From: an uncultured Microbacteriaceae bacterium | GTDB lineage: Bacteria > Actinomycetota > Actinomycetes > Actinomycetales > Microbacteriaceae | Assembly (NCBI GenBank): GCA_937872445.1 | Contig: CALMSL010000193.1 | Location: forward strand, 1,605 to 65,604 | Length of the DNA: 64,000 bases | Direction: 5' to 3' | Part shown: piece by piece, positions 1 through 64,000 of the stretch | Numbering within the stretch: the first letter of the stretch is position 1 | How the letters are laid out: every line of letters begins with the position of its first letter | Notes under the pieces: model-generated | Told to the model about the DNA's origin: nothing | Databases searched by the model: none | The model's input: the letters and a program-made list of their open reading frames with translations, nothing else | Program-made: the position numbers and the translations under genes

Positions 1-55
1 CCTCACGGGCTCACCATAGCCGAAACACCACTCCACGGGTTCGCAAGCATTGGTG

Positions 56-103
56 CTTGATTGTTTCAAATCATGCCTGTATGCTTGATTCAACGAAATC
101 AAG
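56..103. promoter_or_regulatory. Two tandem operator-like dyads CTTGATT-N6-AATCAWG upstream of the SatD-like gene
   Basis: 56-75 reads CTTGATTgtttcaAATCATG (6/7 arms). 84-103 reads CTTGATTcaacgaAATCAAG (perfect 7-bp arms). Both are preceded by TGCTTGATT, are 28 bp apart, and end 20 nt before the ATG at 123. Confidence 0.45.
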
Positions 104-122
104 TGTGGAGACTGGAGAGGTC

Positions 123-746
123 ATGTTTGTTCTCACCGCCGACCAGGTGGACAGCCGGTCCAGCGCGGACCGCGTCGCCGCAATGATCGATGCCCTCAAT
201 TCAGGGCCCGTTCACCCCGTGCTCGCGGCCGACCGCACTGCGGGCGACGAGCTGCAGATTCTCGTGGCGGGCGGCGCCGATGCACTCGCTCTCATCCTCC
301 ACCTCACCCGCACGGGCCAGTGGAGCGTCGGATGCGGTGCAGGCGCCGTGAACTCCCCTCTGCCCGGCAACATCCGGGAGGCCACGGGCGATGCGTTCAT
401 TGCGGCGCGAAAGGCCGTCGATCGGGCAAAGAAACGCCCCACGCGGTTTGCGCTCGAGACCGAACCGGCAACCCCGCACGCGGCAGACGGCGAAGCCCTC
501 ATCGACCTGCTCCTGGCGCTTCGGGCCCGCAGAAGCCCCGAAGGGTGGGAACTCCACGACATCCTCGACGGCACCGACCTCACCCAGGCGGATGCCGCCC
601 AGCGTCTCGGCATCAGCCCGCAAGCCGTGAGCCTTCGCGCCCGCGCCGGCGAACTGCGGACCGAACAAGCCGCGCTGGAGCCGCTCGCGCGAATCCTCGA
701 CCAACTCGGTAGCGTTAAGCCCACGACACCGGGAGGCGGCTCATGA
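123..746 (+). CDS. SatD-like DNA-binding protein (cyclase-like N-domain + C-terminal HTH)
   Basis: Lies in ORF 57..746. The ATG at 123 follows GGAGAGG (113-119). The C-terminal LTQADAAQRLGISPQAVSLR is an HTH. The N-terminal FVLTADQVDSR...RTAGDELQILV resembles the metal-binding Asp and GD motifs of nucleotide cyclase/GGDEF folds. The stop overlaps the next start (ATGA). Confidence 0.7.
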   Translation: MFVLTADQVDSRSSADRVAAMIDALNSGPVHPVLAADRTAGDELQILVAGGADALALILHLTRTGQWSVGCGAGAVNSPLPGNIREATGDAFIAARKAVDRAKKRPTRFALETEPATPHAADGEALIDLLLALRARRSPEGWELHDILDGTDLTQADAAQRLGISPQAVSLRARAGELRTEQAALEPLARILDQLGSVKPTTPGGGS

Positions 747-1330
747 TCATCCTCGACATCCTTCTGTGGAGCGTATTTCTGCTTCTGCTTGCCGCCGGGC
801 TGTTCCTCTCGCTCATCGCGAGCCGGCGCCCGACCGCGAAAAAACCGGGTGCGTACTGGCTCGTGATTCCCGTCGTCGCCCTCATCGCCGTGGCGATCGT
901 GTACGCCGCGATGGGTGGCGTCCAGTCCGCGCCTGCTGCCGGATTCCACGTCGCGGCGACCGTTCTTCTGCTCCTCATCGGGGTCGTGGGCGGCAGCCCG
1001 CTCGTGCTCGTCGTGCTCGAACTCGCCGGGAGCGGTGCTGTTCCGCTCGGCGACCACGGCGGCATCCTCGTGAGCGAGACCGGGCCGAAGGCGAAGAACC
1101 GCGAGATTCTGCGCGGCGGCATGACGATCGGCTATCTGGAGCGCCTGGCCATCCTCGGCGCGGCACTCGTCGGGCAGTTCGCGGCCGTCGCGGTCGTGAT
1201 CGCCGTGAAAGGCCTCGGCCGGTTTTCCGAACTGGAGAACTCTGCAGCGCGGGAACGGTTCATCATCGGCACACTTGTGAGCATTGTGTGGGCCGCCGCG
1301 TGCGCCGTGCCTGCGGTGATCGGCTGGTAA
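743..1330 (+). CDS. Integral membrane protein, DUF3307-like partner of SatD-family regulators
   Basis: 195-aa ORF with 4-5 hydrophobic helices and a central REILRGGMTIGYLERL motif. It is translationally coupled to the upstream regulator gene. Confidence 0.65.
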   Translation: MIILDILLWSVFLLLLAAGLFLSLIASRRPTAKKPGAYWLVIPVVALIAVAIVYAAMGGVQSAPAAGFHVAATVLLLLIGVVGGSPLVLVVLELAGSGAVPLGDHGGILVSETGPKAKNREILRGGMTIGYLERLAILGAALVGQFAAVAVVIAVKGLGRFSELENSAARERFIIGTLVSIVWAAACAVPAVIGW

Positions 1331-1483
1331 TTCGTGTCCTCGGACTACTACTGCGGAGCCCCCGGCAAAGACATTCGAGATACGGTCAACTGGAACTATA
1401 TGGTTCACGGTCGCGCTCAATGGGAATGCCAATATGAGCGGCACTCGCGTCGCCAGTTGATTGCATCGCATTAAATTGATCTC

Positions 1484-1512
1484 TTGACAACGGTCGTCCG
1501 TCATGATATGAC
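1484..1512 (+). promoter_or_regulatory. Candidate sigma-70-type promoter of the low-GC island
   Basis: TTGACA (1484-1489), a 17-nt spacer, then TATGAC (1507-1512). It sits in an AT-rich stretch ~120 nt upstream of the ATG at 1635. Confidence 0.3.
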
Positions 1513-1634
1513 ATTGCTTACAGTATACAAGGTCGTCTATGGGGTCGAATTCTTCGCTCTCATCGTGGAGACTTACTCGACCCAGAAAGCAGTTACCCCG
1601 TGTCGATCGTAAGTTCACGAGATGGGGTAGAACG

Positions 1635-2303
1635 ATGGCTAGTAAGAGTTGGAAACGACTTCAATTGATCACGGTAGGGCTCGTTGCGGCGTTAGCGCTC
1701 ACCGTAGCCGTACCGACGACGGCAGCGGCCTCCGATGCGAGAAATCCCGTTCCTGGCACCGTAGAAGTTCAGCTCACGACGCAACAGACCAAAGACGTGG
1801 AAGCAATCGCTTTCGCGAGCGATTTCACACGGTCGACGTTTGACGCGACACGAGCAATGTCGCTTGGTGCAAGCCCGGATTCGGTCGCGGATGCTGCCGC
1901 TGTGCTCGCTGGAAACGGATGGACTATCGACGGCATGGCAACCACCAGGGCGAGTGAGGGCGCATCCGAAATCTCGGTGATGGCCGCTGGATGTGTTGGC
2001 CGAAGTGGCTACACGGGATATTGGTGGTGGATTGGCTACCAGTTCGCGCTTAACTCTTGCCAAACAGCCCAGCTCATCGCCGGGGTCACACTCGGAGCTG
2101 CAGGAGCAGGAGTGATTACCGCAATTCTCATTGTTGTGGGCGTGACTGTAATGGCAGCTCCAATAGCAGGTTTGGTCACATCATTGCTTGTCTTGGGAGC
2201 CGCTGCCCTTGCATTTTGCAGCGCGGCCAGTGCTCCGAAGTACGCGATTTATCTGAATCTATTGGGATATCCCCCGTTTGCAGCAAGCTGCTGGGGACAG
2301 TGA
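1635..2303 (+). CDS. Secreted hypothetical protein with 4 Cys and a Gly/Ala-rich, strongly hydrophobic C-terminal half
   Basis: In-frame ATG at 1635 inside ORF 1539..2303. Sec-type signal MASKSWKRLQLITVGLVAALALTVAVPTTAAAS. C-terminal ~95 aa read CVGRSGYTGYWWWIGYQFALNSC...GAAGAGVITAILIVVGV...LAFCSAAS...ASCWGQ. Local G+C is 42-52% in hand-counted lines. Confidence 0.6.
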   Translation: MASKSWKRLQLITVGLVAALALTVAVPTTAAASDARNPVPGTVEVQLTTQQTKDVEAIAFASDFTRSTFDATRAMSLGASPDSVADAAAVLAGNGWTIDGMATTRASEGASEISVMAAGCVGRSGYTGYWWWIGYQFALNSCQTAQLIAGVTLGAAGAGVITAILIVVGVTVMAAPIAGLVTSLLVLGAAALAFCSAASAPKYAIYLNLLGYPPFAASCWGQ

Positions 2304-2310
2304 CGACATC

Positions 2311-2538
2311 ATGTTGACGAATTCAAGGACTCCCGCACAAACTTGGTACTGGTGGTTAGTTCTTGTCGTGGCATTCGTATCAGCGAGCACAGCATCTGTG
2401 ATGGCCATTATGATCTTGTCGTCGCCCGGGAGCCTTGAAAGCCGTGCACTTTCCGTGGCGGTCAGTATCCCAGTTCTGATCATGCTCTTGTCACTTGTCT
2501 TCCTTTTCTTGACGAATAGAAGGAGAACAAAACCGTAA
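2311..2538 (+). CDS. Small two-TM membrane protein (75 aa), possible immunity-type partner
   Basis: The ATG at 2311 lies 7 nt after the upstream stop (2301-2303). Two hydrophobic helices (WYWWLVLVVAFVSASTASVMAIMIL and LSVAVSIPVLIMLLSLVFLFL) are followed by a basic tail NRRRTKP. Confidence 0.5.
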   Translation: MLTNSRTPAQTWYWWLVLVVAFVSASTASVMAIMILSSPGSLESRALSVAVSIPVLIMLLSLVFLFLTNRRRTKP

Positions 2539-2623
2539 TGGCATGACTATCAGATTCGTCGGCCGCTAACGTCGAACCTCGGCAAGCCGTTAGCCACAAC
2601 AGTCAATACGTGATTTAGACGCG

Positions 2624-3249
2624 CTAATGGATGGCTGTCGTGCTCAATCGCCGTTTGGGCGAATGCGCCTTATACGGCGAGACGGTGGGGTCTCCCGGGA
2701 TCCAGAACCGCCACGGAAACTCTTCCGTGCCGCCCTGGCCAGACACGCCCGTCCGCGGGCCCGTCGCCACCTCGGGTACTCCCCCGCCCAATTCCAGGCG
2801 GATGCGGCTCGACGCCAGGTCCGCGCCGCCGTCGGCGAGGGTGATCCCCGCCGCCACCGTGAGGCGTGCCGGGCCGCGAGCCAGATCCGCATCCGACCGT
2901 GACGTGTCGCGCCGAGACCTGGCCAGCTCGAGCCCCTCGACGATCTCTCCCGCGCGCAACAGGCACCCGGAAGCCTGCCCTTCCGGCCCGCACACCACAT
3001 TCGCGCACGTGTGCATGCCGTAGGTGAAATAGGTGTACAGGTGCCCGGGTTCGCCGAACATCACCGCATTGCGGTTCGTTTTGCCGCGGAACGCATGCGA
3101 TCCCGGATCTTCGGAACCGTGATATGCCTCCACCTCCGTGATCCGCAACGCCACCGTGCCGTCCGGCGAATCCACGGTGAGCACGGACCCGAGGATGAGC
3201 GATGCCACCTCGAAACTGGGCGGCAGAAGGAGAGAACGGTCGAGGGACA

Positions 3250-3250
<1 letters not shown>
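2624..3250 (-). CDS. mpg: DNA-3-methyladenine glycosylase (AAG/Mpg family)
   Basis: C-terminal 208 aa of ORF 2624..4129. Family motifs ITEVEAYHG, DPGSHAFRGKTNRN, MFGEPGHLYTYFTYGMH. The ATG at 3250-3248 overlaps the argH stop (ATGA). Confidence 0.9.
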
Positions 3251-5888
<2,638 letters not shown>

Positions 5889-5921
5889 GTGGGGTGTCTC
5901 CTTGTTTCGTGTTCAGTGTAT

Positions 5922-6845
5922 TCAGGCTTGGCGCAACAGCCAGACGAGCAGGGCTTTCTGGGCGTGCAAACGGTTCTCCGCCTCATCCCAGATGACGCTC
6001 TGCGGACCGTCGAGCACTTCAGCGGTCACCTCGAACCCGCGGTCCGCGGGCAGGCAGTGGAGGAAGAGCGCATCCGGTTTGGCCTGCGTGAGAAGTTCAG
6101 CATTGACCTGGTAGGCGTTCAGGCGCGTGAGGCGCTCCGCCTTCTCGCTTTCCCGACCCATCGACACCCAGGTGTCGGTCACGACGACGTCTGCGCCAAC
6201 AACGGATTCGGCGGGATCGGCGACCAGAGACACGGAGCCACCGGTCATCGCTGCGCGCCTCGTCGCATCCTCCACCACCGCATCTGCGGGTTCGTAGCCG
6301 GAGGGCGACGCGATGCGCACGTGCATTCCCGCCGTGGCGCCCGCGAGAAGGTAAGACTGCGCCATGTTGCACGCGCCATCGCCCAGAAACGTCACGGTGA
6401 GCCCGGCGAGAGCGCCACGGTGCTCGCGGATGGTGAGCAGGTCGGCGAGCAACTGGCACGGGTGGAATTCGTCGCTCAACGCATTGATGACCGGAACCGT
6501 CGTGCCCGCCGCCATTTCCTCCAGCCCGGACTGCGCGTAGGTGCGCCAGGCGATTGCCGCAACCTGGCGTTCGAGCACGCGCGCGGTGTCGGCGGCCGTT
6601 TCCTTTCCGCCGAGCTGGCTGTTGGCGGTGCTGATGATGAGGGGTACCCCGCCGAGGTCGGCGATCCCGACGGCGAAGGAGACCCGGGTGCGCGTCGACG
6701 ACTTGTCGAAAATCACCGCAACGGTCTGCGGGCCGGCAAGCGGTGTTACCGCAAAGCGGTCCTTTTTCAGCTCGAGCGCGAGGTCGAGGATCGCGGATTG
6801 CTCCGCCTGGCTCAGATCGTCGTCCCGCAGGAGGTGGCGCGTCAT
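5922..6845 (-). CDS. argF: Ornithine carbamoyltransferase
   Basis: C-terminal 307 aa of ORF 5922..8150. Motifs [18 protein letters not shown]. The ATG at 6845 overlaps the argD stop (ATGA). Confidence 0.96.
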
Positions 6846-8029
6846 GATATTCCTTCCAGTGCTGCGGTGAACAGGGTGCGGAACTCGGCGAGTTCGGCGT
6901 CCGCCACGATGAGCGGCGGCGCCATGCGGATGCTGCGCTCGTTCGGGGCATTGATGATGAGCCCGTGCGCGAGCGCGGCACGGGCGAGGTCCTTCGCGAC
7001 GGGTTCGGTGAGCCCGATGCCGATGAGCAACCCTCTCCCCCGCACCTCGGCGATGAGCGGATGCTCCAGGCCGGTGATGAGCGCCCGCAGCTGCTCTCCG
7101 CGCCGTGCGGCATTCTCCACGAGCCCTGAACGCTCGATCTCCCCCAGGACCGCATTGGCGGTCGCCGTTGCGAGCGGGTTTCCGCCGAACGTGCTTCCGT
7201 GATGCCCGGAGGTGAACAGCTTCGACGCCACGCCGAATGTGACGAGCGCGCCGACCGGTATCCCCCCAGCGAGCCCCTTCGCGATCGCGACGGCGTCGGG
7301 GACGATACCGAACTGCTGGAACGCGAACCAGCTGCCGGTGCGGCCGATGCCGGTCTGGATCTCGTCCAGAATCAGCAGCACGCCGTGTTCCCTCGTCAGC
7401 TCCCTCGCCCGTGCCAGGAATCCGGCAGGCAGTTCGACCACTCCGGCCTCGCCCTTGATGGGCTCGAGGATGAGCGCGGCGACATCCGGTCCGATGGCCG
7501 CCTCCAACGCGGGAATTGTCGAGTCGATGTGCTCCACCCCGGGAAGGAGCGGGGCGAACGGCTCCTGCAGGGCTGGCTGCCCGGTGAGCGACAGGGCGCC
7601 CATCGTGCGTCCGTGGAACGAGCGGTTCAGCGCGAGAATCCGCGGCCGCGGCCCGCCGGCGGTATTCAGCCGGGCGAGCTTCACCGCGGCCTCCATCGCC
7701 TCGGCCCCCGAATTGCAGAAGAACACGCGGCCGTCTTCGCCTGCCCCGGTGATGCGCTGAAGCCGTTCGGCGAGCTCGATCTGGGGTGGCGTCGCGAAAT
7801 AGTTGGACACGTGGGCGAGCGTGGCGATCTGGCTGGTCACGGCGTCGACGATCGCCGGATGCGCGTGCCCAAGCGAGTTCACCGCGATCCCGGCGAGAAA
7901 ATCGAGGTAGCGGTTGCCGTCGGCATCCCAAACCTGGCAGCCTTGCCCGCGCACGAGCAGCGCCAGCGGGTCCGTGACGGTGCCCATCATGCTTGCGCGG
8001 TACCGGGCAAGCCAGCCGTCGTCGCTCAT
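6842..8029 (-). CDS. argD: Acetylornithine aminotransferase (class III PLP)
   Basis: 395 aa starting [10 protein letters not shown]. Motif [14 protein letters not shown]. The ATG at 8029 overlaps the argB stop. Confidence 0.95.
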
Positions 8030-8868
8030 GGTGCAGTCCTTTCTGCGGCGGACACGATGGTGCCGGACGCACCGAACGGTTCGGAAACGAGCAGGTGCGG
8101 GATCCGACCGTCGATGATCGCCACACGGGAGACGCCGCCGAGGACGGCATCGCGCGCGGCAGTCACTTTCGGAATCATCCCCGAGTCGAGGTGCGGCAGG
8201 AGCGCTTCCACCTCCCCGGCGTCGATCGCCGAGATCAGTGACGGGTTGTCGGGCCAGTTGCGGTACAACCCGGACACGTCCGTCAGGAGCACGAGCCACC
8301 GCGCGCCGAGGGCGGCTGCGAGAGCCCCCGCTGCGGAATCCGCGTTCACATTGAGCAGGATGCCGGACGCCCCCTCCCGCGCGATCGCCGAGACGACGGG
8401 AATCCCGCCGTCGTCGAGCACCGCATCGACCGGGCTCACGGCGACGCTCGTCACCTCGCCCACCTGACCGAGGTCGACCGGTTCGCCGTTCACGACGGTG
8501 CCCGTCTTGCGCGCGGTGAACAGACCATGCTCGGCACCCGCGATCGACATCGCGACCCCTCCCGCGGCAGTCACGTGTGCGGCGAGTTCGGCGCCAATTC
8601 GCGCGAGAACATCCCGGACGACGTCGACGGCGGCGGCCGAGGTCACGCGAAGGCCACCGCGGAACTCACTCGGGATGCCCTGCGCGACAAGTTCGGAAGA
8701 GATTTGCGGTCCACCGCCGTGTGTGACCACCACGCGAATCCCAGCCCCATGCAGAGCGACAATGTCTTCGCAGAACGCCCTGGCGAGCGCGTCGCTGATC
8801 ATGGCGTTGCCGCCGAACTTCACCACGACCGTGTCGCCGCGAAGCTTCTGAAGCCAGTTGCCCGTCAT
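8026..8868 (-). CDS. argB: Acetylglutamate kinase
   Basis: 280 aa starting [23 protein letters not shown], an amino-acid kinase fold. Confidence 0.95.
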
Positions 8869-8870
8869 CG

Positions 8871-10022
8871 TCAACTCGCGTACGCGCTGTTCTCGTGCAC
8901 GTACGCGTGCGTGAGGTCGTTGGTCAGGATCGTGGCAGACGATGAACCGGCGGCGAGGTCGATGTCGAGTGCCAGCTGCCGCGGCGTGAGGTCCACGTTT
9001 TCCCTCGGCGCATCCGGCTCGCCCGCATGGCACACGCGGATGCCGTTCATGCTCACGTCGACCCGGTACGGGTCGAACGGCGCGCTCGTGGTGCCGATCG
9101 CCGCCAGCACGCGCCCCCAGTTCGGATCGTTCCCGAAGACGGCCGCCTTGAACAGGTTGCTTCGAGCGATCGATCTTCCGACTTCCTCAGCATCCGATTC
9201 GCTCGCCGCCCCACGCACCGTGATGGTGATCTCGTGGCTCGCCCCCTCCGCGTCCGCCATCAGCTGACGCGCGAGATCGGCGCACACCTCGGTGAGGGTG
9301 GAAGTAAAGTCTTCCACGTCCGGGCGGATGTCCGACGCTCCGGAAGCCAGGAGCGTGACCTGGTCGTTCGTGGACGTGCAGCCGTCTGAGTCGAGGCGAT
9401 TGAATGTCGACGCCACGGCCCGCCGAAGTGCAGCGTCGAGCTCGTGCGAAGCGAGGTCGGCATCCGTCGTGAGGACGACGAGCATCGTCGCCAGCGCCGG
9501 GGCGAGCATTCCCGCGCCCTTCGCCATCCCGCCGATTTTCCAACCGCCCTTGTCGGCCACGGACAGTTTCGCCACGGTGTCGGTCGTCAGGATCGCGTTC
9601 GCCGCGTCGACTCCCCCATCGGCGCTGAGCGATGCGGCGGCCGCGGCGACCCCGGCGAGCAACGCGTCCCGGTCCAGCTGTTCGCCGATCAACCCGGTCG
9701 AGCACACGAGCACGTCACCGGAGGAGACATCGATCTCTGCCGCGACGGACTCCGCCGTCGCATGGGCCGTCTGGAACCCCTGCGCGCCGGTGAAGCAGTT
9801 CGCCCCGCCCGAGTTCAGGACGATCGCGCTCACCACGCCGTCGCGAATGACCTGTTCGGACCACAGGATCGGGTTCGCCTTCGCGCGGTTGCTCGTGAAC
9901 ACGGCGGCCGCGGACGAAAGCGGACCGCGATTCACGACGAGTGCGACATCCGGGCCGCCGGATTTCCTGAGCCCTGCTGCCACTCCCGCGGCCTCGAACC
10001 CGAGCGCCGCCGTGACGCTCAC
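8871..10022 (-). CDS. argJ: Bifunctional glutamate N-acetyltransferase / amino-acid acetyltransferase
   Basis: 383 aa with the autoproteolytic-site region [14 protein letters not shown]. Confidence 0.96.
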
Positions 10023-11065
10023 GGTGCGACTCCGTTCACGGCGAGACCGGTGGATTCCGGCAACCCGAGCGCGATGTTCGCCGACTGGATCGCCGCGCCC
10101 GCCGTGCCCTTCACAAGGTTGTCGATGGCGGTGATCGTGACCACGCGACCCGCGGACTCATCGATCGCGAGGCCGATGAGCGCCATGTTGGAGCCCACCA
10201 CGTCCGCCGTCTTCGGAAAACTGCCCTCGGGAAGCAGCGCCACGAATTCCTCGCCAGCGTAAGCCTCCTCCCACGCCGCCCGGACCTCGGCCGCCCGTGC
10301 GCCGGGCGCGAGCCTCGCCGTGGAGGTGGCCAGGATTCCCCGCGCCATGGGGACGAGAACCGGCGTGAACGAAACGCTCGCATTGCGGCCGCCGGCCGCC
10401 GCGAGGTTTTGAATCACCTCCGGAGTGTGCCGGTGCACGCCGCCCACCGCGTACGCGCTGGCCGAACCGGCAATCTCGCTCGCGAGCAATTCCGGTTTCA
10501 ATGCCCGGCCGGCGCCGGAGGTCCCGACGGCGAGCACCGCGACCAGGTCATCCGCCATCACGACGCGCGCGCGGATGCCCGGTGCGAGCCCCAGGGTGAT
10601 CGCGGTCACATTGCATCCCGGCACAGCAACTCGCCTGGCGCCCTCCAGCGCGTCCCGTTGCTGTCCACCCGAACCGAGCACGAGTTCCGGCAGGCCGTAG
10701 GTCCACGGTTCGTGGAACGGGCCGCCGTAGAACGCGTCCCACGCCGTCGGGCTCGTCAACCGGTGATCGGCGCCGCAGTCGACGACGAGCGGAACCCGGG
10801 CAAGATCATCGCCGAGCGCACCGGAGTGCCCATGGGGCAGGGCGAGAAAGACGAGGTCGTGGTCGGCGAGCGACTCGGCGGTCGTCTCGGCCAGGACGAG
10901 GCCGCGGTAGGAGCGCACGTGGGGGTGCACCGCGGAGAGGGGCGCACCGGCGTTCTGGTTCGCGGCAACGGTGCGCACCTCGAATTCGGGGTGGTCGGCA
11001 AGCAGGCGGAGAAGTTCCCCACCGGCGTACCCACTCGCCCCGGCAACAGCTACGGCAATGGACAT
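10019..11065 (-). CDS. argC: N-acetyl-gamma-glutamyl-phosphate reductase
   Basis: 348 aa with [14 protein letters not shown] and the active-site motif PGCNVTA. First gene of the arg operon. Confidence 0.96.
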
Positions 11066-11367
11066 TTCGGCAACCTCGTGGACGTGCGACGGACAGTGGC
11101 AGAGGCGGCGACGCGGCGGGGCAGCTGGGTGCGTTCAGCGCTGCGGCGTCGCCGAAAGTCGGCGCGCACGACGGCCGCGGAGGATCACGCGAGGAGCATC
11201 GCCGAGCAACTGCAGCTCAAGGCGGGAATCGCGTGAAGTGTCCACGCGGCAACGATATCTGGTTTCGGCGTCCACGGGAAATCGCGAGCCGGAACGTTAC
11301 GCGGCGTGGGTTAAGGTTTAATCCACGCTGCGCCCACGACTGGAGCGCCAAGAGGAAAGTAGGAATC

Positions 11368-11931
11368 ATGCCTTCACCATTCGACGATCTCCTCCAGCAG
11401 ATCCCCGTCGGCGACATCGCGAAGCAGGTCGGCATCGACCCGTCGGTCGCCGAATCCGCGATCGCCCAGATTCTTCCCACGCTCGTCGGAGGAATGGCGG
11501 CGAACGCGCAGGACTCCAAGGGCGCGGATTCCCTCACGAAGGCGCTTGCGTCCCACCAGAACAAGCTGGGCAGCCACAAGTCGGTGAAGGACATTGACAC
11601 GGATGACGGTGACAAGATCGTCAGCCACGTGTTCGGTTCGAAGAAGAACGACGTCGTGAAGGCCGTTTCGGACACCAAGGGGGTCACGCAGGACATCATC
11701 GCCAAGATTCTGCCGATCGTCGCGCCGATCGTCCTGGCCTGGATCGCCAACCAGTTCTTTGGCGGCAAGGGCACCTCGACCACGAAATCGTCCGGAAAGT
11801 CGCAGAGCAGCTCCGGGGGCATCGGCGACCTGCTCGGCGGCCTGCTCGGCGGAATGGCCGGCGGAAGCTCCAGCAGCGGCGGCGACCTTCTGGGCGGACT
11901 CCTCGGCGGTCTGCTCGGCGGGAAAAACTAG
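11368..11931 (+). CDS. DUF937 domain protein with Gly/Leu-rich C-terminal repeats
   Basis: The ATG at 11368 is preceded by GAGGAAAG. The protein starts MPSPFDDLLQQIPVGDIAKQVGIDP and has the C-terminal repeats GDLLGGLLGG. Confidence 0.8.
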   Translation: MPSPFDDLLQQIPVGDIAKQVGIDPSVAESAIAQILPTLVGGMAANAQDSKGADSLTKALASHQNKLGSHKSVKDIDTDDGDKIVSHVFGSKKNDVVKAVSDTKGVTQDIIAKILPIVAPIVLAWIANQFFGGKGTSTTKSSGKSQSSSGGIGDLLGGLLGGMAGGSSSSGGDLLGGLLGGLLGGKN

Positions 11932-14533
11932 TCCCGGATCACCGCGCCGCACTCTTTCGCGGCGGCGGCGACACCGGCCAGTTTGGCTTCGGTTGCCTCC
12001 GCCGCGGTCAGCGTGCGGTCTGTAGCGCGGAAGCGCAGCGCGAACGTGAGCGACTTCGTTCCGGGCTCCACACCCGATCCGCGATAGTCGTCAACCAGAC
12101 GGGCGTGCTCAAGCAGCTCCCCCGCGCCGGCGGTGAACGCCGCGAGCACGGCGCCCGCGGTCACGGCATCCGCCACAACGAGCGACACATCCTGAGTAGC
12201 GGCGGGAAGCGTCGCGATCGGGTGGGATGAGACCTCGCGCGGGGCGAGATCGAGGAGCAGGCTCAGGTCCAGTTCCATCACCGCGACGCGTTTCGGCAGG
12301 TCAAGGTCGAGGGCGAGCGACGGAAGGACCTCGCCGGCGAATCCGACCTGAACGTCCCCGGAGAACACGGCCGCCGTCCGGCCCGGGTGCAATCCGTTCA
12401 CTTCGGCGGCCCGAGTCGTCAGCATCATCCCGAGGGCGGCCGCGGCCATGTCCACGGCGGCAAGCGCATCAGCCAGTCCGGCAACGACCGCGGGCTGGCC
12501 GGGCTGCTTCGCGATGACATCGCCGAGAATGAGCGCCGCGATTTTCGTCGGCTGGAGCGGGATGGAGTCGTTGAGCGCCGTCAGTTGCGCGTCGGTCGGC
12601 CGTTGGGCGCCCGGGGGCAGCGTTACTTCCTTCGCAAGTGCCGACGCATCGGGAAGGAAGACGGAACCGATTTCGAACAGGGACAGATCGACGAGGCCGC
12701 GCGAGAGGTTGCGCTGCGCTGCCGTCACCAAACCGGGCAGGAGGGACGTGCGCAGGTACGGCGCAGCACCATCGAGCGGATTGGCCAGTTCGATCGCGGC
12801 AGCAGTCACCCCGAATTGCGACAATTGCGGCTCCGAGACGAACGGATACGCCATGACTTCGGTGTGCCCGTTCGCCGCGAGAACCTGGGCGACGGATCGG
12901 CGCAACCGCTGCTCGCGCGTGAGCCCGCGACCGGGCGGCGCGGTGGGGAGCACCGCCGGAATGCGGTCGTAGCCGACAATCCTCGCGACCTCCTCCGCGA
13001 GGTCTGCGGCATCGCGAAGGTCGGGACGCCAGGAGGGCGGAACCACCGAGTAGCCGTCGGAGGTCGCGGTGACCGCGGCACCGATCGCCGAGAGCGAGTC
13101 CACCGTTTCCGGCTCCGTGAAGCCGGCTCCGATGATCGAATTCACAAATCCCGCGGGCAGCGCAATCGCTTCACGCTCGGAAATCGCGCCAACCTGCCAC
13201 ACGTGCGCATCCGCCACACCACCGGCGAGTTCGACGAGGAGTTCTGCCGCCCGAGTGGCGGCGGGTTCCGCCACGGCAAGGTCGACGCCGCGTTCGAAAC
13301 GTTTGGATGCTTCGCTCGGGAGTCGGTGGCGGCGCGCGGACCGGGCGATGGAGACGGGGTCGAAGTTTGCGGCCTCAATGAGCACGGTGCGCGTCGAGGA
13401 GCCGTTTTCCGTGCGCGCGCCGCCCATGACGCCCGCGATGCCGATCGGCCCCTCATCGTCCGTAATGAGGAGGTCCTCAGGGTCGAGAGAGCGCTCGTGG
13501 TCGTCAAGCGTGGTGATCCGCTCACCCTTGTGCGCCCTGCGCACGACGATGCCGCCGCGGATCGCGTCCAGATCGTAGGCGTGGAGTGGCTGCCCCAGCT
13601 CGATCATGACGTAGTTGGAGATGTCGACGACGAGCGAAATGGATCGGATGCCTGCGAGCGCGAGTCGCGCGATCATCCATGCCGGGGTGGGCCGGGTCGG
13701 GTCGACGTCGCGGACCACCCGCGTGACGAACAGCGAGCAGCCCTGCTTTCCGCGAATGGGGGCGTCGTCGGCGAGGGTGACGGGGACCGGGTTGCTCCCT
13801 TCGAGACGCGCTCCGCGCTCCTCAGGGAGCGGGGCAGGTTCGCTCCCTGAGGAGGCCGAAGGCCGTCTCGAAGGGGACGCAACCGCAAGGGCCGGATCTC
13901 GAAAAGTGGCACCCGTGGCATGCGAGTACTCCCGCGCAATACCCCGGATGGACAGCGCATACCCGCGGTCCGGAGTGATGTTGACCTCAACGGCCCAGTC
14001 GTCGAGACCGAGCAGCGGAAGCGCATCCGCCCCGACCTCCGGATCGAGGCCCAGCTCGGCCAGGCGCAGGATCCCGTCGTGCTCGTCGCCGAGACCGAGT
14101 TCGCGCGCCGAGGCGATCATCCCGTCGGATACGTGCCCATAGGTCGTGCGCGCGGCAATTGGGAACGGGCCGGGAAGCACCGACCCCGGCAGCGTCACGA
14201 CGACCTTGTCGCCGACAACGAAGTTCTGCGCGCCGCACACGATCCCTCGGATATCGCGGCCGCCTGCGGCTGCTTCGGTCCCTGAGGAGGTGGCGGAGCC
14301 GCCGTCTCGAAGGGTCCCCACATCCACCTGGCACCAGCGAATCGTCTTGCCGTTGCTCTGCGGTTCATCGACGAACTCGAGCACCTGCCCGACGACGATA
14401 GGCCCCTCGAGCCCGAACGAGTGGATGGCCTCCTCTTCCAGGCCCACGCGCACGAGTGCGGCGTGCAATTCCGCGGGTGCGAGCGTCTCTGGCGCGTCGA
14501 CGAATTCGCGCAGCCAGCTCACCGGGACGCGCA

Positions 14534-14534
<1 letters not shown>
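11928..14534 (-). CDS. pheT: Phenylalanine--tRNA ligase beta subunit
   Basis: 868 aa starting MRVPVSWLREFV, with B3/4, B5 and FDX-ACB type regions. Confidence 0.96.
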
Positions 14535-16505
<1,971 letters not shown>

Positions 16506-16509
<4 letters not shown>

Positions 16510-17156
16510 CTCATCACCACCACTCTCTTCTCGATGGCCCCGGCGATCAGGCCGAGGGGAACGGTGATGACGAGGTACAACAGCGCCGCATAGAGGAGAA
16601 CGAGGATGACGTCCCCCGGGTGGTCTCGCGTAGCCGCATCGGTCTGCTTGAAGAGTTCATCGACGAAGAAAATACCGGCAACCGACGTGTTCTTGGTGAG
16701 CGCGATGAAGACGTTGATGAGCGGCGGGACGACCATGCGCGCGGCCTGAGGAAGTACCACGAGGGTGACAGTTTGGGTAAAACCCATGCCGATGCTGCGG
16801 GCGGCTTCTGCCTGCCCGACGGGAACGCCGTTGAATCCGGATCGGATCGCCTCGGCCACGAACGGTGAGGTGTATGCGGTGAGGCCGATGAGTGCGAGCG
16901 GGTAGTAGTTCAGGTCGGAGCCGAGGATGGGAACGACCAGGGCGCAGAACATGAGGACGAGAAGGAGTGGGACGTTGCGCAGCACTTCCGTGTACGCGGT
17001 CGCAAACATCCGCAGCGAGGGGACCGGTGAAATCCGCATCGTCGCGATCAGAACCCCCACGACGAAGGCGCCGATCCCGGAAATGACGAGAAGTTGAAGC
17101 GTCATGAGGAAGCCGGCGAAGTAGGCCGGCGAGACGTCAATGATGGCGTCGATCAC
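16506..17156 (-). CDS. Amino-acid ABC transporter permease (GluC-like)
   Basis: 216 aa with a GTG start at 17156, EAA-loop-type region EAARSIGMGFTQT. Confidence 0.9.
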
Positions 17157-17202
17157 GTGTTCGCTTCACCTCCCTGTGGGCATGAGTCGTTCCGGCAGTG
17201 AG

Positions 17203-17230
17203 GCCCATCCGCACTCCCCTGCGGATGGGC
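17203..17230 (-). other. Intercistronic stem-loop after the substrate-binding-protein gene
   Basis: GCCCATCCGC (17203-17212) pairs with GCGGATGGGC (17221-17230), giving a perfect 10-bp stem with an 8-nt loop and no U tract. It lies between the SBP stop (17244) and the permease start (17156). Confidence 0.5.
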
Positions 17231-17243
17231 TCACCGGGTGTTG

Positions 17244-18110
17244 CTAGTTGGAGTAGCGGTTGACCGCTGGGGGCTGCGGCGTCTTCAGGACCTTGCCTGC
17301 AGTCGCCTCCCAGGCGGCCTTCCAGCTGCCGTCCGCGTAGGACTTCTCCAGCACATCGTTGATGAAGTTGCGGAATACGGTGTCATCGTGTGCGAGACCG
17401 ATGCCGTACGGCTCCTCCGTGAACGGGTTGCTGAGAACCTCGAACTCGCCAGCGTTCTGGTCGGCGAGGCCGGCCAGGATCACGTTGTCCGTGGTCACGG
17501 CGATGACCTTGCCGCTGCGCAGCGGCTCAAGGCAGTTGGAGTACGTGTCCGTCGTGATGAGGTTCACGCCGTAGGCCGCAATGTTCTTCTCCGACGTGGA
17601 ACCGGACACGCTGCACACGTTCTTGCCCTTGAGGTCCTCCGGGCCCTTGATGCCCTCGGGGTTGCCGGCAAGAACCAGGATGTCCTGGCCCGCGTTGTAG
17701 TACGGTCCCGCGAAGGAAATGACCTGCTTGCGCTTGTCATTGATCGTGTACGTCGCAACCACGATGTCCACGGTGCCGTTCTCGATGAACGGTTCACGGT
17801 TCTTCGACACCGTCTCAACCCACTTGATCTTGTCGGCGGGAATGCCGAGCGAAGCGGCGATGATCTTGCCGATCTCCACGTCGAACCCAACCGGGTCACC
17901 GCTCGGGCCCTTGAGGCCGAACAGCGGCTGGTCGAACTTGGTGCCGATCGTGATGGCGCCCGCGTCGGCGAGCTTCGCCATCGTGGTGCCAGCCTCGAAA
18001 GTGGGCTTGGTAACTACCGGCGGCGCGGTCGTGCCGCCTGCACATGCGCCGAGTCCGAGGACGCTGGCAGCAGCGATGGCAGTGATCATCAGAGTCTTTC
18101 TGATTCTCAT
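17244..18110 (-). CDS. Glutamate/amino-acid ABC transporter substrate-binding lipoprotein (GluB-like)
   Basis: The ATG at 18110 is preceded by AAGGAGA. The signal has lipobox LGLGAC. Family-3 SBP fold. Confidence 0.9.
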   Translation of the reverse strand: MRIRKTLMITAIAAASVLGLGACAGGTTAPPVVTKPTFEAGTTMAKLADAGAITIGTKFDQPLFGLKGPSGDPVGFDVEIGKIIAASLGIPADKIKWVETVSKNREPFIENGTVDIVVATYTINDKRKQVISFAGPYYNAGQDILVLAGNPEGIKGPEDLKGKNVCSVSGSTSEKNIAAYGVNLITTDTYSNCLEPLRSGKVIAVTTDNVILAGLADQNAGEFEVLSNPFTEEPYGIGLAHDDTVFRNFINDVLEKSYADGSWKAAWEATAGKVLKTPQPPAVNRYSN

Positions 18111-18143
18111 ATCTGTCTCCTTGCTAGGTTTCTTACCCACGGA

Positions 18144-18899
18144 TCAGTGGGTAAGGATTTTCGAGAGGAAGTCTTTCGCTCTCGAGGTTTGGGGGTCTGT
18201 GAAGAATTTCTCCGGAGTGGCTTCCTCGACGATTTCGCCGTCCGACATGAACAGGACGCGGTCCGCGGCCTTGCGAGCGAAACCCATCTCGTGAGTCACC
18301 ACGACCATGGTCATGCCGTCCTGGGCAAGCTGGATCATGACATCCAGCACTTCCGCGATCATCTCCGGGTCGAGAGCGGATGTCGGCTCGTCGAGAAGAA
18401 TCAGTTTCGGATCCATGGCCAGAACCCGCGCGATGGCAACGCGCTGCTGCTGGCCGCCGGAGAGCTGCGACGGCATTTTTTCGGCCTGATTGGCGACTCC
18501 GACGCGATCCAGCAATTCCATCGCGTGCTTGTCCGCTTCCGCCTTGGCGATGCGCCGCACTTTGCGCGGGCCCAGGGTCACGTTTTCGAGCACCGTCTTG
18601 TGGGCGAACAGATTGAACGACTGGAACACCATTCCGACGTCGGCGCGCAGCTTCGCGAGCCCTCGCCCCTCCTGCGGGAGCGCGACGCCGTCAATTGTGA
18701 TGGTGCCGTCATCGATCGTTTCCAGTCGATTGATCGCCCGGCAGAACGTCGACTTTCCCGAACCGCTCGGGCCAATGACGACGACAACCTCACCGCGACC
18801 AACCGTCGTCGTAATGTCCTTCAAGACGTGAAGCTCGCCGAAATGCTTATTGACGTGATCTATGACGACAAGCGGATCACCACTGTGTGAGGGCACCAT
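18144..18899 (-). CDS. Amino-acid ABC transporter ATP-binding protein (GluA-like)
   Basis: 251 aa with Walker [10 protein letters not shown], signature [13 protein letters not shown] and Walker [12 protein letters not shown]. Confidence 0.95.
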
Positions 18900-19006
18900 G
18901 CCTTCAGGCTGTCATACGCTCCTGTCGGGAGACGAACTGAGAGACGGTTCGTAACCGAGACGTGACACGTACTCGAACTTATTGCACAGAGTGCAGCGAA
19001 ATTGAC

Positions 19007-19828
19007 TCAGTGCGCCCCGCGCTGGGCGAATGCCGACTCGTACAAACACACCGAGGCGGCAGTGGCGAGATTCAAGGACTCTGCGCGACCGTAGATCGGC
19101 ACACTCACCACGTGGTCGGCGAGCGCCAGCTTTTCGTCCGTGAGCCCCCTGGCTTCGTTGCCGAACAGCCACGCGGTTGGGGCAGCCAGCACGCCCTCCC
19201 CGCGCACCTGGAGAAGGTCGTCGCCCTTGATGTCGGCGGCAATCACCTGGATGCCGGCGTCCCGGCAGCGCTCCACGACATTTACCAGCTCGGCGTCAAC
19301 CGCGACGGGAAGGTGGAAGAGGGAGCCGGTCGACGCCCTGACCACCTTCGGGTTGTACAGGTCGACGCTTCGGCCGGAGAAAATCACCCCATCAGCTCCG
19401 GCGGCGTCGGCGGCGCGCACCATGGTGCCTGCGTTGCCGGGGTCGCGCACCTCCTCGAGGATTGCCAGAAGCATGGGGGTCGCCCCGTTCGGGTGGGCAC
19501 GCAGCAGATCCTTCAACGATGTGGGGAATTGATGGCACACCGCCACGATGCCCTGAGGCGTCACGGTGTCCGCCATCGACTCGAGCACCTTCTCGGTGAC
19601 GAATTCGACGTCCACCCCGGCATCGACCGCGCTCTGGGCAATGTCGGTGTAGCGCTCCAGCGCCGTCGGCGTCGCATACAGTTCGACGACGAGTTCGGCC
19701 CGGTACGCGAGGGCTTCCGCCACGGCCTGCGGTCCCTCAAGAAGGAAAAGCCCGGTCGATGACCGGGCTTCTCGCTTGTGAAGTTTCGCGACCGCCCGGA
19801 TCCGTGGGGAACGCGGGTTGTCGATCAT
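19007..19828 (-). CDS. TrmH/SpoU-family RNA 2'-O-methyltransferase (TsnR-like)
   Basis: 273 aa with motifs DPGNAGTMVRAADAAG and ESLNLATAASVCLYE. It sits downstream of rplT, as tsnR does in mycobacteria. Confidence 0.9.
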   Translation of the reverse strand: MIDNPRSPRIRAVAKLHKREARSSTGLFLLEGPQAVAEALAYRAELVVELYATPTALERYTDIAQSAVDAGVDVEFVTEKVLESMADTVTPQGIVAVCHQFPTSLKDLLRAHPNGATPMLLAILEEVRDPGNAGTMVRAADAAGADGVIFSGRSVDLYNPKVVRASTGSLFHLPVAVDAELVNVVERCRDAGIQVIAADIKGDDLLQVRGEGVLAAPTAWLFGNEARGLTDEKLALADHVVSVPIYGRAESLNLATAASVCLYESAFAQRGAH

Positions 19829-19847
19829 ACTTTGAGTCTAAACGGGT

Positions 19848-19888
19848 GCTCCCTTCGAGACGATCGCTTCGCGATCTCCTCAGGGAGC
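19848..19888 (-). terminator. Compound hairpin between rplT and the methyltransferase gene (terminator/attenuator candidate)
   Basis: The outer arms are GCTCCCT (19848-54) and AGGGAGC (19882-88). The inner perfect arms are GATCGC-ttc-GCGATC (19862-76). On the minus strand only a weak GTTT follows. Confidence 0.4.
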
Positions 19889-19895
19889 GGTACCG

Positions 19896-20288
<393 letters not shown>

Positions 20289-20317
20289 TTCCTGTTATTC
20301 CTTCTATGTCTGGCGGT

Positions 20318-20512
20318 CTAGCGACCGAGAAGCTTGTTGATGGCCTTGACGTCGGCCTTGGCGACCGGCTCGTCCTGGTTCAGACGGCGCTTGCGCTGGC
20401 CTGACTTCACCTCGAGGTTGTGGCGCATGCCAGCCTGCTGCTTCATGAGCTTGCCGCTCCCGGTGATCTTGAATCGCTTCTTCGCACCGGAGTGCGTCTT
20501 CTGTTTAGGCAT
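20318..20512 (-). CDS. rpmI: 50S ribosomal protein L35
   Basis: 64 aa starting [15 protein letters not shown]. Its start overlaps the infC 3' end by 8 nt. Confidence 0.98.
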
Positions 20513-21098
20513 CCTTCTTGTCCTCTTTCTTGCTCACGTTGTTCTTTGCGGCCTGGCGGCGTGCATCGGCTTCCGCCTTCGCCGTGGCCTTGGTCTTGAG
20601 TGGTCCGATGACCATCACCATGTTGCGGCCGTCGATCGTCGGGGTGGACTCGACCGTGCCGTACTCGGCGACATCCTCGGCAAACTTCTGCAGCAACCGC
20701 ACACCCTGGTCGGGGCGGGACTGCTCACGACCGCGGAACAGGATCATGGCCTTGACCTTGTCGCCGCCCTGGAGGAAACCCTCCGCGCGCCGGCGCTTCG
20801 TCTCATAGTCGTGGGTGTCGATCTTGAGGCGGAACCGCACCTCCTTGAGGACGGTGTTGGCCTGGTTGCGTCTGGCCTCCTTGGCCTTCTGCGCCTCTTC
20901 GTACTTGAACTTCCCATAGTCCATGATTTTGGCGACCGGCGGTTTGGAGTTCGGTGCGACCTCGACAAGGTCGAGGTCCGCCTCCTGCGCCAGGCGCAGT
21001 GCAACCTCGATCTTGACCACACCGACCTGTTCGCCGCTGGGGCCGACAAGTCGAACCTCTGGCACACGAATACGGTCATTCGTACGGGGATCGCTGAT
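20505..21098 (-). CDS. infC: Translation initiation factor IF-3 (non-canonical ATC start)
   Basis: Within ORF 20505..21221 the conserved N-terminus [20 protein letters not shown] begins at ATC 21098-21096. That codon lies 6 nt after GAGGAG (21110-21105). No ATG, GTG or TTG lies between that SD and the conserved core. The C-terminus has a Lys-rich tail. Confidence 0.9.
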
Positions 21099-21370
21099 AG
21101 GTAGCTCCTCTAAAATTTCTCGTTGGACATGCTCGACGCGGTGACGGATGCCACCGTGCTGGCGAGAGAGGAAAACCACCGATTTGCAGGTCGGACTTTC
21201 ACCGCACAACAAACCCTGCACCCTGAACTACCGTTTCGTCTACTTCCCGTACGGCGGGGTGCCAACAACCCGGTAACCTAAAGAAGCGGTCGCGGGTGGG
21301 AGAATCTCCACTTTCGCACTGGAACTTTCACAGTCCCAGAGCCCGCATGAGTCTAACAGAGGAACACGGG

Positions 21371-21709
21371 ATGAGCGAGTCAGTCGAGGACCAGGCAACA
21401 CGGGATATCTCCGAAGTTCCGGCGGTCGAACTGATCAACACCGTCGCCGTGCACCTGCTGAGCGCGGCGGCGGTCAAGTGCGGTCTCGCCGACGATCCCC
21501 AGGCCGACATCGACCTCGACGAGGCGCGGAAGCTCATCAACGCCCTCGCGGGCCTCGTGACGGCCGCGGCCCCGGAAATCGGAAACCACCATGCTGCACC
21601 GCTGCGCGACGGCCTGAGATCCATCCAACTGGCGTTCCGGGAGGCGTCCGCTATTCCCGATGCGCCGGGGCAGGGTCCGGGAGAGAAGTACACCGGTCCG
21701 GTCAACTGA
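21371..21709 (+). CDS. DUF1844 domain protein
   Basis: The ATG at 21371 follows GAGGAA. 112 aa with the VELINTVAVHLLSAAAVKCGL core. It is divergent from infC, as is common in actinobacteria. Confidence 0.8.
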   Translation: MSESVEDQATRDISEVPAVELINTVAVHLLSAAAVKCGLADDPQADIDLDEARKLINALAGLVTAAAPEIGNHHAAPLRDGLRSIQLAFREASAIPDAPGQGPGEKYTGPVN

Positions 21710-21733
21710 CCGGCGTTTGCGCGCGGACGGGCA

Positions 21734-22495
21734 CTAGCTCGTGAGCGCGATCTCCAGCGAATCGACGTGCTGCGCGATGATCTCACTCGTCGACCAGCGG
21801 GACGAGAGGCGTTCAATCAGGGCCGACAGTTCATCGCCGTCGAGCCCCGCAACGAGCGTCAGCGACACGATAAGCTCGGGCCCCCGCAGGCGCGCCTTCG
21901 GGTCGCCGGAAGTCAGCGCCACCCCCAGCACGACGGATTCCTCCACGACCGACGCGGCGAATTCCCGTGCCACCGCCTCAGAGCGATAACTGGGCACCCA
22001 GTCCTCATCCCTCACGATCGACCACAGCGCGGGCCGGCGCAGCACGAACTCCGTCTCGGATGTCGGATCGAGCACGACGAGATCCGTCCCCTCGCTCGCG
22101 GCGGCCGCAGCGACCCGCGGCCCGGACACCGGGACGGGCCTCGCGTTCGGGTTCCACGCGGCCATGGCCGCGACCGAACTGAACACGGGAAGGACCCTGC
22201 GGCCATCCGGCCCCTCGACCGTCACGATCGACAGCTCCTGGCTCTTGTCGATAGTGCGGCCTCGATCGTCCAACCCGGCCTCGCCGAGCGCCGTGACGAG
22301 AGGAATCAGGAGCCGCGACGCGCAAAACGCGTCGACGACTTCCGTCTCGCCGCCCTCGCCGCCGCGGAACTTCCGGATCGCCTCCAGCAGGAGCGGGGGT
22401 GCGCTGCCGTCGTCATCGGCACTCGAGTTCGGCTCGAAGTGCCGCCCGGCCCACGGCTGCCCGGCAGAGTCTGCGGTGTTTGCGGGCTCGGTCAT
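21734..22495 (-). CDS. SseB family protein
   Basis: 253 aa with SRLLIPLV...VLPVFSSVAAMAAW, typical of actinobacterial SseB-like proteins located next to priA. Confidence 0.75.
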   Translation of the reverse strand: MTEPANTADSAGQPWAGRHFEPNSSADDDGSAPPLLLEAIRKFRGGEGGETEVVDAFCASRLLIPLVTALGEAGLDDRGRTIDKSQELSIVTVEGPDGRRVLPVFSSVAAMAAWNPNARPVPVSGPRVAAAAASEGTDLVVLDPTSETEFVLRRPALWSIVRDEDWVPSYRSEAVAREFAASVVEESVVLGVALTSGDPKARLRGPELIVSLTLVAGLDGDELSALIERLSSRWSTSEIIAQHVDSLEIALTS

Positions 22496-22504
22496 CGCCG
22501 ACCG

Positions 22505-23257
22505 CTAACTCGAGGCGACGTCGAGAGCCGCCGCGAGAGTGAATGCTTTCGTGTAGAGGGCCTTGCCGACGATCGTCCCCTCCAGGCCGAGCGGAACGAG
22601 CGCGCGCAGCACAGCGATGTCATCGAGGGTGGAGATCCCGCCCGAAGCGATGACCGGCTTGTCCGTTCGATTCGCCACCGAGGTGAGGAGTTCGATATTG
22701 GGGCCCTGCAGCGTGCCGTCCTTCGTGACATCCGTGACGACGTAACGGGCGCACCCCGCGCTTTCCAGGCGGTCCAGCACCTCGAACAGGTCGCCGCCGT
22801 CCCTCGTCCAGCCCCGTGCGGCGAGAGTCGTGCCGCGCACATCCAGACCCACGGCGATCGCTTCGCCGTAGTTCGCGATGACGTGTTCGGTCCACACCGG
22901 ATTTTCCAGAGCAGCGGTACCAAGATTGATGCGCTTCGCCCCGGTTGCGAGAGCCGCCTCGAGGCTCGCATCGTCGCGAATGCCCCCGGAGAGTTCGATG
23001 TTCACGCCGCGAGCCTGACGGATGACCTTCCGGATCGTCGCGTGATTGTTCCCTCGACCGAATGCCGCATCCAGGTCGACGAGATGAATCCACTCCGCCC
23101 CCTGATCGATCCAGTCGATCGTCGCGCCGACCGGGTCACCGTAGTTTGTTTCGGTGCCGGCGACACCGCGGGTGAGCCGTACCGCCTTGCCGTCCGCGAC
23201 ATCCACCGCGGGGAGCAGAACGAGCTTCGGGGTCGTGCTGAAATCACTCATCGACAT
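22505..23257 (-). CDS. priA: HisA/PriA (ProFAR isomerase, probably bifunctional PRA isomerase as in actinobacteria)
   Basis: 250 aa with [15 protein letters not shown] and a (beta/alpha)8 HisA family fold. The bifunctionality is inferred from taxonomy only. Confidence 0.88.
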
Positions 23258-23288
23258 CCTTCATCGGGGCAGGGGCAGGACTCAGATA

Positions 23289-23930
23289 CTAGTCATGGTG
23301 AAGAGCCGATACCCAATTGGACAGCAACCGAAGGCCGGCAGCGCCCGATTTCTCCGGATGGAACTGCGTCGCCATGAGCGGCCCGTTTTCCACCGCGGCC
23401 AGGAATGGGCCACCGTACGTGGTCCACGCGAGCTTCGCGGACGGAAGCGGGCCGTCCTCCGGCAGCAGCCACTCCTGTGCCGCATACGAGTGGACGAAAT
23501 AGAAGCGTTCGGAGCGGATGCCGTCGAACAGGATGGAATCCTCTGATGCATCCACCGTGTTCCAGCCGATGTGCGGGAGACGATCAGACGGCAAAACCGT
23601 GACCTCGCCCGGCCACTGGCCGAGCCCCGCCGATTCCGCGCCCCGTTCCCTGCCGCGCTCGAACATCACCTGCATTCCCACGCAAATTCCCAGCACCGGT
23701 CGGCCGCCGGCAAGCCGGCGATCGATAAGTTGGTCGCCGCGCACCCCCTGCAACGCTGACATGACCGCCGAAAAGGAGCCCACGCCGGGCACCACAAGAC
23801 CATCGGCCCGGGCACCCGCAACCGGGTCCGAGGTCAGCGTCACGTCGGCGCCGGCGGCCTCCAGCGCCTTCGCGGCGGAATGCACGTTCCCGCTACCGTA
23901 GTCGAGAACGACAACGGATGGCCGGATCAC
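23289..23930 (-). CDS. hisH: Imidazole glycerol phosphate synthase, glutaminase subunit
   Basis: 213 aa with [12 protein letters not shown], catalytic Cys in LGICVGMQ and a C-terminal FHPEKS. Confidence 0.95.
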
Positions 23931-24538
23931 AGTTGCAGCGTGCCTTTCGTGGAGGGGACCCCGGTCACCCGCGGGTCGAGGGAGATTGCCCTGCGCACTG
24001 CTCGGGCGAGCGCCTTGAACTCGGCCTCCGCGATGTGGTGCGGGTCGCGCCCGGCGAGCACCGTGACGTGGACGGTGAGGTCCGCGTTGAGCGCAATCGC
24101 CTCGAACACGTGCCGCACGAGCGAACCGGTGAAGTGACCTCCGATGAGGTGGAATTCGAAACCGACCGGCTCCCCCGAGTGCACGAAGTAGGGGCGGCCG
24201 GACACATCCACCACCGCCTGCACGAGCGCTTCATCGAGCGGGACGAGCGCGTCGCCGTAGCGCGAGATTCCCGACCGCTCCCCGAGCGCCGCGGTGATCG
24301 CGCGCCCGAGAAGAATGGCCGTGTCCTCCACGGTGTGATGGACGTCGATGTGGGTGTCTCCCGTGGCGCGCACCGTCAGGTCGATGAGCGAGTGCCGGGA
24401 GAATGCCGTCAGCAGGTGGTCGAAGAACGGGACGGTCGTGCTGATGTCGGACGTGCCGGAACCATCGAGGTCGAGGGAAAGGTCGATGCTCGATTCGCTG
24501 GTTTCCCGTCGAAGTTGCGCCGTACGGTGCGAAGTCAT
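23927..24538 (-). CDS. hisB: Imidazoleglycerol-phosphate dehydratase
   Basis: 203 aa with HHTVED and [10 protein letters not shown]-type motifs. Overlaps hisH by 4 nt. Confidence 0.95.
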
Positions 24539-24547
24539 GGTCCCAGC

Positions 24548-25627
24548 CTACCGACGGGAAATCTCGGTCAACGCCGCCAGAAACTCGCTCGTCTCCTCGT
24601 GGGTGCCCGCTGTGACCCGAAGGTGGAGGGGTATGCCCACATCACGGATGAGGATGCCGCGTTCGAGCAATTCGGCAAACAGCGTGCGGGGGTCGGCAAT
24701 GCCCCCGAACAGGACGAAATTCGCTGCGGACGGCACCGGCGAAAACCCGAGGCTCGGCAATTCGGTGAGAATGCGGTCCCGCTGCGCCGTAATGTCGCCC
24801 ACGACAGCGAGCAATTCGCCGGAGTGACGCAGCGCGGCGCTCGCCGCGGCCTGGGTGAAGGCCGACAGGTGATACGGCAGGCGCACGAGCCGCAGCGCAT
24901 CGATGACCGCGGGATCCGCCGCCAGATAGCCAAGCCGGGCGCCGGCGAACGCGAACGCCTTGCTCATCGATCGGGACACCACGAGGCGTTCCCGACCGGG
25001 CAGCAGCGTCACGGCCGAGGGCGTCCCGGGTGGTGCGAACTCGACGTACGCCTCATCGACAACGACAATGCCTCTTGCGGCATCGTAGACCTCGCGAATC
25101 GTGTCGAGGGAGAGCGGGGTGCCCGTCGGGTTGTTGGGAGAACACAGGAATACGACGTCGGGCGCGTGCTCCCGCACCTGGCGCACCGCGGTTTCCGCGG
25201 TGAGCTCAAACGCGTCATCGCGGGTTCCGGGAATCCAGGCCGTGCCCGTGCCCCGCGCCAGGATCGGGTACATCGAATACGTCGGCTCGAACCCGAGAGC
25301 CGCCCTGCCGGGGCCGCCGAACGCGAGGAGGAGCTGCTGGAGTACCTCATTCGATCCGTTGGCCGCCCACAGTTGCTCCCGGTTGAGGCCATCCCCGAGG
25401 TAGGCGGCAAGGCCCTCCCGCAGTTCGGTGAATTCGCGATCCGGATAGCGGTTGGCGGAAAGGACTGCCCCGGCAAGCGAGGTGACGATGTCGTAGGCGA
25501 CGCCCTCCGGGATTGGATGCGAGTTCTCGTTGACGTTGAGGGGAACCCGAACGGGTTCCTGCGGCGCGCCATAGGGGACGAGGCCGCGAAGGTCATCGCG
25601 CAGCGGCAAATCGGCAAGGGATACCAC
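24548..25627 (-). CDS. hisC: Histidinol-phosphate aminotransferase
   Basis: Part of ORF 24548..25837, with LNVNENSHP and the PLP-Lys motif SRSMSKAFAFAG. The start is taken as GTG at 25627 (VVSLADLPLRDDL), giving 359 aa. Confidence 0.9.
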   Translation of the reverse strand: MVSLADLPLRDDLRGLVPYGAPQEPVRVPLNVNENSHPIPEGVAYDIVTSLAGAVLSANRYPDREFTELREGLAAYLGDGLNREQLWAANGSNEVLQQLLLAFGGPGRAALGFEPTYSMYPILARGTGTAWIPGTRDDAFELTAETAVRQVREHAPDVVFLCSPNNPTGTPLSLDTIREVYDAARGIVVVDEAYVEFAPPGTPSAVTLLPGRERLVVSRSMSKAFAFAGARLGYLAADPAVIDALRLVRLPYHLSAFTQAAASAALRHSGELLAVVGDITAQRDRILTELPSLGFSPVPSAANFVLFGGIADPRTLFAELLERGILIRDVGIPLHLRVTAGTHEETSEFLAALTEISRR

Positions 25628-25698
25628 CTGCGCAATGTTACGTGAGCGCGAACTGCAGTTACGCCGCGGTGCCGAACCGACGCGCGGTCCCCGCCGTG

Positions 25699-26103
25699 TC
25701 AGCGGGCGTAGGCGCTCGGGATGGCGAGGCGATCTCCCGGGCGGACCACAGAGGATTGCAACTGGTTCAGGCGCACAATATCGGAGATGACATCGCGGGG
25801 GTCCGCACCGGGAGCGACGGACTGGGCGACCTGCCACAGGGACTGGCCCGCCTCCACCGTGACGTACTCGAAGGCACCCGTCGCGGGATCGGTGTTCGCG
25901 GTGGCCATGCCGCCGATCAGGGAAAGCATGAGCGCGAGGCCGATGATGAGCCCCGTCACGAGAACCGTGACGACCGCCCGACCGCGTCGGGTCACACGCA
26001 ATCGCGGCAGCGGACCGTTCTGCGAACGGTTCGACGAACGCTTCAGCGAACCGCTCAGCGAACCGCTCAGCGAGCCTGGTGCATACAACGTTGTTGCCGT
26101 CAT
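25699..26103 (-). CDS. LysM-domain membrane protein (Rv2719c-like, divergent from lexA)
   Basis: 134 aa with one TM (VVTVLVTGLIIGLALMLSLIGG) and a C-terminal LysM (YVTVEAGQSLWQVAQ...VRLNQL...VRPGDRLAIP). AGGAGG RBS. Confidence 0.85.
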   Translation of the reverse strand: MTATTLYAPGSLSGSLSGSLKRSSNRSQNGPLPRLRVTRRGRAVVTVLVTGLIIGLALMLSLIGGMATANTDPATGAFEYVTVEAGQSLWQVAQSVAPGADPRDVISDIVRLNQLQSSVVRPGDRLAIPSAYAR

Positions 26104-26124
26104 GGCGTTCCTCCTGTGAACTTC

Positions 26125-26158
26125 CGTATCCGGCGCTCGGCCGGGAGCGCCGGATACG
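26125..26158. other. Perfect 14-bp stem / 6-nt loop palindrome in the LysM-lexA divergent region
   Basis: CGTATCCGGCGCTC-ggccgg-GAGCGCCGGATACG, 22 nt upstream of the LysM start codon. No upstream gene exists that it could terminate. Confidence 0.6.
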
Positions 26159-26171
26159 AAGCTATGTTCCG
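26157..26171. promoter_or_regulatory. Candidate LexA (SOS) box
   Basis: CGAAGctatGTTCC, compared with the actinobacterial consensus TCGAAC-N4-GTTCGA. It shares CGAAGnnATGTTC with the box upstream of recA. Confidence 0.45.
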
Positions 26172-26378
26172 AATTTATCTTCGAATGATGCGAAAATCAA
26201 GTCCATTTTCGAATTTGGCAGCTCGCATTTTCGCAACACACTCGAAGAGATGTTTGTTTCCTGCGCCATTCGGGGATACAGTTTCGATTGTCAGGAGAAA
26301 CACAATCAGTAGCCACTGACATTCGAGTCAGACGTTCGCGTTCGAGATTCGAAAACCACGAGAGCAGGCGGGAAAGCA

Positions 26379-27056
26379 ATGGACGAGAACGAGCAGACAG
26401 TCGCCAAGCCGGGCACGCGCCGCCGGCGCAGCCTCAGCGACAAGCAACTGGCCATTCTGGAGTTCATCCAGCGCTCCGTATCGACGCTCGGATATCCGCC
26501 GAGCATGCGCGAAATCGGCGACGCCGTCGGCCTCGCATCGCTCTCCAGCGTCACCCACCAGCTCAACCAGCTCGAACTGAGCGGCTACCTTCGCCGCGAC
26601 CCCAACCGCACCCGCGCGCTCGAAGTGCTCATCGAGATCCCGTCGGCGAGCGAATCGAGCGAGTCCACCATTCCCGTCGGCGATGCCGCGATGGTTCCGC
26701 TCGTGGGCCGGATCGCGGCGGGCGTGCCGATCACGGCAGAACAGCAGATCGATGAAGTGTTCCCGCTCCCGAGGCAACTCGTCGGCAAGGGAGACCTGTT
26801 CATGCTCAAAGTGGTCGGCGAGTCCATGATCGACGCCGCCATTTGCGACGGCGACTGGGTGGTCGTGCGTCAGCAGCAGAACGCCGAAAACGGGGAGATC
26901 GTCGCGGCAATGCTGGATGAGGAAGCCACCGTCAAGGTGTTCCAGCGCCGCGACGGCCACACTTGGCTGCTCCCCCGCAACACCTCGTTCGCGCCGATCG
27001 TCGGCGACGACGCCGTGATCCTCGGCAAGGTGGTCGCGGTACTTCGCTCCGTGTGA
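26379..27056 (+). CDS. lexA: LexA repressor
   Basis: 225 aa with an N-terminal wHTH ([27 protein letters not shown]), cleavage-site region GRIAAGVP, and catalytic Ser/Lys motifs VVGESM and ILGKVV. Confidence 0.97.
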
Positions 27057-27107
27057 CGTACCACAGTTCGGCTGGGTTTTTCCGGTACGGAAATCGAGAG
27101 CTGGCAG

Positions 27108-28625
27108 CTACGCGCCGACGACCTGGAATTGCTTGAGCGACGCCTCATGCTGGGCGGTCACGAGCGCAACGACCCGGGTTCCCGCTTCCTCATAGGTAGT
27201 CGACAGTATGATCCCCCGGTCGTGCAACGCGGAAATCACTTCGCCGTGGTCATACGGGACGAGGAGCTCAACCCGGATGTCCGGCCGCGGAATCAGGCCG
27301 GAAAGCCGGGCGAGGAGTTCCTCGATCCCCTCTCCGGTGCGCGCCGACACGAACACGGCGCCCGGCTCCAGCCCGCGCAGCGCCAGCCGGGCATTGTCAT
27401 CCACCCGATCGACCTTGTTGAAGGCGACGAGCTCGGGGATGTCCCGTGCGCCGAGATCGCCGATCACATCGCGTACCGTTGCCAATTGCGTTGCCGGGTC
27501 CGGATGGCTCGCGTCCACGACATGCAGGATGACATCCGCCCGCTCCACCTCTTCGAGCGTCGAACGGAACGCCTCCACGAGCTCGTGCGGCAGGTTGCGC
27601 ACGAATCCGACGGTATCGGTGAGCGTATAGGCGCGGCCGTCCGCGGTTTCGGTCCGCCGGACCGCGGTGTCCAGCGTGGCGAACAGGGAGTTCTCGACGA
27701 GCGCGCCGGCCCGGGTGATGCGATTCAGCAGGGACGACTTTCCCGCGTTCGTGTAGCCGGCAATGGCCACGGAGGGTACCTCGTTGCGCCGGCGGTTGGC
27801 TCGCTTCGCGGACCTGGCCGGGCCGAAACCCTTGATTTGCTTGCGCAGCCTCGCCATCCGGGTGTGGATGTGGCGCCGGTCGAGCTCGATTTTCGTCTCG
27901 CCGGGACCGCGTGAACCCATTCCAACGCCCGCACCCACCTGCCCACCGGCCTGGCGGCTCATCGATTCACCCCAACCGCGAAGCCGCGGAAGCAGGTACT
28001 CCAGCTGCGCGAGCTCCACCTGGGCCTTGCCCTCTCGGCTCTTCGCGTGCTGGCTGAAAATGTCCAGGATGACCGCGGTGCGGTCGATGACCTTCACCTT
28101 CACGACGTCCTCGAGCGCTCGGCGCTGGCTCGGCGCAAGTTCCGCATCCGCCACGACCGTGTCCGCGCCGACCGCGGCCACGACATCCCGCAATTCCTCG
28201 GCCTTTCCCTTGCCGAGAAACGTGCTCGGGTCGGGTTGGCTGCGCCGCTGCAGCATACCGTCGAGGACCACGGCGCCGGCAGTTTCGGCGAGAGCCGCGA
28301 GCTCGCGCAGCGAATTTTCCGCCTCGATCAGGTCATCCTGGGCGTAAATGCCGATGAGGACGACATTCTCCAGGCGCAACTGCCGGTATTCGACCTCGGT
28401 GACGTCCGCGAGTTCGGTGGACAGCCCACCAACCCTGCGCAGCGCCTGTCGTTCCTCCCGGTCAAGCTGATCGCCGTCGTGGTCGTCCCGCGCACTCGAC
28501 TCCGGCTGGAGCGCGAGCGCCCGGGAACCGAACAGGGCGTAGTCGCCCGCCCGTGCGTCGGCGGCAGCCAACACGCGGTTGATGGGGTCCGCGGAATCGC
28601 GGTTCGGCGCTTCACGTTCAGTCAT
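27108..28625 (-). CDS. hflX: GTPase HflX
   Basis: The ATG at 28625 (MTEREAPN) lies inside ORF 27108..28682. G1 motif GYTNAGKSSLLN, plus DTVGF and NKVD. Confidence 0.93.
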   Translation of the reverse strand: MTEREAPNRDSADPINRVLAAADARAGDYALFGSRALALQPESSARDDHDGDQLDREERQALRRVGGLSTELADVTEVEYRQLRLENVVLIGIYAQDDLIEAENSLRELAALAETAGAVVLDGMLQRRSQPDPSTFLGKGKAEELRDVVAAVGADTVVADAELAPSQRRALEDVVKVKVIDRTAVILDIFSQHAKSREGKAQVELAQLEYLLPRLRGWGESMSRQAGGQVGAGVGMGSRGPGETKIELDRRHIHTRMARLRKQIKGFGPARSAKRANRRRNEVPSVAIAGYTNAGKSSLLNRITRAGALVENSLFATLDTAVRRTETADGRAYTLTDTVGFVRNLPHELVEAFRSTLEEVERADVILHVVDASHPDPATQLATVRDVIGDLGARDIPELVAFNKVDRVDDNARLALRGLEPGAVFVSARTGEGIEELLARLSGLIPRPDIRVELLVPYDHGEVISALHDRGIILSTTYEEAGTRVVALVTAQHEASLKQFQVVGA

Positions 28626-28655
28626 TGGGTTAACCCTAGCCGTCAGGATTTCGGT

Positions 28656-29276
28656 ATGTTTCTTTCCATGGCCGACGATCACTACTTTTCGTCAACTCCT
28701 GCCAGCACGCTGCAGTTTCGGCCAATCAAGGTCACACTCGCGGGCACCGAAGTGGAGCTTACGACCGCAAACGGAATCTTCTCCCCCGACCGAATCGATG
28801 CGGGCACCCAGGTTCTGCTCGCCCATACGCCCCCACCGCCGCCCGGCGGCCACCTTCTCGATCTGGGATGCGGTTGGGGCCCCATCGCCCTCAGCCTTGC
28901 GATGGAATCCCCTCGTGCCACGGTGTGGGCCGTGGACGTAAACGAACGCGCTCTCGACCTTGTTCGCCGCAACGCCAGGGCTCTCGGCCTGGCCAATGTG
29001 ACCGCCTGCATTCCCGACGACGTTCCCGACGACATCCGGTTCATGACGATCCGGTCGAATCCGCCCATCCGGGTGGGGAAGAACGAACTCCATTTGCTCC
29101 TGGAGCGCTGGATTCCCAGGCTCGAATCCGGTGCCGACGCCTGGCTGGTCGTGCAGCGCAACCTCGGATCCGATTCCCTTCAGCGCTGGCTGGACGGCAC
29201 GCTGCCGGAAGAGTTTGCGGTAACTCGAGCTTCGACGAGCAAGGGCTACCGGGTGTTGCGCGTTCGTCGGCGTTAG
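28656..29276 (+). CDS. Class I SAM-dependent methyltransferase (RsmC/RlmG-like small-domain MTase)
   Basis: 3' part of ORF 28047..29276. The ATG at 28656 follows AGGA. Motif I LLDLGCGWGPIAL and motif IV SNPPI. Confidence 0.85.
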   Translation: MFLSMADDHYFSSTPASTLQFRPIKVTLAGTEVELTTANGIFSPDRIDAGTQVLLAHTPPPPPGGHLLDLGCGWGPIALSLAMESPRATVWAVDVNERALDLVRRNARALGLANVTACIPDDVPDDIRFMTIRSNPPIRVGKNELHLLLERWIPRLESGADAWLVVQRNLGSDSLQRWLDGTLPEEFAVTRASTSKGYRVLRVRRR

Positions 29277-29320
29277 CCGGTGTGCTCCGGTGCGCTGCGT
29301 CGACAGCGGAGCGCTGGGCG

Positions 29321-30196
29321 TCAGTACGACACAACGCCGTCGAAGACGAGCTCCGCGGGTCCGGACAGCGAGACGTGTTCGCCGTCCTCCGCTGGCCACA
29401 TCCGCACTCCGAGCGAGCCGCCGGGCACGTCGACCCGCCAGTGATTCGGCGCCGCCTCCCCCGCCCAGTAGCGCGTAGCGAGGGCTGCGGCTACGGCACC
29501 GGTACCGCAGGAGAGCGTTTCGCCGCTCCCGCGCTCGTGAATTCGCATCCGAATCGCACCGACACCGTCCTTCACGAGCGGATCCCTCGGGACCACAAAT
29601 TCGATGTTCGCCCCGGCCTTCGGTTCCGGCTCCAGGATCGGAATGACCGCGAGATCGGCCGATTCCAGTTCCTCGTCGCTGGAGAGGGCGACGACCACGT
29701 GCGGGTTGCCGACGTCGATGCCCAGGCCTGGGCGGGCGACCTTGAGGTTGCGCGCCCGCACGAGCGGTTCGCCGCCCGCAAGGGACCAGCGGCCCATGTC
29801 GACCTGGAATCCGTTCGCGTTTCGTTGAAGATCGCGCACTCCGCCGCGGGTTCCGATCGGGAGGGTGTCGCCGGTGCCCAGCTCCGCGAGGCCGTTCTCG
29901 AGGAGGAACTTCGCGTACACCCGGATGCCGTTTCCGCACATCTCGGAGACGCTGCCATCCGAGTTGTAGTAGTCCATGAACCATTCGGCGGCATCGTCTT
30001 CCGCCAGCGCCGCCGCGCCGTCCGGCAGGTTCTTCGAACGCACCGCGCGGATGATTCCGTCTGCCCCAATCCCGAAGTTCCGGTCGCACAGCAGGCGAAT
30101 CTGATCCGGTGTCAGATTCACCGTGCCGTCCGGGTCGGCGAACAGCACGAAGTCGTTGCCGGTGCCGTGGCCTTTCGTGAAATGAAGTTCAGGCAT
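29321..30196 (-). CDS. dapF: Diaminopimelate epimerase
   Basis: 291 aa with GHGTGNDFV and the two catalytic Cys motifs MCGNGIR and SCGTGA. Confidence 0.96.
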
Positions 30197-31115
30197 GGGC
30201 CAATGCTAAGGCAATCGCTTGGGCGACCCGGTCGGGGTCGTCGTGCTCGAGCCACCGAGCGTGGGGATACCTCCGGAACCAGCTCACCTGCCGTCGCGCG
30301 TACCGCCGGGTCAGCGCCGCAGCCTGATCGATCGCCTCCGACTCCGTCAGCTCGCCGTGGATCTGGCCGATCGCCTGGGCGTAGCCGATGGCACGGCGCG
30401 CCGTAATCCCCTCCTCCAGCCCCCGGGGGATCAGGCCGCGGACCTCGTCGAGGAGCCCGCCCTGCCACATGCGGCGGATGCGCTCATCCAGATGCGCGAC
30501 GAGGCGCTCTCTCGGTGCCGACAGGCCGATCACCACCGTCGGCTCACGGAAGGTGCTTTCGTCGGGGAGGCCGGAGCCGAACGGCTTTCCGGTGATCTCG
30601 ATCACCTCGAGCGCGCGGACGATGCGACGCGCATTCTGCGGGCCGATCGCGCGGGCCGCCTCGGGGTCGAGTTCCGTCAGGCGCCGGAATAGCGGCCCCG
30701 GACCCGATTGCGCGAGGTCCTTCTCCAAGTGCCCACGAACGGAGGAGTCCGTGCCGGGGAATTGGAAGTCGAACAGCACGGAGGAAACGTAGAGCCCCGA
30801 TCCGCCGACCAGGATCGGCGTTGCGCCTCGCGCCCTGATGTCGGCGATCGCCTCGCGGGCCTCATCCTGGTAGCCGGCCACGCTCGCCTCCTCGGTCACG
30901 TCGAGGATGTCGAGGAGGTGATGCCGGATACCTCTGCGTTCGCGGACGGAAACTTTTGCCGTTCCGATGTCCATTCCCCGGTAGAGCTGCAGGGCATCCG
31001 CGTTCACGATTTCCGCAGGATGACCCTGCTCCCCCAGCCGCTCGGCCAGCTCGAGGGACAGCGCGCTCTTGCCGGTGCCGGTGGCACCGACGACGGCGAG
31101 GAGCGGAAGGGTCAA
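30189..31115 (-). CDS. miaA: tRNA dimethylallyltransferase
   Basis: Part of ORF 30189..31511 with P-loop GATGTGKS. The start is taken as TTG at 31115, overlapping the miaB stop (TTGA), giving 308 aa. Confidence 0.9.
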
Positions 31116-32644
31116 CGGCGCGAAGGGGAAGGAACTGCCGCCGGCGGCCGCAGGGTCGGCAGGCCGAGCGAGACGGGCGCCTGCCCCGATCCGGCCGACG
31201 CCGGCGTCGGCGTTGAGCAGCTTTCCGCCTGAGCGCGATCCCACGCGTCGCCGGCGCCGGTCCGGCGCACTTCCCGCGGCGAACCGTCCGGCGAATCGGC
31301 GATGAGATGGAACGGCGCGGCGCTCGACACGGTGACGGACACGACATCCCCCGGTCGCGGCGTTTCGCTGCCCGGCGGGAGGTCGAAGTGCACGAGCCGC
31401 CCGTCCCGTGACCGGCCGCTCATTCGGTGGGTGTCGGCGTCTTTGCGCCCCTCGCCGTTGGCGACCAGCACGTCGACTTCCGTGCCGATCAGCCGGGAGT
31501 TCTCCTCCCACGAGATGTGTTCCTGCAGAGCGGTGAGCCGCTCATACCGCTCCTGCACGACCTCCTTCGGCACCTGGTCCGCCATGGTTGCCGCGGGGGT
31601 GCCCTCGCGGATGGAGTACTGGAAGGTGAACGCGGACGCGAATCGGGATTGCTCGACGACTCGGAGGGTGTCCTGGAAGTCCTCTTCGGTCTCCCCGGGG
31701 AATCCGACGATGATGTCGGTCGTGATGGCGGCATCCGGGATCTTTGCGCGGACCCGGTCGAGGATGCCGAGGAATTTCTCCGACCGGTAGCTTCGGCGCA
31801 TGGCGCGCAGCACCCGGTCGGAGCCGGACTGCAACGGCATGTGCAACTGGGGCATCACGGCGGGGGTTTCGGCCATCGCATCGATCACATCGTCGGTGAA
31901 TGCTGCGGGATGCGGGCTCGTGAAGCGGATGCGTTCCAAACCTCTGATCTGCCCCGCAGCGCGCAGAAGTTTTCCGAACGCCTGCCGGTCGCCGAACTCG
32001 ACCCCGTAGGAGTTCACGTTCTGACCCAACAGCGTGACCTCGATGACGCCGTCGTCGACGAGCGCCTGCACTTCGGCGAGGATGTCTCCGGGGCGCCGAT
32101 CCTTCTCTTTGCCCCTCAGCGAGGGGACGATGCAGAACGTGCAGGTGTTGTTGCAGCCGACCGAGATGGATACCCACCCGCTGTAGCTCGACTCGCGGCG
32201 CGTGGGCAGTGTGGACGGGAACACTTCGAGCGACTCGAGAATTTCCAACTGCGCTTCCCCGTTGTGGCGCGCACGTTCCAGAAGCGTCGGCAAGGAGCCC
32301 ATGTTGTGCGTGCCGAAGACGACGTCGACCCAGGGGGCCTTTTCCAGAATGGTCCCTTTGTCTTTCTGGGCGAGACATCCGCCGACGGCGATCTGCATTC
32401 CCTGATGCTCCCGTTTGACGGAGGCGAGCATTCCGAGGGTGCCGTACAGCTTGTTGTCGGCGTTCTCGCGCACCGCGCACGTGTTGATGACGATGATGTC
32501 GGCTTCGGCACCGTCCGCCCGCGCGTATCCGGCCGCTTCCAGGGTGCCGCTGAGCCGTTCAGAGTCGTGCACGTTCATCTGGCACCCGAACGTACGCACC
32601 TCATAGGTGCGCGGTGTCGATGCAGTGAGAGATTCCGAGGTCAT
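31112..32644 (-). CDS. miaB: tRNA (N6-isopentenyl-A37) methylthiotransferase
   Basis: 510 aa with an N-terminal FGCQMN, the radical-SAM motif [11 protein letters not shown] and a TRAM C-terminus. Confidence 0.96.
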
Positions 32645-32689
32645 GGTGTTCCCAGCCTAAGTCAGCGCGTGTGCGGGACGGGTGTCGGC

Positions 32690-33133
32690 TTACTTCCTGG
32701 TGAGGGTAACCGTGAGTTCTTTCGCCGTCTTGGTGGTGCGCATGACCGCATCGATGGCGGAGGTGCCTGCGTTCCAGGTTCCGACGTACTGGGCCACACC
32801 ATTGGTTTTGTCGAGGTACACCTCCACATGGAGTACGCCGTCCGTGACGGACCAGGTGTCGCCCGGGTAGTCGTAGGCGTTGCTGCCGTAACTGACCGCG
32901 ACGGTTCCGTCGCGGTGCAGCGTCAACGTCGTGACGTCTCCTCCGCTGTCCTTGCCGGACCAGACGGTACCTGCCGGGTCGATCACCCCGCCGATGTATT
33001 TCGTCGTGTCAACTGCCGTGGCGGTCGGGCTGGGGGTCACATCGGGTGCCGGCGCCAGCAGCGTGCACCCGGACAGGGCGATGCTCGCGCCCAGGAGGAG
33101 TGCGGGAAGGAGGACGGGTCGTTGCAGTTTCAC
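32690..33133 (-). CDS. Hypothetical lipoprotein
   Basis: ORF 32690..33160 with lipobox LSGC. The GTG at 33133 has AGGA 8 nt upstream. The GTG at 33160 is an alternative start. Confidence 0.65.
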   Translation of the reverse strand: MKLQRPVLLPALLLGASIALSGCTLLAPAPDVTPSPTATAVDTTKYIGGVIDPAGTVWSGKDSGGDVTTLTLHRDGTVAVSYGSNAYDYPGDTWSVTDGVLHVEVYLDKTNGVAQYVGTWNAGTSAIDAVMRTTKTAKELTVTLTRK

Positions 33134-33199
33134 GCACTCGATCCTAAGGGCTTGCCTCACGGTCTTCCGACTCGTGCGCGCACAGCCCTGCCCGGTGTC

Positions 33200-33823
33200 T
33201 CAGCGAAACCGCACGCCGCTCGGGTGCCGCGGCAGGGCGGCAATCACGGCGGCCCGCACCGTTTCGGAGGAGTAGCCCTTCCGCTGCAGGTATCCGCTCA
33301 GTCGCCGCACGGCGGTGTCGTGATCGAGTCCCCTCAATTGCGCTGCACGTTTTTCGGCCAGGGATTCGGCTCGCGCGACTTCGTCGTCGGCGCTCAACCG
33401 GACCATCGCGTCGTCGATCACGTTCTGGTCGATGTTGCGTCGGCGGAGCAGGGCGACGAGCGCCGCCCTCCCGAGTCCCTTGCGTTCGTGCTGGGTGCGC
33501 ACAATGGTTTCGGCCAGCGCCGCGTCGTCGATGAGTCCTACCCGTTCCAGCCGTTCCAGTTCGGCCTCCACGACGTGGGGTTCGAGCTCCCGGCCCAGCA
33601 GGACCTGACCGAGCTCCCACCGCGACATGCCGCGCCGGGTGAGGGCGTGCATGCTCACGTTCTCGGCGCGCCTCGCCTGCTCGTCATTGCTCAGCGCCGT
33701 GTGCACCGGCGAGCCGCCGGGCGTGTCGCCGGCATCCGCCCCGGGTTCGTGATGCGATGCTTCGGCGGGCGGGGTCACCCCCGGAAGGTAGGTGACCCGC
33801 GCCAGGGTGCCGTCTGAACTCAT
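33200..33823 (-). CDS. recX: RecA regulator RecX
   Basis: 207 aa with three-helix repeats (LTRRGMSRWEL..., LERVGLIDDAAL..., LQRKGYSSE). It lies immediately downstream of recA. Confidence 0.93.
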   Translation of the reverse strand: MSSDGTLARVTYLPGVTPPAEASHHEPGADAGDTPGGSPVHTALSNDEQARRAENVSMHALTRRGMSRWELGQVLLGRELEPHVVEAELERLERVGLIDDAALAETIVRTQHERKGLGRAALVALLRRRNIDQNVIDDAMVRLSADDEVARAESLAEKRAAQLRGLDHDTAVRRLSGYLQRKGYSSETVRAAVIAALPRHPSGVRFR

Positions 33824-33872
33824 GGTCTGTCCGTGTCAGCTGTCGGTATCGGTGACCCGCCCGGTGCCTGCG

Positions 33873-35033
33873 TCATACCGCCTTGCGGCTGGCGAGCTTG
33901 TCCTCGATGGAGTCGACGGTCCCGACTTCGCTCGGAAATTCGCTGTCGGTGCCAGTGTCATCGATCTTTCCGGGCAGGCCCTCCTCAACCACGGCGGCCG
34001 CGAGAGCCGCAGCAGCAGCGTTCGCGGCCTTCGCCTCCGCGCTGATGCCCAGCTTGGTCATGATCTTGCCCTCGATCTCGTTGGCGATCTTCGGGTTGTC
34101 GATCAGGTACTTGCGCGAGTTCTCCTTGCCCTGGCCGAGCTGGTCGCCATCGTAGGTGTACCAGGCGCCCGACTTCTTGACGATCTCGTGCTCGACGCCG
34201 AAGTCGATGAGGCTTCCCTCACGGGAAATTCCGGTGCCGTACAGGATGTCGAACTCGGCCTGCTTGAACGGTGGAGCCATCTTGTTCTTGACAACTTTCA
34301 CGCGAGTGCGGTTGCCCACGGCATCCGTGCCCTCCTTGAGCGTTTCGATGCGGCGGATGTCGAGCCGCACCGAGGCGTAGAACTTGAGCGCCTTTCCTCC
34401 CGACGTGGTCTCCGGGCTCCCGAAGAACACGCCAATCTTCTCGCGCAGTTGGTTGATGAAGATCATCGTGGTTCCGGTCTGGCTGAGCCCACCGGTGAGC
34501 TTGCGCAGCGCCTGCGACATGAGCCGCGCCTGTAGCCCGACGTGCGAGTCACCCATCTCGCCCTCGATCTCCGCACGGGGCACCAGTGCCGCCACGGAGT
34601 CGATGACGATGAGATCGATCGAGCCGCTCCGCACGAGCATGTCGGCAATCTCCAGCGCCTGCTCGCCCGTGTCCGGCTGAGAGACGAGAAGGGCATCGAT
34701 GTCGACGCCCAGGGTTTTCGCGTACTCGGGGTCGAGCGCGTGCTCCGCATCGATGAACGCCGCAATGCCGCCATTCTTCTGCGCATTGGCGATCGCGTGC
34801 AGGGTGAGAGTGGTCTTACCCGACGACTCCGGCCCGTAGATCTCCACGATGCGCCCGCGGGGCAGGCCGCCGATTCCGAGAGCGACATCGAGAGCAATCG
34901 ATCCGGTCGGGATGACCGCGACCGGTGCGCGCTCGTCGCTGCCGAGGCGCATGACGGAGCCTTTGCCGAACTGGCGGTCGATTTGGGCGAGGGCGGTGTC
35001 GAGGGCCTTCTCGCGATCTGCTGGTGATGCCAT
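33873..35033 (-). CDS. recA: Recombinase RecA
   Basis: The ATG at 35033 is preceded by AAGGAG. 386 aa starting [31 protein letters not shown], Walker [10 protein letters not shown], no intein, and an acidic C-terminal extension. Confidence 0.98.
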
Positions 35034-35152
35034 GGGTGGCTCCTTTTGCTCGATATCGGTGTGCCTGTAGGCTGCCGTTCCTCTCACCGCCGATGGTGCA
35101 GGGCAAGTAAGTTCCGCGACAAGGCGTTTGGCTGCATTCGCCAATGAGTCAG

Positions 35153-35175
35153 ACAGTACGCCGTGCCGGTGACAT
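35153..35175 (-). promoter_or_regulatory. RecA-NDp / PafBC-type promoter motif candidate upstream of recA
   Basis: The minus strand reads aTGTCAccg-gcacggcg-TACTGT, against the consensus tTGTCRgtg-N8-TAnnnT. It lies ~120 nt upstream of the recA ATG. Confidence 0.45.
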
Positions 35176-35245
35176 TTCTCGGCACCGACGTGCGAACTGT
35201 GCACAACCCGTTTTCGATTGCTGCTGTGTAGGAGCCTACACACCT

Positions 35246-35261
35246 GCGAAGAAATGTTCGA
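35246..35261. promoter_or_regulatory. Candidate LexA (SOS) box upstream of recA
   Basis: The plus strand reads gCGAAGaaatGTTCGA (minus strand TCGAACatttCTTCGc). On the minus strand TCGAAC sits 17 nt upstream of a TAGGCT (TAnnnT) -10-like hexamer. Confidence 0.6.
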
Positions 35262-35279
35262 TAGATCGCCTCCGGCGTG

Positions 35280-35501
35280 TCACCGGGGTTCGCGCAGCCC
35301 CACCCCGTGCCGCCGGCTCTCCGGGACGTCGCACGCGCGGCACAGCGCGAGCCACACCGACCGCACGGGAACGCCAGCGGCGATGGCCTGCTCCGCACTC
35401 CGGTCGTCGAATTCTCCGAGCACGAGATCCCGCGTGAGGGCATGGCCGAAGGATTCGCCGAACTCGTCGCTCACGGCGCGCCGGAACTCACTCAGCCGCA
35501 C
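35280..35501 (-). CDS. DUF3046 domain protein
   Basis: 73 aa with a GTG start preceded by GGGGGAG. The protein starts MRLSEFRRAVSDEFG. This small gene is conserved upstream of recA in actinobacteria. Confidence 0.85.
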   Translation of the reverse strand: MRLSEFRRAVSDEFGESFGHALTRDLVLGEFDDRSAEQAIAAGVPVRSVWLALCRACDVPESRRHGVGLREPR

Positions 35502-35543
35502 GGTGAACGCTCCCCCACATCGCAGGGCAACCGGACTCTGGAA

Positions 35544-35852
35544 TCAGCGAACGACCAGGTCGGCGTCGAAATCCGCGACGAGGTCATCCGGGACCGTGTC
35601 GGGAATGATGTTGATGCCTTCGATCACGGCAAGGCGGTCGCCCACTTCGCGCATGATGACGGAGATGGGAGTTTCCAGAGCGTCAGCCACGGACGCGAGG
35701 ATTTCGGAACTCGCCTCCTTCTGGCCGCGCTCGACCTCGGAGAGGTAACCGAGCGCCACGGAGGCCTTGCTGGCGACCTGACGAAGGGTGCGCCCCTTTT
35801 GCAGACGGAAATCACGGAGAACGTCTCCGATTTCCTGACGAACTAGAACCAT
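35544..35852 (-). CDS. clgR: XRE-family HTH regulator ClgR
   Basis: 102 aa with HTH GRTLRQVASKASVALGYLSEVERGQKE and a GGAGG RBS. Its position between recA and cinA-pgsA-ftsK matches mycobacterial clgR. Confidence 0.85.
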   Translation of the reverse strand: MVLVRQEIGDVLRDFRLQKGRTLRQVASKASVALGYLSEVERGQKEASSEILASVADALETPISVIMREVGDRLAVIEGINIIPDTVPDDLVADFDADLVVR

Positions 35853-36012
35853 GGGACCCTCCTCATCCAGTCGATATCTACCATTGTCTCAAGCTGTGCC
35901 GTTGCAGTGCCAATCGGCCCCGCTACTGTACAACGTCCTGTGATCAAACTCTAACCAGTGCTTCCTGTGCGGCTACCACGAATCACCAGTTGTAACGAAA
36001 CTGATGCTGGAC

Positions 36013-36516
36013 CTATTCCCGCGCCCGTGCCAGTCCCCTTTCGAGTGTCTCCGCAATCCAGTCGAGCGCCGCCTCGACCGAGGATGCTCGGATATCGTCA
36101 CGCGACCCGGACAGCGCCAGACGACGCACGTGGGATTCGTCGCCCAGCGAAAGCCCAAGGTACACAACGCCGGGCGGTTCGCCGTGCAGCGAATCCGGGC
36201 CGGCGACTCCGGTCGTTGCGATCCCGAGGTCGGCCGCCCTGCCGCCGACCGCGAGCCGCTGCCGCACGGCGCGGGCCATCGCGGTGGCGACATCCGGGTG
36301 CACGGGGCCGTGCTCGGCCAGAAGCGAGGGATCGACGCCCAGAAGCGTCGCCTTGAGTTCGGTGTTGTAGGCGACCACACCGCCGAGAACCACCTCCGAT
36401 GCGCCCGCCGGCCGGATCAGCTCGGCCAGGAGAAGGCCGCCGGTGAGCGACTCTGCCACCGCGACAGTCATCGCCCGCTTCCGGAGCGCCGCGATGATGT
36501 CGACCGCGTCGGCCAC
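36013..36516 (-). CDS. CinA-family nicotinamide-nucleotide amidohydrolase domain protein
   Basis: Part of ORF 36013..36558 with motif AESLTGGLL. The GTG at 36516 lies 1 nt after the pgsA stop. 167 aa. Confidence 0.85.
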   Translation of the reverse strand: MADAVDIIAALRKRAMTVAVAESLTGGLLLAELIRPAGASEVVLGGVVAYNTELKATLLGVDPSLLAEHGPVHPDVATAMARAVRQRLAVGGRAADLGIATTGVAGPDSLHGEPPGVVYLGLSLGDESHVRRLALSGSRDDIRASSVEAALDWIAETLERGLARARE

Positions 36517-36517
36517 G

Positions 36518-37186
36518 TCAGGGAAGTTTCGGATCCGGCCGGGAGCGGCGCACCGCATTCACGACGTACTCGATCCCGGTGGACAGCGTCAGGGCGAGCG
36601 CGATTCCCATAAGAGCCGCATTGAACCAGTGCATCCAGTCGCCCAGCAGCAGCCACACCGGCACGAGGTAGAACGAGATCGCGATCGCCTGCACGATCGT
36701 CTTGAGCTTGCCGCCGCGCGAGGCGGGGATCACCCGGTCACGCACCACCGCGAGCCGGAACACGGTGATCCCCGCCTCGCGCACCAGAATCACGATCGTC
36801 ACCCACCACCACAGTTCCCCGAGGATGGACAGCGCGATGAGCGCTCCGCCGATGAGCACTTTGTCGGCGATCGGATCGAGCAGCTTCCCGAAATCGGTCA
36901 CCAGATTCTGCCGGCGGGCGAGGAGGCCATCCACGCTGTCCGTGACGATCGCGAGGATAAACAGCCCCGCCGCGAGATAGCGCAGCACCCCGAGTTCGTG
37001 GTTGTCGGCGAGAAGCAGCCAGATGAATACCGGGGCGAGGAAGATGCGCACGACCGTGATGATGTTCGCGACGTTCCCCGTGCTGGCCGGGGTGTCGCCG
37101 CTGCGGGCCACCCGGCCGCGCATCGGATAGGTCCTGCCCTCGGGGGACGCCTTGTCCTCCGGGGAGGATGCGTCCGGCAGCGTCAC
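36518..37186 (-). CDS. pgsA: CDP-diacylglycerol--glycerol-3-phosphate 3-phosphatidyltransferase
   Basis: 222 aa with CDP-alcohol motif DSVDGLLARRQNLVTDFGKLLDPIADK. The GTG start lies 3 nt after the ftsK stop. Confidence 0.92.
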   Translation of the reverse strand: MTLPDASSPEDKASPEGRTYPMRGRVARSGDTPASTGNVANIITVVRIFLAPVFIWLLLADNHELGVLRYLAAGLFILAIVTDSVDGLLARRQNLVTDFGKLLDPIADKVLIGGALIALSILGELWWWVTIVILVREAGITVFRLAVVRDRVIPASRGGKLKTIVQAIAISFYLVPVWLLLGDWMHWFNAALMGIALALTLSTGIEYVVNAVRRSRPDPKLP

Positions 37187-37189
37187 GCG

Positions 37190-39967
37190 TTACTCCCTGT
37201 CGGTCAGCGACCAGGCATCCTCGGACGACGAGCCTTCGACTTCATCGTATCCGCTCGTGGACTTCGCGACCGGGTCGTGGTCGTACCGGTCTGCGTCATG
37301 GTGCTCGGGCGCCATTTCGCCGACGCCGCCGCGCAGGCGGGCGAGCACCTCGGGAAGCTGTTCCGCTGACACAAGGACATCCCTCGCCTTCGACCCTTCG
37401 GACGGGCCGACGATTTCCCGGGACTCGAGCAGGTCCATGAGCCGTCCGGCCTTCGCGAATCCGACTCGGAGCTTGCGTTGCAGCATCGAGGTGGACCCGA
37501 ACTGGGTGCTCACGACGAGCTCTGCCGCAGCCAGCAGAACATCGAGGTCGTCGCCGATGTCGCCGTCGATCGCGTGCTTTTCGGTCGCCGCCGCCACATC
37601 CTTGCGGTATTCGGGCCGGGCCTGAGCCGTGACGTGCTTCACCACGGCGACGACTTCGCTTTCGCTCACCCACGCGCCCTGAACGCGAATCGGCTTCGAC
37701 GCCCCCATGGGGAGGAAGAGCGCGTCGCCCTGGCCGATGAGCTTGTCGGCTCCGGCCTGGTCGAGGATGACGCGGGAATCGGTCATGCTGCTCACCGCGA
37801 ACGCGAGTCGGCTGGGCACGTTCGCCTTGATCAGCCCGGTCACGACGTCGACGCTCGGCCGCTGGGTCGCCAGCACCAGGTGGATTCCGCTCGCGCGCGC
37901 GAGCTGCGTGATGCGCACCACCGAATCCTCGACGTCGCGGGGCGCGACCATCATGAGGTCGGCAAGCTCGTCGACGACGACGAGCAGGTACGGGTATGGC
38001 TTGAGCTTTCGCTCGCTCCCCGGGGGCAGCGTGATCTCCCCGGCAACCACTGCCGCGTTGAAATCGTCGATGTGGCGGTAGCCGAAGCTCGCCAGATCGT
38101 CGTAGCGCATGTCCATTTCCTTCACGACCCAGGACAGGGCTTCCGCAGCCTTTTTCGGGTTCGTGATGATGGGCGTGATGAGGTGCGGGACACCGGCATA
38201 GTGGGCCAGTTCCACCCGCTTGGGGTCGATCAGAACCATCCGCACTTCGGCCGGCTTGGCCCTCATGAGCAGGCTCGTGATCATCGAGTTGATGAAGCTC
38301 GACTTTCCGGATCCGGTCGCCCCCGCCACGAGCAGGTGCGGCATTTTGGCGAGATTCGCCACCACGAAGCCGCCTTCGACATCCTTGCCCATGCCGATCG
38401 TCATCGGGTGGGCGCTCGACGTGCTCGCTGTGGAACGCAGCACATCGCCGAGCGAGACGATCTCGCGGTCCAGGTTCGGGATCTCCACGCCGATCGCGCT
38501 CTTGCCCGGAATCGGCGAAAGTATCCGCACCTCGTTGCTGGCCACCGCGTAGGAGAGGTTCTTGCTGAGCGCGGTCACCCGCTCCACCTTCACGCCCGGG
38601 CCCAGTTCGATTTCGTAGCGCGTGACGGTCGGGCCGCGGCTAAAACCGGTGACGACCGCATCCACCTGGAACTGCTTCAGCACTTCGGAGATCGAGCGCA
38701 CGATGTCGTCGTTCGCACCCGACCGCGTCTTCGACGGCGTGCCGGGCTCGAGCACGGAGGATGCGGGCAGCCGGTACGGCGCCGTGGGCTGGTTGGCCGC
38801 CGCATCATCGAATTCGCCGGCTTCGCCCTTGTCGTGAGCTCCCGTGGAGAATCCGGGAAGTCGCTCAGCGGGCCCGGGAGTCCCAACTCGAACGGAGTCG
38901 TCGCGAATCCCGGTCGCCGACTCGCCATCCATTTCGCCCGTGAAGCGCTTGACCGCTTTCTCCGCCTTGAGCAGGTCTTCGATGAGTTCGATGCCGAACT
39001 CGTCCCTGGGCGTGTGGTCGATAGCGCCGGTTCTGGCATTCATGAGAACCGGGCTGTCGAATGCCGGCTCCTCTTCGCGCTGGAGCTTGTTGCGCCTCCA
39101 CCACGGCACCTGGTCCGCATCCTCGACCTGCGCTTCGAGCCCGAGATCGCCGAGCGTGCCGAGCGGCACGGTCGCCGTCTTCGCCGCCTTCCTGGCCGCG
39201 AGTTCTTCCGGATCCGGAAGCTCGGCGCCGAACAGGTATGCGTACAGTTCACGGAGCCGGAATCCGATGCGATTGGGCGGTGTCTTCGTGATGATGAACA
39301 GCGACATGACGAGCGCGAGGACGATGAGGGGCACCGCGATCCAGGCAGTCAGGTAGGTGGTCAGGGGCATCCCGATGGCGTAGCCGACAATTCCACCCGC
39401 TATGGCGAAGGCGCCGATCGGGTCACCCCACGACGGGCTCCCGCCGTAAATGTGGCAGAGCGCGCAAATGCTCGCGACAAGCACGCCCATGCCGATTCCG
39501 ATCCGGCCGTTGTCGTGGACGGACGACGGATGCCGGAAGAACCACACCGCGAGCACGAGCAGGATGACCGGGAGCGCGAACGCGAGCCGACCGAATGCGC
39601 CGCCGAACGTGTACGCGTCCAGGGCGATCGCGACCGGATCATTCGGGAAGAACCACTCCACGACCGCGCCGCCGATGGCGAGCAGGAAGAACAGGAACGG
39701 CACGCCGTCGCGCAGTTCGTCCTTCGCCAGCGTTTCCCGGCCGAACAGCCGCGCAGCGCCGCCCACCATGCGGGCCAGCCCGAGCCACGTCTTCGTGAGG
39801 ATCCCCGGCTCCTGCGCGGGGGTGCGCTTCTTCCTGGCGGGCGGACGACGGACGGGAGCCGCCCGCGTGCGGGTCGTCGAGGCGCGCGAACGCGACGTCG
39901 ACCGTGAGGTCGGCGTCGACGAAGCACGCGTAGCCATGCGGTCAACGGTACTTCGGCGCTGTGTCAA
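37190..39967 (-). CDS. ftsK: DNA translocase FtsK
   Basis: 925 aa with N-terminal TM helices, a linker, motor-domain Walker [10 protein letters not shown] and a C-terminal gamma wHTH ([24 protein letters not shown]). Confidence 0.96.
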
Positions 39968-40012
39968 ACGGCGGGAGACTCCGGGGAGTGTCTCAATCCC
40001 TCGGTCGAAGAA

Positions 40013-41689
40013 TCACGCCTCGATGACCACGGGGACGATCATCGGACGGCGCCGGTGCTGCGAATTCACCCAGCGCCCGACCGTGCGGCGGATGATCTGA
40101 CTGAACGCGTGCGTGTCGCGCGTGCCGTTCTCCGCAGCCTCGGTGAGCGCCTTCACGATCAGGGGTTTCACGTCATCGAACACCGCATCGTCCTCGGCGA
40201 ACCCGCGGGACTGAATCTCCGGGCCGACGATGATTCGCCCGGTTTGCGAATCGATTGCCGCGAAAATGGAGATGAAGCCCTCTTCGGCGAGGATGCGGCG
40301 ATCCTTCAGATCGGCATCGGTGATCTCCCCCACCGTCGAACCGTCGACGTAGACGTAGCCGAGATCCAGCTGTCCGACGACCTCGACGACGCCATCCTTC
40401 AAATCGAGAACGGTGCCGTCTTCGGCGATGAACGTGTTCTCCTCCGGGATGCCCATGTCGATCGCGAGCTGCTGATTTGCCACGAGGTGCCGGAATTCGC
40501 CGTGGACGGGCAGGACGTTTTTCGGCTGGATGATGTTGAAGCAGTACAGCAGCTCTCCGGCGGCCGCGTGCCCGGACACGTGCACCTTCGCGTTGCCCTT
40601 GTGCACGACCGTCGCGCCCAGCTTCGTGAGGCCGTTGATGACCCGGTACACGGCGTTCTCGTTGCCGGGGATGAGGCTCGAGGCGAGAATGACCGTGTCA
40701 CCCTTGCCCACCTCGATCTGGTGTTCGAGGTTCGCCATCCGCGCGAGCACCGCCATCGGTTCACCCTGGGACCCCGTGCTCATGTACACGATGCGGTTGT
40801 CGGGCAGTTCGGCCGCCTTCTTCGTGTCGACGAGCACGCCCTCCGGCACTTTCAGGTAGCCGAGATCTGCCGCGATCGTCATGTTGCGCACCATCGAGCG
40901 GCCCATGAACGCGACCTTGCGGCCGTTCGCGTGCGCGGCGTCCAGAACCTGCTGCACCCGATGCACGTGGCTGGAGAAGCTCGCGATGATCACCCGGCGC
41001 GGCGCCTTCGCGATGACGGTTTCCAAAACCGGGCCGATCGCGCGCTCCGACGCGGTGAACCCGGGAACGTCGGCGTTCGTGGAGTCGACGAGAAAGAGGT
41101 CCACTCCGGCTTCGCCGAGCCGCGCGAATGCCCTCAGGTCGGTGATGCGGTCATCCAGCGGAAGCTGGTCCATTTTGAAGTCGCCCGTGTGGAGGACGAC
41201 GCCGGCGCTCGTCGTGATAGCGACCGCGAGCGCATCCGGGATGGAGTGGTTCACCGCGATGAATTCGAGGTCGAACGGCCCGAGCTTCTCGTGCTGGCCC
41301 TCCCTGACCTCCAGCGTGTACGGCGTGATGCGGTGCTCCTTGAGCTTCGCTTCGATGAGGGCAAGGGTGAGCCCCGAGCCCAGAAGCGGGATGTCCTGGC
41401 GCAGCCTGAGGAGGTACGGAACCGCACCGATGTGGTCTTCGTGGCCGTGTGTGAGCACGATGCCCAGGATGTCGTCGAGCCGGTCCCTCACCGGCGCGAA
41501 GTCCGGGAGGATCAGGTCGACGCCCGGCTGGTTCTCTTCCGGGAACAACACCCCGCAGTCGACGATGAGCAGCTTGCCGTCGATTTCGAACACGGTCATG
41601 TTGCGGCCGATTTCGCCGAGGCCGCCGACCGGGATGACGCGGAGGGTGCCCGGCGCCAGAGTCCGCGGTTCGTACACAGCTGAATTCAT
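40013..41689 (-). CDS. rnj: Ribonuclease J
   Basis: 558 aa, beta-CASP metallo-beta-lactamase with motif HGHEDHIG. Confidence 0.96.
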   Translation of the reverse strand: MNSAVYEPRTLAPGTLRVIPVGGLGEIGRNMTVFEIDGKLLIVDCGVLFPEENQPGVDLILPDFAPVRDRLDDILGIVLTHGHEDHIGAVPYLLRLRQDIPLLGSGLTLALIEAKLKEHRITPYTLEVREGQHEKLGPFDLEFIAVNHSIPDALAVAITTSAGVVLHTGDFKMDQLPLDDRITDLRAFARLGEAGVDLFLVDSTNADVPGFTASERAIGPVLETVIAKAPRRVIIASFSSHVHRVQQVLDAAHANGRKVAFMGRSMVRNMTIAADLGYLKVPEGVLVDTKKAAELPDNRIVYMSTGSQGEPMAVLARMANLEHQIEVGKGDTVILASSLIPGNENAVYRVINGLTKLGATVVHKGNAKVHVSGHAAAGELLYCFNIIQPKNVLPVHGEFRHLVANQQLAIDMGIPEENTFIAEDGTVLDLKDGVVEVVGQLDLGYVYVDGSTVGEITDADLKDRRILAEEGFISIFAAIDSQTGRIIVGPEIQSRGFAEDDAVFDDVKPLIVKALTEAAENGTRDTHAFSQIIRRTVGRWVNSQHRRRPMIVPVVIEA

Positions 41690-42663
41690 CGTGTCGTTCC
41701 TGCAACCTTCGGTAGCGCCCCGCCGGCTGCCGCGTTGCGGTCCGGGCGGAAGTTCGTGAGGTCGAGGCCGGGGATCTGGTCGATCCGCGCGAGATCCTCC
41801 TCGATCTGGGCGGCCTCGAAATCCTCGGGGCCGACGAGGGGCAGTCGCACGCGCGGCGAATCGATCCGCCCCAATCCGTGCAGGATGTATTTGGCCGCGA
41901 CGGTGCCCGGCACGTGCGTCATGACAGCCCTGACGAGCGGTTCGAGGAGCCGGTGCGCCGCGGTCGCCTCGGCGAGCCGGCCCGCGTTGACGGCATCCAC
42001 GATCTGGCGATACGGGCGGGTCGCGATGTTCGCGGTGACCCCGACGAGTCCGGTGGCGCCGATCGACAGGTGCGGGAGGACGTTGGCGTCATCCCCGGAG
42101 AAGTACAGCAAATCGGTCTCGTTGAGCACGCGGCTGACCTGGCTGAAGTCGCCCTTGGCGTCCTTGATCCCCACGACGTTCGGGTGCTTCGCGATGCGGG
42201 TGATTGTCTCGTAGTTGATGGGAACTCCCGTGCGGCCCGGGATGTCGTACAGGATCACCGGAAGGTCCGTCGCGTCGGCGATGAGCCGGAAGTGGGTGAG
42301 GATGCCGGACTGCGTCGGCTTGTTGTAGTACGGCGTCACGATCATGACGCCGTCCGCACCGGCCTTCTCGCTGTCCCGGTAAAGCTGCATCGCGTGCGCG
42401 GTTTCGTTCGAGCCGCCGCCCGTGATGATCTTCGCGCGGCCGGCCGCGACCGACTTGCCGACCTCGACGAGCCTGACCTTTTCCGGGTCGGTGAGCGTGC
42501 TCGTCTCCCCCGTCGTACCGGACACGACGATACCGTCCGCGCCGTCCGTGATGACGTGGTCGATGTGCTTCTCGACCCCGGCCCAGTCCACTTCGCCATC
42601 GGCGTTGAACGGGGTCACCAGGGCGACGAGCACCTGGCCGAACGGATTCTCTCGAGTAGTCAC
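41686..42663 (-). CDS. dapA: 4-hydroxy-tetrahydrodipicolinate synthase
   Basis: 325 aa with GTTGE and the Schiff-base Lys region (GIKDAKGD). Its stop overlaps the rnj start. Confidence 0.95.
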   Translation of the reverse strand: MTTRENPFGQVLVALVTPFNADGEVDWAGVEKHIDHVITDGADGIVVSGTTGETSTLTDPEKVRLVEVGKSVAAGRAKIITGGGSNETAHAMQLYRDSEKAGADGVMIVTPYYNKPTQSGILTHFRLIADATDLPVILYDIPGRTGVPINYETITRIAKHPNVVGIKDAKGDFSQVSRVLNETDLLYFSGDDANVLPHLSIGATGLVGVTANIATRPYRQIVDAVNAGRLAEATAAHRLLEPLVRAVMTHVPGTVAAKYILHGLGRIDSPRVRLPLVGPEDFEAAQIEEDLARIDQIPGLDLTNFRPDRNAAAGGALPKVAGTTR

Positions 42664-42733
42664 GAGTTACAGGCTATCGCGAGGAGACCTCCGGCCCGCG
42701 CCGAGGGTGGGCTGACCGGCCGGGACAAGCACT

Positions 42734-42754
42734 CTACGGCGCGACGCGGCCGTT
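42734..42754. repeat. Left 21-bp direct repeat (orphan copy of the thyX 3' end)
   Basis: Identical to 44008-44028. It lies ~70 nt upstream of the dapA start codon. Confidence 0.9.
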
Positions 42755-42764
42755 CCCGCAATCA

Positions 42765-42845
42765 GTGTTGTGCAGGACATCCTGATGGGTGCGTGCGTGC
42801 GGGGAGCCAAAATTGACAAGTTTGGATGGATGTCCTGCACAACAC
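42765..42845. repeat. Perfect 18-bp inverted repeat pair (R1/R2) with 45-nt spacer
   Basis: GTGTTGTGCAGGACATCC (42765-82) and GGATGTCCTGCACAACAC (42828-45), lying 48 nt downstream of the DUF559 gene stop. Confidence 0.9.
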
Positions 42846-42892
42846 GATGGAGCGCGACGAGGTGGCTGCCTCCCTAATTGGTACAGCTGTCT

Positions 42893-43810
42893 TCAGCCGG
42901 GCTGATGATCGCCGCGAGACACAGCGGCCAAGATCGAACCCTCGACGGTTGGCCACTCATAGACGACCTGCGAATACATGAAACGCAGGACACGACACCC
43001 TCTCGCACTTAGTGCGGCATCCTTCTGACGATCCCGGTACGGATCACTGTGGAACTCCCGACTGTCAACCTCGATCACCAGCCGCTCCCCAATGAGGAAG
43101 TCAAGCGGCCCAACTCCACCCACGAAGGCTTGCTGGGTGAATCGAAGTCCCAGAGCGTGAAGATGCAGCTTCATGATTGATTCGGTTCCGCTGTCCGATC
43201 TGGTGGACGCGATTCGACCTAAGGGCCTGTCCGCAATCTTTAGCGAATTGAACACCAGTGTGCGATCCGACTGTGTCAGCTTTCGCTTTCGCAGAGCTGA
43301 CTCGAAGACGACAAATCCAGCTCCCCGCCCCTGGCACGCAAATGTCCGCACGATGCATTCGACGATCGATACCGCATGACGGTCGCCGCCGAGTCCGCTT
43401 CGACTCCAGTGGACCACAATTGCGTCGTCAGGATGAGCCGCAAGCCGTTTCCTGAAGTCATCTGCTGTGCGCAATCTGGATGCCCGCCGCGGCACAGCTA
43501 CATGCAAGCCCACGTGTTCCGGAACCCACAGTCCATGGTGAATAGAGCCACTCACGCAGGTCAATTTGCCGCCGATACGAAACGCGCGCAATGAAGGCTG
43601 CTTGCAATCGGAAATCGCGTACCAACCCTTTCTCACACGCAGAATCCGGCTGGCCTGGACTGCCGCGAATACGCTATCCGGAGAGTATCCGAGTCTGGCC
43701 AACTCGGAGGCCTTGGCGAACCCGCCAAGCTTCAGAATGTCCGCTTCAATGTGACTCATTTCCCAATCGTCGCCGTGGAAATTCGCTGTCAGCGGTTTTG
43801 CCGCATGCAC
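42893..43810 (-). CDS. wHTH (AbiEi-like N-terminal) + DUF559 (Vsr/restriction-endonuclease-like fold) protein
   Basis: 305-aa ORF from GTG at 43810 (alternative ATG at 43759, MSHIEADIL). N-terminus GFAKASELARLGYSPDSVFAAVQASRILRVRKGWYAI. C-terminus PLDFLIGERLVIEVDSREFHSDPYRDRQKDAALSARGCRVLRF, typical of DUF559. Confidence 0.8.
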   Translation of the reverse strand: MHAAKPLTANFHGDDWEMSHIEADILKLGGFAKASELARLGYSPDSVFAAVQASRILRVRKGWYAISDCKQPSLRAFRIGGKLTCVSGSIHHGLWVPEHVGLHVAVPRRASRLRTADDFRKRLAAHPDDAIVVHWSRSGLGGDRHAVSIVECIVRTFACQGRGAGFVVFESALRKRKLTQSDRTLVFNSLKIADRPLGRIASTRSDSGTESIMKLHLHALGLRFTQQAFVGGVGPLDFLIGERLVIEVDSREFHSDPYRDRQKDAALSARGCRVLRFMYSQVVYEWPTVEGSILAAVSRGDHQPG

Positions 43811-43823
43811 TGGGGATTACCCG

Positions 43824-43994
43824 GTTGTGCAGGACTTTGGAGGGAGTGGAGTTCAGTCTGGCGCTGCCCCCAGACGATTGTGCAGGACATTACGGGTACT
43901 GAATCCGCAAGGTCCTGTGGCGCGAGTAATTAATTGAGATTGTCCTGCAAAACACGTTTGGTGGCAGGGAGGGGACTGGAATGTCCTGCATAAC
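43824..43994. repeat. Array of four TGCAGGAC-core repeats (R3,R4 forward; R5,R6 reverse) in the DUF559 gene upstream region
   Basis: The cores are at 43828-35 (+), 43881-88 (+), 43942-49 (-) and 43983-90 (-). A degenerate copy sits at 43908-20. The nested convergent arrangement pairs R3/R6 and R4/R5. Confidence 0.85.
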
Positions 43995-44007
43995 TGGATG
44001 AGGGCGG

Positions 44008-44028
44008 CTACGGCGCGACGCGGCCGTT
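44008..44028. repeat. Right 21-bp direct repeat (functional thyX 3' end incl. stop codon)
   Basis: Its reverse complement AACGGCCGCGTCGCGCCGTAG encodes ...NGRVAP*. Confidence 0.9.
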
Positions 44029-44769
44029 TTCGTTGAACGCCGAGTAGGTGAGCGGCATGAGCTCGGCGAAGTGGGCTTCCATCTTCTCCGCGCACATCTC
44101 TATCTCCCGCTGCGGGAACGACGGGAAGTGGCTGCCCTCCCGTTTCGTGCGCAGCGACAGGAAATTCATGAGCGATCGCGCGTTCATGGTTACGTACATC
44201 GACGAGTAGATCGTGAGCGGGAGGACGATCCGGGCGACCTCGCGGGCGACCCCGGCCTCCAGCATCCGCTGGTACGCATCGTACGCGTGCTGCGACACGT
44301 CGCGGGTCTGCTGTTCGACGAGCGCGGTTTGCTCTGCGGACCCGGGGTGGAACTCGTACGCGCCTGGCTTTCCGGTCTGCAACAGGTTGCGCTCCGGAGA
44401 CGGAATGTAGAACACCGGGTTCAGTTCCCGGTAGCGACCGGATTCCTCGTTGTAGGAGGCGATGCGGTGGCGCATGAATTCGCGGAACACGAAGATCGGC
44501 GCTTGAACGTAGAACGTCATCGAGTTGTGCTCGAACGGGGATCCGTGGCGGTCACGCATGAGGTAGTTGATGAGGCCGCGGTTGCGCTTCTGATCCTGCT
44601 CCGTCTCGGCGCCGTCAAGCTGGCTGGACTCGAGCGTCTGCTCCCCCTGCGTCGACACGCGCGCGGCGAACAGCACGTCCGAGTCGTGCGCGCTCGACCG
44701 CACAAGTTCCACGGTGACATCGGAGCGAAACTGGATGGGCGGAACGGACTCTTCTGGCACGGAGTTCAC
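44008..44769 (-). CDS. thyX: FAD-dependent thymidylate synthase
   Basis: 253 aa with ThyX motif RHRIASYNEESGRY and a GTG start. Confidence 0.96.
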   Translation of the reverse strand: MNSVPEESVPPIQFRSDVTVELVRSSAHDSDVLFAARVSTQGEQTLESSQLDGAETEQDQKRNRGLINYLMRDRHGSPFEHNSMTFYVQAPIFVFREFMRHRIASYNEESGRYRELNPVFYIPSPERNLLQTGKPGAYEFHPGSAEQTALVEQQTRDVSQHAYDAYQRMLEAGVAREVARIVLPLTIYSSMYVTMNARSLMNFLSLRTKREGSHFPSFPQREIEMCAEKMEAHFAELMPLTYSAFNENGRVAP

Positions 44770-44897
44770 GATAGCGAACCGTCAGAGCGCTCCGCAGCGG
44801 GCGCGCCGACGAGGGCAGCCTTGGGGTTGCCTGTGATCGCGGCCCCGCTCTCTCACGGCTGACGTAGGGTGGGGGGACCACGAGGGAAGGAGCAATC

Positions 44898-45326
44898 ATG
44901 GCGTTGACGAGCGAATCCACAACTCTCTGGTTTGGCGACCTGATGTCGGGGAGCGGGACCATCAGTCTCGATTCCTCCGAAGCAGCGGAATTCCCGGTGA
45001 CCTGGGCCGGACGCACCGAGGGTGAGGCTGGCCGCACCAACCCGGAAGAACTTCTCGCAGCTGCGCACGCCTCCTGCTTCTCGATGCAGTTCTCCAGCCT
45101 CCTCGCGAAGGCGGGAACACCGCCGACGAGCCTCCAGGTGACGGCCGCGGTCACCTTCGATCCCTCGCAGGGCGGAATTCTGGGCAGCCACCTGCTCGTG
45201 AGCGCCAAAGTCGATGGGATTGACGAGGAGGCATTCCACAGGCTCGCGAACGAGGCCAGCCAGACCTGCCCGGTGTCGCGCGCGCTCGCCGGAATCACCA
45301 TCACGCTGGAAGCGAGCCTGGAGTAA
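44898..45326 (+). CDS. OsmC-family peroxiredoxin
   Basis: 142 aa with GAAGGAG RBS and the two conserved Cys (AAHASCF, QTCPVS). Confidence 0.9.
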   Translation: MALTSESTTLWFGDLMSGSGTISLDSSEAAEFPVTWAGRTEGEAGRTNPEELLAAAHASCFSMQFSSLLAKAGTPPTSLQVTAAVTFDPSQGGILGSHLLVSAKVDGIDEEAFHRLANEASQTCPVSRALAGITITLEASLE

Positions 45327-45331
45327 CCGAC

Positions 45332-45787
45332 CTACCCGCTGGCGGTCCGCCCGTCGCGTTCCATCAGGATCGCCTTCCGGATCGCACCACGCGCACGCCG
45401 ACGGTCTCCGCACGCGTCGTACGCGAGACCGAGCCGGTACCAGGATTCCCACCGCGTTGGCGCGTTCTCGGCCGCAGTCTTCACTTCCGCAAAAACCGTT
45501 TCCGCCGCCGAACGCTCCACTCTCCCGCTCGGCCGCCGCGGCAGAAGGCCGAACGGATCCTCGCGTTCCGTGCCCAGAATTCGGCCGAGTCGCTCGCTTC
45601 GGAATCCGAACGCCACTTCCGCCGCGAGGGCCCAAAAACCGACGAGCGGGAGCACGAGGAGCGCAATCCCGAGCCCGGTGGCGATCGGCTCGCCCACCCC
45701 GATCAGCCGCAGCGCAAGCTGGATGACCAGCAGCAGGTAGAGCACCAGCAGGACGGCCATGACGGCCACCGCGATCCGTCCTCTCAT
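45332..45787 (-). CDS. Hypothetical membrane protein (2 TM, TPR-like C-terminal segment)
   Basis: 151 aa from the ATG at 45787, which overlaps the dapB stop (ATGA). It is the 3' part of ORF 45332..46333. Confidence 0.6.
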   Translation of the reverse strand: MRGRIAVAVMAVLLVLYLLLVIQLALRLIGVGEPIATGLGIALLVLPLVGFWALAAEVAFGFRSERLGRILGTEREDPFGLLPRRPSGRVERSAAETVFAEVKTAAENAPTRWESWYRLGLAYDACGDRRRARGAIRKAILMERDGRTASG

Positions 45788-46566
45788 CGGGAACCCGGTG
45801 AGGCCGGCTCGCCGCCATGGCTGGCTTCGACGTCCAGCCCGAGGAGCGCATCGAGGCCGACCGTCAAACCCTGTGCTGCCGGAAGGGCGCGGAGCGCGAG
45901 CAGGATCCCCGTCTCGTATGCGGACGGGGACAGGGTTTCGTGGCGGAGCGTGAGCACCTCGCCCTCCCCGCCGAAGTGAACCTCCTGCTTCGCCACGACC
46001 CCCTGCATCCGGATGCTGTGCACCGGGATTCCCGCGACCTGCTGCCCGCGGGCGCGCTGGTCGGTGTGCGCAGCGGCAACAAGGCCCCGGCCGCCGCTTT
46101 CCCGTTCTGACGCCATGAGCTCGGCCGTGCGGATGGCGGTGCCGGACGGCGAATCGATCTTGCTCGCGCCGTGCGCCTCCACGATCTCGATGGAGTCGAA
46201 GTACCGCGCGGCCATCGCGGCGAATCGCGCGGCGAGCACGGAGCCGAGCGAGAAGTTGGGGACGATGATGACGCCGGCGGCGGGATCCTCGCCCACCCGC
46301 GCTGCCAGTGCGCCAAGGCGTTCGCCGGTCCATCCGCTCGTCCCCACCAGCACCTTGAGCCCGTGCTCGAGGGCGAACTCGACGATCCTCGGGCTCGCCG
46401 CGGGAACCGAGACATCGACGACCAGGTCGGCACCCAGCATCTCGGTGAGTTCCCCCGTGGAACTGATGCCTGCTGCGAGCTCGAAGTCGTTGGACTCGTG
46501 GATGAGCCGGGAAACGAGCCCGCCCATGCGCCCTGTCGCGCCGACCACGGCGACCCGGAAAGTCAT
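45784..46566 (-). CDS. dapB: 4-hydroxy-tetrahydrodipicolinate reductase
   Basis: 260 aa with NAD motif VVGATGRMG and EAHGASKIDSPSGTA (EAHH-type region). Confidence 0.95.
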   Translation of the reverse strand: MTFRVAVVGATGRMGGLVSRLIHESNDFELAAGISSTGELTEMLGADLVVDVSVPAASPRIVEFALEHGLKVLVGTSGWTGERLGALAARVGEDPAAGVIIVPNFSLGSVLAARFAAMAARYFDSIEIVEAHGASKIDSPSGTAIRTAELMASERESGGRGLVAAAHTDQRARGQQVAGIPVHSIRMQGVVAKQEVHFGGEGEVLTLRHETLSPSAYETGILLALRALPAAQGLTVGLDALLGLDVEASHGGEPASPGSR

Positions 46567-46608
46567 GACGTCAATCTACCAACCTGCGAAGGACCTGCGT
46601 CCCGCCCT

Positions 46609-47211
46609 TCAGTATGGCTGCGCCTCCGGCAGTCCGGTGCGCAGCTCGGCGGGCAGGTGGCCGAGATCGTTGTGCGTCACCAGGACAGGCGGCTTGGCCG
46701 TGCGTACCCGGATGATGGTCAGACCGCAATTGGCCTGATTGAGTCCCATCCACCGCCACGCGGGGGCCCCGAACACTTCGCGTACGAACCACGCGATCAC
46801 GAAGTTGTGGGTGATGAGCAGTTCGTGGCGTTCGCCCCTGGCCGGGGAGAGCCACTCGGACACCGCATCCGCCATTTGCGCCGTCCCCGCCTCGATTTCC
46901 TCCGCCGTCACCGAACCGAAGAACGGTTCGAACGCGTGCGGGAGCTCGGGCGTCGGACCGCTCGGAATGCAGTCCATGAGAAGCGCCGACGGTTTCGCCT
47001 CCAGGTCCGGCAGGTGCTTGGTCATGATTCTCGCCGTCTCCTCCGCGCGCTGGAGCGGCGAGTGCCAGGCGGCGTCGAACGGCACAGCCGCAAGGCGCTT
47101 CGCGATGGCTCCGGCCTGGCGCTTTCCCCTGGCCGACAGGGGTCCATCGGGCATGCCGTGTTCGGCGTCCTGCTGTTCCCCGTGGCGAACGAGATACAGG
47201 AAGTGGGACAT
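46609..47211 (-). CDS. Histidine phosphatase family protein
   Basis: 200 aa with the N-terminal catalytic motif LVRHGE. Confidence 0.85.
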   Translation of the reverse strand: MSHFLYLVRHGEQQDAEHGMPDGPLSARGKRQAGAIAKRLAAVPFDAAWHSPLQRAEETARIMTKHLPDLEAKPSALLMDCIPSGPTPELPHAFEPFFGSVTAEEIEAGTAQMADAVSEWLSPARGERHELLITHNFVIAWFVREVFGAPAWRWMGLNQANCGLTIIRVRTAKPPVLVTHNDLGHLPAELRTGLPEAQPY

Positions 47212-47253
47212 TGTTGTCCTCCATGGTTGCGGTGTGGGTCGAATGGTCCGCGG

Positions 47254-48612
47254 TCAGGCCGCGGTGGCCGGCGGGTCGGCAATCTGCGAGAGGCTCGCCT
47301 CCTCGATCGCGCCGACGGCCGCGACGCTCAGTGGCCGGGATGCCAGCTCGTGGGCGAGCGCCAGAACATCCTGGGTGGTCACTCGTTCGAGTCGGCGCAG
47401 CGCTTCGTCGAAGTCCACGAACTCGCCCAGCGTGATTTCCGACCTGCCGAGCCGGGACATCCGGGTGTCCGAGTCCTCCAGCGCGAGCGCCGAGGCGCCG
47501 ATGAGCTGCCCTCTGGCGCGATCCAGTTCGCCCGTGCTGATCCCGTGGAGCGCCATCGTGCGAAATTCCTGAAGCAGCAGCTCGGCGACCGCGCCGGCCT
47601 TCGCTGGGGAACAGCCCGCGTACAGCCCGAAGATTCCGGCGTCCGAGTAGCTGGGCGCGAATGAGTAGACGGAATAGGCGAGCCCCCGTTTCTCGCGAAT
47701 CTCCTGGAACAGCCGCGAGGACATGCCGCCCCCGAGCACGGCATTCAGCACGGCCAGGATGCTCTTGCGCTCGTCGGTCGCTGTGAGCCCGGGAACGCCG
47801 AGCAGGATGTTCGCCTGTTCCGTCGGGCGCTGGACGACGACAAGCGGAGTGCCGGGTTCTCTGAGGCCCTCCGTCGTCGCGCGGCGGTCGACGGGGGCAC
47901 CAGGGCTTTCGAGGTCCCAGCCCGCGCGCGCCAGAGCCGCGACCACGCGGTGGACGAGGTCGTCGTGCGAGACGCCGCCGGCGGCCGTGACGACGAGGTC
48001 CTGAGGGCGGTAGTTCGCCCGGTAATGTTCCATGACCGCGTTGCGGGATACAGCGCGAATCGTGGTCGGGTTTCCACCGATCGGCCGGCCGAGCGGATGC
48101 GGTCCCATGACCGCCTCGAAGAACCGTTCGTTGACCACGTCCGACGGGTCGTCATCCGCCATCGCGAGTTCCTCGAGGATGACACCGCGTTCGATTTCGA
48201 ACTCGGCCGCGTCGAGCGTGGACGAGGTGAACATGTCGCACAGCACGTCGATGGCCATCGGAAGGTCCTGATCGCGCACCTTCGCGTAATAGCAGGTGAA
48301 TTCCTTCGCGGTGAGGGCATTGTGCTCGCCGCCGACGGAGTCGAAGCTCACGGCGATATCCAGTGCCGTGCGGGTGGGCGTTCCCTTGAACAGCAAATGC
48401 TCGAGGAAGTGGGTGGAACCGTAGTGCTCCGGCTGTTCATCCCTGGAGCCCACCGCGACCCAAAATCCGACGGTCGCGCTGCGCGCCCCCGGCACCTGCT
48501 CGGTGAGGATGCGCACCCCGCTGGGCAGAACGCTGCGACGTACCGCGCAGTCACCCGAGGTGGTGAAACCCAGTTCGGCCAGGTCAAGCGGTAAGTCCAC
48601 TGCGCCATTCAT
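47254..48612 (-). CDS. M16-family zinc metallopeptidase (PepR-like)
   Basis: The inverted zinc motif HFLEHLLFKG is present. The ATG at 48612 (MNGAVDLPL) lies inside ORF 47254..48684. Confidence 0.9.
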   Translation of the reverse strand: MNGAVDLPLDLAELGFTTSGDCAVRRSVLPSGVRILTEQVPGARSATVGFWVAVGSRDEQPEHYGSTHFLEHLLFKGTPTRTALDIAVSFDSVGGEHNALTAKEFTCYYAKVRDQDLPMAIDVLCDMFTSSTLDAAEFEIERGVILEELAMADDDPSDVVNERFFEAVMGPHPLGRPIGGNPTTIRAVSRNAVMEHYRANYRPQDLVVTAAGGVSHDDLVHRVVAALARAGWDLESPGAPVDRRATTEGLREPGTPLVVVQRPTEQANILLGVPGLTATDERKSILAVLNAVLGGGMSSRLFQEIREKRGLAYSVYSFAPSYSDAGIFGLYAGCSPAKAGAVAELLLQEFRTMALHGISTGELDRARGQLIGASALALEDSDTRMSRLGRSEITLGEFVDFDEALRRLERVTTQDVLALAHELASRPLSVAAVGAIEEASLSQIADPPATAA

Positions 48613-48685
48613 CACCGTCGAGCCTAGGTCATGGATTTGGCCGGTGACCACTTCTGCCGGAGGCCTCGATATACCGGGGTACATA

Positions 48686-48721
48686 TTGTCCGCAAAATTG
48701 TGGACAAACAGACTTGTCTGT
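48686..48721. promoter_or_regulatory. Overlapping TTGTC/GACAA dyads (operator candidates) with putative promoter TTGTCT-N16-TAGGGT
   Basis: TTGTCC-N10-GGACAA (48686-48707), ACAGAC-tt-GTCTGT (48708-21) and GACAA-N6-TTGTC (48703-18). The last dyad overlaps the -35-like TTGTCT (48714-19). TAGGGT lies at 48736-41. Confidence 0.4.
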
Positions 48722-48749
48722 CATCAAAATCGTGCTAGGGTATTACCTC

Positions 48750-48955
48750 AAGAGGCACCGGAACCCGAATCCGGCCTCCGGCCAGACTTTTCTGGCGACC
48801 GAGCCACCCCGAAGGTTCGGTCGCCAGGAAACTGCCTATAAATACTGCGTGTGCTGGACTCCCGCGGGGAATATACCGCGGGTGGCAACGCCGGATTACC
48901 CCCCAAATCCGGTTCGCTCCCAGACGGCAGTGAGGAAACCTAGCCAATCTGCCCG
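48750..48955 (+). ncRNA. Candidate structured RNA / long structured 5' leader (family unassigned)
   Basis: Non-coding-looking stretch of ~220 nt packed with perfect hairpins. These are CCGGA/TCCGG (48758-74), GCCAGA-cttt-TCTGGC (48781-96), GGCGACCGA/TCGGTCGCC (48794-825), CCCGCGG-8nt-CCGCGGG (48861-82) and CCGGATT-8nt-AATCCGG (48891-912). Long-range ACTGCC (48831-36) / GGCAGT (48926-31) would enclose the last two. The strand is uncertain. Confidence 0.3.
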
Positions 48956-48968
48956 AGGGAGCCACGCT

Positions 48969-49559
48969 GTGACTGTTGTTGATGAACATCCGACGTCACA
49001 GCGTGCCCCCTGGGCAAAGAAGAAGATTCTGGAAACGGCGACCGAGCTGTTCTATGACGAAGGAATCCGCCTCGTCGGGGTCGACCGGCTGATTGGCGAA
49101 TCGCACGTCACCAAGGCCACCTTCTACAAGCACTACCGCTCCAAGGACAATCTGGTCATCGCCTACGTCAACGGCCAGCACCTGGAAGACAAAGCAGACG
49201 TCGAGAGGCTCATCCGGGAGAGCGCGGGGCCCCGGGAAGCGCTCACCGCGATTGTCGCGCGCGATGTGGCCCACCTGTTGGGGCCGGGCTTTCGCGGTTC
49301 GCACTTCCTCAACGCTGCATCCGAGTACCCCGATCCCGAGCACCCCATCCGCCAGCTGATCAGCGCGCATCGCGACTGGTTCTCATCGACGATCGAGTCG
49401 CTGCTCGGCGACCTTGGCCACCCCCTCCCCGGTGAAGGCGCAGACGACTTCATGGTCGCCCACGACGGCGCCATGGCCGGTGGCTACGCGGGCGATCCGA
49501 TTGCGGCCTCCGGTGCGCTTCAGCGCTCCGTCGCGCGGATCCTCGCCGAAATCGCCTGA
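48969..49559 (+). CDS. TetR/AcrR-family transcriptional regulator
   Basis: The GTG at 48969 lies 7 nt after GAGGGAG. 196 aa with HTH VGVDRLIGESHVTKATFYKHYRSKDNL. The longer ORF from 48714 is rejected as an extension. Confidence 0.85.
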   Translation: MTVVDEHPTSQRAPWAKKKILETATELFYDEGIRLVGVDRLIGESHVTKATFYKHYRSKDNLVIAYVNGQHLEDKADVERLIRESAGPREALTAIVARDVAHLLGPGFRGSHFLNAASEYPDPEHPIRQLISAHRDWFSSTIESLLGDLGHPLPGEGADDFMVAHDGAMAGGYAGDPIAASGALQRSVARILAEIA

Positions 49560-49566
49560 ACCCGAT

Positions 49567-50553
49567 TCAGGCCGACACGTCATCCAGCGCAGCGACCTGC
49601 GCTCGCGTGAGTGGCACATCCGCGGCCGCGACAAGGTCGGCAACCTGCGAGGCATTGCTCGCTCCCACAATGGGTGCCGTCACCGTGCTCCTGGTGAGGA
49701 GCCAGGCGAGCGCGATCGTCGCCGGGGCGCAATCCTGCTCGCTGGCCACCCGATCCACTGTCGCCAGGATCCGCTGGCCGCGCCGGTTCAGGTGCAGTTC
49801 GGCGTCGCCGCCCAGGACGATGTTGCCGGTCGAGTTGAGGTCGAGTTCGGACTTCGTCCGGTAGTTTCCAGCGAGAAATCCCCCGTCCAGCGCGAACCGT
49901 GGCATCACCCCCAGCGCCTGCTGTTCCGCGACGTTTGCCAGGCTTCCCTCGAATTCGGTCCGGTGCATGAGGTTGTAGCGACACTGGAGCGCGGTGAATG
50001 GGGTGAGCCCCAATTGCGCCGCGATGATTCTGGCCTCGAGGACCCGATTCGCCGAATGGTCTGAGGCGCCGACCGCGCGGACGGTGCCGCGTCGCACCTG
50101 CTCGTCCACGGCAACCAGGGTCTCTTCGAACGGAACCGCTTCGTCGTCCACGTGCAGAAACAGCACGTCAATGTAGTCGGTACGCAGTCGTGACAGGCTC
50201 GCCTCGATGGCGGAGGTCACTGCCTCGGAGGTGAGGCCGGGGTGCTCGGCGCTCTTGCCGATCTTGGTGGCCACGACCATCTCGCTTCGCGCGGCGCGCG
50301 AACGCATCCAATCCCCGATGATCGACTCGCTTCGGCCGGCCGCATACGAGTCCGCGGTGTCGATGAGGTTTCCCCCCAACTCACGGTACGAATCCAGAAC
50401 CTGATAGGACGCTTCCTCCGTGGCGGTCCAGCCGAACGCATTGCCGCCGATGGCCACCGGGAACACCCGAAGACCCGACTCCCCAAGCACACGGCGGCGT
50501 CCGCGGGTCGGATACCGGGCGTCGGGGTCGCCGGTGGGCACAACAGTGGTCAC
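49567..50553 (-). CDS. Aldo/keto reductase
   Basis: 328 aa with AKR family motifs (IDTADSYAAGRSE, LHVDDE, GASN...). Confidence 0.9.
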   Translation of the reverse strand: MTTVVPTGDPDARYPTRGRRRVLGESGLRVFPVAIGGNAFGWTATEEASYQVLDSYRELGGNLIDTADSYAAGRSESIIGDWMRSRAARSEMVVATKIGKSAEHPGLTSEAVTSAIEASLSRLRTDYIDVLFLHVDDEAVPFEETLVAVDEQVRRGTVRAVGASDHSANRVLEARIIAAQLGLTPFTALQCRYNLMHRTEFEGSLANVAEQQALGVMPRFALDGGFLAGNYRTKSELDLNSTGNIVLGGDAELHLNRRGQRILATVDRVASEQDCAPATIALAWLLTRSTVTAPIVGASNASQVADLVAAADVPLTRAQVAALDDVSA

Positions 50554-50664
50554 GGGGCGAGGTTATGCCAGCAGGCGCTCCCCGTGGCGCATCCCCCGCC
50601 AATCGTTATCAGTGTTTTACTATCAGTGGGCTTAGGCACAAGGCCGTGCGCACGAAAGGACGTG

Positions 50665-51204
50665 GTGGGATTGGCGAATGATCCGAACTGGCGGCTCCCG
50701 GTTGTCCCGAAATTCACCCTGACGAGTCCGGAGGTCAGGGAAGGTGATTTTCTTCCGCTGTGGGCTCGAACTGCCTGGGCGGGAGGCGAGGACCGCTCCC
50801 CCACGCTCAGCTGGAGCGGCGCGCCGGAATCGACGAAAAGCTACGTCGTCACGGTGTACGATCCGGATGCCCCAACCGGCAGCGGCTACTGGCACTGGGC
50901 CGTGTACAACATTCCCGCGTCGGTGACCGCACTTCCCGCCGATGCGGGCAATCCCCACGCTGGCCTTCTTCCGGAAGGAGCCATCACCGTCGCCAACGAG
51001 TCGCGCGCCGAACGCTTTGAGGGCGCGGGTCCGCCGCCCGGCGATGGCGACCACCGGTACGTGTTCACGGTGTCTGCGCTTGACGTCGAGAGCCTGGATC
51101 TTCCCGCCGGCTGCACGCCCGCGGTACTTGGCTTCATGATGCGCAACTCGGTGGTCGGCCGGGCCCAGCTCACCGTACTGTCGTCGACGCCCGCGGAGGG
51201 TTAG
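50665..51204 (+). CDS. YbhB/YbcL-family (PEBP/Raf-kinase-inhibitor-like) protein
   Basis: 3' part of ORF 50242..51204. The start is GTG at 50665 (or TTG at 50671), after GAAAGGA. Motifs YVVTVYDPDAPTGSGYWHW and GDHRYVFTV. Confidence 0.85.
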   Translation: MGLANDPNWRLPVVPKFTLTSPEVREGDFLPLWARTAWAGGEDRSPTLSWSGAPESTKSYVVTVYDPDAPTGSGYWHWAVYNIPASVTALPADAGNPHAGLLPEGAITVANESRAERFEGAGPPPGDGDHRYVFTVSALDVESLDLPAGCTPAVLGFMMRNSVVGRAQLTVLSSTPAEG

Positions 51205-52859
51205 CGCGCCGCGAGTTCCCTCGCGTAACCGATGGCTTCGGGTGTTTCGTTGAACACGCGCCCGGCATCGGTGAGCCGCGGCGCCGCGGTGAGTGCAGAG
51301 AGCACTTTTCGATGCCCCGGCCGGATGCCGGAGAGAAGCACGACGATTCCGCGTTTCTCCAGCTTGACGATCGCATCATCGAGCATGAGCGCGCCCGTCG
51401 CGTCGATGGTGCTGAGCCGGCCCATCCGCAGGATCACGACGGCAACGTTCGCCACTTCGCTGAGTTCAAGCAGGAATCGGTGCGCGGCGCCGAAAAACAG
51501 GGCGCCATCCAGACGGAACGCGACGATCCTGTCATCGAGAAGCCGCTGCTCCTCATCGGCGTGGTCGCTCGCATCCAGCGGCACCCGCGCGATCCGGGAG
51601 GACCGCGCGACGGCCCGAAGGGCGACGATACCAGCCAGGGCAAGCCCCACGATCACTGCGGTCACGAGGTCGATTGCGACGGTGACGGCGAACGTGAGGA
51701 TGAGCACGATCGCGTCTCCGCGCGAGGACCGGAGGATGCTGCGGATGGAGCCGACCTGCACCATTTGGACCGTCGTCGCCAGAAGCACTCCGCCGAGGGC
51801 GGCAAGCGGGATGACGCCCACGAGCGGGGCGGCGACAAGGATGAACAGCAGCAACACAAGGGAGTGCGACAGGGAGGAGAGCCGCGAGCGCGCCCCGGCC
51901 TTCACGTTGACTGCCGTTCGGGCGATCGCTGCGGTGGCCGGCACCCCGCCGAAGAAGGGGACGACAAGGTTCGCGATGCCCTGCCCGAACAGTTCGCGAT
52001 CGGGATTGTGACGCTGGCCGACGCTCATGGCGTCCGCCACCGTTGCGCACAAGAGGCTTTCGAGGGCCGCCAGCGCGGCCACCGCGAAGGCGGACGGAAC
52101 CAGACTCAGGAGCGCGCTTGCGCTGAAGAAGTCCGCTGCAGGCGCCGAGAGACCGCGGGGCAGCTCCCCGACGACGCCGAGGTCCGGGGCGAAGAAAAAG
52201 GCGACGGCTGTCGCTGCCGCGACCGCGACGAACGAGAGGGGAAGCGACGGCCTCCAGCGCGCGCCCACCAGGATCGTCGCCGCGACGCCGAGGGTGATGA
52301 GGACCGGGATCGGATTCGGGTTCGACAGGTACCGCAGGAGGGCGTCGAATGCGAGCTCGGTCACCCGCTCCTGCGAACCGGGTTTGACGCCGAGCATGTT
52401 CGGAAGCTGCTGGAGCGCGATGACGACCGCTATGCCAGCGGTGAATCCTTCGACCAGGGACGCCGGCAGGTAGCGCACATAGCGCCCGATGCCGGAAACC
52501 GAGAGCCCGAGGAGGATGACGCCGGCCATAACACCGACCTGGAGCACTCCGGATGGCCCGAACTGGTGAACGACCGGGATGAGCACGACCGTCATGGCCC
52601 CGGTGGGACCGGAGACCTGGATGTTGCTCCCGCCGAAGATCGCGGCGAGCGCGCCTGCGATCACCGCGGTGGTTATCCCAGCTTCCGCTCCGAGACCGGA
52701 GGCGACACCGAACGCGAGGGCGAGCGGGAGTGCGACGATCGCGACGGTGAGTCCGGCCAGGATGTCCCTCCCCGGCGACTTCCTCATGGGCGTGAAGTCC
52801 TTGCGCGACGGCAGCAGGCCGAGAAGGAATCTGCCCCCCGCCGATACCCGGCGCCTCAA
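51201..52859 (-). CDS. SulP-family anion transporter with C-terminal STAS domain
   Basis: 552 aa with DILAGLTVAIVALPLALAFG. The TTG at 52859 overlaps the ArsR stop (TTGA). The ATG at 52787 is an alternative start. Confidence 0.9.
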   Translation of the reverse strand: MRRRVSAGGRFLLGLLPSRKDFTPMRKSPGRDILAGLTVAIVALPLALAFGVASGLGAEAGITTAVIAGALAAIFGGSNIQVSGPTGAMTVVLIPVVHQFGPSGVLQVGVMAGVILLGLSVSGIGRYVRYLPASLVEGFTAGIAVVIALQQLPNMLGVKPGSQERVTELAFDALLRYLSNPNPIPVLITLGVAATILVGARWRPSLPLSFVAVAAATAVAFFFAPDLGVVGELPRGLSAPAADFFSASALLSLVPSAFAVAALAALESLLCATVADAMSVGQRHNPDRELFGQGIANLVVPFFGGVPATAAIARTAVNVKAGARSRLSSLSHSLVLLLFILVAAPLVGVIPLAALGGVLLATTVQMVQVGSIRSILRSSRGDAIVLILTFAVTVAIDLVTAVIVGLALAGIVALRAVARSSRIARVPLDASDHADEEQRLLDDRIVAFRLDGALFFGAAHRFLLELSEVANVAVVILRMGRLSTIDATGALMLDDAIVKLEKRGIVVLLSGIRPGHRKVLSALTAAPRLTDAGRVFNETPEAIGYARELAAR

Positions 52860-53227
52860 CTCGTCGAGGTCTGTGTAGCGCCCGACGCCTCGATACCCTC
52901 CTCTTCGAGCGAGACCAGGATGCTGCGGGAGTCTTCCAGATTCGAGACGACCAGCCCTCTGGCGACGACGAGCAGTTTCGCCATTCTCGGATCGCGCACC
53001 GAGTAGTAGATCGTGTTTCCGTCCCGTCGCGTCGACACCACGCTCGCGCGGCGCAGCACCGCCAGTTGCTGGGAAAGCTGCGTCACTTCGACGCCCAGCT
53101 GATCGGCGAGTTCACCGACGGACTCTTCGCCCGCGACGAGCCTTTCGAGAGCGCGCACGCGAATCGGGTGCGCAAGAGCTTTGAACAACTCTGACTTGAG
53201 CTGGGCGACAGGAAGGTCCGTGGTCAT
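52856..53227 (-). CDS. ArsR/SmtB-family transcriptional regulator
   Basis: 123 aa with wHTH ELFKALAHPIRVRALERLVAGEESVGELADQLGVEVTQLSQQLAVLR. Confidence 0.9.
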   Translation of the reverse strand: MTTDLPVAQLKSELFKALAHPIRVRALERLVAGEESVGELADQLGVEVTQLSQQLAVLRRASVVSTRRDGNTIYYSVRDPRMAKLLVVARGLVVSNLEDSRSILVSLEEEGIEASGATQTSTS

Positions 53228-53236
53228 CGCTCAACT

Positions 53237-53252
53237 ATATTGCAATATTGCA
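53237..53252. promoter_or_regulatory. ArsR operator candidate: tandem ATATTGCA ATATTGCA containing perfect 12-bp palindrome ATATTGCAATAT
   Basis: Located 10 nt upstream of the ArsR start codon (53227), in an AT-rich patch. Confidence 0.5.
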
Positions 53253-53278
53253 GAATAGTCAATCAGTCAACTACGTGA

Positions 53279-54091
53279 CTACTTTCCGGCGTCCGCCCTG
53301 CGCAGCACCCCCGCGGCGTGGCGCAGCACCGGCTCATCCACCATCATGCCGTCGTAGCGGAACACGCCCTTGGCATCGGAGGCAGCGGCGATGACGCCCT
53401 GCGCCCACGCGAACTCCTCCGAACTTGGCCGATATGCATCGAGGATGACTGGCACCTGGTCAGGGTGGATGCACGCACTCGCGGCGAATCCGCTGGCCAT
53501 GGCGTCCTGCGCCTCAGCCGCCAGGCCCTCGGTGTCGTCGATCGCCACGTGCACGGCGTCGATGGCTGCCTTGTGGTGCGCGCCGGCGGCCAGGAGAACG
53601 GCGGCACGCGCGTGCCGCGCGACGTCCCGGTAGCGCCCGCCGGCATCGCGGCTCGACGTTCCGCCGAGCGAGGCGATGAGGTCCTCGGCGCCCCACATGA
53701 GCGCGACCACGGATTCGTGCGCCGCGAGGGACGGGGCGGCGAGCACGCCCGCGGCCGTCTCGCACAGGACGACGACGCGGTAGCCGTCCAGAGCCCTCAA
53801 GTGGGCGGGCGACTCCGCTTTGGCCAGCATGATGGTCCGGTATTCCGTGCGCTCGACGGCGGCAAGGTCGGCCGCGAAGTCCGCCGTGCCCGCCGGGTTG
53901 ATCCGCACGATCGTGGTCGCCGGATCGAGCTGGTGAGCCACGAGAGACTCTCGGGCTGCGGCCTTGTCCGAGTGCGCCACCGCATCCTCGAGGTCCAGAA
54001 TCACGGCCGGGGACCGTCCGGCCGCCTTGTCGTAGCGGTCGGGGCGGTCAGCGGGGCAAAACAGGAGCGCCGGCCCGAATTCGAAGATCAT
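53279..54091 (-). CDS. citE: HpcH/HpaI aldolase / citrate-lyase beta-like (CitE) acyl-CoA lyase
   Basis: 270 aa from the ATG at 54091, which overlaps the MaoC stop (ATGA). Motifs [19 protein letters not shown] and MWGAEDL. Confidence 0.85.
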
Positions 54092-54612
54092 TGCGCGGCA
54101 GACTCGCACCACACGAGCGCGCTCCTCAGCGCCGTGGCCACGACGACGCCGTCCTGATTCTTCGCCGTGTGCTCGAGGGTGACGATCCCCTGTCCCGGCC
54201 GCGACTTCGACAATCGGGCCGCGGTCACGACCGTCTCGGAGTACAGCGTGTCGCCGTGGAACACCGGATGCGGGAACACGACGTTCTCGAAGCCCAGATT
54301 CGCCACGATCGTCCCCTCCGTGAGTTGGGCCACCGAGCTGCCCACCATGGTGGACAGCGTGAGCATGGAGTTGACGAGACGCTGCCCGAACGGCTGGGTT
54401 GCCGACCACGCGGCATCCAGGTGCAGGGACTGGTTGTTCATCGTCATGGTCGTGAACAGCACGTTGTCGGCTTCCGTAATGGTGCGCCCCGGACGGTGCA
54501 GGTACCGGGTACCCACCTCGAATTCTTCGTAATACAGCCCGCGCTGGAGAACCTCCCGCCCAGGCTCGGCCGCCGTCTCCCGCGCAGTCGACTTCGTTGT
54601 CTCGTCCGTCAT
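54088..54612 (-). CDS. MaoC-family (R-specific) enoyl-CoA hydratase/dehydratase
   Basis: 174 aa hot-dog fold with [22 protein letters not shown]. Confidence 0.88.
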
Positions 54613-54637
54613 CGCGTCACCTTCCGGTAGTCACATG

Positions 54638-55804
54638 CTAGCCATCGAGCCCGAGGGCGCGCGCGATGATCATGAGCTGGACCTCATTGGTTCCCTCGCC
54701 GATTTCCAGAATTTTCGAATCGCGGTAGTGGCGCGCCACGAGGCTTTCATTCATGAACCCGTATCCGCCGAAAATCTGGGTCGCGTCCCGCGCGTTCAAC
54801 ATCGCGGCGTCGCTCGCGACGAGTTTGGCGATGGCCGCTTCCGTCTTGAACTCCAGCCCGGCGTCGCACCGGCGTGCCGCGTCGAACCACGCGAGCCTGG
54901 ACGTGTGGACTCTCGCCTGCATGTGGGCGATCGTGAACGCGATGAACTGGTGCCGGGCGATCGGGACGCCGAACACGTTGCGCGACTTCGCGTATTTCAC
55001 CGACTCCTCAAGGCAGCCTTCGGCCGCGCCCGTGGCGAGCGCCGCGACGGCGATCCTGCCTTCGTCGAGGGTGCGCAGGAAGTTCGCGAAGCCGCGGCTG
55101 CGCTCCCCCAGCAGGTTCGCTTCCGGCACGCGCACGTCGTCGAAGGTGAGCGGATGCGTGTCCGAGGCCCGCCAGCCGACCTTGTCGTAGGAGGGCTCCA
55201 CCGTGAAGCCCAAAGTGCCGTGCGGGACGATGATGGTGGAGAGCTCCTTCGTGACCGAGCCGTCCCTGCGCGTGCGCTCCCCCGTGACTGCGGCAACCGA
55301 GATGAACCGGGAGATCGGCGTTCCGGAGTTCGTGATGAACTGCTTCGAGCCGTTTACGATCCACTCGTCGCCGTCGAGAACGGCGGTGGTTCGCGTCGCG
55401 CCGGCATCCGACCCCGCTTCCGCCTCGGTGAGACCGAACCCAGCCAGCGCCTTTCCGGCCACGAGATCGGGAAGCCACTGGGCCTTTTGCTCGTCGGTGC
55501 CGTACCGGTAAACCGGCATGGCACCGAGCCCGATAGCGGCCTCGAGCGTGATCGCGATCGACTGGTCGACGCGCGCGATGGCCTCGATCGCGAGGCACAG
55601 CGCGAAGTAGTTCCCGCCCTGGCCGCCGTACTCCTCGGGGAACGGCAGGCCGAACAGCCCGAGGTCGCCCATCTGGGCCACAATGTCCATGGGCAGTTCG
55701 TGCTTCGTGTCCGCCTCATAGGATCGCGGGGCGACAACGGTGTCGGCGAAATCCTTCACCATCGCATACAGTTCGAGTTCTTCTTCGGCCAGATCGTGGT
55801 TCAT
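54638..55804 (-). CDS. Acyl-CoA dehydrogenase (isovaleryl-CoA dehydrogenase-like)
   Basis: 388 aa ACAD fold with the catalytic-Glu C-terminal region ([10 protein letters not shown]). Overlaps the accA-like gene by 4 nt. Confidence 0.9.
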
Positions 55805-57813
55805 GGTGCTGCCTCCTCGGCGTCGGGGGAAATGGTCGCGAGAAGTTCCCCAAGCTTCACGAGGTCACCGGGGTGCGCTGAATGCTGCACCGTGCCTGCC
55901 ACCGGCGCCGCAAGTTTGTGCTCCATCTTCATCGCCTCGACTGTGAGGATGGTGTCCCCGGCGTCGACACTGCTTCCGCTGGCGACGGCCACCGCCACGA
56001 CGGTTCCCGGCATGGGTGAGCGGACTTCCGGACTCGACGGGCGGCTTTCCCGCTCGATCGCGGCGAGCTGCTCCCGCAGAAGTTCTTCGCGGCCGACCAG
56101 GCCGAGCGGCCAGCTGAACCCACCCTGACCGAGCCACAGGGTGTCGCCGTCCCGGGCGAACGACCAGACGGTCGATATTCCGTCGACCTCGACGACGTTT
56201 CCGACGAGGCGGCCCGTGTGCGGTGTCCCGTCCACCGTGAGCGACGCGCCGCTCACCGTGACCTCCACGCGATCGGTCGCGTTCGTGGCGAACCGGTACC
56301 GGCGGGGCACGGTCGCTCCGCCGATCCGCCAGCCCGCGGCCGCCTGCCACACCCCCGTGTCGCTCTCGCCCGAGTTCTCTGCCAGCCACAGTGCCGCCGC
56401 GCACAGCAGCGCAGCATCCGGCTGCCGGAACTCGAGTTCGGGAAGCCGTCTCTCGATGAGGGTCGTGTCGAGTCGGGCGGCAACGACATCCGGGTCGGAA
56501 AGGAGCGCGCGCAGGTATTCGATGTTCGTGCGGACCCCGAGCACCGTGGTGTCGGCGAGCGCGCGATCCAGGCGGGAGAGGGCCTGATCGCGGGATGTGC
56601 CCCACGCAATGACTTTCGCGAGCATCGGGTCGTAGCTCGGCGACACGACGAGACCGTCGATGAGCGCGCTGTCGACGCGGATGCCCTCCCCCACGGCCTC
56701 ACGCAGGGCGAGCACGGTTCCCGTGCTGGGGAGGAACCCGTTCTCGGGGTCCTCGGCGTACAGTCGCGCCTCGACCGCGTGGCCGGTCAGGGTGACGTCG
56801 GACTGGGAGATCGTGAGCGTCTCGCCGGCCGCGACGCGCAGCTGCCAGGCGACGAGATCGATGCCGGTCACAAGTTCCGTCACGGGGTGCTCAACCTGAA
56901 GCCTCGTGTTCATCTCCATGAAGAAGAAGTCGTCCGGCGCATCGTCGGAGACGAGGAATTCGACGGTGCCCGCCCCGACGTAGTCGACGCTGCGCGCCAC
57001 GGTGCACGCGGCCTCGCCGATCCTGGCGCGCGTCTCCTCGCTCAGCAAAGCGGACGGCGCCTCCTCGATGACCTTCTGGTGCCGGCGCTGGAGCGAACAC
57101 TCCCGTTCGCCCAGGTGGATCACGTTTCCGTGGGCGTCGGCGAGCAGTTGCACCTCGATATGCCGCGGGGAGGTGACGAGTTGCTCGAGAAGGAGCGTGT
57201 CGTCACCGAAAGCGGAAGCCGCGACCCGGCGTGCCGTGACGAGCGCATCCGCCAGCTCCGATTCCTCGAATACCGGCTCCATCCCCTTGCCGCCTCCACC
57301 GGCGGACGGCTTGATGAGGATGGGGAATCCGAGCTCGACTGCTGCAGCGTGCAATTCCGCTTCGCTCAGCCCCGGCGACGACACCCCGCGGATCACCGGG
57401 ACGCCGGCGCCGGACACGTGCTCCTTCGCCCGGATCTTGTCGCCCATGAGTGCGAGAGCCTCAGTTCCTGGGCCGACGAACACGATTCCCGCCTCGTCGC
57501 ACGCTCGCGCGAAGTCGGCGTTTTCGGAGAGGAATCCGTAGCCGGGGTGAATCGCGTTCGCCCCGACCTGCCGTGCCGCCTCGATGATCGCGGCGATGTT
57601 CAGGTAGCTCTCCCGCGGCGCCGCCGGCCCGATGTGCACGGCGGCGTCCGCCTCGCGCACGTGCCTGGCATCCCGATCCGCGTCGCTGTACACCGCCACG
57701 GAGCGGATGCCGAGCTCGCGAAGCGTGCGGATCACCCGGCACGCGATCTCGCCGCGATTGGCCACGAGCACGGTGCCGAACGGGGGTGCGGTGTCGACGG
57801 GCATTCCCATCAC
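55801..57813 (-). CDS. Biotin-dependent acyl-CoA carboxylase alpha subunit (BC+BCCP; methylcrotonyl-CoA carboxylase-like)
   Basis: 670 aa with an ATP-grasp biotin carboxylase N-terminus and the biotinylation motif EAMKME near the C-terminus. Confidence 0.92.
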
Positions 57814-59417
57814 ATCCGGAACAGGCCGAAGGCCGGGTCGGGAAGCGGCGTGTGGGACGCCACGGCGAGGGCGAGGCCCAGCACCGTGCGCGTGTCTTGG
57901 GGGTCGATGATCCCGTCATCCCACAGCCGCGCGGTGGAGTAGTACGGGCTCCCCTGCGCTTCGTACTGTTCCGCGATGGGGGCCTTGAACGCGGCCTCAT
58001 CTTCGGCCGACCACTCTTCCCCGCGCCCCTCCAGCTGCTCGCGTCGGATGGTCGCCAGCACGCTGGACGCCTGCGGCCCGCCCATGACGGAGATGCGGCT
58101 TGCTGGCCACATCCAGAGGAATCGCGGGCTGTACGCACGGCCGCACATGGAATAGTTTCCGGCGCCGAAGGAGCCGCCGATCACGACGGTGAATTTGGGG
58201 ACGCGGGTGGTGGCGACCGCCGTGACCATCTTCGCGCCGTCCTTCGCGATGCCCCCGGCCTCGGCGTCCTTGCCGACCATGAATCCGGAGATGTTCTGCA
58301 GGAACACGAGCGGCACTCCCCGCTGGTCGCACAGTTCGATGAAGTGGGCACCTTTGAGCGCGGATTCGCTGAACAGGATGCCGTTATTGGCGACGATCCC
58401 GACCGGATGACCGTGGATGCGCGCGAAACCGGTCACGAGTGTCGTTCCGTATTCGCGCTTGAATTCGTGGAATTCGCTCGCATCCACGAGCCGGGCGATC
58501 ACTTCGCGCACGTCGTAACTGCCCTGCACGTCGACGGGCACGGCACCGTAGAGTTCCTCCGGTGCCACGGCCGGTTCGCGGTGGGCACGCACGTCCCATG
58601 CCGGGGCGGGCGGGGCGGGCAGTGTCGAGACGATGTCCCGCACGATCTGGAGCGCATGCTCGTCGTTCTCGGCGAGATGGTCGGTGACCCCGGATTCCCG
58701 CGAGTGCAGTTCGCCTCCGCCCAGATCCTCCGCTGTGACGATTTCGCCGATCGCGGCCTTCACGAGCGGGGGCCCGCCGAGGAAGATCGTGCCCTGGTTG
58801 CGCACGATGACGGTCTCGTCGCTCATCGCCGGCACGTACGCGCCGCCCGCCGTGGAGGAGCCGAGCACGGCGGCGATCTGCGGGATCCCCTCCGCCGACA
58901 TCCGCGCCTGATTGTAGAAAATGCGCCCGAAGTGATCGCGATCCGGGAACACCTCATCCTGTTTCGGCAGGAACGCGCCGCCGGAGTCGACGAGGTAGAT
59001 GCACGGCAGGCGGTTTTCGCGGGCGATCTCCTGCGCCCGCAAGTGCTTCTTCACCGTCAACGGGTAGTACGTGCCGCCCTTGACGGTCGCGTCATTCGCG
59101 ACCACCATGACGTGGCGACCGTGCACGAGGCCTATCCCCGCGACGAGTCCCGCCCCGGGAGAATCGTTGTCGTACAGGTCGTGCGCGGCAAGGGGCGCCA
59201 CCTCGAGAAACGGGCTTGAGTCGTCCAGCAGCCGATTGACGCGGTCGCGGGGCAGCAGCTTTCCGCGCGCGACGTGCCGCTCGCGGGATTTCTCCGGACC
59301 GCCCAGCGCGGTCGCGCTCAGGCGCTCGTTCAGTTCGGCGACGAGCGCGCGCTGCGCAGCGTCATTCGCCCGAAAGCTCTCGCTGCCGGTATCGAGTGCG
59401 CTGCTCAGGGTCTCCAT
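57810..59417 (-). CDS. Acyl-CoA carboxylase beta subunit (carboxyltransferase; methylcrotonyl-CoA carboxylase-like)
   Basis: 535 aa carboxyl transferase domain, first gene of the cluster. Confidence 0.92.
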
Positions 59418-59500
59418 CGGCGACTCCCGCTTCGTGGGCTGGTTCGTGGACTGCTTGTGGTGCGGATGACACTGGGGCTAGTGTTGCCCCGTGGAAACTA

Positions 59501-59518
59501 GGTTAGTGATCGCTAACC
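59501..59518. promoter_or_regulatory. TetR operator candidate GGTTAGTGA-TCGCTAACC
   Basis: 18-bp dyad (8/9 arms) in the 126-nt divergent region between the carboxylase cluster and the TetR gene. Confidence 0.45.
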
Positions 59519-59543
59519 GATTTGTCTATGGGCGGGAACGACG

Positions 59544-60119
59544 ATGAGCGTATCGACCTCGCGCAGCGCCGCGAAAGCGAGCCGCCGCGCCGCGCTCCTC
59601 TCCGCTGCGGCACGCCTGTTCGCCGAGCGCGGCTACGCCGGCACGTCCATCGAAGATCTCGGCGCCCAGGCGGGCGTGAGCGGCCCCGCCCTGTACAAGC
59701 ATTTCGCCGGCAAACAGGCGATCCTCGCGGCAATTCTTCTCGACGCGAGCAGCGGGCTGTACTCCGGCGGGCTCGACGTCGTGTCGCGCAGGCGCGGGAG
59801 CGACGCGGTGGCGTCGCTCGTGGCATTCCACGTCGCGTTCGCGCTCGACAACGCCGACGTCATCCGCATCCAGGATCGCGACCTCGAACAACTTGCTGAA
59901 GGCGACCTGCACGCGGTGCGCATGCTCCAGCGGCGCTACGTCGAGCTGTGGGTCGATGTGCTTGCCGAACTGCAACCGGATATCGACCCCGCCGTGCTGC
60001 GCACGCGCGCGCACGCGGTGTTCGGGCTGCTGAACTCGACCCCGCACAGCGGACTGGCCGTGGACCGCGCCACGCTGCGCGCGGAACTCGAGCGCATGGC
60101 CCTGAACGCGCTCGCCTGA
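59544..60119 (+). CDS. TetR/AcrR-family transcriptional regulator (divergent from the carboxylase cluster)
   Basis: 191 aa with HTH LFAERGYAGTSIEDLGAQAGVSGPALYKHFAGKQAIL. Confidence 0.9.
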   Translation: MSVSTSRSAAKASRRAALLSAAARLFAERGYAGTSIEDLGAQAGVSGPALYKHFAGKQAILAAILLDASSGLYSGGLDVVSRRRGSDAVASLVAFHVAFALDNADVIRIQDRDLEQLAEGDLHAVRMLQRRYVELWVDVLAELQPDIDPAVLRTRAHAVFGLLNSTPHSGLAVDRATLRAELERMALNALA

Positions 60120-60153
60120 CGCGCGCCCGCGGCCAGCAGGGCGGGTCCCCGCG

Positions 60154-61272
60154 TCAGGGCAGCGGGTTGGCCGCGAGCCCCTCCGTGCTCAACAGAACGA
60201 CGACGGCGTCCTCCGCCAGTCCGAGGCGGCCGCGCACGTGCGCATCCGAAAAGACGGCGCGCGCTCCGACGAGCGCCGATGCGCCGCACGGCCCCACGTC
60301 GCGCCCGAGTTCGGTCAGCTCAGCGACGGCGTCCCGAACGCTTGGGTCCTCGACCGCGACGGCCGCATCGAGCCCGTCGCGCAGCGCGGGCCAGGCGATC
60401 CGGGATGTCGTTCCCGTGCACAGCCCGGTCATGATCGACCCCGCAGAGGTGTCGACGGAGCGGAGTTCGCCGGCGTGCAGGGAGGCGAGAACGCACGCGG
60501 CGGCGGTCGGTTCGACGCACACGATCGCGGGACGCGACGGCGACACGCCTCGGTAGTACTCGATGGCGGCCTGGATCAGGGACCCCACCCCGGTGGGGAC
60601 GAACACGATATCCGGCGCGGCATCGAGCGCGGCGAGCTGTTCGTCGATCTCCGAGAACAGCGTCGTGTAGCCCTCGACGATCCATCGCGGCACCTGGTCG
60701 TATCCGGGCCAGGAGGTGTCCTGGATGAGCAGGTCGGAATCCTGATCCGCCACCGACGCTGCGGCGGTGAGCACGACGTCGTCGTACTCCGCGTCGCACT
60801 CGATGAGCTCTGCCCCCTCCGATCGGATGCCGGCGCGCGCGGCCTGGCTGACCCCCTTCGGCGTGTACACCCGGGCCGGGATACCCAGCAGGCGGGCCAT
60901 GTGCGCGACCGCGCGACCGTGGTTGCCGTCCGTCGCGGTCACGAGGGTCACCGACGCATCGCCCACCGATTCGCGCAGCGCCTCCAGGGAAACAGCCTCG
61001 AGACCCACGCCGAAACGCAGTGCGAGCGCTCTGGCAACCGCCCAGGATGCGCCGAGGATCTTGAACGCGGGCAATCCCAGCCGCTGCGACTCGTCCTTCA
61101 CGAACACGCGGCCGACGCCAAGCTCGGCGGCGACCGCGGGCACCTCGACGAGCGGCGACATCCGGTAGCCGTCAAGCGTGCGATGGAATGCCCGCGCGGA
61201 CGCGATCCGTTCGGGTGCGGTCCATTCGCGGGCTCCCGAATGGGTGAACGGCGCAAGATCGGAGGTGGTCAT
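60154..61272 (-). CDS. Diaminopropionate ammonia-lyase (PLP-dependent)
   Basis: Motifs FVKDESQRLGLPAFKILG (PLP Lys) and TATDGNHGRAVA. The ATG at 61272 is taken as the start (the ORF runs to TTG at 61284). Confidence 0.85.
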   Translation of the reverse strand: MTTSDLAPFTHSGAREWTAPERIASARAFHRTLDGYRMSPLVEVPAVAAELGVGRVFVKDESQRLGLPAFKILGASWAVARALALRFGVGLEAVSLEALRESVGDASVTLVTATDGNHGRAVAHMARLLGIPARVYTPKGVSQAARAGIRSEGAELIECDAEYDDVVLTAAASVADQDSDLLIQDTSWPGYDQVPRWIVEGYTTLFSEIDEQLAALDAAPDIVFVPTGVGSLIQAAIEYYRGVSPSRPAIVCVEPTAAACVLASLHAGELRSVDTSAGSIMTGLCTGTTSRIAWPALRDGLDAAVAVEDPSVRDAVAELTELGRDVGPCGASALVGARAVFSDAHVRGRLGLAEDAVVVLLSTEGLAANPLP

Positions 61273-61316
61273 GGGTCCATCCAATCAGACGAGCTCGAGA
61301 CGGGTAGCCTAGGCTC

Positions 61317-62579
61317 GTGCAGACCGACCCCGCGCTGAACCCCCCGCGCGACCGCACCCCGCTCGGTGCGTCGTTCTGGAAGCTCCTCACCTCCGCCGGT
61401 CTGTCGAATCTGGCCGACGGCATTGTCAAGCTCGCGCTGCCGCTCGTCGCGATCCGGTACACGCAGGAGCCCGTGCTCATCGCCGGCTTGAGCCTCGTGC
61501 TGTCGCTGCCCTGGCTCGTGTTCGCGCTCCAGGCCGGCGCGCTCGCCGACCGGCTGGACCGCAGGAAAATCATGCTCGCCGCAAACATCGCGCGGGCCGT
61601 GCTTCTCGCGGCTGTTGCCGCCGCCGTCGCGGTGGGCATCGAGTCGATCTGGGTGCTGTACGCGGTCGCGTTCTGCATCGGCACGACGGAGACGCTGTAC
61701 GACACCTCGTCGCAGTCGATCCTGCCGCAGATCGTGAAACGCACCCAGCTTTCCCGCGCGAACGGCAGGCTGTACACGGCCGAAATGACGGCGAACCAGT
61801 TCATTGGCCCTCCCCTGGGCGGAGTCCTCGTCGCCGCGGGCGCCGTGGTCGCCTTCGCGGTTCCGGCGGGCTTGTGGATCGTCGCGGTCGGCATGCTGTT
61901 CCTCGTGCGCGGCGACTTCCGCGTCGTACGGGATGCCCCCGCCTCGATGCGGTCGGAAATCATGGTCGGCCTGCGCTTCCTGTGGAAGACCACTGTGCTG
62001 CGCAGCCTCGCATTCATGACCGGCGTGTTCAACCTCACCGCAAGCGCCGTGTTCGCGATCTTCGTGCTGTACGCGGCGGGCCCGGACTCCGCGATGAAGC
62101 TCACCGATGCGCAGGTCGGGCTCCTGTTCACGACCACCGCCATCGGGAGCCTGATCGGCTCGTTCCTTGCCGAACGCATCGAACACGCGATCGGGCGTTC
62201 GCGGTCCCTCATTTTCGCGACGCTCGGCGGCGCCGTCCTCATCATCACGCCGGCGTTCACCGCCAACGTGTTCATTGTCGGCGCCGCCTTCATGGTCGGA
62301 GGTCTCGGGGTCGTCGTGTGGAACGTCGTGGCCGTGTCGCTGCGCCAGACCATTACGCCGGATGCCCTGCTCGGGCGCGTGAACAGCGGCTACCGGCTGC
62401 TAGCCTGGGGGACGATGCCGCTCGGCGCAGCGATCGGCGGGCTCCTCGGCCAGTTCCTCGGTCTGCCCCCGGTTTTCCTGATCATGGGAGTGGCAACCCT
62501 CGGCATCCTCGGGTTCATGGTCACCCTGACCGACCGCGCCATGAACGACGCGGTGCACGCTGCCCAGGAGCAGTCGTGA
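61317..62579 (+). CDS. MFS transporter
   Basis: 420 aa with a GTG start, 12 predicted TM helices and the motif GALADRLDRRKIM. Confidence 0.9.
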   Translation: MQTDPALNPPRDRTPLGASFWKLLTSAGLSNLADGIVKLALPLVAIRYTQEPVLIAGLSLVLSLPWLVFALQAGALADRLDRRKIMLAANIARAVLLAAVAAAVAVGIESIWVLYAVAFCIGTTETLYDTSSQSILPQIVKRTQLSRANGRLYTAEMTANQFIGPPLGGVLVAAGAVVAFAVPAGLWIVAVGMLFLVRGDFRVVRDAPASMRSEIMVGLRFLWKTTVLRSLAFMTGVFNLTASAVFAIFVLYAAGPDSAMKLTDAQVGLLFTTTAIGSLIGSFLAERIEHAIGRSRSLIFATLGGAVLIITPAFTANVFIVGAAFMVGGLGVVVWNVVAVSLRQTITPDALLGRVNSGYRLLAWGTMPLGAAIGGLLGQFLGLPPVFLIMGVATLGILGFMVTLTDRAMNDAVHAAQEQS

Positions 62580-63100
62580 GTTCCGCTCCGTCCCGCTCCC
62601 GCCGCCCGGTTCTGCTGATCGCGATCGCGGCCGCTCTCGTTGCCGCGGCGGTGGTCCTCGTCGTGAGCCTTGTCGCTTCCCCGTCGCGCCCGCACGGCAA
62701 CTACTCGGTCACCGACAACGCCGTGACGATCGACGCGGCACCCGTCGGCAACCTCGGGACGATTCTCGTGAGCGACCAGGGGTTTGCGCTGTACATGTTC
62801 CCGCCGGACGAGCAACGGGCAGTGACGTGCGTCGACCGATGTGCGCTGAATTGGCCGCCCGTGATCGTTCCGGATGGCGCGCGAGTGGCCGCGGGAGCGG
62901 GCGTCGATCCGGCGCTGCTGTCCACGACTACCGATCGCGACGGCAACAAGGTTGCGACGTACCACGGATGGCCGCTGTACCTGTTTGCCGGGGATGTCGC
63001 CGCGGGCACCGCCACCGGACAGAACCAGTACCTGGACGGCGGATACTGGTATGTGATCCGCCCGAGCGGCGACGTCGTCAAGCCCGGCCCGCAGCAGTAG
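62576..63100 (+). CDS. Secreted/membrane-anchored protein of the COG4315 (Yx[FWY]xxD-motif lipoprotein-like) family
   Basis: The GTG at 62576 overlaps the MFS stop (GTGA) and follows AGGAG. N-terminal TM helix, then LYMFPPDE...CALNWPP...TYHGWPLYLFAGD repeats. Confidence 0.8.
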   Translation: MSSAPSRSRRPVLLIAIAAALVAAAVVLVVSLVASPSRPHGNYSVTDNAVTIDAAPVGNLGTILVSDQGFALYMFPPDEQRAVTCVDRCALNWPPVIVPDGARVAAGAGVDPALLSTTTDRDGNKVATYHGWPLYLFAGDVAAGTATGQNQYLDGGYWYVIRPSGDVVKPGPQQ

Positions 63101-63124
63101 CGCGTCTCGCCCTAGGGTGAAGGC

Positions 63125-63916
63125 ATGGCACATCGGTCACAACCACTGCGCGTCGCCGTTCTCGGGATGGGCGCCATCGGAACCGCCGTCGCGGCCGCTC
63201 TCGCATCCGGAGAGGTGCAGAACGCGCGCCTGGCGGGAGTCATCGTGCGGCGCCCCGACGCGAGCGGATCCCCGGCATTTCCGATCATCGGTCTCGACGA
63301 CGCACTTCGCTCGAGCGATCTCGTCGCGGAGTGCGCCGGCGTTCCCGCCGTGCGGGTCGAAGGCGTACGGGTGATCGAGGCCGGCGTGGACCTGCTGGTT
63401 TCTTCCGTCGGCGCGCTCGTGGACGAACCGTTCCGAAAGCGAATGCTGGCTCAGGGGCCGGGGAGGTGCTTCACGACCTCGGGGGCGGTCGGCGGACTGG
63501 ACGTGCTGTCCGCGGCATCCCGAGGTGGCGGACTGTCCGCCGCGCAGCTCGTCACCACCAAGGCGCCCGCGGCTGTGGTGCAGGAGTGGATGAGCGGGGA
63601 ACAACGGCGCACCCTGCTGGAGGCGGCGGGCCCCATCACCGCGTTCAGCGGAAACGTGAAGGATGCCATCGACCTGTTCCCGCGCTCGCTCAACATCGCG
63701 GCCGCGATCGCGCTCGCCACGGACCTCTGGGATGAGCTCGTCGTCACCATGGTCGCCGACCCGAATGCCGCACTGACCACGCACGCGGTGAGCGCCTCGG
63801 GCACCTCGGGCGACTACGAATTCACGATCCGCAATCGACCGCACCCGCGCAACCCGGCAACGAGCGGGGTGGTTCCGGCCGCCGTCCTCAACGACATCGA
63901 GCGCCTCGCACGCTGA
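63125..63916 (+). CDS. Aspartate dehydrogenase domain protein (NadX-like)
   Basis: 263 aa with Rossmann motif VAVLGMGAIGTAVA and a C-terminal NPATSGVV region. Confidence 0.8.
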   Translation: MAHRSQPLRVAVLGMGAIGTAVAAALASGEVQNARLAGVIVRRPDASGSPAFPIIGLDDALRSSDLVAECAGVPAVRVEGVRVIEAGVDLLVSSVGALVDEPFRKRMLAQGPGRCFTTSGAVGGLDVLSAASRGGGLSAAQLVTTKAPAAVVQEWMSGEQRRTLLEAAGPITAFSGNVKDAIDLFPRSLNIAAAIALATDLWDELVVTMVADPNAALTTHAVSASGTSGDYEFTIRNRPHPRNPATSGVVPAAVLNDIERLAR

Positions 63917-63938
63917 CCGACCGTGGCCGGCCCGGCGA

Positions 63939-64000
63939 TCAGACCATGGTCAGCAGCACGGCGGGGTTCGCCAGAATCGCACCAACATCTGCGAGGAATC
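63939..64000 (-). CDS. 3' end of an unidentified CDS running off the window
   Basis: The reverse strand reads ...FLADVGAILANPAVLLTMV* with the stop at 63941-63939. Only 20 codons are visible. Confidence 0.25.
   Translation of the reverse strand, partial: FLADVGAILANPAVLLTMV

Follow-up and report, generated by a model that had tools for sequence, protein, structure and literature searches.

What is the DNA that separates thyX from dapA at this locus, and does it move by itself? The window (the whole stretch of DNA analysed here, 64,000 nucleotides from an uncultured Microbacteriaceae bacterium) carries on its minus strand thyX (flavin-dependent thymidylate synthase, 44008..44769; Pfam Thy1, E = 5.6e-53), dapA (41686..42663; Pfam DHDPS, E = 2.6e-82) and, downstream of dapA, rnj (RNase J, 40013..41689). 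A cassette of 1253 bp is inserted between thyX and dapA (42755..44007, minus strand), where it lies between two copies of a 21-mer. We hold with about even confidence that this insert is a recent member of a large, apparently undescribed family of single-gene cassettes in Actinomycetota, which are site-specific and selfish and whose protein recognises its own ends. That the cassette moves autonomously is what we infer from the features described below.

The insertion and its junctions

The G+C content of the cassette is 57.3%, against 66.5% in its flanks and 66.0% in the window. A low-GC insert had been predicted, and the drop of 9 points is real, but the values are not the 50-52% against ~70% that had been estimated. 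Other cassettes of the family average 1 G+C point under their flanks, as opposed to 9 points for this one, and across the family the G+C content is generally ameliorated. Homology to relatives, whether their site is empty or holds another cassette, ends at the thyX stop and restarts ~20-36 nt before the dapA start.

The 21-mer CTACGGCGCGACGCGGCCGTT was found, as originally predicted, in two perfect copies at 42734-42754 and 44008-44028 with a sharp end of identity at either edge, and no third copy with up to 3 mismatches was present in the 64-kb window. The thyX-side copy (44008..44028, minus strand) does form the final six codons and the stop of thyX (..NGRVAP*), whose Thy1/ThyX ORF spans 44008..44769(-). 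The dapA-side copy (42734..42754, minus strand) is non-coding and is followed by the native thyX-dapA spacer of 70 nt (42664..42733, minus strand) with the conserved CGATAGCCTGTAA..GTG dapA leader, a layout that matches the empty sites. This spacer shows 4 differences in 70 nt from that of the metagenome-assembled genome (MAG) L001, which is the background level of divergence. The end of thyX reads ..AACGGCCGCGTCGCGCCGTAG, and without 42755-44028 the 70-nt spacer and dapA would adjoin thyX, which gives the reconstructed empty site. From this layout, the dapA-side copy most probably represents the end that thyX had in the recipient before the insertion. The two copies are identical in the window, and the 3' end of thyX shows no detectable sign of foreign origin; this agrees better with duplicated recipient sequence than with a flank derived from the donor. 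A co-converted foreign thyX flank from the original donor was not detectable at the resolution of the comparison.

It is hardly conceivable that the structure is an assembly chimera or a common 21-mer repeat. The expected number of copies by chance is 0.01 and none of 100 shuffles reached two copies, so that exactly two copies rule out both a common repeat and a chance match. An assembly artefact was ruled out because the same junctions are present in two independent assemblies, MAG L001 and the read-set assembly L161.

The cassette protein

The cassette contains a single minus-strand ORF, as predicted, but its start is most likely ATG 43762 (42893..43762, 289 aa) and not GTG 43810; the ATG was preferred because of 30 aligned homologues (alignment A1). 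An AbiEi-like winged-helix (wHTH) N-terminus and a DUF559/Vsr-like nuclease C-terminus had been proposed for the product, and Pfam, Foldseek and profile matches agree with both, with a middle domain between them. Pfam DUF559 (PF04480) was matched at aa 220-297, its 31.4 bits (E = 1.9e-7) exceeding the cut-off of 20.6, and PF13338 occurs in homologues. In the AF2 model of the protein (pLDDT 90.8), residues ~1-225 are predicted to adopt the AbiEi fold (Foldseek against 6y8q, E = 7e-6, 225 columns). The AbiEi profile in PADLOC gave weak matches to the N-terminus only (E 0.002-0.03). The modelled nuclease domain resembles 3r3p (TM 0.79, rmsd 2.1-2.5 A) and 3hrl (TM 0.76), and a profile built from alignment A1 retrieved 3hrl (E = 2.2e-10) and 3r3p (E = 5.5e-4) from the PDB. 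The entry 6y8q is AbiEi of S. agalactiae, 1zel is Rv2827c of M. tuberculosis and 3r3p is the homing endonuclease I-Bth0305I.

Residues D237, D249, H254, D260, D264 and R276 are invariant among 31 sequences with identities down to 32%, and E247 is found in at least 90% of them, so that the acidic and histidine core of the nuclease (D237, E247, D249 and H254) is conserved. Judged by its sequence, the ORF belongs to the Vsr/DUF559 clade of the PD-(D/E)xK superfamily with the core D...ExD...H kept, and catalysis is predicted. Vsr, DUF559 and I-Bth0305I have been grouped in one clade (PMC3424549). The protein is under purifying selection, with omega values of 0.08-0.23 in ORF pairs of the family.

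No transposase of a known class (DDE, HUH, serine or tyrosine recombinase) was found in the cassette, whose ORF has AbiEi-like and DUF559 domains only. The AbiEii/DUF1814 nucleotidyltransferase toxin is absent beside the ORF, where the neighbours are thyX and dapA, and likewise at the other contexts in which the family occurs.

Inverted motif pairs on both sides of the gene

The inverted termini reported 8 and 10 nt inside the direct repeats are present at 42763-42782 and 43978-43997. When aligned as inverted repeats they reach the exact ends of the insert, with ~28 nt, 79% column identity and one 2-nt indel, and form an imperfect pair of terminal inverted repeats on the thyX side (43978..44007, minus strand; terminus alignment A3) and the dapA side (42755..42782, plus strand). 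The core 12-mers of the two termini are separated from the adjacent direct repeats by 14 and 15 nt. The termini are, however, only the outermost two of six motif copies, arranged in paired modules that flank the gene. The motif of this cassette is GTTNTGCAGGACAT, and the six copies of its core TGTGCAGGACAT all lie in the non-coding parts, four upstream and two downstream of the ORF.

The upstream module (43822..43997, minus strand) holds four copies as two nested inverted pairs, with cores at 43826-37 (+), 43879-90 (+), 43940-51 (-) and 43981-92 (-). Just past the ORF stop, the downstream module (42765..42845, minus strand) is a perfect 18-nt inverted pair (42765-82 and 42828-45, 100% complementary, 45-nt spacer) with a fold z of -3.9. 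With a span of 73 nt, the inner upstream pair matches the downstream one. Promoters of AbiEi-family genes contain inverted repeats to which the encoded proteins bind, two sets of them in the case of Rv2827c (PMC7319586). By homology with AbiEi, the paired modules would most simply be protein-binding operators, and the upstream one presumably an autoregulatory operator. We did not find a sigma-70 consensus promoter in the motif modules. An RNA element (intron, ribozyme or guide RNA) and a tRNA target were also considered and dismissed, with no Rfam match at E <= 1 and no tRNA.

A family of site-bound cassettes

Clustered at 50% identity, the fusions of AbiEi and DUF559 fall into at least 2,222 clusters, and we found no description in the literature of flanking repeats, site specificity or mobility for them. 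The housekeeping sites used by the cassette family include thyX|dapA, which holds 29/80 genome loci, dapD|gltA, rimM|trmD, map|infA and a site at pcrA, and each ORF clade is confined to one conserved housekeeping intergenic site. Of 79 related loci, 52 have inverted motif pairs both upstream and downstream of the gene, against 1/64 and 2/71 in shifted controls. The spacing of the half-sites is equal upstream and downstream in 29/37 loci, against a permutation mean of 1.6 and maximum of 7, even though the spacers themselves are randomised.

The motif was found around the gene only; the rest of the 64-kb window lacks it, as does the rest of most related 10-kb loci, and dispersed repeats of the REP/RAYT kind were ruled out on this ground. 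The motif drifts with the ORF tree (TCCTGCA, TCCTTCA, TCCGTCA and TCCTTGA are examples) and differs widely among cassettes at one host site, while the thyX end is conserved. By eye, the A1 motif resembles the thyX end at 8 of 15 positions, a likeness too weak to evaluate. Homology between cassettes starts 2-3 nt ahead of the outermost motif, and the distance from the thyX stop to the motif start is 0 nt in L004, 6 nt in L114 and 13 nt in the window. The outgroup homologue from Acidipropionibacterium (L164) has two palindromes upstream and none downstream, which means that end-marking is not universal.

The unit was found once in the 64-kb window, with no further family copy and none of the other context sites of the family. 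Family paralogues that share one genome fall in deep, site-specific clades. The cassette is not a multi-copy transposon, since it has a single copy in the window, its motif is confined and each ORF clade is bound to its site.

Occupancy, exchange and descent

Empty sites were sought in close relatives and were seen, with one 21-mer region each. Among 66 thyX-dapA junctions readable in metagenomes, 48 were empty, 9 were occupied (some by truncated cassettes) and 9 were otherwise filled; the junction of the closest relative, L081, is empty. No solo module or non-autonomous derivative was present at the 48 empty sites, and an excision by module-module recombination that leaves a solo module was rejected for this reason. 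Truncated remnants of cassettes also occur.

The cassette tree is incongruent with the host tree, and hosts that are nearly identical can carry cassettes of different lineages at the same site. Three host pairs with 97.2%, 96.3% and 90.4% identity carry ORFs that are 38.7%, 41.3% and 40.9% identical, respectively, and Spearman rho between host and ORF identity was 0.10 in 300 pairs. In L009 and L027, A1-type and A3-type cassettes use different junctions of the same interval. Tandem double cassettes do not lie behind the A1/A3 incongruence, the extra DNA being AI-2E transporter, PLD-type and lipoprotein genes. ORF-less gaps of 1.2-1.4 kb were also dropped as divergent family members, as they have a SulP permease inside.

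Comparison of the window with L001 gave a dS of 0.014 for the cassette ORF, 0.19 for both thyX and dapA and 0.25 for rnj. The cassettes differ at 16 of 1253 nt and the flanks at 5-10%, so that in this pair the cassette is >10 times younger than its flanks. Divergence is low from ~42750 to 44163, a tract that takes in the thyX 3' segment (44008..44163, minus strand), which is identical to that of L001: thyX has 0 mismatches in the 156 nt next to the cassette and 19 in the next 322 nt. The cassette was exchanged between the two lineages after their divergence, and the 156 nt of thyX exchanged along with it point to homologous recombination. A cassette younger than its flanks, and co-conversion, were seen in this one pair only. 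In most pairs, the similarity of the cassettes follows that of the flanks at 2-10 points lower, as vertical descent would give. The dS of the ORF is 2-3 times that of the flanks in several pairs, a difference that weaker codon bias in the ORF could explain and that was therefore not counted in favour of transfer. Phages and plasmids were rejected as vectors, since the family was found on no more than one scaffold, itself unverified, and three large replicons of actinobacteria.

The empty sites, the incongruent tree and the low divergence bear out the original prediction of a discrete foreign single-gene insertion that splits thyX-dapA. Each observation that was to speak against an insertion came out the other way, as empty sites and polymorphic insertions exist, the tree is not congruent and the 21-mer is not common.

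The 21-bp duplication is seen in one recent insertion

It had been asked whether each copy of the unit is flanked by a duplication of its own target; among 57 loci a flanking duplication was significant in the window and L001 only. Beyond these two, nothing came out of exact-match, local-alignment or position-focused tests, and a family-wide target duplication found no support. At 17 further cassettes of the thyX site, a search for decayed copies was negative (Fisher p = 0.93), though those insertions are old, with dS of at least 0.2-1.7; the dapA-side copy of L001 already has one substitution. The duplication thus belongs, as far as seen, to one recent insertion and does not appear to be a hallmark of the family, and illegitimate recombination could have produced it by accident. 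The suggestion that the 21-mer is an att-type core, which an integrase would serve in trans, found no support, and an integron or att-with-integrase model was ruled out, as the locus has no integrase and no array.

Interpretation of the insertion

Of the autonomous mobile or homing-type element first proposed, what stands is a discrete single-gene insertion with a direct repeat and inverted termini and without transposase or integrase; it does not behave as a multi-copy transposon. In the main rival reading, the same features would belong to a passive accessory gene, that is, an autoregulated nuclease, beneficial or addictive (an AbiE-like toxin/antitoxin, abortive infection or defence), that does not move itself, a reading that we take seriously while thinking it rather improbable. 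The motif pairs would then be operators only, the upstream and downstream sites perhaps forming a loop for tight repression, while presence, absence and replacement would come from deletion and homologous recombination, with the 21-bp duplication as a one-off product of homology-facilitated illegitimate recombination. The N-terminal two-thirds, which are predicted to fold like the AbiEi antitoxin, and the autoregulation of AbiEi-type proteins through inverted repeats are in line with this, but no partner toxin lies between thyX and dapA, the PADLOC matches are the weak AbiEi ones, and the cassettes sit at one site per clade between core housekeeping genes and not in defence islands. The purifying selection, the mostly vertical descent, the ameliorated G+C and the upstream-only palindromes of L164 would all suit a passive gene, and paralogous TA/regulator pairs, which have to avoid cross-talk, typically show such fast joint change of protein and operator; yet the motif modules are the exact ends of the variable unit, and the equal downstream spacing in 29/37 loci is not required by simple autoregulation. 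As to the junctions, the duplication is lineage-specific and the exchange between the window and L001 took in thyX sequence, like plain recombination, but the identical 21-mers and the non-foreign thyX end favour a duplication of the recipient over a donor flank.

A classical free-standing homing endonuclease gene, which would cut the cassette-less thyX-dapA allele of a relative once the two DNAs share a cell and be copied in by break repair, flanks being co-converted and its motifs serving regulation only, seems to us unlikely. The predicted fold of the nuclease domain is nearest to that of I-Bth0305I, a kinship detectable also by sequence profile, the cassettes are intergenic, site-faithful and sporadic with degenerate copies and a host-incongruent tree, and a short co-conversion tract (156 nt of thyX) lies beside the cassette. 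Against it, the motif that tracks the protein is found within the flanks of the cassette itself and varies widely between cassettes at a host site whose thyX end is conserved, and A1-type and A3-type cassettes in L009 and L027 are at different junctions of the same interval. A 21-bp target duplication is not a product of homing by break repair, and the cassette is younger than its flanks in one pair only.

We prefer the reading of a selfish, site-specific cassette with ends that are recognised by its own protein. In this reading the wHTH would bind the motif pairs, the upstream ones acting in autorepression in the manner of the AbiEi and Rv2827c operators, and the same protein complex on the downstream pair would mark both ends of its own gene. 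The nuclease would cut at or near the cassette ends and/or at the near-palindromic thyX terminus. Entry in the window lineage may have occurred via a break staggered by 21 nt, whose fill-in would have doubled the final 21 nt of the recipient's thyX, and host end-joining or one-sided homology would have finished the insertion with thyX left intact. Mainly vertical inheritance would have followed, with occasional replacement or copying between relatives via the conserved flanks and eventual decay. To our knowledge, Vsr-type nucleases have no strand-transfer activity, which counts against this proposal. How one protein could recognise both its own motif and the host target is not explained by it. 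A bolder reading, which we regard as doubtful, is that these cassettes form a class of minimal mobile elements with a single protein, not recognised before in Actinomycetota. The protein would cut at the cassette ends and/or at a near-palindromic target in the 3' end of a conserved housekeeping gene, and host end-joining or recombination would install the cassette at this safe-harbour site along with the long duplication of 21 bp, a site-specific transposition or homing by nuclease alone and with no recombinase.

If the nuclease drives movement, the cassette would represent a new route of gene mobility without transposase or integrase and a source of programmable wHTH-nuclease pairs with the cognate site known for each. 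If it does not, the family would still be of a new kind, a chromosomal nuclease module under tight autoregulation whose motif spacing follows a conserved rule. The co-variation of protein and DNA motif is unusually clear in this family, and the locus gives the DUF559/AbiEi fusions, numerous in actinobacteria, a testable anatomy.

Comparison with known systems

With the type IV AbiE system the cassette protein shares the two-domain fold of AbiEi and the inverted repeats upstream (two sets in the window), but the cassette lacks the AbiEii/DUF1814 toxin and adds the nuclease fusion, the downstream module and the behaviour of an insertable unit. Rv1073 of M. tuberculosis (~283 aa), annotated as 'conserved hypothetical', has the same domain architecture, AbiEi COG5340 followed by YcjD/COG2852. 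RAYT/REPIN systems likewise consist of a single-copy, largely vertical gene beside palindromes that its product is thought to recognise; they have an HUH Y1 transposase and genome-wide REPINs, whereas the motif here is confined and an HUH domain was not found with Pfam.

Insertion sequences, like the cassette, have terminal inverted repeats at their exact ends, but the cassette is without a transposase of known class and, in the 64-kb window, without multiple copies at varied sites. Integron cassettes have one 3' attC, attI/intI and arrays, whereas the cassette has repeats at either side of its gene that change together with the protein, and neither integrase nor array. Tn7 inserts at attTn7 past glmS, and its TnsA is a PD-(D/E)xK nuclease; the cassette likewise follows the stop of an essential gene that stays intact and has in common terminal inverted repeats with internal putative sites, a duplication and a restriction-fold nuclease. 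It differs in lacking a DDE transposase, a target selector and an ATPase and in the length of the duplication (21 bp against the 5 bp of Tn7), and its transposition is conjectural.

The best C-terminal fold match is I-Bth0305I, an EDxHD/Vsr-like homing endonuclease of a phage group I intron with which the cassette has a site-specific, sporadic distribution in common; the cassette, however, lies outside any intron or intein, its protein has another DNA-binding region, and, to judge from the motifs, it is apparently specific for its own flanks. The seg/mob genes of T-even phages, free-standing homing endonuclease genes, are also single nuclease genes between conserved genes, with presence/absence among relatives and a spread by recombination that co-converts the flanks, and the cassette differs from them by its bacterial chromosome, its Vsr/DUF559 fold, its paired cognate repeats and its 21-bp duplication. 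With homing endonuclease genes in general, the cassette shares site-specific location, presence/absence polymorphism, a history incongruent with that of its hosts and, in one pair, co-conversion.

Boundaries of the insert

The sequence CTACGGCGCGACGCGGCCGTT occurs at 42734-42754 and again at 44008-44028, with no further copy in the window when up to three mismatches were allowed (0.01 expected by chance). The original prediction of a perfect pair with sharp edges was borne out, as the sequences differ directly beyond either copy. The right copy (44008-44028) is, as predicted, the final six codons and stop of thyX, the Thy1/ThyX ORF (44008..44769, minus strand), downstream of which lie dapA (41686..42663, minus strand) and the RNase J gene rnj (40013..41689, minus strand). 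The dapA stop and rnj start overlap by 4 nt (41686-41689), an overlap that would fit translational coupling of genes in a thyX-dapA-rnj operon. The cassette lies within this operon, in the operon's own orientation, and interrupts it. The insert between the 21-mers (42755-44007, 1253 bp) has a G+C content of 57.3%, against 66.0% in the window and 66.5% in the flanks. The predicted drop (50-52% against ~70%) is real, but only about half as large as estimated. The insert was searched for RNA families, tRNA and a consensus promoter, and none was found.

The same insert structure was present in two independent data sets, the metagenome-assembled genome with the nearest relative of the cassette (L001) and a read-set assembly (L161). 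When direct repeats were tested at 57 loci, a flanking duplication was significant only in the window and L001.

The encoded protein

The sole convincing ORF of the insert was placed at 42893..43810 on the minus strand; alignment with 30 homologues moved its start to the ATG at 43762, giving 289 aa. Pfam placed DUF559 in the C-terminus above threshold, and an NCBIfam search gave no match. An AlphaFold model built from 31 sequences was confident (pLDDT 90.8). A PDB comparison paired residues ~1-225 of the model with the AbiEi antitoxin 6y8q, which has two domains (E = 7e-6), and with Rv2827c (1zel, E = 4.8e-3), and its final ~100 residues with NGO0050 (3hrl) and with the I-Bth0305I homing endonuclease, in its catalytic domain (3r3p, TM 0.79, rmsd 2.1-2.5 A). 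Two of these structures, 3hrl (2e-10) and 3r3p (5.5e-4), were also hit by a sequence profile. These matches agree with the proposed AbiEi-like wHTH N-terminus and DUF559/Vsr-like C-terminus. D237, D249, H254, D260, D264 and R276 are invariant in homologues down to 32% identity, and the protein is probably functional because omega of the ORF is 0.08-0.23 in family pairs. With E <= 1e-3, the family counts at least 2,222 cluster representatives at 50% identity, and it is nearly missing from phage and plasmid collections. M. tuberculosis Rv1073, of equal two-domain architecture, is annotated as a conserved hypothetical (PMC13366182). In the literature searched, no paper connected DUF559 or AbiEi fusions with flanking repeats or mobility.

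Occupied and empty sites

A scan of relatives at one genome per species kept 80 loci of the 333 relatives returned. In 29 of the 80, from many Microbacteriaceae genera, the gene sits between thyX (where present) and dapA-rnj, oriented as in the window in all but one. ORF identity at these 29 loci is 34-65%, while flanking proteins are mostly at 73-94%; the exception is the near-conspecific copy L001 (98%). The remaining Microbacteriaceae clades use one site each: dapD-like/citrate synthase, pcrA/GDPD, GNAT/ABC transporter, M23 peptidase/amylase and rimM/trmD.

A second, independent sample of 80 metagenome loci anchored on thyX gave 66 readable thyX-dapA junctions. Forty-eight were empty (intergenic distance 10-97 nt), nine held a family member, truncated in three, and nine held other DNA. 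Truncated remnants retain the upstream palindrome, and cassettes thus decay as well. The nearest thyX relative (L081, 92-95%) has an empty site, so that the predicted empty sites were found in close relatives, with one thyX end each. In them, this end is followed by a short spacer and then the conserved CGRTAGCCTGTAA..GTG leader, exactly the arrangement past the window's dapA-side 21-mer. At nearly all related loci, occupied and empty alike, a conserved CGRTAGCCTGTAA-like block (42664-42685 in the window) precedes the dapA start by 5-10 nt; it might serve as leader of dapA or as the context of its ribosome-binding site.

Other material was also seen in the interval. Of the nine junctions with other DNA, two from freshwater-type relatives were inspected (L089:4760-6025 and L138:4732-6006); in place of the nuclease cassette, both contain a SulP-family permease gene, unrelated to it and encoded on the opposite strand. 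Gaps of similar size occur in L090, L093, L101, L105 and L127. In one host clade (L009:2203-4750, L027:6030-8262) the interval includes an AI-2E-family transporter gene. In L009 this gene is split and accompanied by a PLD-type gene, and L027 has a possible lipoprotein gene with it. Relative to the transporter, the A3-type cassette is found towards thyX and the A1-type towards dapA.

Paired inverted repeats

The inverted termini predicted 8 and 10 nt inside the 21-mers are present. Aligned as inverted repeats, they extend over ~28 nt right to both ends of the insert, with 79% column identity and a single 2-nt indel. A motif with the core TGTGCAGGACAT occurs six times in the insert, and these termini are its two outermost copies; their cores are separated from the 21-mer copies by 14 and 15 nt. 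The four copies upstream of the ORF form two nested inverted pairs, and the two directly past its stop pair perfectly as 18-nt inverted repeats 45 nt apart. Across the family, 52 of 79 loci have one motif (>=11 nt) as an inverted pair upstream of the gene and as a second such pair downstream, compared with 1/64 and 2/71 in position-shifted controls. The motif is lineage-specific, with gradual change across the ORF tree (examples are TCCTGCACAAC, TCCTGCATTTC, TCCTTCATTTG, TCCGTCATTTC, TCCTTGATTTG), and the remainder of each 10-kb locus is essentially free of its own motif. Tsukamurella and a gut actinobacterial scaffold share the palindrome-gene-palindrome layout at 28-31% ORF identity.

Half-site spacing was compared in 37 simple loci. 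Spacers range from 20 to 74 nt, yet upstream and downstream lengths within a locus were equal in 29 and at most 1 nt apart in 34; among 10,000 permutations of spacer lengths, equal pairs averaged 1.6 and never exceeded 7. In the window, the downstream pair spans 73 nt, as does the inner of the two upstream pairs. Similarity between upstream and downstream spacer sequences did not exceed that of shuffles. Equal spacing on both sides despite unlike spacer sequences argues for a single protein complex of fixed geometry that would bind both modules. Cassette homology between L008 and L009 begins 2-3 nt ahead of the outermost motif, and the first motif follows the thyX stop by 0 nt in L004, 6 nt in L114 and 13 nt in the window, distances that show the modules to be terminal in the cassette.

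Some layouts differ. In L003:4033-5864 a three-copy motif module right after the thyX stop is followed by ~600 nt resembling a reverse-strand ORF, a motif copy and the DUF559 gene, an arrangement that could represent either a three-module cassette or one carrying a passenger gene. Simple-sequence arrays separate the thyX stop from the first repeat in a degraded cassette (L159:4820-4923, (GTGCY)n) and in an intact one (L006:~4790-4805, (CA)8). The Acidipropionibacterium homologue (L164:2501-3361), between map and infA of a secY-adk-map / infA-rpmJ-rpsM cluster, has two upstream palindromes (2285-2443) with 32-nt arms and no downstream one; a DUF1707 gene begins 11 nt past its stop.

Cassette and host histories

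On the thyX+dapA tree, empty sites are interleaved with five deep ORF clades. Close hosts carry divergent ORFs (host against ORF identity 97.2% and 38.7% for L027/L009, 96.3% and 41.3% for L008/L063, 90.4% and 40.9% for L028/L012), and the two identities are scarcely correlated over 300 pairs (rho = 0.10). In the L008/L063 comparison, the flanks are homologous (90-92%) up to the thyX stop and again from 19 nt before dapA. None of the outcomes that would have refuted the original prediction was thus seen: sites are polymorphic, the trees disagree, and the 21-mer is no common repeat.

Between the window and L001, dS is 0.014 for the ORF, 0.19 for thyX, 0.19 for dapA and 0.25 for rnj. There are 16 differences in the 1253-nt insert, 6 of them in the 335 non-coding nt, and none across the final 156 nt of thyX, while the spacer, dapA and remaining flanks are at background, about 5-10%. 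The low cassette dS and this mismatch map show that the occupied allele was exchanged between two diverged lineages, in a tract of ~1.4 kb. One end of the tract lies inside thyX and the other at or beside the dapA-side 21-mer, which indicates homologous recombination. Two patches are hyper-divergent from L001, 44715-44784 (the thyX 5' end) and 38845-38914, with 37 and 44 differences per 70 alignment columns against 5-10% elsewhere.

The window and L001 are the sole pair with higher identity in the cassette (99.1%) than in the flanks (92.5%). In other pairs the ORF falls 2-10 points below the flanks, and in some pairs 17-28 points, as would be expected under mostly vertical descent with occasional replacement; L067/L072 exemplifies replacement (flanks 93%, ORF 64.5%). 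Cassette G+C generally equals that of the host (mean difference -1 point). The 9-point deficit occurs only in the window and L001, and the window cassette is recent and foreign.

Discussion

The analysis establishes the insert as a discrete single-gene cassette that was acquired recently and exchanged horizontally, and whose site is polymorphic and clade-specific. Its family is large and has a conserved repeat architecture that co-varies with the protein. The 21-bp repeat looks like duplicated recipient sequence, as suggested by the identity of the two window copies, by the dapA-side copy of L001, which is already decaying, and by the thyX 3' end, which shows no detectable excess of foreignness over the rest of thyX. 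The 21-mer is a near-palindrome (AACGG CCGCG T CGCG CCGTA G), and its two copies are almost equally far from the outer motif cores (14 and 15 nt); a dimeric enzyme making 21-nt staggered cuts would leave such symmetry. Alternatively, homologous recombination on one side combined with an illegitimate junction on the other may have produced the pair; L086, a relative with 86% thyX identity, has an identical 21-mer. Decayed thyX-end copies, sought past the last motif of 17 other thyX-site cassettes, were not found (Fisher p = 0.93); these insertions are old, and a duplication may or may not have accompanied their origin. Both copies (44008-44028 and 42734-42754) also score as a weak terminator-like hairpin on the plus strand.

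By analogy, the wHTH probably binds the repeats, and the upstream repeats may be an autorepressing operator: AbiEi and Rv2827c autoregulate via inverted repeats bound in their own promoters, with two sets in Rv2827c (PMC7319586). Such an operator would also fit an autoregulated defence or toxin-like nuclease gene exchanged passively, a reading that we consider rather unlikely. The downstream modules of matching geometry suggest that the protein marks either end of its own gene, and the nuclease may participate in insertion, excision or recombination. We give about even chances to a selfish, self-recognising cassette. A classical homing endonuclease that cleaves empty sites seems improbable, even with Vsr, DUF559 and I-Bth0305I in one clade (PMC3424549).

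Among known systems, the cassette falls outside the AbiE toxin-antitoxin family because there is no AbiEii. Transposase-defined IS families, RAYT/REPIN systems and integron cassettes were also considered, and it is a member of none of them. In its presumed working, the cassette would come closest to free-standing homing elements or safe-harbour elements.

Follow-up and report, generated by a model that had tools for sequence, protein, structure and literature searches.

In the window, that is, the whole stretch of 64,000 nucleotides that was analyzed, thyX and dapA are separated by an insert, whose single family-matched gene encodes a protein with a DUF559 nuclease domain and is bracketed by modules of inverted repeat arms (R1–R6). 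The features of this locus are listed below in order of their coordinates, and the 8-mer TGCAGGAC that forms the core of each arm is listed last.

41686–42663, minus strand: dapA (dihydrodipicolinate synthase; Pfam DHDPS, E = 2.6e-82), the downstream neighbour of the insert
42734–42754, no strand: left copy of a 21-bp direct repeat (CTACGGCGCGACGCGGCCGTT), a non-coding duplicate of the thyX 3′ end
42755–44007, minus strand: inserted element of 1,253 bp (module, gene and modules)
42765–42845, no strand: downstream (dapA-side) doublet module, with R1 at 42765–42782 (+) and R2 at 42828–42845 (−)
42893–43810, minus strand: ORF for an AbiEi-like winged helix plus DUF559 (Vsr/I-Bth0305I-like) nuclease, 305 aa as listed
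43821–43997, no strand: upstream (thyX-side) nested double module, with R3 at 43821–43838 (+), R4 at 43875–43891 (+), R5 at 43938–43955 (−) and R6 at 43980–43997 (−)
44008–44028, no strand: right copy of the 21-bp direct repeat, the functional thyX 3′ end (codons N-G-R-V-A-P and TAG)
44008–44769, minus strand: thyX (flavin-dependent thymidylate synthase; Pfam Thy1, E = 5.6e-53)
42771 (+), 42832 (−), 43828 (+), 43881 (+), 43942 (−) and 43983 (−): positions of the TGCAGGAC cores

The insert begins directly after the stop codon of thyX, and its boundaries could be placed because of the 21-bp repeat and an empty site, L128, where thyX and dapA are 95% and 88% identical, respectively, and lie ~40 bp apart with no arms. 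The two copies of the direct repeat are 100% identical at a spacing of 1274 and bracket the entire module-gene-module unit; the repeat looks like a target-site duplication, and on each side 10 nt separate the duplicated target from the nearest arm. A composition profile gave a GC content of 56–59% for the insert versus ~65% for its flanks. The original prediction that the region is an insertion is thus borne out by the duplication, the lower GC content and the empty site. The ends of the insert, CCCGCAATCAGTGTTGTGCAGGACAT and CCGCCCTCATCCAGTTATGCAGGACAT, are imperfect inverted repeats of 26–28 nt (R1 end versus R6 end), so terminal inverted repeats and a target duplication of the DNA-transposon kind are present, the duplication being unusually long. 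Inside the insert the DUF559 gene is the only family-matched ORF, and no recognized transposase (DDE, HUH, serine or tyrosine recombinase) was found there. On the dapA side, a box GATAGCCTGTAACTCGTG located just before and including the dapA start codon is conserved in empty and occupied loci alike.

An exact search of the window gave six copies of TGCAGGAC, all of which fell inside 1,220 bp, with zero elsewhere. Shuffled sequence contained a mean of 2.1 copies per 64 kb, in line with the roughly two chance copies per window that had been expected, and the probability of six uniformly placed sites falling within 1,220 bp was ~1.5e-8; the six 8-mers within 1.25 kb are therefore the real signal they were taken for. 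The 8-mer is the core of arms of 18–19 nt (consensus CCyGTTGTGCAGGA[C/G], or, in its broader form, CCyGTTGTGCAGGA(C/G)wTyC, which replaces the flank consensus GTGTTG...ATYC given originally), and the arms are paired as convergent doublets consisting of an arm, a spacer of ~45 nt and an inverted arm. Two doublets are nested upstream of the DUF559 gene, in the region to which the repeats had been treated as private, and one more module lies downstream of the gene. The order of R3–R6 is forward, forward, reverse and reverse with R4/R5 inside R3/R6, exactly as first read. R1 and R2 are perfect 18-nt inverted repeats (GTGTTGTGCAGGACATCC, 100% complementary, 45-nt spacer), and the core-to-core gap is exactly 53 nt in both R1/R2 and R4/R5. 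A degenerate seventh copy, which had been proposed at 43908–20, has two mismatches and lacks the flank consensus, and we dropped it because chance alone would give ~1.6 matches of this quality there. The segments between the R3–R6 arms are also complementary, resulting in a single long imperfect hairpin when the array was folded as DNA (z = −3.5), and R1/R2 folded into a separate hairpin (z = −3.7), in agreement with the earlier suggestion of MITE-like hairpin units. A search of 42500–44200 against Rfam (E ≤ 1) gave no match. A scan for sigma-70 promoters and terminators, which is weak for actinobacteria, detected no promoter in the array and one weak terminator-like site, namely the thyX end itself, the modules being devoid of T-tract terminators.

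The ORF matched DUF559 (E = 1.9e-7) and no other Pfam family; NCBIfam gave no family for the protein, a sequence search of PDB gave 3hrl only (E = 0.28), and PADLOC assigned residues 19–77 to AbiEi. Foldseek matched its AlphaFold2 model (pLDDT 92.8, high confidence) to 6y8q, 3r3p (TM 0.80), 3hrl and 1cw0. In this predicted structure the N-terminal part resembles AbiEi (6y8q), and the C-terminal domain resembles the catalytic domain of I-Bth0305I (3r3p), NGO0050 and Vsr. The predicted catalytic residues D237, D249 and H254 are invariant in 37 homologues and the active site is intact. The original prediction had the protein start at GTG 43810, 14 nt from R3; most of the 36 aligned homologues begin near M18 of the window protein, favouring ATG 43759 (288 aa) as the probable true start, and therefore ~60 nt would lie between the start codon and R3. 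Residues 44–52, the helix expected to read DNA, were not conserved among proteins with identical canonical arms; residues K61, W63 and 107–123 co-varied with arm type, a co-variation confounded with phylogeny. A search for the AbiEi-DUF559 family found 2,216 clusters at 50% identity (E ≤ 1e-3). We saw no link to phages, because in viral contigs the 20 single-strand matches to the doublet pattern were chance-like and the three matches to the protein profile were weak and confined to the nuclease domain.

Among 80 metagenomic thyX loci, 48 were empty, 9 were occupied by DUF559 genes and 9 by other inserts, and in the remaining 14 the contig ended first. The empty loci had thyX-dapA distances of 12–111 bp and arms in 0/48, and the thyX-dapA gaps with canonical-type DUF559 genes had arms on both sides in 7/7, so the claim that the repeats belong with DUF559 held. 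Every DUF559 gene in this gap was flanked by repeats. DUF559 homologues occupied this gap in several genera (L001, L002, L060, L123, L124, L125 and L161), and modules were found on both sides of canonical-type genes in the window, L001, L002, L003, L007, L060, L124, L125–127 and L161. A downstream module was present in nearly every occupied locus, L233 being the exception, and the modules on either side of the gene were near-identical direct copies of each other in L161 and L232. The orientation of the element is that of thyX and dapA in most loci; in Naasia L123 the gene is inverted relative to dapA with the modules kept. Extra genes separated by modules were found in the gap of L002 (a GNAT acetyltransferase) and L123 (a short-chain dehydrogenase), and there were degenerate remnants, with L060 having a pseudogene and L195, L200 and L206 having truncated copies. 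The 21-bp duplication was seen only in the lineage of the window (L003 has the left copy too, but its right end falls outside coverage). At the other occupied loci no clear target duplication was seen, with an imperfect one in L007 only, and remnants of a thyX-end duplication in L161 and L124 amounted to a 7-mer or nothing convincing.

The diverged DUF559 variants had flanking repeats of their own, most of them with a spacing of ~52–56 nt. The arms of Naasia L123 were CCAAATCAAGGAGA with a 52-nt gap on both sides of the gene, those of L171 and L183 were TGTCGGTnnnGCAGACA, and other arm sequences were found in L204, L207, L159 and L232. Each of the three alternative arm patterns that were searched for (Naasia, L171/L183 and L159 types) occurred, among 230 loci, solely beside its own gene variant. 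The identity of DUF559 proteins did not track that of their host genes (Spearman −0.16 and 0.14 against thyX and dapA, respectively); for instance, the hosts of L171, L183 and L159 had thyX 94–97% identical and DUF559 33–65% identical, with different arms in L159. Because of this patchy, non-clock-like distribution, in which DUF559 divergence is out of step with host divergence, an ancient, vertically inherited resident gene was rejected.

Doublets of the same arm family were also scattered in intergenic DNA of several related genera, mostly far from DUF559 genes (at least twelve 8-kb blocks with such orphan doublets in the 2.8-Mb genome OY969722.1; none in the 64-kb window, where all arms are at the element). 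In 56 modules the gap between the 11-mers peaked at 55–57 nt, and tandem arms had a period of 18–19 nt. The arm sequence is conserved across genera beyond what mere pairing would require. Inside one genome the orphan doublets had a mean identity of ~64%, with conserved arms and drifted spacers, and one orphan module has an orthologous position in genomes that share only 60–62% identity in the neighbouring genes; because of this low identity and the position kept across such divergence, the orphan doublets look like long-lived, possibly host-maintained sites rather than products of recent transposition. They had no target duplication of ≥7 bp in a consistent position, and no gene family recurred beside them, so that no candidate for a hidden transposase emerged. 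MITEs were also considered and rejected: the orphan doublets have inverted arms, but they have no consistent duplication and, at ~64% identity, are not near-identical copies. The original prediction had named a generic REP-type repeat, scattered without association to DUF559 genes, as the finding that would speak against it; half of this was observed, in that the scattering is mostly away from DUF559, but the association with DUF559 is real.

We consider it probable that the repeats serve a site-specific selfish nuclease element both as its ends and as its recognition sequences, and that the orphan doublets are REPIN-like copies of them. The element is apparently small and undescribed and has repeatedly occupied the thyX-dapA gap in Microbacteriaceae; literature searches on DUF559, on mobile elements of the Vsr-like kind and on REP in this family gave no description of such an element. 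In the reading that we propose, doublets form both ends of the 1.25-kb element, whose sole gene encodes an AbiEi-type winged helix joined to a Vsr/I-Bth0305I-type nuclease, and insertion took place exactly past the thyX stop and upstream of the promoter-like box of dapA, with 21 bp of target duplicated. Elements related to it are found in this gap in other Microbacteriaceae as well as at a few further sites, each with its own arm sequence and mostly with a common spacing. The protein would recognize its own arms, and the nuclease would be directed to the element ends by bound arm pairs, with cores ~61 bp apart centre to centre; the array upstream of the gene probably has a second use as an AbiEi-like operator through which the protein represses its own gene. 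It is plausible that the winged helix binds the repeats, that the gene is autoregulated and that the repeats are cleaved. As to mobility, we infer that the element would move or be replaced via breaks made by the nuclease and host repair, and the chemistry of any transposition would need host functions because a hydrolytic nuclease alone cannot join DNA. Solo doublets elsewhere may be non-autonomous relatives recognized by the same protein, comparable to the relationship between REPINs and RAYT.

A different origin of the doublets would be generic host repeats of the REP kind, i.e. intergenic palindromes that bind a nucleoid or other host protein, or that stabilize or insulate mRNA, and that accumulated in dispensable DNA around an unrelated acquired gene. 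Such repeats would agree with the dispersal of same-arm doublets in several genera mostly distant from DUF559, the conserved arms with drifted spacers (~64% identity), the module kept at an orthologous position across deep divergence and the orphan doublets without target duplications. However, modules are on both sides in 7/7 canonical-type DUF559 gaps and in 0/48 empty gaps, hosts whose thyX is 94–97% identical differ in their DUF559 variant and in its arms, each of the three alternative arm patterns searched for was confined, among 230 loci, to the neighbourhood of its own gene, and in the window a single 21-bp duplication encloses modules and gene together, all of which makes a host repeat family unlikely as the explanation.

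AbiEi antitoxins of type IV AbiE systems have a winged helix structurally similar to the N-terminal domain (6y8q) and bind inverted repeats, sometimes in two sets, upstream of their own gene (PMC7319586), an arrangement that the layout of R3–R6 resembles. R3–R6 could then be purely an operator for self-repression through the AbiEi-like winged helix, with no role in mobility and with the downstream and orphan copies being incidental; inverted repeats in their own promoters, two sets among them, are bound by AbiEi and Rv2827c (PMC7319586), and here R3–R6 occupy the space between thyX and the DUF559 gene. We regard this as quite improbable, since a like module follows the gene in nearly every occupied locus (except L233), each outermost arm is set 10 nt inward from the duplicated target, the flanking modules of L161 and L232 are near-identical direct copies and no sigma-70-like promoter was detected in the array by a scan that is weak for actinobacteria. 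The protein also differs from AbiEi in having a C-terminal nuclease and repeats that occur downstream and elsewhere in genomes, and from AbiE systems in having no AbiEii (DUF1814) toxin partner, the gene being solitary between thyX and dapA.

The doublets could alternatively be miniature transposable elements that rely on a transposase or recombinase not linked to them, with DUF559 as passive cargo of a composite transposon or a cassette-like array. The modules that separate the GNAT acetyltransferase of L002 and the short-chain dehydrogenase of L123, together with the terminal inverted repeats and the duplication, would suit such an arrangement, and restriction-modification genes with inverted repeats or long target duplications have been described (PMC2853133). 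Like those units, the present locus has a restriction-endonuclease-fold gene between conserved genes with no transposase or integrase, a direct target duplication overlapping the 3′ end of a gene and imperfect inverted repeats (PMC2853133), but it has no methyltransferase, its duplication is 21 bp against the 30-bp criterion of that study, and the structured doublet modules at its ends are found again in other genomes. Passive carriage has in our estimation a low probability, given that DUF559 is the constant occupant and the arm sequence changes with the DUF559 variant, that neither a transposase, an integrase nor any other recurrent gene was found near modules, and that solo modules have no duplications and are not near-identical. 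Integron cassettes with attC sites were rejected as well, as the arm GTTGTGC does not fit the attC core GTTRRRY and no ORF beside the locus resembles an integrase. It is very improbable that the modules are RNA structures (terminators, processing sites or insulators) which let a foreign gene sit in a thyX-dapA transcription unit, for despite the strong predicted hairpins and the co-orientation with thyX and dapA in most loci, there are no T-tract terminators at modules and no Rfam match, the arm sequence itself rather than pairing alone is conserved across genera, the inverted Naasia gene has kept its modules and dapA retains its own conserved upstream box.

The reading of the locus as a selfish nuclease element finds a close parallel in REPIN/REP sequences and RAYT (PMC3116915, PMC3337134), in which short palindromic repeats are likewise arranged as spaced, hairpin-capable inverted doublets, orphan copies lie in intergenic DNA (here, that of related genomes), one gene is bracketed by the same repeats and the repeat sequence varies with the gene variant. 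Flanking of the gene by repeats was observed in the window, L001, L002, L007, L060, L124, L125 and L161, and with variant arms in L123, L171, L183, L204, L207 and L232. A repeat-bracketed gene with orphan copies matches a REP/RAYT-like relationship and not a simple operator. The two systems differ in that the gene here encodes a winged helix and a Vsr-like PD-(D/E)XK nuclease, whereas RAYT is an HUH tyrosine (IS200/IS605-type) transposase; in that the gene here is horizontally exchanged and site-specific with a 21-bp duplication, whereas RAYT is vertically inherited and single-copy; and in that orphan copies are few here and absent from the window, and the arms have no GTAG/CGTC head.

EDxHD/Vsr-like homing endonucleases such as I-Bth0305I (PMC3239194) are multidomain as well and share the catalytic fold that gave the best nuclease match (3r3p, TM 0.80). 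Use of one conserved site beside an essential gene, with 48 empty and 9 DUF559-filled gaps, is reminiscent of free-standing homing endonuclease genes, and presence/absence polymorphism, rapid divergence and degenerate copies are reminiscent of the homing cycle. However, there is no intron or intein here and the N-terminal domain is AbiEi-like; moreover, the element has repeat modules of its own and a 21-bp duplication, neither of which is yielded by break repair from a filled allele.

Tn7 inserts at attTn7 at the 3′ end of glmS, has ends composed of several repeated protein-binding sites and encodes TnsA, a PD-(D/E)XK nuclease. The present element resembles it in being inserted at a safe site just past an essential conserved gene and in having ends of several repeated sites that are unequal in number (2 versus 4), but it is without a DDE transposase, a target selector and an ATPase, is ten times smaller, and has a 21-bp rather than a 5-bp duplication and convergent rather than direct sites.

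A broader proposal, which we put forward tentatively and hold to be possible rather than probable, is a second, independent REPIN-RAYT-like lifestyle, in which a winged helix plus Vsr-like (DUF559) nuclease, and not an HUH transposase, recognizes, maintains and spreads palindromic doublets in actinobacterial genomes, and the gene of this nuclease travels into the thyX-dapA gap as a site-specific cassette. If true, this second solution would provide a function for part of the large, uncharacterized AbiEi-DUF559 family. For this sizeable family, to which no function has been assigned, our data suggest a concrete role: a minimal selfish element would encode this protein alone and would have the protein's own repeated recognition sites as its ends. 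If this is confirmed, bacterial mobile DNA would gain a nuclease-only class, a REP-like repeat family of Microbacteriaceae would be explained, and there would be a natural protein whose DNA target is long, modular and evolvable and whose insertion site, just past an essential gene, is defined and safe. As a separate observation, the contigs of L001, L002 and L003 end inside modules, which the element, if confirmed, would account for.

The 8-mer TGCAGGAC occurs in six exact copies in the whole 64-kb window, at 42771(+), 42832(−), 43828(+), 43881(+), 43942(−) and 43983(−) (R1–R6, respectively), where about two copies per window are expected from shuffled sequence. The probability that six random sites all fall inside 1,220 bp is about 1.5e-8, and the clustering is real and far above chance. 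The coordinates and strands of the exact copies confirmed the nested order given in the original prediction, with R3 and R4 forward and R5 and R6 reverse. Its degenerate seventh copy at 43908–20 was dropped as a repeat, since the match carries two mismatches, lacks the flank consensus, and about 1.6 comparable matches are expected by chance in the same stretch. The 8-mers are the centres of 18–19-nt arms, and the core-to-core distance is exactly 53 nt in both R1/R2 and R4/R5. What follows R2 resembles, in direct orientation, what follows R5 (family D2); the downstream module, i.e. a convergent arm pair with its spacer, and the inner upstream module are therefore same-orientation copies of one unit. 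As single strands, R1/R2 and the entire R3–R6 stretch fold into long hairpins (z = −3.7 and −3.5, respectively). The original interpretation holds in part, in that the repeats are element-specific hairpin units tied to the DUF559 gene; on the other hand, they are not confined to the region upstream of it as originally proposed, with one module lying downstream and orphan doublets, i.e. arm pairs away from the element, occurring in relatives.

Features of the thyX–dapA region in the window
41686–42663, minus strand: dapA, downstream neighbour of the element
42734–42754 and 44008–44028: exact copies of the 21-bp direct repeat CTACGGCGCGACGCGGCCGTT
42765–42782, plus strand: arm R1, perfect inverted repeat with R2, sequence GTGTTGTGCAGGACATCC
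42828–42845, minus strand: arm R2, perfect inverted repeat with R1, sequence GTGTTGTGCAGGACATCC
42893–43810, minus strand: DUF559 ORF, between array R6–R3 and R2–R1
44008–44769, minus strand: thyX, upstream neighbour of the element

Read on the minus strand, the order is thyX, array R6–R3, DUF559 ORF, R2–R1 and dapA. The right copy of CTACGGCGCGACGCGGCCGTT constitutes the final six thyX codons and the stop; a 10-nt interval separates the left copy from the start of R1, and an equal one lies between the end of R6 and the right copy. GC content of the 1,253 bp between the 21-mers is 56–59% versus about 65% in the flanks. In a metagenomic relative (L128; thyX and dapA 95% and 88% identical to the window), about 40 bp separate the thyX stop from the dapA start, and the alignment of the window to it runs from the thyX end through the element and the second 21-mer to the original spacer, followed by dapA. 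By this alignment the element is an insertion with target duplication, bearing the classic signature. A clear 21-bp duplication was seen only in the window lineage.

Among 80 thyX loci recovered from metagenomes, the thyX–dapA gap was empty (12–111 bp) in 48, held a DUF559 gene in 9 and another insert in 9, and the contig stopped before dapA in the remaining 14; the 48 empty gaps were all free of arms. Homologues of the DUF559 protein are almost confined to Microbacteriaceae, and all those looked up at ≥43% identity, L007 excepted, lie between thyX (or thyA-folA) and dapA. The gap is thus occupied in L001 (Terrimesophilobacter), L002, L060 (Cryobacterium, a pseudogene), L123 (Naasia aerilata), L124, L125–127, L161 and others, and truncated DUF559 remnants were found in L195, L200 and L206. 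DUF559 identity did not follow host identity (Spearman −0.16 for thyX and 0.14 for dapA): three hosts with 94–97% identical thyX have DUF559 proteins of only 33–65% identity. This uncoupling, along with the empty sites, favours repeated acquisition or replacement at a single site over vertical descent. The gap is also a generally variable spot. In L136 (5733–7097) and L152 (4296–5627) it holds an opposite-strand gene for a membrane permease-like protein of about 420 aa, SulP-like by eye only; a GNAT acetyltransferase (L002:2157–2705) and a short-chain dehydrogenase (L123:5048–5815) are each separated from DUF559 by further modules. Elsewhere, an Acidipropionibacterium MAG (L233) has a 33%-identical homologue (gene at 2501–3361) inside the conserved ribosomal cluster secY-adk-map-infA, with map and infA as its neighbours; two strong palindromes with TCTGCCAC precede it (2285–2443), and no repeat was seen downstream.

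Canonical-type DUF559 genes (window, L001, L002, L003, L007, L060, L124, L125–127 and L161) are all flanked on both sides by GTTGTGCAGGA modules, and diverged genes have flanking repeats of their own, mostly convergent arm pairs about 52–56 nt apart.

Repeats flanking diverged DUF559 genes
L123 (Naasia): CCAAATCAAGGAGA arms on both sides, 52 nt apart
L171 and L183: arms TGTCGGTnnnGCAGACA
L204: tandem 19-mers with CTGCAGG
L207: repeats of another type
L159: terminal inverted repeats of about 90 nt, beginning GTTCGCTCATTCGGA
L232 (Microbacterium), at a different locus: two 85-nt modules, 91% identical, with a 54-nt gap

When three of these patterns (Naasia, L171/L183 and L159) were searched in 230 loci, each was found only beside its own gene variant. 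L171/L183 and L159 have nearly the same host background and different genes and arms, which is the strongest evidence for the arms as a property of the element and not of the host. L204 is an extreme example of the 19-nt tandem layout: its 39%-identical DUF559 gene is preceded by seven tandem arms (CCGCACGCCCTGCAGGCAC; 3494–3626) and followed by inverted copies (4755–4800). In L171 about ten tandem repeats of 16–20 nt (GCGCGTCCACCTGCCT-like; 5727–5916) separate the thyX stop from the module upstream of DUF559. Contigs bearing DUF559 genes often start or stop within a module (L001:1–110, L002:3931–4020, L003:1–75) and many homologues are on 1.1–2-kb contigs, suggesting that the repeats break short-read assemblies.

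In a scan of species-representative genomes, true palindromic doublets were found, among the matches listed, only in Microbacteriaceae-like genomes, with several doublet-bearing contigs each in Galbitalea, Pseudolysinimonas, Rhodoglobus, Cryobacterium, Homoserinibacter and others; a 2.8-Mb MAG (OY969722.1) has doublets in at least 12 separate 8-kb blocks. The 64-kb window contains no orphan doublet. Orphans are intergenic and mostly distant from any DUF559 gene; their arms are often in tandem with a period of 18–19 nt, and the inner-arm gap peaks sharply at 55–57 nt between 11-mers. Neither a target duplication nor a recurrent gene family was found beside them. Copies within one genome are about 64% identical because spacers diverge and arms are kept. 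One orphan occupies the same intergenic position in L019 (6997–7093) and L120 (5953–6048), with flanking genes 60–62% identical, arms conserved and spacers unrelated, which means that it has persisted for a very long time or that the position is a common insertion hot spot. On these grounds the orphans look old and maintained, nearer to REP sequences than to a recent MITE burst. In L074 (3072–3166), L091 (2143–2236) and L057 (4307–4397), the 4–8 nt flanking the arm core vary among copies and are complementary within each, e.g. GCCGATGC...GCATCGGC, pointing to selection for pairing or else to one arm having been copied from the other.

Pfam places DUF559 at residues 220–297 of the protein, and PADLOC gave weak AbiEi matches at residues 19–77. 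A confident AlphaFold2 model (37 homologues as input, pLDDT 92.8) was compared with the PDB by Foldseek: the N-terminal part matched AbiEi (6y8q), and the C-terminal domain matched the catalytic domain of the homing endonuclease I-Bth0305I (3r3p; TM 0.80, rmsd 1.9), NGO0050 (3hrl) and Vsr (1cw0). Within PD-(D/E)XK, Vsr, DUF559 and I-Bth0305I form one group (PMC3424549); I-Bth0305I is a multidomain dimer with a footprint of about 60 bp (PMC3239194), and AbiEi proteins bind inverted repeats in their own promoters, sometimes in two sets (PMC7319586). Invariance of D237, D249, H254, D260, D264 and R276 indicates that the predicted nuclease is probably active. In the alignment of 36 homologues, most begin near window residue M18, making ATG 43759 the likely start. 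At E ≤ 1e-3 the family comprises 2,216 clusters, of which 179 remain at E ≤ 1e-30. The expected recognition helix was not conserved in proteins with a common arm; residues co-varying with arm type (K61, W63 and 107–123) are confounded with phylogeny.

The closest known layout is that of REPIN-RAYT systems, in which a gene is bracketed by inverted-doublet repeats and orphan copies occur, but the enzyme here is not an HUH transposase, which places the element outside them. A free-standing Vsr-like homing endonuclease gene resembles it in enzyme fold and population pattern, whereas homing yields neither terminal repeats nor target duplication, both of which the element has. Its site recalls Tn7, which uses the end of glmS. 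It is also reminiscent of restriction-modification gene units whose insertion involved a long target duplication or that have inverted repeats on their flanks (PMC2853133). Membership tests rejected an AbiE toxin-antitoxin pair, an integron cassette, a classical IS and a MITE. No description of such an element was found in the literature. Best supported is a selfish nuclease element whose ends are made of repeats and which favours the position behind thyX; we lean towards this model as a whole, with more confidence in its anatomy. Its interest lies in supplying a testable function for a large uncharacterised protein family and in the possibility of a REPIN-RAYT counterpart without an HUH enzyme.

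Established are a module-gene-modules unit inserted at one defined position and accompanied by a 21-bp duplication, reuse of that site by divergent variants and an arm type tied to the gene variant, as well as, from sequence and model, a protein with a DNA-binding region and an intact nuclease domain. In the selfish-element model, this protein would bind its own arms, a dimer or higher oligomer holding convergent pairs whose core centres are about 61 bp apart, comparable to the ~60-bp I-Bth0305I footprint, and the upstream double set would double as operator. A hydrolytic nuclease is by itself unable to join DNA; its breaks would lead to insertion, replacement or copying via host repair, and the 21-bp duplication would follow from nicking at two points 21 nt apart where thyX ends. 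The insertion position is a safe harbour, directly past the stop of essential thyX and upstream of a conserved dapA box that is found in empty and occupied loci alike.

Conserved dapA box
Window 42664–42685: GATAGCCTGTAACTCGTG, immediately ahead of the dapA start codon, which it includes
L128:5753–5770: same box
L124:5003–5019: same box
L161:2283–2300: same box

The box has a TAnnnT hexamer, which by comparison with actinobacterial promoters we take to be −10-like, 7 nt before the GTG start of dapA, suggesting that dapA has its own leaderless promoter. The box also faintly resembles an arm half-site (CCTG..TAAC), probably by coincidence.
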